Shown one piece after another: positions 1 to 6,042 of a stretch of 6,042 bases of DNA (within the stretch, counting starts at the first letter, position 1; every line of letters starts with the position of its first letter). The stretch lies in the IMG/VR virus record IMGVR_UViG_2698536458_000012, one strand, 5' to 3'. Both the position numbers and the translations under genes were made by a program. The notes below the pieces were generated by a model. That model had not been told where the DNA came from. It ran no database searches and saw only the letters and a list, made by a program, of their open reading frames with translations. The stretch comes from a virus (lineage: Duplodnaviria > Heunggongvirae > Uroviricota > Caudoviricetes).

Positions 1-1
1 G

Positions 2-271
2 GAAGGAGTGTCCGTTAAACTCAGGCTACCTCAGGTTATTCGCTTCTGGGCATGGGCGGATCAACAAATGATAGACGGTAATGCAGATTGTAACGCTCGC
101 GGCGTTACAAAAAGTGCAATAGATCGCATCACTTTTATGTCTGGTTTTGCTGATGCGTTAATTCAGGTTGGATGGCTGGTCGAAAATGACGGAGGGCTTT
201 CTCTACCTAACTTTGAACGTCATAACGGAAAAAGCTCTAAAAAAAACGGGCGGTTACAAACGAGCGAGTAA
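2..271 (+). CDS. 5'-truncated phage replication protein, N-terminal replisome-organizer-like segment (frame 2)
   Basis: Frame is open from the window edge (codons from position 2); the GTG at 8 has no usable RBS, so the gene probably starts upstream of the window. Segment ends ...GWLVENDGGLSLPNFERHNGKSSKK then TAA at 269-271. The protein-like reading continues in frame 1 straight after the A8 run at 239-246 (KKRAVTNERVTKIRELKRKG...), so this looks like the first piece of a frame-broken gene. Family assignment is from memory, not a search. Confidence 0.55.
   Translation, partial: EGVSVKLRLPQVIRFWAWADQQMIDGNADCNARGVTKSAIDRITFMSGFADALIQVGWLVENDGGLSLPNFERHNGKSSKKNGRLQTSE
89..109. repeat. Inverted repeat TGTAACGC-tcgcg-GCGTTACA (8-bp arms)
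   Basis: Perfect 8-bp arms with a 5-nt spacer, read directly from the sequence; shares the GTAACGC/GCGTTAC core with the palindrome at 299-317. Confidence 0.8.
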
Positions 272-298
272 CAAAAATACGCGAACTGAAACGAAAAG

Positions 299-317
299 GT
301 AACGCTGCCAGCGTTAC
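299..317. repeat. Inverted repeat GTAACGCTG-c-CAGCGTTAC (9-bp arms)
   Basis: Perfect 9-bp arms with a 1-nt spacer; another GCGTTAC half-site follows at 334-340, just upstream of the GAGGAA repeat. Confidence 0.8.
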
Positions 318-342
318 ACAAACGGATCAAAAAGCGTTACCA

Positions 343-380
343 GAGGAAGAGGAAGAGGAAGAGGAAGAGGAAGAGGAAGA
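343..380 (+). repeat. (GAGGAA)6 hexanucleotide tandem repeat, encodes Glu12 in frame 1
   Basis: Six perfect GAGGAA units (343-378) plus GA. In frame 1, the only frame open across this region, it encodes EEEEEEEEEEEE between the organizer-like and DnaT-like segments. Its reverse complement explains the poly-Ser tail of the minus-strand ORF 327-839. Confidence 0.95.
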
Positions 381-458
381 TCTAAATACTGATCTCCCCC
401 TCGCCAAAAACGAGCGTCTAAAAAATTCGAGCCGGAGGCTATTGAGCTGCCCGATTGG

Positions 459-728
459 TTGCCGGAAACACTCTGGCATGAGTGGGTCCGGTTCAGACAG
501 GCATTGCGAAAACCGATTCGAACGGAGCAGGGCGCTAACGGGGCGATACGGGAACTGGAAAAATTCCGTCAGCAGGGTTTTACACCTGAGCAGGTGATTC
601 GACACAGCATCGCCAATGAATACCAGGGCCTGTTCGCGCCGAAAGGTGTTCGGCCTGAGACGTTGCTCCGACAGGTTAACACCGTCTCGTTGCCGGACAG
701 TGCGATCCCGCCAGGCTTCAGGGGGTAA
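459..728 (+). CDS. DnaT-like (primosomal protein I C-terminal domain) segment of the phage replication protein (frame 0)
   Basis: The C-terminus ...ELPDW...VNTVSLPDSAIPPGFRG matches the E. coli DnaT C-terminus (...PDW...VNTVSEPDSQIPPGFRG) as I recall it. Frame 0 is open from 393 after a TGA at 390-392, and the only start codon before the conserved PDW motif is the TTG at 459, so the real N-terminus most likely comes from the upstream frames. Stop TAA at 726-728, 6 nt before the DnaC-like start. Confidence 0.7.
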   Translation: MPETLWHEWVRFRQALRKPIRTEQGANGAIRELEKFRQQGFTPEQVIRHSIANEYQGLFAPKGVRPETLLRQVNTVSLPDSAIPPGFRG

Positions 729-734
729 CGGACC

Positions 735-1481
735 ATGAAAAATATTGCGACAGGCGGCGTTCTGGAACGCATCCGCCGACTGACCCCGCCACATGTAACC
801 GCCCCATTCAGAACGGTAGCGGAGTGGCGCGAGTGGCAACTTGCTGAAGGCCAGAAACGTAGCGAGGAGATCAACCGCCTGAATCGCCAGTTGCGGGTGG
901 AAAAAATTCTGAATCGCTCAGGCATCCAGCCGTTGCACCGTAAATGCTCGTTTGCGAATTACCAGGTGCAGAACGACGGCCAGCGATACGCGTTAAGCCA
1001 GGCGAAATCCATCGCCGATGAACTGATGACCGGGTGTACAAATTTTGCGTTCAGCGGAAAACCTGGTACCGGGAAGAATCACTTAGCGGCAGCTATCGGG
1101 AATCGCCTGCTGAAAGACGGTCAGACAGTGATTGTGGTTACCGTGGCTGATGTTATGAGCGCCCTGCACGCCAGCTATGACGACGGGCAGTCAGGCGAAA
1201 AATTTTTGCGGGAGCTGTGCGAAGTGGATCTGCTGGTTCTTGATGAAATTGGCATTCAGCGCGAGACGAAAAACGAGCAGGTGGTGCTGCACCAGATTGT
1301 TGATCGCCGGACAGCGTCGATGCGCAGCGTGGGGATGCTGACAAACCTGAACTATGAGGTGATGAAAACATTGCTCGGCGAGCGGGTGATGGATCGCATG
1401 GTCATGAACGGCGGGCGCTGGGTGAATTTTAACTGGGAGAGCTGGCGTCCGAATGTTAGCCATTCGAGGGTTGTTAAGTAG
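735..1481 (+). CDS. dnaC: DnaC-like replicative helicase loader (AAA+ ATPase), prophage-encoded homolog
   Basis: The 248-aa product aligns along its whole length with E. coli DnaC from memory: MKN... N-terminus, Walker A FSGKPGTGKNHLAAAI, Walker B DLLVLDEIG, and the MLTNLNYEVMKTLLGERVMDRM block (DnaC: MLTNSNMEEMTKLLGERVMDRM). The G-rich run at 721-725 could serve as an RBS. It sits directly after the DnaT-like gene, as in the chromosomal dnaT-dnaC operon. Confidence 0.92.
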   Translation: MKNIATGGVLERIRRLTPPHVTAPFRTVAEWREWQLAEGQKRSEEINRLNRQLRVEKILNRSGIQPLHRKCSFANYQVQNDGQRYALSQAKSIADELMTGCTNFAFSGKPGTGKNHLAAAIGNRLLKDGQTVIVVTVADVMSALHASYDDGQSGEKFLRELCEVDLLVLDEIGIQRETKNEQVVLHQIVDRRTASMRSVGMLTNLNYEVMKTLLGERVMDRMVMNGGRWVNFNWESWRPNVSHSRVVK

Positions 1482-1483
1482 TT

Positions 1484-1489
1484 TCAGGA
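1484..1489 (+). promoter_or_regulatory. Shine-Dalgarno AGGAGG for the CDS starting at 1496
   Basis: AGGAGG lies 6 nt upstream of the ATG at 1496. Confidence 0.6.
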
Positions 1490-1495
1490 GGATTT

Positions 1496-1918
1496 ATGGC
1501 GAAACCTTTTACTCCCGAACAGCGGGAAGAACTGAAGACGCGAATTGTGGAACTCGTGCATCAGGACGGTCGGGTCACGATTCGGCAGTTGTCAGATGAA
1601 ACAGGTATCAGTCGTGCGTCTGTCGGTCGCTTATGCATAGAACTGGTCGCAAGTGGTGATGTATATAATTCTGGCTACGGCTTATTCCCGTCTGAACAGG
1701 CTCGCAAGGACTGGCAAAGCGCCCGCAAAAAACTCTCGAGAGTAAAGGTGAGGAAACCGGTTGTTGTTGATCCGGACCTTATCTGGTCATTACCTGACGG
1801 AGAAATACGCCGCTACGACAGGCGCCTGAATATAATCTGTCGCGAGTGCCGGAAGAGCGAAGCTATGCAGCGTGTACTGGCTTTCTATCAGGGTAATTTT
1901 CAGGAGGCGATACTGTGA
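1496..1918 (+). CDS. Small phage protein with an N-terminal winged-helix/HTH-like region; function unknown
   Basis: 140-aa ORF with a strong RBS. The N-terminus (ELKTRIVELVHQDGRVTIRQLSDETGISRASVGRLCIELVASGDV) has the pattern of DeoR/Lrp/MarR-type HTH regions. Composition matches the flanking replication genes and it is co-oriented with them. Confidence 0.7.
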   Translation: MAKPFTPEQREELKTRIVELVHQDGRVTIRQLSDETGISRASVGRLCIELVASGDVYNSGYGLFPSEQARKDWQSARKKLSRVKVRKPVVVDPDLIWSLPDGEIRRYDRRLNIICRECRKSEAMQRVLAFYQGNFQEAIL

Positions 1919-1963
1919 ATGAAATTAGCTATCAGGCTTCAATTACCGCTGGCATTCGCATCA

Positions 1964-1974
1964 AAGGAGAGGAG
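1964..1974 (+). promoter_or_regulatory. Shine-Dalgarno (AAGGAGAGGAG) for the ATG at 1976
   Basis: Purine-rich AGGAG-containing tract ends 1 nt before the ATG at 1976, so the spacing is tight depending on which GGAG is used. This supports 1976 as the start over the ATG at 1919 that overlaps the upstream stop. Confidence 0.5.
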
Positions 1975-1975
1975 C

Positions 1976-2332
1976 ATGGAAATAAAACCAGAAGATGAGT
2001 TAAGCAATATCGTTTTATTTCCGGTAAAAGAGGATGACCCTCGTAATCAGGTTAATTTTCTTTATGAGCCATCGGAAAGACCATATTGCCATCACGCCTC
2101 TGTACGGGTTGACGAAAAAGAGCGTCAGGTCCGCTGTAAAATTTGCGGTGCAGTTGTGGAGCCATTTGACTGGATGCTCTCTGTGGCGAAAAGAGAAACC
2201 AGACTGGCAGATGATGTAAGGCTATTGCGCCAGGAGGAACAGGAAAGGCGGAGAAATATAGAAAAGCTGATACAGATTGAGCGTAACGCGAAAGCGCGGA
2301 TACGCAGGGCGACAAAATCCAGAACTGAATAA
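1976..2332 (+). CDS. Small phage protein with a putative zinc-ribbon (CHH...CxxC) and a charged C-terminal helix; function unknown (alternative start 1919)
   Basis: The ORF track gives 1919-2332. The in-frame ATG at 1976 has the better RBS, giving 118 aa. Cys/His cluster YCHHASVRVDEKERQVRCKICG, then an Arg/Glu-rich tail (RLLRQEEQERRRNIEKLIQIERNAKARIRR). Stop TAA at 2330-2332. Confidence 0.6.
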   Translation: MEIKPEDELSNIVLFPVKEDDPRNQVNFLYEPSERPYCHHASVRVDEKERQVRCKICGAVVEPFDWMLSVAKRETRLADDVRLLRQEEQERRRNIEKLIQIERNAKARIRRATKSRTE

Positions 2333-2479
2333 TTAAATTTAGCACTGTTAAAAATTTAATCCTTAACCGGAGGGATTTCTGCACCCTCAAATCATCAGGA
2401 GACCACCCGAAAGGGCGGGGAGCAGTCACACATCTGTTTCCGATAGCCCCGTTCTAATGCTACACTCTTTGATATTTTT

Positions 2480-2686
2480 ATGACCCCAATAAACATATTT
2501 ATGACAGTTGCTGATTTCAAACGGCCCAAATTGGAGCTCNNNNNNNNNNNNNNNNNNNNNNNNNNNNNNNNNNNNNNNNNNNNNNNNNNNNNNNNNNNNN
2601 NNNNNNNNNNNNNNNNNNNNNNNNNNNNNNNNNNCGGTGAACTCGATAAAGAGATTCAGGACGAACTGGAGGCCAGGAATGATTGA
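2480..2686 (+). CDS. Small ORF (68 codons if uninterrupted), partly N-masked; possible small regulator upstream of the methyltransferase
   Basis: ATG at 2480; the readable C-terminus GELDKEIQDELEARND is protein-like; TGA at 2684-2686 overlaps an ATG at 2679 that has a GGAGG RBS. The middle is masked (2540-2634) and no RBS is evident, so this is tentative. Confidence 0.25.
   Translation: MTPINIFMTVADFKRPKLELXXXXXXXXXXXXXXXXXXXXXXXXXXXXXXXXGELDKEIQDELEARND
2668..2672 (+). promoter_or_regulatory. Shine-Dalgarno GGAGG for an ATG at 2679 (ORF runs into masked bases)
   Basis: GGAGG lies 6 nt before the ATG at 2679 (MIDKSPSEFSYKD...). That ORF overlaps the stop of the 2480-2686 ORF in an ATGATTGA arrangement, which suggests translational coupling. 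Confidence 0.4.
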
Positions 2687-2862
2687 CAAATCACCAAGTG
2701 AGTTCAGCTACAAAGATNNNNNNNNNNNNNNNNNNNNNNNNNNNNNNNNNNNNNNNNNNNNNNNNNNNNNNNNNNNNNNNNNNNNNNNNNNNNNNNNNNN
2801 NNNNNNNNNNNNNNNNNNNNNNNNNNNNNNNNNNNNNNNNNNNNNNNNNNGGATTTTACATT

Positions 2863-4629
2863 ATGAATGTGCAACATTTTGATTTTTTTACAGATAATGA
2901 GTTTTCTAATCTGGAAAGATATCAAACTTGTAAAGCCATGGCCAAAGGTTATGCGGGCAATTACAAAACCGGGCAGTCAAGGTTGATGCATGCCCGCTCA
3001 TACTGCTTCAGCATCGTAGCTGCATATTGGGATACCCTTGCAAAAAAGCAAAAAAGCAGCATTAAAATGAGGGCAGTACCGCACACTGTTTACATAGAAG
3101 ACATTCCATGTGATGCACGCGAGCTCGCTGAACGAACAGGTGAGCTTATTGCTCAATTTCCGGCGGAGGACGCTGGATATCTGATTGGGTCAATTTATAC
3201 GGTAATGCTGCCATCCGCTTACCGTTCGGAATTGGGGGCTTACTATACCCCCCCACCTTTGGTAGCGCGTCTCTTGGACCTGGCTGAAAAGTCTGGTGTT
3301 GATTTTTCTCATGCATCGGTTATTGATCCTGCGTGTGGTGGCGGTGCATTTTTGGCACCAGTAGCCATTCGAATGTTAAAAAAAGACAAGGGGTCTTCCC
3401 CTGAATGGATGTTGAGGAGAATCAGTCGTCGTTTAAAGGGGATAGAGATCGATCCATTTGCGGCTTGGATGAGTTTGGTATTGCTCGAATCTGTACTAAT
3501 GCCACTATGTGTAAAGGTAAAACGTAGATTGCCTGAAGATACAATTATTGTTGCTGATGCGCTTCAGCAAGATAAATTTTCTGGTTATGATCTTGTGGTA
3601 GGGAATCCGCCTTACGGACGTGTCACTCTCGATATTAAAACGAGAGAAAAATATTCTCGTTCGTTATTTGGTCATGCAAATCTATATGGATTGTTCACCG
3701 ACTTAGCTGTTCGCATGGTTAAAGAGAAAACAGGAGTTATTGCATTTCTTACGCCAACTTCTTTTCTTGGTGGGCAGTATTTCACCGCGCTGCGAACCCT
3801 TTTGACCGAAAAAACTACTCCGTATGCCCTTGATTTCGTCACTGACAGGGATGGGGTCTTTGACGATGTTCTCCAGGAAACAATGTTGACAGCATTCAAG
3901 GCGGGAGAACATAAAGTTCGGGCCCAGGTATCCTCACTTGTCCCTAAGGGGTTGAACAAAGCAAAAATTGAGAAAATAGGTAATGTTGATATAGAAAAAG
4001 GTGGAGCAACGTGGCTTTTGCCACGCGTTAAAGATGATGCCTGTTTTCTTAATGTATTAAAACAGATGTCTACGCGTTTAGCNNNNNNNNNNNNNNNNNN
4101 NNNNNNNNNNNNNNNNNNNNNNNNNNNNNNNNNNNNNNNNNNNNNNNNNNNNNNNNNNNNNNNNNNNNNNNNNNNNNNNNNNNNNNNNNNNNNNNNNNNN
4201 NNNNNNNNNNNNNNNNNNNNNNNNNNNNNNNNNNNNNNNNNNNNNNNNNNNNNNNNNNNNNNNNNNNNNNNNNNNNNNNNNNNNNNNNNNNNNNNNNNNN
4301 NNNNNNNNNNNNNNNNNNNNNNNNNNNNNNNNNNNNNNNNNNNNNNNNNNNNNNNNNNNNNNNNNNNNNNNNNNNNNNNNNNNNNNNNNNNNNNNNNNNN
4401 NNNNNNNNNNNNNNNNNNNNNNNNNNNNNNNNNNNNNNNNNNNNNNNNNNNNNNNNNNNNNNNNNNNNNNNNNNNNNNNNNNNNNNNNNNNNNNNNNNNN
4501 NNNNNNNNNNNNNNNNNNNNNNNNNNNNNNNNNNNNNNNNNNNNNNNNNNNNNNNNNNNNNNNNNNNNNNNNNNNNNNNNNNNNNGCTACTTAATTCGCA
4601 TGTTGTCGATCGGGCGTTCAGGTGTATAA
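2863..4629 (+). CDS. N6-adenine DNA methyltransferase, gamma class (Eco57I/TaqI-like, NPPY); likely the modification subunit of a type II R-M system
   Basis: Motif X GAYYTPPPLVARLLDLA, motif I VIDPACGGGAFL, motif IV DLVVGNPPYG, and a following IAFLTPTSFLGG block, in the gamma-class order. ATG at 2863 is the first start after the mask, but the frame is also open upstream (TTG 2683, GTG 2698) into masked bases, so the true start is uncertain. Bases 4083-4585 are masked; the frame is consistent across the mask and ends at TAA 4627-4629. Confidence 0.8.
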   Translation: MNVQHFDFFTDNEFSNLERYQTCKAMAKGYAGNYKTGQSRLMHARSYCFSIVAAYWDTLAKKQKSSIKMRAVPHTVYIEDIPCDARELAERTGELIAQFPAEDAGYLIGSIYTVMLPSAYRSELGAYYTPPPLVARLLDLAEKSGVDFSHASVIDPACGGGAFLAPVAIRMLKKDKGSSPEWMLRRISRRLKGIEIDPFAAWMSLVLLESVLMPLCVKVKRRLPEDTIIVADALQQDKFSGYDLVVGNPPYGRVTLDIKTREKYSRSLFGHANLYGLFTDLAVRMVKEKTGVIAFLTPTSFLGGQYFTALRTLLTEKTTPYALDFVTDRDGVFDDVLQETMLTAFKAGEHKVRAQVSSLVPKGLNKAKIEKIGNVDIEKGGATWLLPRVKDDACFLNVLKQMSTRLXXXXXXXXXXXXXXXXXXXXXXXXXXXXXXXXXXXXXXXXXXXXXXXXXXXXXXXXXXXXXXXXXXXXXXXXXXXXXXXXXXXXXXXXXXXXXXXXXXXXXXXXXXXXXXXXXXXXXXXXXXXXXXXXXXXXXXXXXXXXXXXXXXXXXXXXXXXXXXXXXXXXXXXXXYLIRMLSIGRSGV

Positions 4630-4776
4630 GCGGAAGTGTTGCTGTTTCGGCCTATGAATTGAATTCAATNNNNNNNNNNNNNNNNNNNNNNNNNNNNNNN
4701 NNNNNNNNNNNNNNNNNNNNNNNNNNNNNNNNNNNNNNNNNNNNNNTATCGCTGGTTTCTATGGAGTGATGATTGC

Positions 4777-5859
4777 ATGAATCTGCCTGTTGTTCCCCCA
4801 TTGAATGTTATCCGGGAAAGATTACAATTAATTTTCCCTGAAGGGACTGAGAATCGTGGATATTTAATTCGGGAAATAGCTGCAAAAACAATTTTTGTCA
4901 TGTTTTATGCTGGTGCGGTTGAGGGGCTGGGGCGATGGATAAGGCCCAGCCAGGTTGTAAGTATGGGAGATTCGCAGGCTGCTCTTACTGATGATGCGTC
5001 CAGAGAAAGCTGGGTAAAGATGACTTTCTCTAAACAAAAGATAAGGCCTGCTGATGCATGGTATGCGGAAAATACGCGTGAGCCAATACGTGATGAAACT
5101 ATAAAAAATGGCCTAATACCTTGCAATGCAATTGTTGAGCGTAAAGGTATACCCACCACATCCTCTCGTCCTCGTTACAGTTTGAATCGCTCTTTTGCAG
5201 CACTCTTTGATGCCGGGCTTGAAGGAGATTCGCTGCTGAGTGCAATAAGTTCCTGGCAAGAAAATCATTTGAACAAAGCCGCTCTTGCTAGGTTGCGTTT
5301 ATTGAAATCAGGGGCAGTGATTGCTGCTGATGCCGTAGTCGTCACTTTCCCAAATGGAGAGAAGAGAACTTTAGCTCCGGGCCCGTCAAGTACAATAGCT
5401 AAGGCCGTCATCGAAGTTTTTGCTCCTAATTTTCTTAAGAATCCAACTGTGCTCTGGTTGTCTGAATCCGGGAATAAAGTTGTTGCTCAGGATGATGTAT
5501 TGGCAAAAGCATTGGGGCTGAATATTGATGCCTCAAAAGCACTTCCAGATATTATTTTGATTGATTTGGGAGAGGACCGAACGGGTTCGGACATGCTTGT
5601 AGTTTTCACTGAAGTAGTTGCGACAGATGGGCCTATAAACAGGGAACGAAAAGTTACTCTCACTCATTTGGCTATTGACGCTGGGTTCAGCGAGAAAAAT
5701 CTTGCATTCCTTACGGCATTTATGGACAGAAGTGCTCTGCCTTTTAAAAAGGCAATACCAGAATTGGCGTGGGGATCTTATGCATGGTTTGCTTCTGAAC
5801 CGGAGCACTTAATTGATCTTCGGGATGGTTATCCGGTAAAGATCAGCCAGAGAAAATGA
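4777..5859 (+). CDS. Putative type II restriction endonuclease, possibly BsuBI/PstI family; partner of the upstream methyltransferase
   Basis: 360-aa ORF co-oriented with and directly downstream of the methyltransferase, sharing its AT-rich composition. GGAG at 4763-4766 could serve as an RBS. The family label comes from recalled similarity to BsuBI/PstI-annotated proteins, not from a search. A possible acidic cluster (PDIILIDLGEDR...VVFTEVVATDG) is present but no canonical PD-(D/E)xK could be confirmed by eye. Confidence 0.5.
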   Translation: MNLPVVPPLNVIRERLQLIFPEGTENRGYLIREIAAKTIFVMFYAGAVEGLGRWIRPSQVVSMGDSQAALTDDASRESWVKMTFSKQKIRPADAWYAENTREPIRDETIKNGLIPCNAIVERKGIPTTSSRPRYSLNRSFAALFDAGLEGDSLLSAISSWQENHLNKAALARLRLLKSGAVIAADAVVVTFPNGEKRTLAPGPSSTIAKAVIEVFAPNFLKNPTVLWLSESGNKVVAQDDVLAKALGLNIDASKALPDIILIDLGEDRTGSDMLVVFTEVVATDGPINRERKVTLTHLAIDAGFSEKNLAFLTAFMDRSALPFKKAIPELAWGSYAWFASEPEHLIDLRDGYPVKISQRK

Positions 5860-6011
5860 CCAAAGTTTGATATCCGCCACGCCCTGAAGGATGGGGGTTT
5901 TACGGTGCACTGGATAAAAAATCGGTTTCATAGATTTGCCCACCGTGGTATACGCCTGCGATAAAAACTTTATTGTCATCAACGGCAAAAGCAATAATTG
6001 TTCTGTGGCGG

Positions 6012-6042
6012 GGTGATGCTGCCAACTTACTGATTTAGTGTA
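6012..6042 (+). mobile_element. IS1: IS1 left terminal inverted repeat and first bases (element continues past the window end)
   Basis: GGTGATGCTGCCAACTTACTGATTTAGTGTA is identical to the canonical IS1 left end as I recall it; insA would read rightward beyond the window. Confidence 0.85.

Follow-up and report, generated by a model that had tools for sequence, protein, structure and literature searches.

A ydaU-type replication gene over three reading frames

The window, that is the whole stretch of 6,042 nucleotides that was analysed (IMG/VR record IMGVR_UViG_2698536458_000012), begins with the end of an IS600 element, followed on the plus strand by a remnant of a ydaU-type gene and by an intact ydaV. 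The remnant consists of three segments, each lying in a different frame. Segment 1 (34–246), delimited by tblastn and DNA alignments, corresponds to approximately codons 36–105 of the intact gene and is read in the frame from base 2. Segment 2 (247–395), delimited by tblastn, corresponds to approximately codons 106–150 in the frame from base 1. Segment 3 (402–728), also placed by tblastn, covers approximately codons 155–262 and the stop codon in the frame from base 3, and represents the DnaT-like C-terminal domain with the terminus ...VNTVSLPDSAIPPGFRG followed by the stop.

Stop-codon maps showed the frame from base 2 to be free of stops until 268, that from base 1 to be open across 241–594 and that from base 3 across 393–725, leaving frame 1 as the sole open frame across 272–389, as the initial annotation had noted. 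According to the ORF listing, the frame of segment 2 contains no ATG, GTG or TTG before 442. When the intact 262-aa homologue was compared with window 1–760 by tblastn, residues 33–105 corresponded to window 26–244 in frame 2 (97%), residues 104–162 to window 241–438 in frame 1, and residues 152–262 to window 393–725 in frame 3 (99%). Because these three collinear pieces have E-values of 1e-61 to 7e-83, the protein-like continuity over the three frames is far beyond chance. The maps and the tblastn pieces thereby confirm a replication gene split over three frames, which had been proposed from the sequence, and the passage of the pieces from frame 2 to frame 1 to frame 3 agrees with the accompanying claim that both shifts are −1. 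The gene had been drawn over 2–728, which holds from base 34 on, bases 1–33 being the terminal inverted repeat of IS600. The runs reported near the breaks are present as described (A8 at 239–246, followed by C247; C5 at 396–400; A5 at 406–410; A6 at 420–425), and the poly-Glu tract reported in frame 1 is encoded by (GAGGAA)x6 at 343–378.

In a megablast search of 5426 complete E. coli genomes, 681 genomes covered at least 80% of window 1–760 with an identity of up to 96.8%, and in every case the match began at window base 33. Beneath these matches the annotation gives either ‘hypothetical protein’ or ‘phage replication initiator YdaU family protein’, with ydaV next to it downstream. Intact homologues, comparison with which had been proposed at the outset, are single-frame: in four relatives annotated in RefSeq and GenBank, from E. 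coli and phage Rac, one unbroken CDS of 262–264 aa is situated between ydaT and ydaV. The phage collection contained only relatives of approximately 92% identity, all of them intact; in phage Rac (MN652886), ydaU and ydaV are both found at 92% identity.

The earlier designation as a replication protein is well founded, given that residues 1–262 of the intact protein aligned end to end with positions 1–277 of the 277 in phrog_2509, ‘replication initiation protein’, with an E-value of 1.2e-89. The homology to phrog_2509 and YdaU exists at the level of the DNA and the pseudogene only, as no single ORF of the window encodes the protein. A Pfam search found no domain in the intact homologue, and the DUF1376-type YdaU proteins are another family. 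Locus L011, one of the Shigella sonnei loci described below, also encodes a 285-aa DUF1376 protein. For the conceptually repaired protein the sole Pfam match was a sub-threshold one to TFIIA, which arises from the poly-Glu tract and was rejected as spurious.

A search of PDB sequences matched residues 170–262 of the homologue to the C-terminal domain of the primosomal protein DnaT (2ru8_A, E 9.5e-5; 9zbt_D, E 3.2e-4), and the terminal VNTVS.PDS.IPPGFRG is common to the intact homologue and the DnaT structures. The link to DnaT rests on this search, because the NCBIfam DnaT equivalog was matched with an E-value of only 0.006, far below its cut-off. The C-terminus is a domain related to DnaT rather than that of a DnaT orthologue, and the DnaT-like domain that had been recognized in the last frame is upheld by the two structures at E-values of about 1e-4.

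Immediately downstream, ydaV (735–1481, plus strand) is an intact DnaC/IstB-like AAA+ helicase-loader gene (Pfam IstB_IS21, E 1.1e-19; Bac_DnaA, E 2.5e-8), whose identical 248-aa protein is found on at least 1000 contigs. The name ydaV is that used by RefSeq at homologous loci, where the gene is the usual downstream partner of ydaU. In four S. sonnei loci (L007–L010) the order is HTH repressor, Cro, YdaT, a 5’ piece of ydaU, IS600, the ydaU remnant, ydaV and DUF977, and four E. coli loci (L001–L004) show the same order around ydaU, in the position between ydaT and ydaV that is typical of the early-right operon in lambdoid prophages. The literature found on ydaU and ydaV concerned the RacR/YdaS/YdaT module only and contained nothing on frameshifting in ydaU.

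Three lesions relative to the intact gene

The first lesion is an insertion. Bases 1–33 (minus strand) are the orfA-side terminal inverted repeat of IS600, a member of the IS3 family, and match the ends that adjoin IS600 transposases; their reverse complement, TGAGGTAGCCTGAGTTTAACGGACACTCCTTCC, begins with TGAGG, like IS3-family ends, and the remainder of the element lies to the left of the window. Window 1–40 gave 6194 matches in 3143 E. coli genomes, with no more than 43 in any genome, and these directly adjoin genes annotated as ‘IS3-like element IS600 family transposase’. In S. sonnei L007–L010, IS600 orfA and orfB are located immediately to the left of the remnant. Comparison of the flanks in L007 showed that the left flank ends in ...GGGAAGGT, where IS600 starts with TGAGGTG, and that the right flank, GGTTATTCGC, follows the IS600 end ...CCTCA, with GGT on both sides. 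The intact gene has GGT once only (GGGAAGGTTATTCGC), which identifies bases 34–36 (plus strand) as the right copy of a 3-bp target-site duplication. All three features of an IS600 insertion were hence found, namely TG...CA termini, adjacent orfA and orfB, and a 3-bp duplication.

As ORFs, the S. sonnei region reads repressor, cro-like gene, ydaT, a 41-aa ORF, IS600 orfB and orfA on the opposite strand, an 87-aa ORF, ydaV and DUF977. The 41-aa ORF across IS600 is the missing 5’ end of ydaU, and beyond the element, approximately 1.26 kb upstream of the remnant, are the start codon and the 35 codons that open the gene. The residues EGVSVKLRLPQ that open the first frame of the window are translated IS600 repeat. 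The window as a whole is bounded by IS600 and IS1 ends.

The second lesion is the A8 run at 239–246 (plus strand), which in alignments A1 and A2 is two bases longer than the A6 (AAA AAA, Lys-Lys) of the intact genes; the single-base change supposed for the first break in the initial annotation is therefore in fact +2. The exact 61-mer with A8 was absent from all 5426 complete E. coli genomes, the best matches being 59/61 and representing the A6 allele. A contig scan for a 36-mer with A8 found nothing among the GTDB species representatives, from which this S. sonnei allele is evidently missing. Each of the five S. sonnei loci (L007–L011) has A8. Three contigs have A7; in L021, which is among them, C and A runs are shortened as well and neighbour genes are broken, so that it looks like the product of long-read homopolymer error. 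Three short contigs (L017–L019) carry an in-frame A9 allele and lack this IS600 insertion; the A9 allele points to a change from A9 to A8 as one possible route. In L019, IS600 interrupts at a different site.

The third lesion, responsible for the second break, is a 10-bp deletion with its junction at 395–401 (plus strand; alignment A2). Intact genes contain two copies of TCCCCCT separated by AAA, preceded by C and followed by CGCC (TCCCCCTAAATCCCCCT is the undeleted form), of which the window retains a single TCCCCCT, one 10-bp unit being gone. The homopolymer runs in this stretch, to which the second break had been attributed, are thus not its cause, which is the 10-bp loss between the TCCCCCT direct repeats. 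At full length and at least 99% identity, the deletion junction is missing from the same 5426 E. coli genomes, and it was found in L007–L011. A further difference, the number of GAGGAA units in the tandem repeat at 343–378 (plus strand), preserves the frame and varies among loci: three copies in L002, L003, L004, L007, L008 and L011, four in L001, six in the window, L009, L010 and L021, and seven in L020 and L022. The copy number is a polymorphism and not a lesion.

The closest intact gene is that of E. coli FDAARGOS_944, which was compared with window 34–760 by DNA alignment. The window differs from it by A8 in place of A6, by six GAGGAA units in place of three (+18, in frame), by the loss of 10 bases and by one substitution, located at window base 193. 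As the +2 and −10 changes each displace the frame by −1, the reading moves by −1 twice.

The spread of the lesions was followed through their products. The 87-aa ORF at 8–271 depends on the IS600 junction together with an A run of exactly eight, and was found, identical, on 492 contigs, complete chromosomes included, whose source names are Shigella sonnei (FORC11_0721 is an example); these fall in 481 index blocks, 14 of which have contigs longer than 1 Mb. A 67-aa version starting at an internal ATG is present on 73 further contigs, and the 89-aa C-terminal ORF is FORC11_0720. Five of five S. sonnei loci combine A8 with both the IS600 and the deletion junction and differ only in having three or six GAGGAA copies, and window 1–760 is base for base that of L009. 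The assignment to S. sonnei is based on the source names of identical proteins and on assemblies labelled S. sonnei that contain the same DNA. Found in hundreds of S. sonnei assemblies, the lesions are inherited alleles of a lineage and not errors of a single assembly.

Heptamers at the frame breaks

The A_AAA_AAC heptamer to which the initial annotation drew attention is present at the first break (241–247), where the codons of the incoming frame, the frame from base 2, are AAA (239–241), AAA (242–244) and AAC (245–247). It stands in the X_XXY_YYZ phase of that frame and is created by the +2 change. A second heptamer, A_AAA_AAT at 420–426 (plus strand), is in phase with the frame from base 1, so that in-phase X_XXY_YYZ heptamers occur at both breaks; this second one had not been pointed out before. 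The same A6T is present in intact homologues, where it is read in frame, and the heptamer is the ancestral AAA AAA (Lys-Lys) pair viewed from the displaced frame. Any in-frame AAA AAA pair reads as A_AAA_AAN when viewed from the frame in need of a −1 correction; the in-phase heptamers follow automatically from ancestral in-frame AAA AAA codons and are side effects, the A8 run being itself the mutation.

No conserved frameshift layout or heptamer was found among the intact homologues, in the 5426 E. coli genomes or in the phrog_2509 profile, which is single-frame from end to end. The initial annotation had assigned A_AAA_AAC to dnaX and IS elements. The second attribution stands for IS1, although the motif is described as an inefficient shifter in E. 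coli (PMC4066793), and the first does not, the dnaX heptamer being given as A_AAA_AAG (PMC4066793; PMC1851650).

A stimulatory hairpin or pseudoknot would be expected some 5–9 nt past the heptamer, or an SD-like sequence before it. The surroundings of the first site contain no recognizable stimulator. No stimulatory structure follows it, bases 248–320 folding at z = −0.95, and no SD-like sequence precedes it within 220–238. The nearest stable hairpin past the site (298–317) starts 51 nt downstream and was rejected as a stimulator at that distance; it is one of two conserved GTAACGC-N5-GCGTTAC palindromes, which are more likely DNA sites. Downstream of the second site, bases 427–500 (74 nt) fold better than shuffled sequences, at −30.6 kcal/mol (z = −2.95; 2/200 shuffles) with a spacer of only 2 nt, and the sequence there is the same in intact genes that need no shift.

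A translatable upstream ORF was likewise not found in the window, IS600 having cut off the start codon and first 35 codons. The only candidate start for such an ORF is GTG at 8, which was rejected as a real start given that it is part of the IS600 repeat and that the SD-like AAGGAG (3–8) overlaps it rather than preceding it.

Origin of the three-frame arrangement

Taken together, these observations make it very probable that 34–728 is a lineage-fixed pseudogene, comprising the 3’ four-fifths of a ydaU-type initiator gene in a Rac-like cryptic prophage of Shigella sonnei and carrying three lesions. A true pseudogene had been among the alternatives offered in the initial annotation, and it is this one that is borne out by the comparison with intact orthologues, against which the three lesions are reproducible over independent assemblies. 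The three mutations are independent and each is disabling. IS600 inserted after codon 35 with duplication of GGT (3 bp), separating the promoter, ribosome-binding site, start and 35 codons from the rest of the gene. The Lys-Lys homopolymer expanded from A6 to A8, and one 10-bp unit was lost between the TCCCCCT direct repeats, a type of deletion made by replication slippage; the +2 and −10 changes spread the protein sense over three frames. Slippage is the presumed mutational mechanism, and in all likelihood no functional full-length product is made.

Decay is probably recent, as indicated by the near-identity to the intact E. coli allele, from which the remnant is one substitution away; with this single difference, relaxed selection is not evident at the level of substitutions, a point counted against the pseudogene though compatible with recent inactivation. 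Two further observations were counted against it. Rare spontaneous −1 slips that restore the sense are chemically possible at in-phase heptamers, and the fold at the second site reaches its z-score of −2.95, though with the 2-nt spacer and in a sequence shared with intact genes.

Of the other explanations, the one that fares best is still improbable: incidental rescue, in which RNA polymerase slippage on A8, unprogrammed ribosome slippage or both would yield traces of a truncated YdaU-like protein with no selected function. Efficient slippage by RNA polymerase usually needs A/T runs of at least nine, a length that A8 does not reach. In favour, RNA polymerase tends to slip on long A runs (PMC4066793) and the heptamers are in phase; however, a second independent event would be required at 395–426, the remnant has before it no start codon served by a usable ribosome-binding site, and there is no sign of selection for rescue. 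It is less probable again that read-out transcription from IS600 combined with slippage at the heptamers or A8 provides a little truncated YdaU/DnaT-like protein that still acts with YdaV in S. sonnei.

Equally hard to credit is the proposal that the breaks are homopolymer errors of sequencing or assembly in a gene that is really intact. An almost identical intact allele does exist in E. coli FDAARGOS_944, a few assemblies have A7 and not A8, and L021, with its shortened runs and broken neighbours, resembles error-prone long-read assemblies. Against this, the A8-dependent 87-aa product is found on its 492 contigs in short-read drafts and complete chromosomes alike, the first change is of two bases, the second is a direct-repeat deletion of 10 bp and no homopolymer miscount, and IS600 with its target-site duplication constitutes a third, structural lesion. 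The recurrence of A8 and of the deletion and IS600 junctions in hundreds of independent S. sonnei assemblies refutes the error alternative as it had been framed. It had also been held that an intact homologue of near-identical DNA would point to an artefact; this rule fails here, FDAARGOS_944 having such an allele and the lesions being nevertheless, to judge by their recurrence, real and inherited.

That two programmed −1 shifts, at A_AAA_AAC (241–247) and A_AAA_AAT (420–426), decode a full-length replication protein has a probability close to nil: the in-phase heptamers at both breaks, the use of A_AAA_AAC by IS1 (PMC4066793) and the fold downstream of the second heptamer speak for it, but the A8 run and two-frame layout are absent from every intact homologue examined (A6, one frame), IS600 has removed the start codon and first 35 codons, the second break is a deletion limited to this lineage, the first site is without a stimulator (z = −0.95; hairpin at 51 nt), its motif is a poor one in E. 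coli according to the same source, and an mRNA that has no proper start and needs two inefficient shifts one after the other would give a vanishing yield.

The pseudogene reading makes the case one of little consequence in itself, an ordinary example of prophage gene decay by IS insertion and small indels in Shigella sonnei, whose genome is known for such decay. Its use lies in two cautions. Any frameshift mutation that falls within in-frame AAA-AAA Lys codons, or before them, inevitably gives a ‘canonical’ in-phase heptamer, and only where the layout is conserved can such a heptamer at the break count as evidence of programmed recoding. Taken alone, an intact homologue of near-identical sequence is no proof of a sequencing artefact.

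Shigella lineages carry hundreds of IS1 and IS600 copies and many pseudogenes. With other IS-driven pseudogenisation in Shigella, the remnant shares IS600 with a 3-bp duplication, additional small indels and bounds formed by IS600 and IS1, and no difference was found. Compared with the IS1 frameshift site, 241–247 has the same heptamer, A_AAA_AAC, in the same phase; unlike the IS1 and dnaX sites, the window shows neither conservation nor a stimulator, its homologues have no overlapping-ORF architecture, and the motif comes from a lineage-specific insertion of two bases. The nearest relatives are the YdaU-type initiators of Rac-like lambdoid prophages (phrog_2509; WP_001737256.1; Rac MN652886), which have 92–97% DNA identity to window 33–760, the same gene order (repressor, cro-like gene, ydaT, ydaU, ydaV, DUF977) and the same DnaT-like C-terminus. 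In contrast to the intact Rac-like ydaU, the copy in the window is interrupted by IS600 and carries the +2 and −10 frameshifts.

Window ends and the change of prophage locus

The left end of the window starts within the IS600 terminal repeat, part of which occupies positions 1-33, and the right end consists of the terminal sequence GGTGATGCTGCCAACTTACTGATTTAGTGTA (6012-6042), which we take to be the end sequence of IS1. The sequence corresponding to this right end is followed by a gene for an IS1 transposase in two Shigella sonnei loci, L012 and L014. With an IS end on either side, the 6-kb window resembles an entire contig from a short-read assembly, interrupted at repeats.

An N-masked stretch (2541-2634) lies between flanks that correspond to different prophage loci. 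The left flank (1-2539) showed a 99.8% match to L009, an S. sonnei locus in which IS600 interrupts the prophage replication-initiator gene ydaU, and the right flank (2635-6042) a 100% match to a different prophage locus carrying restriction-modification genes (L012, L014). These two loci are located approximately 890 kb apart in the complete genome GCA_040189005.1, and the change from one to the other falls within the masked nucleotides. Either the two prophages, which are related, have truly recombined here, or the assembly wrongly joined them over their common DUF977/118-aa region.

Genes on either side of the mask

The ORF at 1919-2332 is 137 aa long by mechanical ORF calling and is annotated in relatives as a 118-aa protein beginning at an internal ATG (window 1976). 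This 118-aa protein matched phrog_1621, a family annotated as of unknown function, with an E value of 5e-56 and showed a weak match to a zinc-ribbon. Downstream, the beginning of an ORF, MTPINIFMTVADFKRPKLEL (2480-2540), lines up with that of queH, which encodes the epoxyqueuosine reductase QueH, in L009 and in the E. coli FDAARGOS_944 locus; the window contains the 5' end of queH alone, with the ORF continuing into the mask. To the right of the mask lies a PstI-like type II restriction-modification pair (2683-5859). It is composed of an N6-adenine methyltransferase, partly N-masked, with an NPPYG motif at ~3606-3620 and a Pfam N6_Mtase/Eco57I assignment matched in relatives, followed by an intact 360-aa endonuclease of the BsuBI/PstI family (4777-5859), for which 4192 blocks of the exact-sequence protein index list an identical protein.

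Variation among ydaU alleles

Two chromosome-scale S. sonnei assemblies, GCA_040188945.1 (L010) and GCA_040188885.1 (L021), carry both ydaV, the helicase-loader gene, and the IS600 transposase in pieces, and L021 additionally has C4 and A5 runs where the others have C5 and A6. The split genes and shorter runs suggest that these assemblies contain homopolymer errors, and the A-run lengths there therefore need caution. A second ydaU allele, found on short contigs labelled S. sonnei (L017-L019), has an intact 5' end with an A9 run in frame, encoding Lys-Lys-Lys. In L019 this allele is cut by an IS600 end directly after ...GGATCAAAAAGCG, equivalent to window base 336, and this insertion at another site is an independent event in the same gene family.

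The GAGGAA (Glu-Glu) tandem repeat at window 343-378 is present in 3, 4, 6 or 7 copies across otherwise near-identical alleles, and its copy number differs between S. sonnei assemblies too. Separately, a fold predicted for window 427-500 (-30.6 kcal/mol, z = -2.95) is more stable than shuffled controls; this region lies inside the DnaT-like coding part and has the same sequence in intact homologues.

Palindromes within the ydaU coding sequence

Two perfect GTAACGC-N5-GCGTTAC palindromes are located inside the ydaU coding sequence (90-108 and 299-317), along with an extra half-site, AGCGTTAC (333-340). The chance expectation for such palindromes was 0.00, and the E. coli and phage Rac homologues of ydaU keep them. 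The lambda origin is located within gene O; by analogy, the palindromes embedded in ydaU could be putative initiator-binding or origin sites.

Follow-up and report, generated by a model that had tools for sequence, protein, structure and literature searches.

Genes and repeated sites of the window

The stretch of viral DNA analysed here (the window, 6,042 nucleotides in length; Caudoviricetes, IMG/VR record IMGVR_UViG_2698536458_000012) begins with one end of an IS600 element and is closed by an IS1 end at 6009-6042. Next to the IS600 end lies what is left of a replication initiator gene, within which the 7-mer GTAACGC and its complement GCGTTAC are clustered in front of a purine-only repeat, and an intact gene for a helicase loader follows. 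The features are listed below with window coordinates and strand.

1-35, no strand assigned: end of IS600 (IS3 family), with 100% matches beside the transposase genes of IS600 copies in numerous genomes of E. coli
35-731, plus strand: pseudogene of a Rac-like prophage replication initiator, 92-97% identical to L001:2898-3692 and L002:2896-3684
78-84, plus strand: degenerate forward half-site GTAATGC; an exact GTAACGC stands there in phage 666R9 and in most other genera (F149)
89-109, no strand assigned: cluster 1 palindrome, TGTAACGC-tcgcg-GCGTTACA, with 8-nt arms and a 5-nt spacer, kept in 20 diverged homologues
238-246, plus strand: run of nine A, two more than in the intact genes; first frameshift, from the alignment
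250-257, minus strand: degenerate reverse half-site GCGGTTAC, within the DNA-conserved block AAAAAACGGGCN[C/G]TTACA
264-272, no strand assigned: degenerate site GCGAGTAAC; GCGTTAC stands there (R335) in Serratia, Rouxiella, Yersinia, Salmonella and Cronobacter
299-317, no strand assigned: cluster 2 palindrome, GTAACGCTG-c-CAGCGTTAC, with 9-nt arms around one base, kept in all homologues
334-340, minus strand: last reverse half-site, GCGTTAC, directly adjoining the purine tract; third-position identity 1.00
342-380, plus strand: purine-only (GAGGAA)x6.5, a perfect repeat and candidate unwinding or loading element
394-400, plus strand: 10-bp deletion between CCCCCT direct repeats; second frameshift, from the alignment
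735-1481, plus strand: intact ydaV-type, DnaC-like helicase loader (NCBIfam PRK12377, E 8e-154; DnaC, E 1.7e-91; Pfam IstB_IS21)

Intact copies of the initiator gene have a ydaT-like gene on one side and ydaV on the other, both in Rac-like E. coli prophages (L001) and in phage vB_EcoS-666R9 (L002), whose homologue is annotated 'DNA replication protein O'. An example of an intact initiator is WP_137529305. The intact copies encode proteins of 262-264 residues, built of a winged-helix-like N-terminal domain (N-domain), a disordered linker and a YdaU-type C-terminal domain (C-domain), the latter having the loader at 735-1481 as its presumed partner. The product of L001:2898-3689 matches PHROG 2509, 'replication initiation protein', over 1-264 of the 277 profile positions (E 4.3e-91), a group that carries the label Rac-like / TL-2011b / CP2. 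Other profile searches were less informative: the intact 264-residue initiator matched no Pfam family at E <= 0.01, and hence no DUF1376-type N-terminal domain as in the YdaU family; scans against Pfam and NCBIfam together returned no family, with a sub-threshold match of the last 19 residues to DnaT only; and a PDB sequence search with a profile of the N-domain gave a spurious alpha-galactosidase as its sole match (E 0.03). A search of the open-access literature found no paper on origin, binding or replication for this initiator family.

Homology to the intact genes begins at window position 33-35 in the alignment, the IS600 end having replaced ~105 nt at the start of the initiator gene, together with the palindrome that precedes it in intact relatives. 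Downstream of this truncation the reading of the gene is spread over three frames. The window copy is a pseudogene, and the prophage that holds it is broken and in decay. The element it carries is a relic and not a working origin. The gene is both truncated and frameshifted and its upstream site has been lost; the copy could fire only with initiator supplied in trans by a related phage. What the window mainly documents is a decayed prophage remnant that retains most of the cis sites. An earlier note on this DNA, made from the window alone, had placed the repeats inside a replication gene. That the copy at hand is a truncated pseudogene lacking the upstream site had not been seen.

In the window, GTAACGC occurs exactly at 90-96, 299-305 and 2283-2289, and GCGTTAC at 102-108, 311-317 and 334-340. 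The six matches compare with 0.40 expected from 200 dinucleotide-preserving shuffles, in which the largest count was 3 and none (0/200) reached 6, and five of the six lie within 90-340. The exact positions thus bear out what the earlier note had reported, namely five copies in about 250 bp arranged as two palindromes and an extra half-site at 334-340, a density far above chance and a GAGGAA repeat directly after the cluster. The degenerate copies at 78-84, 250-257 and 264-272 had escaped it. Within the module, DNA conservation is strongest in the region of 334-340, read as CAA AAA GCG TTA CCA GAG GAA GAG, and around 250-257 the codons AAA AAA CGG .. CTT show little or no variation between genera.

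A PstI-like restriction-modification pair is also present in the window. Its targeting of GTAACGC was considered and dropped, since model enzymes of this family cut CTGCAG, a word unrelated to GTAACGC.

Layout and DNA-level conservation of the sites

Across 22 diverse loci the exact 7-mer is found at 13.5 per kb in the N-terminal coding module of the initiator and at 0.55 per kb elsewhere, so that the motif is not common in these loci; a word frequent everywhere would have spoken against the proposal of the earlier note. About half of the copies outside the module belong to one palindrome just upstream of the start codon. This upstream palindrome (GTAACGC-N5-GCGTTAC, 19 bp) lies 13-42 bp before the start codon, or about 20-40 bp in the layout proposed for an intact phage, and adjoins the ribosome-binding site. 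About half of the genera have it, E. coli, Salmonella, Cronobacter, Serratia, Mixta and Pantoea among them, while Klebsiella, TL-2011b, Samsonia, Rouxiella and Pectobacterium lack it and have kept the intragenic clusters. Within the gene, cluster 1 consists in relatives of forward, forward and reverse sites at +149, +161 and +173 (the group spans +149 to +179). Cluster 2, which extends to +410 and is counted from +335 in the proposed layout, opens with weaker sites of reverse type near +320 (window 250-257) and +335 (window 264-272) and continues with one to three forward sites at a 12-bp (4-codon) period followed by two reverse sites. The first of these lies 12 bp beyond the last forward site, thereby forming a 19-bp palindrome, and the final one always reads GCGTTACC(A/T)GAG.. 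and runs into the purine tract. The three palindromes are spaced about 190-210 bp apart, and altogether intact relatives carry two to three 19-bp palindromes and 2-5 extra half-sites across about 450 bp, a spread unlike a compact array of four iterons.

Such a layout could be read as a set of operators only, through which the initiator or another regulator controls the replication operon while replication actually starts at another place. Autorepression via inverted repeats is common among plasmid initiators, and a full palindrome 13-42 bp before the start codon, beside the Shine-Dalgarno sequence, is what several genera possess. Most of the sites, however, are intragenic and are found as far as 410 nt inside the coding sequence; the genera and phage named above as lacking the upstream site have kept their intragenic clusters; and the invariant junction with a purine tract found throughout the family lacks an obvious role in repression. 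Control of the operon as the sole function of the sites is therefore considered unlikely.

Whether selection acts on the DNA or on the encoded peptide can be read from the codons. For this purpose the N-terminal 145 residues of homologues with 60-87% identity were codon-aligned, the genera being Citrobacter, Salmonella, Cronobacter, Enterobacter, Klebsiella, Serratia, Yersinia, Rahnella, Rouxiella, Mixta, Erwinia, Pantoea, Pectobacterium, Samsonia and Winslowiella. In the 18 non-redundant homologues used for codon statistics (about 15 genera), the top codon has a frequency of 0.92 at motif codons vs 0.54 at other conserved residues (Mann-Whitney p = 1.3e-9), and synonymous sites are saturated across the module except at the motif. 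The motif Asn is AAC in 15/15 and 16/16, Val is GTT in 16/16 at both sites, Leu is TTA in 17/17 with six codons possible and Pro is CCA in 18/18, while conserved residues off the motif use 2-6 codons freely. The residues that precede these positions change only in ways that leave the word intact: the one before Asn varies between C, G and S with every codon NGT, the one before Val between S and G with codons NGC, and the one before Leu-Pro among A, R, P, E and T with the third base kept (NCG or NAG codons). The 5-nt spacers of the palindromes vary freely. Furthermore, in Klebsiella, Samsonia and phage TL-2011b the motif stands in another frame, GTA ACG CAA AAA GTA ACG C.., and is translated as V T Q K V T; in viral contigs the cluster 2 palindrome is found in frames 1/0/2 at 31/10/1. 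The constraint acts on the DNA and not on the peptide, because the word is kept in other frames and the protein varies only where the DNA does not have to change. Conservation of the palindromes beyond codon constraint, left by the earlier note as a question to homologues, is thus found in two forms, as invariant AAC, GTT, TTA and CCA codons and as one word read in different frames by different lineages.

These data also bear on the idea that the sites arose incidentally, by chance, through a repeated peptide (xNAxxVT) or through a mosaic junction having recently recombined. The peptides of E. coli are indeed similar to one another (CNARGVT and GNAASVT), and the end of the module is a junction at which C-domains have been swapped. 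Against this stand the count in the window, which the shuffles did not reach, the other frames, which yield other peptides such as KNVTQKVTQQALQKALP and on which the peptide-repeat explanation was rejected, and the saturation of spacers and flanks around exact 7-mers, by which a recently exchanged block is excluded. An origin of the pattern as a by-product is extremely improbable.

The purine tract is the second conserved element of the module. The copy number of (GAGGAA) is polymorphic, and among 60 non-identical loci a GA-only run with a median of 21 nt is found at +370..455 of the gene, in the forms AGAGAAGAGAAG.. or AGAGGAAGAGG... In 50/60 of them it exceeds in length every other purine or pyrimidine run of the whole locus (median locus about 10 kb). 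Its translation differs by lineage, being EEEEEE, REEKRREE or other, and the tract is therefore also a feature of the DNA. The coding strand of the tract is 100% purine and A-skewed (AT skew 0.4-0.64), with an only moderately low G+C content of 0.38-0.48, or about 50% in the GAGGAA form. In the latter form it differs from a classical AT-rich unwinding element, a point that counts against reading the region as an origin.

Where the sites fall in the protein was examined in an AlphaFold model of a 262-residue E. coli homologue (mean pLDDT 69; 74-93 for the blocks of the N-domain). Residues 16-91 of the N-domain are modelled as four helices and a beta hairpin, and the fold matches of this domain are weak and generic. 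The codons of cluster 1 correspond to residues 49-60, a low-confidence loop of the N-domain in which a deletion of 4 residues and an insertion of 11 are tolerated in the homologue alignment. Those of cluster 2 and of the tract correspond to residues 98-160, a stretch modelled as disordered, the palindrome at 299-317 coding for the disordered linker; the positions are kept in more than 80 loci. As modelled, then, the DNA signals appear to occupy the parts in which the initiator protein is least constrained.

Both palindromes are predicted to form stable hairpins in single-strand folding and are kept in the centroid structure, as would be expected if they acted in RNA or single-stranded DNA, as an mRNA processing, attenuation or priming signal, and not as duplex sites. 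Yet the stems never covary independently, one word being common to all hairpins of a genome, and the tandem forward copies at 12-bp period and the orphan reverse copies cannot all pair. The single-strand fold of window 80-470 is no better than that of shuffled sequences (z = -1.57), a result on which the structured-RNA reading was dropped, and an Rfam scan of window 1-2540 returned nothing at E <= 1. It is very unlikely that hairpins account for the sites.

Word classes and their association with the N-domain

Distant relatives of the initiator were collected by tblastn in named phages, and their words were obtained by an unbiased count of 6-mers. The homologues of Xanthomonas phages CP2 and SAC, Pseudomonas phage PAN70 and Ralstonia phage YL1 share 36-47% identity, and the genomes have a G+C content of 62-64%. 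Their cluster 1 retains GTAACGC-N5-GCGTTAC, and their cluster 2 reads GTAACGx / GCGTTAG / GCGTTACC. Other phages use other words, for which copies within the module and outside it (~2.7 kb) are given below.

GTCCGC/GCGGAC, in epsilon15, phiPSA1, RPZH6 and BUCT711: 6-8 in the module, 0-2 outside
GTAGAC/GTCTAC, in Ralstonia phage Raharianne: 7 in the module, 0 outside
GTCACA/TGTGAC, in Vibrio phage 1.211.A: 5 in the module, 0 outside

In the phages just listed the layout is kept and the word is switched in both clusters together. The purine tract is constant across the specificity classes, unlike the half-sites. Loci vary in their C-domain, in their loader, which may be DnaC-like, lambda-P-like or DnaB, and in their upstream genes, the neighbours being YdaS/YdaT, a cytosine methylase, a Roi-like protein, a metallophosphoesterase or others, depending on the locus. 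The N-domain is the only constant partner of the sites.

The reverse search leads to the same gene. Viral contigs of IMG/VR were scanned for the bare pattern GTAACGCNNNNNGCGTTAC (GTAACGC-N5-GCGTTAC), which gave at least 80 loci, these being the first returned rather than a random sample. Among the matches listed, 67 of the 80 loci encode an N-domain homologue, down to 34% identity, and in these 67 the palindrome lies at -32, +136..166 or +325..429 of the N-domain gene. The association is exclusive where palindromes are multiple, all 31 loci with two or three palindromes among the matches listed having the gene; the 13 listed loci without it have a single palindrome each, several of them at contig ends.

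A host factor or a phage protein other than the initiator, such as the YdaS/YdaT-like regulators or DUF977, might in principle be the binder, given that several DNA-binding proteins are encoded nearby in the window and in its E. coli relatives. But these neighbours change from locus to locus and the N-domain alone is constant; moreover, the word tracks the lineage of the N-domain in hosts from Vibrio to Ralstonia, which would be unexpected for a conserved host factor. Binding by such a protein is accordingly rated as improbable, and the initiator's own N-domain is the presumed reader of the word.

A candidate origin and its relation to known systems

Taken together, sequence comparison suggests that the GTAACGC half-sites are probably bound by the N-domain of the initiator itself and form, with the GA-only tract, a phage origin inside the initiator gene. 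In such an origin, initiator dimers would occupy the palindromes, and extra protomers the half-sites spaced at 12 bp. The resulting complex would strain the adjoining purine tract, which would open, and the C-domain would then recruit the downstream loader (here the DnaC-like YdaV) together with host DnaB. The upstream palindrome beside the ribosome-binding site may add autoregulation. Palindromes upstream of the gene and within the region coding for the folded N-domain would not be needed by a simple lambda-type origin, and this counts against the proposal.

A broader generalization is put forward tentatively: the family may represent a widespread and so far undescribed origin architecture in temperate phages of Proteobacteria, in which a swappable word is combined with a constant, GA-only mirror-repeat tract. 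At least four word classes (GTAACGC, GTCCGC, GTAGAC and GTCAC) may be accommodated in this architecture, in any fitting frame and in codons of the loop and the linker. The (GAGAA)n/(GAGGAA)n tract may serve as a melting or helicase-loading site that replaces the AT-rich element, possibly acting as triplex-prone or strand-asymmetric DNA. The principle of an origin within the initiator gene is already known and will not surprise the specialist, but the evidence across genera is unusually clean.

If the reading as an origin is true, it provides a predicted origin at the sequence level and a code of initiator recognition for a large, uncharacterised family of phage initiators, with members in Rac-like prophages of E. 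coli and Shigella, in TL-2011b, in epsilon15 and its relatives, and in phages of Xanthomonas, Ralstonia, Pseudomonas and Vibrio. With its four word classes on a common scaffold, the family would constitute a natural series for the evolution of specificity between initiator and origin. The gene would also be a clean case of overlapping codes, since it would encode the reader of its own DNA signals and carry these signals where the protein structure leaves room for them. Uses would include the annotation of origins, the prediction of incompatibility or cross-activation between a prophage and a superinfecting phage, and the design of phage-derived replicons.

Among known systems, iteron plasmids of the RepA, RepE and pi types share the repeated half-sites at the origin and a separate inverted repeat at the 5' end of the initiator gene, which could serve autoregulation. 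Differently from these plasmids, the sites here are inside the coding sequence, and the element is part of an early phage operon that has its own helicase loader; no sequence similarity was detected.

A second system for comparison is the ydaU-ydaV region of the Rac prophage of E. coli K-12, a prophage reported to have an active origin, oriJ (PMC3945230). The two loci have the same operon position and share the YdaV loader and the C-domain, and in K-12 ydaU, too, repeats in the linker are followed by an A-rich stretch. The N-terminal half is unrelated: K-12 ydaU aligns with the window only at 471-740 (the C-domain, 93% nucleotide identity). Where the window gene has its sites, K-12 ydaU has another repeat, (A)TGTTCAAACA, in four direct copies and one inverted, and it is free of GTAACGC sites.

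The third system is the origin of phage lambda in gene O, in which the O protein acts with four iterons and an AT-rich tract, as in the Stx phages 933W and P27. In both cases the sites are located mid-gene between the N- and C-domains (lambda +349..433, here +320..410), are dyad-symmetric over 18-19 bp and are directly followed on the coding strand by a purine-rich run (in lambda, AAAAGAAAAAAGAAAAGA). The comparison with lambdoid origins drawn in the earlier note thus extends to the layout, with sites in the inter-domain linker and the purine-rich tract directly after them. Extra sites add residues to the initiator in both, as extra half-sites here and as extra iterons in lambdoid phages, where they lengthen O (PMC7466680). 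In both, too, the N-domain and the sites constitute one specificity module, while the C-domain matches the helicase loader. The two systems differ in that tandem half-sites at 12 bp are here mixed with palindromes, whereas lambda has four spaced iterons; in the two further groups of sites, in the N-domain loop and upstream of the gene; in the adjoining tract, which is GA-only with about 40-50% G+C here and AT-rich in lambda; and in the loader, which in the window is DnaC-like and not lambda P. Kinship of the N-domain with lambda O was not detected, either as a Phage_rep_O match or by hhalign (probability 0.6%). By sequence, then, the initiator stands outside the lambda O family, yet judged by its layout the element appears to work in the manner of lambda ori and O.

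Palindrome spacing and decay of the initiator gene

The intact initiator gene of the E. coli Rac-like prophage locus (L001), like its equivalents, is associated with three copies of the full palindrome, GTAACGC-N5-GCGTTAC:

L001 2867-2885, first full palindrome
L001 3058-3076, second full palindrome
L001 3265-3283, third full palindrome

These copies lie 192 and 207 bp apart, a spacing repeated in at least eight viral contigs, and such a regular arrangement, at intervals of about 200 bp, could reflect looping or wrapping. The upstream palindrome that intact relatives carry is removed in the window by the end of an IS600 element, which cuts into the initiator gene. A sixth GTAACGC of the window (2283-2289) is isolated, lacks a partner half-site and falls within a zinc-ribbon ORF (1976-2332); it is probably a chance occurrence.

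The pseudogene contains two frameshifts, the first in a homopolymer (window 238-246; A9 vs A7) and the second at a 10-bp deletion between short direct repeats, copies of CCCCCT (394-400). They could represent genuine decay or, alternatively, assembly errors. The purine-only GAGGAA tract varies in copy number among near-identical genes: the window holds 6.5 units (342-380), E. coli OkiPb01676 has 4 and phage 666R9 has about 2.5. In one Shigella/E. coli allele the tract is read as PVEEED. This polymorphism points to slippage within the tract.

Insertion elements and other genes

The window is bounded by insertion sequences and carries further genes:

1-35, end of an IS600 (IS3-family) element
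2863-4080 and 4777-5859, two ORFs, encoding an Eco57I/N6_Mtase-type methyltransferase that contains an NPPY motif and a BsuBI/PstI restriction endonuclease (both domains, E 9e-45 and 1e-30)
5860-6010, minus strand, match to a RelE/ParE-family toxin gene (two E. coli genomes share it at 99% identity)
6009-6042, IS1 terminal repeat (the last ~34 bases), present in thousands of places

The two ORFs, which are masked with N in parts, form a PstI-like restriction-modification pair, and the prophage remnant appears to be the site of its insertion. The presence of an IS600 end on one side and an IS1 end on the other suggests a Shigella-like, IS-rich host.

Initiator C-domains and their downstream partners

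The C-domain of the initiator and the product of the downstream gene change together. A DnaC-like loader accompanies the YdaU-type C-domain. For the DnaT-like C-domain the partner differs between loci: Cronobacter (L102) has a lambda-P-like protein and Enterobacter (L103) a DUF4942 protein. In Ralstonia phage Raharianne (L117), the gene after the initiator encodes DnaB itself. A ..PD..IPPGFRG tail (window 690-728) recurs at the C-termini of initiators with otherwise unrelated C-domains in the alignment of homologues, and shows weak similarity to the final 19 residues of DnaT (NF002770, E 0.0086). The tail may serve as a short peptide through which the loader or helicase docks.

Comparison with ydaU of the K-12 Rac prophage

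The N-terminal half of E. coli K-12 Rac ydaU is unrelated to that of the window initiator. In this ydaU (L110:1253-1360), the linker contains (A)TGTTCAAACA four times in direct and once in inverted orientation, followed by an A-rich stretch and then by the same CCCCCCCTAAATCCCCCCC block. This arrangement is a plausible sequence-level candidate for oriJ.

Follow-up and report, generated by a model that had tools for sequence, protein, structure and literature searches.

The window, a 6,042-nt stretch of viral DNA (Caudoviricetes), carries a gene pair that is, with a probability of about 0.85, an ordinary two-gene type II (type IIP) restriction-modification (R-M) system of the PstI/BsuBI family. 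The pair consists of a methylase (M) and a co-oriented endonuclease (R), and it is accessory cargo, borne by a lambdoid (Qin-type) prophage that is decayed in Shigella sonnei. Both proteins are already annotated publicly, as they are named by NCBI and have full-length PADLOC models. A previous sequence-only reading had guessed at a PstI/BsuBI-like type II pair. Its family assignment stands on Pfam and PADLOC, while the specificity of PstI does not follow from it, the identity to an enzyme reading CTGCAG being 26%. The features of the window are listed below.

2635–2862, + strand: leader upstream of the methylase, with tiny ORFs only (2718–2850 masked)
2863–4780, + strand: methylase (M subunit), gamma-class N6-adenine DNA methyltransferase, from Pfam, PADLOC and unmasked copies; coordinates nominal only, since the N runs 4083–4585 and 4670–4746 are not of true length
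3232–3255, + strand: methylase motif X (LGAYYTPP), aligning with LGRVETPP of M.TaqI
3248–3254, + strand: C7 homopolymer within the motif X codons, C6 in one assembly (L004) with a frameshifted methylase
3319–3354, + strand: methylase motif I, AdoMet-binding loop (VIDPACGGGAFL), aligning with the M.TaqI motif
3604–3618, + strand: methylase motif IV, catalytic NPPYG, aligning with the M.TaqI motif
4777–4780, + strand: ATGA overlap of methylase stop and endonuclease start (RefSeq, locus L001: M 7202–9034, R 9031–10113)
4777–5859, + strand: endonuclease (R subunit), BsuBI/PstI-family type II, 360 aa, from Pfam, SdaI (2ixs) and PADLOC
5476–5613, + strand: putative catalytic residues K234 (5476–5478), P257-D258 (5545–5550) and E279 (5611–5613), from conservation
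5900–6011, − strand: 3' remnant of a relE/parE-family toxin gene, about 37 codons (Pfam ParE_toxin, E = 1.9e-9)
6012–6042, no strand assigned: terminal 31 nt of IS1, identical to three IS1 ends in an unmasked copy (L002)

The methylase is a single gamma-class gene

Translated from the ATG at 2863, the methylase matches the Pfam families Eco57I (52.3 bits against a cut-off of 25.3, E = 9e-14) and N6_Mtase (38.9 bits against 20.4, E = 8e-10), and the full-length protein gives the same two matches. Moreover, it matches the PADLOC model MTase_II PDLC03338 over its full length (E = 1.8e-300). The motifs X, I and NPPY, previously read in gamma-class order, were borne out by alignment with the motifs of M.TaqI. 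In the 610-aa form, motif X occupies aa 136–143, motif I aa 165–176 and NPPYG aa 260–264, so the order is X, I, IV; a C-terminal region, where target recognition is expected, then completes the gamma-class layout, and aa 248–584 align with M.EcoGIII. The protein is 598 aa long from the ATG at 2863 or 610 aa from the RefSeq start, which lies 36 nt upstream of 2863 within an N run. The unmasked parts of the leader are 100% identical to L002 8008–8090 and 8196–8207.

About 580 positions of the window's own methylase are masked, and its integrity was read in copies that are identical to the readable parts. The N runs of 133, 503 and 77 bases stand for 105, 378 and 81 bases in the unmasked copies. 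As the masked runs are thus longer or shorter than the true sequence, the frame shifts, and the stop at 4629, where the sequence-only reading had placed the end of the gene, is an artefact; the true stop in the identical unmasked copies is the TGA at 4778–4780, which overlaps the endonuclease ATG. This serves as a methodological warning that N runs of changed length can produce a false gene end. The same reading had foreseen that two genes or a disrupted methylase might lie behind the mask, and the copies show one uninterrupted gene, which is a single intact ORF in eight of nine.

We also considered a BREX, MADS or type IIG reading of the methylase and rejected it. Its matches to the NCBIfam PglX and MAD2 models lie far under the cut-offs and cover the catalytic core alone, and the annotated loci around the unmasked copies hold no other BREX, MADS or type IIG genes near the pair.

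The 360-aa partner is a BsuBI/PstI-family endonuclease

The co-oriented 360-aa ORF noted before is present at 4777–5859, and both Pfam matches predicted for the pair (BsuBI_PstI_RE here, Eco57I/N6_Mtase in the methylase) were obtained. The protein is composed of an N-terminal helix-turn-helix domain (aa 10–172) and a C-terminal nuclease domain (aa 188–349). The former matches PF17728 (BsuBI_PstI_RE_N) over profile positions 2–136 of 140 (106.6 bits, E about 1e-31 to 1.2e-30), and the latter matches PF06616 (BsuBI_PstI_RE) over profile positions 2–152 of 154 (152.2 bits, E = 9.3e-45); the cut-off is 27 bits for either family. The PADLOC model REase_II PDLC03589 covers it at full length (E = 2.8e-128); NCBIfam holds no model for it.

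We then looked at residue conservation. In an alignment of 79 sequences that includes EcoGIII and SdaI, P257-D258, E279-x-V281, G285 and R291 are invariant, while at least 97% of the sequences, EcoGIII and SdaI among them, retain E213 and K234; K234, P257, D258 and E279 are all invariant among 38 close homologues. By analogy with the family, K234, D258 and E279 are probably the catalytic residues. In the N-terminal DNA-binding domain, Y96, R101, E102 and R105 are invariant and common to EcoGIII and SdaI. Next to R105, 97% of the subfamily have Asp at position 106, where EcoGIII and SdaI have Arg or Lys.

The sequence-only reading had found no clear PD-(D/E)xK motif. The position of the classical lysine is taken by valine (E279-V280-V281), and the family's variant of the active site, P257-D258/E279-x-V281/K234, is kept. 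On the strength of that valine, the 360-aa protein could be regarded as some other effector that adjoins the methylase by chance. However, this PD...ExV arrangement is the BsuBI/PstI family's own variant, found in the active EcoGIII and also in SdaI, a restriction-endonuclease family is matched through both family-specific Pfam domains (E about 1e-31 and 9e-45), and the M-R adjacency recurs in 77 of 80 loci. We regard the chance adjacency of a non-R-M protein as extremely improbable and effectively refuted already.

The structural comparison pointed to the same family. SdaI (PDB 2ixs), an 8-bp cutter (CCTGCAGG) and the only solved structure in the family, is the sole significant PDB match to the endonuclease by sequence (E = 1.8e-16). 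It is also the sole significant Foldseek match (E = 2.3e-16, probability 1.00) of the AlphaFold2 model, whose mean pLDDT is 79. The two proteins share the PD...ExV motif and the invariant N-domain Y/R/E/R. Their Foldseek alignment has 20% identity, a global TM-score of 0.39–0.44 and an rmsd of 19 Å, and the global TM-score is low probably because the domains are oriented differently in the model.

The two genes form a conserved and overlapping pair

The ATGA overlap implies translational coupling, with M before R. Homologous systems were collected from GTDB in other species, and 80 related loci were obtained from Alpha-, Beta- and Gammaproteobacteria and other phyla. A methylase homologue lies directly upstream of the endonuclease, in the same orientation, in 77 of them, and methylase identity tracks endonuclease identity across these loci. 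In addition, nine unmasked copies from E. coli and S. sonnei differ by at most three bases over 2.9 kb, with both ORFs intact in eight. There is no C-protein gene, and scans for promoters, terminators and inverted repeats gave no convincing regulatory element or controller operator. A crude consensus scan gave no + strand terminator after the endonuclease, and the Rfam scan of the window returned no RNA family.

Prophage context and distribution

Excluding Ns, the GC content is 43.6% for the methylase and 44.3% for the endonuclease versus 50.9% for positions 1–2332 of the window; the unmasked copy L002 gives 43.2% and 44.3%, respectively, and 50–55% for the replication genes. The module is thus more AT-rich than the upstream replication genes (43–44% versus 50–55% GC), as had been noted. 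The left-hand genes belong to a replication module, with a DnaC-like protein, DUF977 and a 137-aa zinc-ribbon protein according to Pfam, and they are not the nin-like small genes named by the sequence-only reading. In the intact prophages L001 and L006, the pair is situated between the replication module (DUF977 and hypothetical genes) and parDE, DUF968, RusA and Q, and related prophages carry a QueH-hok module instead of the R-M pair in the same slot. Interpretation of the pair as acquired prophage cargo (a “moron”) holds on three grounds: the slot between phage modules, the alternative QueH-hok content and the low GC.

On the right-hand side, an IS1 end had been noted within about 150 bp, and it lies 152 nt past the endonuclease stop. 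These 152 nt are not empty, since they hold the relE/parE remnant. The toxin gene was cut by IS1, and the match to E. coli stops exactly at 6011; the full toxin gene with its parD antitoxin is found in L001 (10154–10465). The remnant is outside the R-M system and marks its right-hand boundary. In L002, the IS1 copy at the corresponding position continues into the transposase genes (Zn_ribbon_InsA and DDE_Tnp_IS1). The surrounding S. sonnei prophage is degraded: IS1 and members of the IS3 family have inserted into it, its O-like gene is split, and its late genes are deleted.

The right part of the window matches S. sonnei assemblies exactly. Positions 1–2539 belong to a different S. sonnei prophage in complete genomes; the join is masked by Ns, and the left-right junction of the window was present in none of the loci compared. 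The exact endonuclease sequence occurs in 4192 indexed blocks of the sequence collection, and NCBI lists both proteins as Shigella sonnei, each on at least 1000 contigs. The pair is present in merely 2 of 5426 complete E. coli genomes, neither of them with the IS1 junction. The exact endonuclease is therefore found in thousands of S. sonnei assemblies and is almost absent from E. coli. Among the GTDB representative genomes, its relatives reach at most 68% identity (70% for one truncated copy), and the phage collection contained no close relative, with a best identity of about 27%.

Comparison with known systems

Stx2a prophages of E. coli O104:H4, O145:H28 and O103 carry EcoGIII, a BsuBI/PstI-type R-M system with proven activity at CTGCAG (PMC3893438). 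Like the present pair, it is a type II system of two genes on an Escherichia/Shigella prophage and belongs to the same Pfam families; its M gene precedes R in the same orientation and overlaps it (L099: M 2358–3827, R 3824–4777). The sequences are nevertheless distant. M.EcoGIII has 26% identity to the window methylase (E = 7e-27) over residues 248–584, from before NPPY through the C-terminal region, and R.EcoGIII has 26% identity to the endonuclease (E = 3e-22). M.EcoGIII has 489 aa versus 598–610 aa for the methylase here, and R.EcoGIII has 317 aa versus 360 aa. Furthermore, EcoGIII adjoins cI/cro in the Stx phage, whereas the window pair comes after the replication genes of a Qin-type prophage. 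No publication on the pair itself or on methylation motifs of S. sonnei came up in the literature search, which returned this precedent alone.

The founding members of PF06616/PF17728, PstI (Providencia stuartii) and BsuBI (Bacillus subtilis), were compared via Pfam; they have the same endonuclease domain architecture and a gamma-class N6A methylase partner. The PstI-sized PADLOC models (317-aa REase and 494-aa MTase) match with E = 2e-28 and 2e-50, in contrast to 2.8e-128 and 1.8e-300 for the pair's own models. The PstI genes are divergent, unlike the tandem R-M genes of the window. The methylase (E = 2.2e-27) and the endonuclease (E = 1.7e-13) each match one and the same 840-aa PADLOC model, which is consistent with a fused M-R relative. 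We take this model to be YenI of Yersinia enterocolitica, a fused methylase-endonuclease and PstI isoschizomer; the window system, by contrast, consists of two separate polypeptides.

Recognition site

What points to CTGCAG or a relative as the site is family precedent. The pair could be an active PstI isoschizomer that reads CTGCAG, methylates its adenine and cuts CTGCA^G exactly like EcoGIII, and we give this possibility somewhat less than even odds. To our knowledge, all characterised family members read a CTGCAG core, namely PstI, BsuBI, EcoGIII, YenI and SdaI/SbfI (the last with CCTGCAGG). Consistent with this are the invariant Y96, R101, E102 and R105 of the N-domain, common to EcoGIII and SdaI, and the homology of both subunits to EcoGIII along most of their length. 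Several observations argue against it. First, the identity is low, 26% to EcoGIII for both subunits and 20% to SdaI in the Foldseek alignment. Second, the PADLOC models matched are separate from the PstI-, SdaI- and YenI-type ones, the methylase exceeds M.EcoGIII by about 120 aa, and position 106 differs from that in EcoGIII and SdaI. Third, CTGCAG is over-represented near related systems: in 1.1 Mb of flanking DNA its observed/expected ratio is 1.28, which places it at rank 60 of 64 hexamer palindromes. This test is weak and had no control genomes, and the flanks may be mobile DNA.

The most depleted palindromes in the same flanks are GGGCCC, GGATCC and CTCGAG, and this depletion is probably generic for GC-rich Proteobacteria. 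As CTGCAG is not depleted and the identity to CTGCAG enzymes is 26%, the guess of a PstI-like specificity is weak. We tentatively put forward, at roughly one chance in three, that the system recognises a sequence other than CTGCAG, in which case it would have a type II specificity that is new to the characterised PstI family. Since essentially the whole S. sonnei species carries the pair, in contrast to 2 of 5426 complete E. coli genomes, the system would then give S. sonnei a species-specific adenine methylome. It would also hinder the entry of phages and plasmids and act as an addiction module that has prevented deletion of the prophage fragment.

Proposed mechanism and activity in the host

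We infer enzymatic activity, expression and the addiction effect, and the mechanism would be as follows. The methylase, a gamma-class enzyme with the AdoMet-binding motif I and catalytic NPPY, would be translated first and would protect host DNA by methylating adenine N6 in each strand of a short site that is probably a palindrome. The endonuclease would be translationally coupled to it via the ATGA overlap. Its N-terminal helix-turn-helix would read the DNA, and its C-terminal nuclease of PD-(D/E)XK type (D258, E279 and K234) would cut the same site when unmethylated, as in phage or plasmid DNA that enters the cell. A cell that loses the pair would be killed by post-segregational restriction, and we propose that the IS1-mediated prophage deletion stops 152 nt past the endonuclease because of this.

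Alternatively, the pair might be a silent or decayed relic, with an unexpressed or catalytically dead endonuclease and a methylase that is at most an orphan in a defective prophage. The heavy degradation of the surrounding prophage (IS1, IS3-family insertions, split O-like gene and lost late genes) would fit such a relic, and a simple sigma-70 consensus scan, which is crude, found no promoter upstream of the methylase. AT-rich acquired genes in Escherichia/Shigella are often silenced by H-NS, which would favour a silent state too. One assembly (L004) carries a frameshifted methylase beside an intact endonuclease; if the frameshift is genuine, the endonuclease is harmless there. However, the single frameshift falls in a homopolymer, and the C7 to C6 change may be a sequencing error. 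All family-invariant endonuclease residues are kept, both ORFs are full length with at most three bases different over 2.9 kb among the nine E. coli and S. sonnei copies, and thousands of isolates would hardly have kept a dead system undamaged right at the border of an IS1 deletion. We consider a relic unlikely, and the R-M pair is probably active in its host.

A type II R-M pair on a prophage is biologically routine. If active, the system would add a species-specific m6A motif to S. sonnei and help to define which foreign DNA, such as resistance plasmids and therapeutic phages, is accepted by this species; knowledge of the recognition site would also be useful for its genetic manipulation. 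In the EcoGIII precedent, the strain with the prophage-borne PstI-type methylase acquired from it a methylome unlike that of a related strain without the methylase.

Family assignment of the methylase and the endonuclease

The two genes at the right of the window are intact, form a conserved operon and are carried as prophage cargo, and both products belong to recognised protein families. We searched the 360-aa endonuclease against Pfam and found BsuBI_PstI_RE_N at aa 10-172 (E 1.2e-30) and BsuBI_PstI_RE at aa 188-349 (E 9.3e-45), both far over the curated cut-off; the BsuBI/PstI endonuclease family is defined by these two domains. In the methylase, the readable N-terminal 406 aa matched Eco57I (E 9.3e-14) and N6_Mtase (E 8.3e-10). 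These are exactly the Pfam matches that the sequence-only reading had predicted for the two proteins. Moreover, motifs X, I and IV of the methylase stand in gamma-class order.

Features of the window
2480-2539, + strand: first 20 codons of QueH (epoxyqueuosine reductase), MTPINIFMTVADFKRPKLEL
2540-2634, 2718-2850, 4083-4585 and 4670-4746: the four N runs
2863, + strand: ATG beginning the methylase frame (ORF listing and sequence reading)
3232-3255, + strand: methylase motif X, LGAYYTPP, aligned with the M.TaqI motif
3319-3354, + strand: methylase motif I, VIDPACGGGAFL, aligned with the M.TaqI motif
3604-3618, + strand: methylase motif IV, NPPYG, aligned with the M.TaqI motif
4778-4780, + strand: methylase TGA, overlapping the endonuclease ATG at 4777 (sequence reading and RefSeq annotation)
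4777-5859, + strand: endonuclease ORF, 360 aa (ORF listing and sequence reading)
5900-6011, - strand: remnant of the parE toxin gene, cut by IS1

The pair is ordinary in kind and has already been annotated automatically. On the E. coli FDAARGOS_943 locus (L001), RefSeq lists a 610-aa "HsdM family" methyltransferase (7202-9034) and a 360-aa "BsuBI/PstI family type II restriction endonuclease" (9031-10113), with a 4-base overlap between them. In PADLOC, the methylase matched MTase_II PDLC03338 over residues 7-608 (E 1.8e-300; profile positions 2-602 of 604), and the endonuclease matched REase_II PDLC03589 end to end (E 2.8e-128), while models sized like PstI/EcoGIII, SdaI or the fused YenI-type enzyme gave weak matches. 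The pair represents a distinct and widespread subfamily of the PstI family. Our literature searches found no experimental characterisation of this pair.

Gene boundaries under the masked stretches

The readable parts of 2635-6042 are 100% identical to several S. sonnei loci (L002, L007, L008 and L009), including the IS1 junction, so that unmasked copies could be used to correct the gene boundaries. In identical relatives, the sequences under the runs at 2718-2850, 4083-4585 and 4670-4746 are 105, 378 and 81 bases long, versus 133, 503 and 77 Ns, and because of these differences the masking shifts the reading frame. The methylase end at 4629 in the sequence-only reading is thus an artefact stop; the module itself was confirmed. 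Eight of the nine unmasked copies have an intact endonuclease and a methylase that reads as a single continuous ORF, 598 aa from the ATG equivalent to 2863.

A C7 homopolymer lies within the codons of methylase motif X (3248-3254). One S. sonnei assembly (L004, near 8593) has C6 instead, so that the methylase there is frameshifted while the endonuclease stays intact. A sequencing error in the homopolymer is the likeliest cause; a genuine change would mean that the endonuclease is inactive or unexpressed there.

The leader upstream of the methylase (L001 7040-7200, window 2635-2717) has no gene for a controller (C) protein. Its ORFs are all very short (22, 16 and 18 codons), and two of the three overlap at ATGATTGA.

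Putative active site and fold of the endonuclease

The sequence-only reading had seen no clear PD-(D/E)xK motif in the endonuclease. The canonical form is indeed not evident, but the family has its own variant, and sequence alignment indicates that all of this variant is retained. In alignments with the solved family member SdaI and with EcoGIII, LPDIIL...FTEVVATDGP stands opposite MPDLVL...MEAVKSKGP and MPDVVL...VESVTSHGP. Among 79 aligned sequences including EcoGIII and SdaI, P257-D258, E279-x-V281, G285 and R291 are invariant and E213 and K234 are kept in at least 97%, with EcoGIII and SdaI among those that keep them; all of these residues are invariant in the 38 closer homologues.

An AlphaFold2 model of the endonuclease (mean pLDDT 79.4) matched a single PDB entry significantly, SdaI (2ixs; E 2.3e-16, probability 1.00). 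The two align with a low global TM-score (0.39-0.44), as would be expected of the model if the two domains hinge differently. In SdaI, the N domain reportedly recognises the site as a winged helix-turn-helix, with the C domain acting as the nuclease.

Pairing and distribution

A scan of GTDB with one genome per species gave 80 loci with endonuclease relatives at 47-70% identity, from Burkholderiaceae, Erwinia, Pseudomonas, Stenotrophomonas, many Sphingomonadales and other Alphaproteobacteria, and a few other phyla; the subfamily is also present on Burkholderia plasmids. In 77 of the 80, the endonuclease gene is directly preceded by a co-oriented methylase homologue, which ends within a few bases of the endonuclease start; of the remaining three, one has a truncated endonuclease, one runs into a contig end and one has a 2.3-kb gap. 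Methylase identity drops in parallel with endonuclease identity, from about 60% to about 45%. This adjacency, together with the Pfam and PADLOC matches, supports the earlier interpretation of the two genes as a restriction-modification pair.

By megablast, just two strains among 5426 complete E. coli genomes carry the module, at 99.5-99.8% identity. The exact endonuclease sequence is indexed in 4192 blocks of an assembly collection. In NCBI, the identical endonuclease and methylase proteins are both assigned to Shigella sonnei, with at least 1000 contigs for each.

Recognition site

The main remaining interest of the pair lies in which site it recognises and what part it plays in S. sonnei. 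To our knowledge, every characterised member of the family reads a CTGCAG-like core, and Y96, R101, E102 and R105 in the endonuclease N domain are common to EcoGIII and SdaI; both points favour such a core here. Against it stand the deep divergence from the characterised enzymes, a charge reversal at position 106 (Asp here, Arg or Lys in EcoGIII and SdaI) and about 120 extra residues in the methylase. A further, weak point against it is that CTGCAG is not avoided near the carriers but enriched (observed/expected 1.28 in 1.1 Mb of flanks of L011-L090, the loci of related systems), in a count without a control set that is uninterpretable as to the target. The most depleted hexamer palindromes in the same flanks, likewise without a control set, were GGGCCC (0.33), GGATCC (0.40) and CTCGAG (0.43). 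We regard CTGCAG as a tentative candidate for the site, at somewhat less than even odds.

EcoGIII, a BsuBI/PstI-type pair of Stx2a prophages, is the closest characterised system that we found; CTGCAG is the site that its methylase modifies, and the endonuclease is reported active (PMC3893438). Its genes in phage phiON-2011 overlap as here, methylase first, but unlike the present pair they lie beside cI/cro, and each subunit is only 26% identical to its counterpart here. Across the phage collection, no record came closer than about 27% identity. At such distances the recognition sequence is not transferable by homology.

Prophage setting and proposed role

In the intact prophages (L001 and L006), the pair follows cro-like and YdaT genes, the replisome organiser, a DnaC-like ATPase, DUF977 and a small zinc-ribbon protein, and is followed by parE/parD on the opposite strand and then by DUF968, RusA, Q, tRNAs, lysis genes and terminase. 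GC content is 43.2% in the methylase and 44.3% in the endonuclease versus 50-55% in the replication genes, so the description of the module as more AT-rich cargo holds, with a moderate difference. In related prophages the same slot is occupied by a QueH-hok-rem module, as expected of exchangeable prophage cargo; the two are alternative cargoes. One prophage (L096) is a natural hybrid, with a left arm of the L002 type and the QueH module.

In S. sonnei, IS1 sits 152 nt past the endonuclease stop and joins directly to the chromosomal flank (a mannitol-dehydrogenase-like gene; window 5900-6042, L002 11084-12051). Since it also cuts parE, the region from parE to the prophage end has been deleted. 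Neither the parD antitoxin nor any late prophage gene remains, and in several genomes more IS1 copies flank the other side of the remnant. The flank further includes YdfZ, a GntR regulator, a short-chain dehydrogenase and Dcp, and dicB and ydfABC are among the neighbours; together these presumably mark the Qin prophage site of the K-12 map.

We propose that the methylase would methylate N6-adenine within a short palindrome and protect the host, while the endonuclease would cleave unmethylated sites on incoming DNA. Through the ATGA coupling, production of the endonuclease would hinge on translation of the methylase. A cell that lost the pair would be killed by post-segregational restriction, which would account for the IS1 deletion halting just outside the endonuclease gene and for the survival of the fragment across S. 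sonnei. A consensus scan upstream of the methylase turned up no promoter, so expression of the pair is putative.

Left part of the window

In complete S. sonnei genomes, the two halves of the window are parts of different prophages. The right half is 100% identical to L002, and 1-2539 is 99.1% identical to another prophage (L091), beside a molybdate-transporter-like operon, which continues from there into a full QueH gene. The left part resembles the S. sonnei region upstream of the pair at 1636-2318 only (about 94% identity). The join lies within the N run 2540-2634, about 200 nt beyond the point where homology between the two prophages stops, and is thus unlike simple homologous recombination. 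None of the loci retrieved for comparison contains it, and it may have arisen in scaffolding or assembly, or in the preparation of the window. The earlier description of the setting survives, as the native left context (replication genes, DUF977 and the zinc-ribbon protein) is functionally equivalent.

The O-like replisome-organiser gene (8-728) is split in two frames (8-271 and 459-728) and looks like a pseudogene. Within it, a perfect (AGAGGA)x6.5 repeat (342-380) encodes a Glu-rich tract. The alignment with L091 has a single gap, an 18-base length difference (2539 versus 2521 bases), which probably falls in this repeat. Positions 1-34 are repeated three times in L091, each about 30 nt past the start of an IS3-family transposase orfA, and so the left edge of the window is the end of an IS that inserted into the replisome-organiser gene. 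This orfA encodes 100 aa and is accompanied by a 272-aa orfB, in an element that we take to be IS600-like.

Follow-up and report, generated by a model that had tools for sequence, protein, structure and literature searches.

The gene at positions 4777 to 5859 of the window (the whole stretch of 6,042 nucleotides that was analysed) very probably specifies the endonuclease component of a Type II (Type IIP-like) restriction-modification (R-M) system, which belongs to the BsuBI/PstI/SdaI family and forms a cassette within a lambdoid prophage. Membership of the endonuclease in this family is already known, the gene is an ordinary and previously annotated one, and the importance of the result beyond correct annotation is slight. 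The open reading frame (ORF), as given by the ORF list and the sequence, begins with an ATG at 4777, ends with a TGA at 5857-5859 and encodes 360 amino acids. The parts of the R-M cassette are as follows.

2851-4780, plus strand: gene for the cognate N6-adenine DNA methyltransferase, assigned with Pfam and PADLOC; its start lies inside the masked run 2718-2850, and parts of it are masked at 4083-4585 and 4670-4746
4777-4780, plus strand: ATGA overlap, read from the sequence, of the methyltransferase stop codon (TGA, 4778-4780) and the endonuclease start codon (ATG, 4777-4779)
4777-5859, plus strand: gene for the 360-aa restriction endonuclease, BsuBI/PstI family Type II, assigned from the ORF, Pfam, PADLOC and identity with WP_001053102.1
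4804-5292, plus strand: N-terminal helix-turn-helix (HTH)/winged-helix domain, residues 10-172, the presumed DNA-recognition module, in which R101, E102 and R105 are family-invariant
5338-5823, plus strand: C-terminal PD-(D/E)XK-fold catalytic domain, residues 188-349

The two domains were delimited with Pfam. PF17728 (BsuBI_PstI_RE_N, HTH) covers residues 10 to 172 (profile positions 2 to 136 of 140; E value, 1.2e-30; 106.6 bits), and PF06616 (BsuBI_PstI_RE) covers residues 188 to 349 (profile positions 2 to 152 of 154; E value, 9.3e-45; 152.2 bits); the gathering cut-off is 27 bits for each family. The PADLOC model REase_II matched the endonuclease from end to end (2.8e-128), the only PHROGs family matched was 'restriction endonuclease', and none of the NCBIfam models matched. 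A preliminary description of this DNA had read the N-terminal third (NVIRERLQ...AVEG, residues 10 to 50) as a recognition or HTH-like module, which agrees with the PF17728 match. It had also considered the size and position of the gene to fit an endonuclease partnered with the upstream methyltransferase, and this was borne out by both Pfam domains and by the methyltransferase described below.

Homologues of the endonuclease are numerous, with more than 3,700 clusters at 90% identity, and 1,004 proteins in a library of 50%-identity representatives match it at E values up to 0.001. Among the matches listed from that library, all have both BsuBI/PstI Pfam domains, and of those that bear a source name most are called 'BsuBI/PstI family' or plain 'restriction endonuclease'. 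The protein is 100% identical to RefSeq WP_001053102.1 (E. coli FDAARGOS_943), named 'BsuBI/PstI family type II restriction endonuclease', and the identical endonuclease carries a BsuBI/PstI family annotation in two E. coli genomes. Judged from these sequence comparisons (Pfam, PADLOC and the homologue clusters), the ORF is real, far beyond what chance would produce.

Structure prediction with AlphaFold from an alignment of 65 sequences gave a model with a pLDDT of 91. An initial run from a shallow alignment of 33 sequences (pLDDT, 56.5; catalytic domain, <50) was discarded. When the model was compared with the PDB by Foldseek, there was one significant match, SdaI (2ixs_A; E value, 1e-17; probability, 1.0), and the next match had an E value of 0.18. 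SdaI (2ixs) was also the sole match in a sequence search of the PDB (1.8e-16) and is thus the only strong match, in both sequence and structure, among solved structures. The fold of the model is SdaI-like: a winged-helix domain, predicted to serve in recognition, comes first and a PD-(D/E)XK catalytic domain second, which is also the two-domain plan of SdaI (PDB 2ixs; Tamulaitiene et al. 2006, cited in PMC2441816 and PMC3045609). The global TM-score between the model and SdaI was 0.40 to 0.45 despite a full-length alignment, and the probable cause of this low value is that the two domains are oriented differently to each other in the model. The endonuclease is 28% identical to SdaI. At its N terminus it is longer by approximately 40 residues, and the loop that joins the PD strand to the E strand is also longer than in SdaI. 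Profile searches in Pfam and structure prediction with Foldseek, a course proposed in the preliminary description, led to the BsuBI/PstI domains and the SdaI fold.

The residues that appear to form the active site lie in the C-terminal domain at the following positions.

5413-5415, plus strand: E213, candidate glutamate of motif I, in the first helix of the core; 62 of 65 family members have it, and it is aligned with a glutamate in SdaI and in the PstI-like enzyme; its catalytic role is putative
5545-5550, plus strand: P257-D258, the 'PD' motif, corresponding to SdaI D233; present in 64 of 65 sequences and invariant in the cross-branch alignment
5611-5622, plus strand: E279-V-V-A282, motif III; E279 corresponds to SdaI E248 and is present in all 65 sequences, and A282 is at the position of SdaI K251
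5647-5652, plus strand: R291-K292, second core helix; R291 corresponds to SdaI R260, is present in all 65 sequences and is invariant across branches

The motif of the endonuclease thus consists of P257-D258, 20 intervening residues and E279-V-V-A282; the motif-III position lacks a lysine. An acidic cluster made up of DIILIDLGEDR (residues 258 to 268) and FTEVVATDG (residues 277 to 285) had been singled out in the preliminary description. This cluster holds the PD aspartate and the motif-III glutamate and, from sequence, is best regarded as the active site; residue conservation places D258, D263 and E279 in the predicted catalytic core, with D263 kept in 59 of 65 relatives. Conservation was assessed in three alignments, one of 33 close homologues (62 to 89% identity), a diverse one of 65 sequences (30 to 89% identity) and a cross-branch MAFFT alignment to which the intact PstI/BsuBI-like enzyme of an Stx2a phage (L084, 317 aa) and a fragment of SdaI were added. 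The residues invariant in the close homologues include P257, D258, E279, V281, A282, D284, G285, P286, R291 and K292. With the PstI-like enzyme and SdaI added, P257, D258, E279, V281, G285 and R291 were still invariant, as were R101, E102 and R105 in the N-terminal domain.

The correspondence with SdaI was obtained from a phmmer alignment and residue counting, in which SdaI D233, E248, K251 and R260 fall on D258, E279, A282 and R291, respectively. Lys251 of SdaI belongs to a variant motif, EXXK, and Arg260 to the second conserved helix; both are catalytic, and Arg260 is the more important of the two (Laganeckas et al., PMC3045609). The R.SdaI subfamily has been described as an example of catalytic lysine migration (Orlowski and Bujnicki, PMC2441816). 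In the 65-sequence alignment, the commonest residues listed at position 282 are A, V, H, S, Y and F, and lysine is not one of them. In the cross-branch alignment, the PstI-like Stx-phage enzyme has T there and keeps the helix arginine, just as the window's endonuclease keeps R291; only SdaI has K. The EXXK lysine is accordingly a feature of SdaI rather than one that defines the family, and because the PstI-like enzyme has T at the K251 position, the lack of a lysine is the family norm and not a defect of this endonuclease. With alanine at the position of SdaI K251, the catalytic chemistry proposed here follows the Arg260 data for SdaI by analogy, and R291 would act in the role of that arginine.

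The preliminary description had stated that no clean PD-(D/E)xK, HNH or GIY-YIG motif could be pointed to. This is literally true, in that the motif-III lysine is missing and Pfam detected no HNH or GIY-YIG family in the endonuclease. The reason lies in the variant motif known for the family, in which an arginine on a helix replaces the usual lysine. Thus, the 'uncertain catalytic identity' attributed to the protein was justified insofar as the motif is unclean by eye, but the uncertainty itself gives way to a published family variant (PMC2441816, PMC3045609). Because the BsuBI/PstI/SdaI family is documented to have a variant active site, a PD-(D/E)xK motif that escapes the eye does not argue for an effector of a new type.

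A catalytically dead relic of an endonuclease, standing beside a working and effectively orphan methyltransferase, was considered as an alternative to an active enzyme. Such decay is seen among related prophage genes: the PstI/BsuBI-like endonuclease gene of phage ArgO145 (L083, 2824-3778) is annotated as frameshifted with in-frame stops next to an intact methylase, an instance in which the endonuclease has decayed and the methylase stays behind as an orphan. Erosion is also under way in the neighbourhood of the gene in the window, where parE has been truncated by IS1, and the absence of the motif-III lysine could be counted in the same direction. However, that absence is the family norm rather than a lesion, the ORF runs its full length, its product is 100% identical to that encoded in another E. 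coli genome, and every family-invariant residue (R101, E102, R105, P257, D258, E279, R291, R318, W337 and P342) has been kept. Thus, it seems unlikely that the gene has decayed in the manner of the ArgO145 copy.

Still less probable, to the point of being very unlikely, is a non-nuclease effector coupled to the methyltransferase, such as a regulator that binds DNA or an effector of another type, which the preliminary description had entertained in case the protein was not of the BsuBI/PstI type. The HTH/winged-helix fold of the N-terminal domain also occurs in transcription factors, and by eye the support for such an effector is the missing canonical PD-(D/E)xK, HNH or GIY-YIG string. Against this, both BsuBI/PstI endonuclease domains match over their full length, SdaI is the only strong structural neighbour, the RefSeq name is that of the family, and the acidic and arginine catalytic residues (D258, E279 and R291) are invariant. 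A full-length match to a non-nuclease family had been named beforehand as the kind of result that would speak against an endonuclease; non-nuclease families were not matched in Pfam, NCBIfam, PADLOC or PHROGs.

The partner of the restriction endonuclease, the methyltransferase, is 610 amino acids long in an unmasked relative. It matches the Pfam families Eco57I and N6_Mtase and the PADLOC model MTase_II (8.5e-195), has its NPPY motif at 3604-3615, and differs from WP_000113425.1 at one residue over 406 visible residues. The closest solved chain is the TaqI methylase (M.TaqI). The same 4-base overlap with the endonuclease gene is annotated in the related loci L001 and L002, and the ATGA stop/start arrangement suggests that the two genes are probably translationally coupled.

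Four runs of the window are masked with N (2540-2634, 2718-2850, 4083-4585 and 4670-4746), and none of them touches the endonuclease ORF. Three of the runs have lengths of 503, 133 and 77 bases, compared with 378, 105 and 81 bases for the homologous stretches of the 99.8%-identical L001; because of these differences, reading frames are not transferable across the masked runs. A 648-aa ORF at 2683-4629 was rejected as an artefact of reading through the N-runs, the true end of the methyltransferase being at 4780.

The pairing of the two genes was examined in 80 related loci from GTDB species representatives, including Burkholderia, Xanthomonas, Erwinia, Sphingomonas, Acidobacteriota, Syntrophomonas and others, which were found in a search made with the 33-sequence alignment. 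A methyltransferase homologue was directly upstream on the same strand in all 80. The match to the methyltransferase was near full length in 75 loci, with 42 to 67% identity that dropped along with the identity of the endonuclease; in the remaining loci, it was partial in three and more distant (∼27%) in two. A modification-dependent (Type IV-like) nuclease, in which the winged helix would sense methylated DNA rather than an unmethylated site, was also considered; winged-helix domains reportedly serve as 6mA sensors in certain Type IV/IIM enzymes, DpnI and HhiV4I among them (PMC11037411). Such a nuclease is highly improbable here in view of the constant pairing of the endonuclease gene with, and its overlap with, its own N6-adenine methyltransferase gene, since cutting the partner's own methylation would be self-destructive, and of the classical Type II nature of the characterised members PstI, BsuBI, EcoGIII and SdaI.

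Proteins in which the two activities may be joined were also encountered. Residues 95 to 349 of the endonuclease match the C-terminal part of two profiles of approximately 840 aa (PADLOC PDLC03359 and PHROG 1639), the N-terminal part of which matches methyltransferases, and the protein P0156 (727 aa) has an endonuclease-like region at residues 458 to 715. Methyltransferase-endonuclease fusions probably exist in the BsuBI/PstI/SdaI family; they have been noted for the SdaI subfamily (Orlowski and Bujnicki, PMC2441816).

Among known systems, PstI/BsuBI and EcoGIII, which recognise CTGCAG, have the same endonuclease Pfam domains as the Type II system in the window and have homologous methyltransferases as well. 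The methyltransferase in the window is 25% identical over 363 aa (E value, 7e-27) to the M.BsuBI-like methylase of an Stx phage, and the homology spans motif IV and the C-terminal target-recognition region; the system as a whole is therefore a distant relative of the PstI/BsuBI system. The endonuclease is 24% identical to the PstI-like Stx-phage enzyme in the MAFFT alignment and 27% identical to the Stx-phage enzymes by tblastn. Both proteins are longer in the window's system than in the Stx-phage system (360 versus 317 aa for the endonuclease and 610 versus 489 aa for the methyltransferase). EcoGIII, like the present system, is inside a lambdoid E. coli prophage, but the position in the prophage differs, being between the replication genes and parDE/rusA/Q here and beside cI/cro in Stx phages.

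The recognition site of SdaI is CCTGCAGG. With 24 to 28% identity to characterised enzymes, which is too low for specificity to be transferred, neither this site nor CTGCAG can be assigned to the endonuclease by homology. CTGCAG was not depleted in the 80 host loci, where the ratio of observed to expected sites was 0.93 and 1.36, values obtained without a control set. In the unmasked sequence of the window CTGCAG does not occur, but the number that chance would give there is estimated at only about one. Among 6-base palindromes in the 80 loci (∼880 kb), GGGCCC, CAGCTG and CTCGAG were the most depleted, a ranking that comes without control genomes, from hosts of mixed GC content and from loci among which specificity may vary. 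Literature searches on the RefSeq accessions and on methylome motifs for this family found no work on this 360-aa branch. It is possible, and is put forward here as a tentative proposal, that the branch recognises a site that is neither CTGCAG nor CCTGCAGG, and hence a specificity uncharacterised for the family, and that it is also a natural PD-(D/E)XK enzyme without the motif-III lysine, relying on Arg291 and possibly on Lys292.

In the mechanism that we propose, the N-terminal winged-helix/HTH domain would recognise the DNA site, and the C-terminal PD-(D/E)XK domain would cleave through the metal-binding residues D258 and E279, probably together with E213. R291, on the next helix, would provide the positive charge that usually comes from the motif-III lysine, and the upstream N6-adenine methyltransferase would protect host DNA. 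We infer the cleavage activity, the roles of individual residues and dimeric action on a palindromic site. EcoGIII (CTGCAG, Stx phage) protects against other lambda-like phages (PMC6602927), and by analogy the likely role of the present system would be defence of the lysogen, and possibly also stabilisation of the prophage. As a prophage-borne system, it may influence how susceptible its carrier strains are to phages, how efficiently they can be transformed and what methylome they have.

The R-M cassette was found in 2 of 5,426 complete E. coli genomes, with 99.3 to 99.8% DNA identity. In both genomes it is located in a Rac-like lambdoid prophage, flanked on one side by replication genes (replisome organiser, DnaC-like ydaV and DUF977) and on the other by parDE, DUF968, rusA and Q. 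The left flank in the window is the same as in these E. coli prophages. The GC content of the unmasked cassette is 42 to 47% versus 52 to 57% for the replication genes, as expected for an acquired moron.

The replication genes of the window (1-2539) are 98.5 to 98.8% identical to those at another prophage site of FDAARGOS_943 and FDAARGOS_944, which is followed by queH, and ∼87 to 90% identical, over most of their length, to the cassette-carrying prophages. The window therefore reads as part of a mosaic prophage, with 1-2539 and 2635-6011 of different affinity. This mosaicism of the left part suggests that the cassette is mobile between related lambdoid prophages at the same position.

Two features lie to the right of the endonuclease gene.

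5900-6011, minus strand: 3' remnant of a RelE/ParE-family toxin gene (last 36 codons plus stop), assigned from the annotation under the match; outside the R-M system
6012-6042, no strand assigned: IS1 terminal inverted repeat, a 100% match to the annotated IS1 terminal inverted repeat in phage P1 records

The translation of the parE remnant was compared with the intact 103-aa ParE of L001. FDAARGOS_943, the source of WP_001053102.1, has the same cassette and methyltransferase, but its parDE is intact, whereas parE in the window is truncated by IS1. Because parDE is intact in the related E. coli prophages, it appears that IS1 disrupted the toxin gene in the window.

Two further observations concern the region to the left of the cassette. 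A 137-aa ORF at 1919-2332, which lies close upstream of the R-M cassette in each of the three loci, has a strong match to PHROG 1621 (unknown function); its similarity to a TFIIB-like zinc ribbon is weak and falls below the Pfam threshold, and no likeness to a controller (C) protein was found in it. A perfect (GAGGAA)6 repeat at 343-378, which would read as poly-Glu in one plus-strand frame, lies just upstream of an ORF at 459-728 that matches replication-initiator/primosomal PHROG families.
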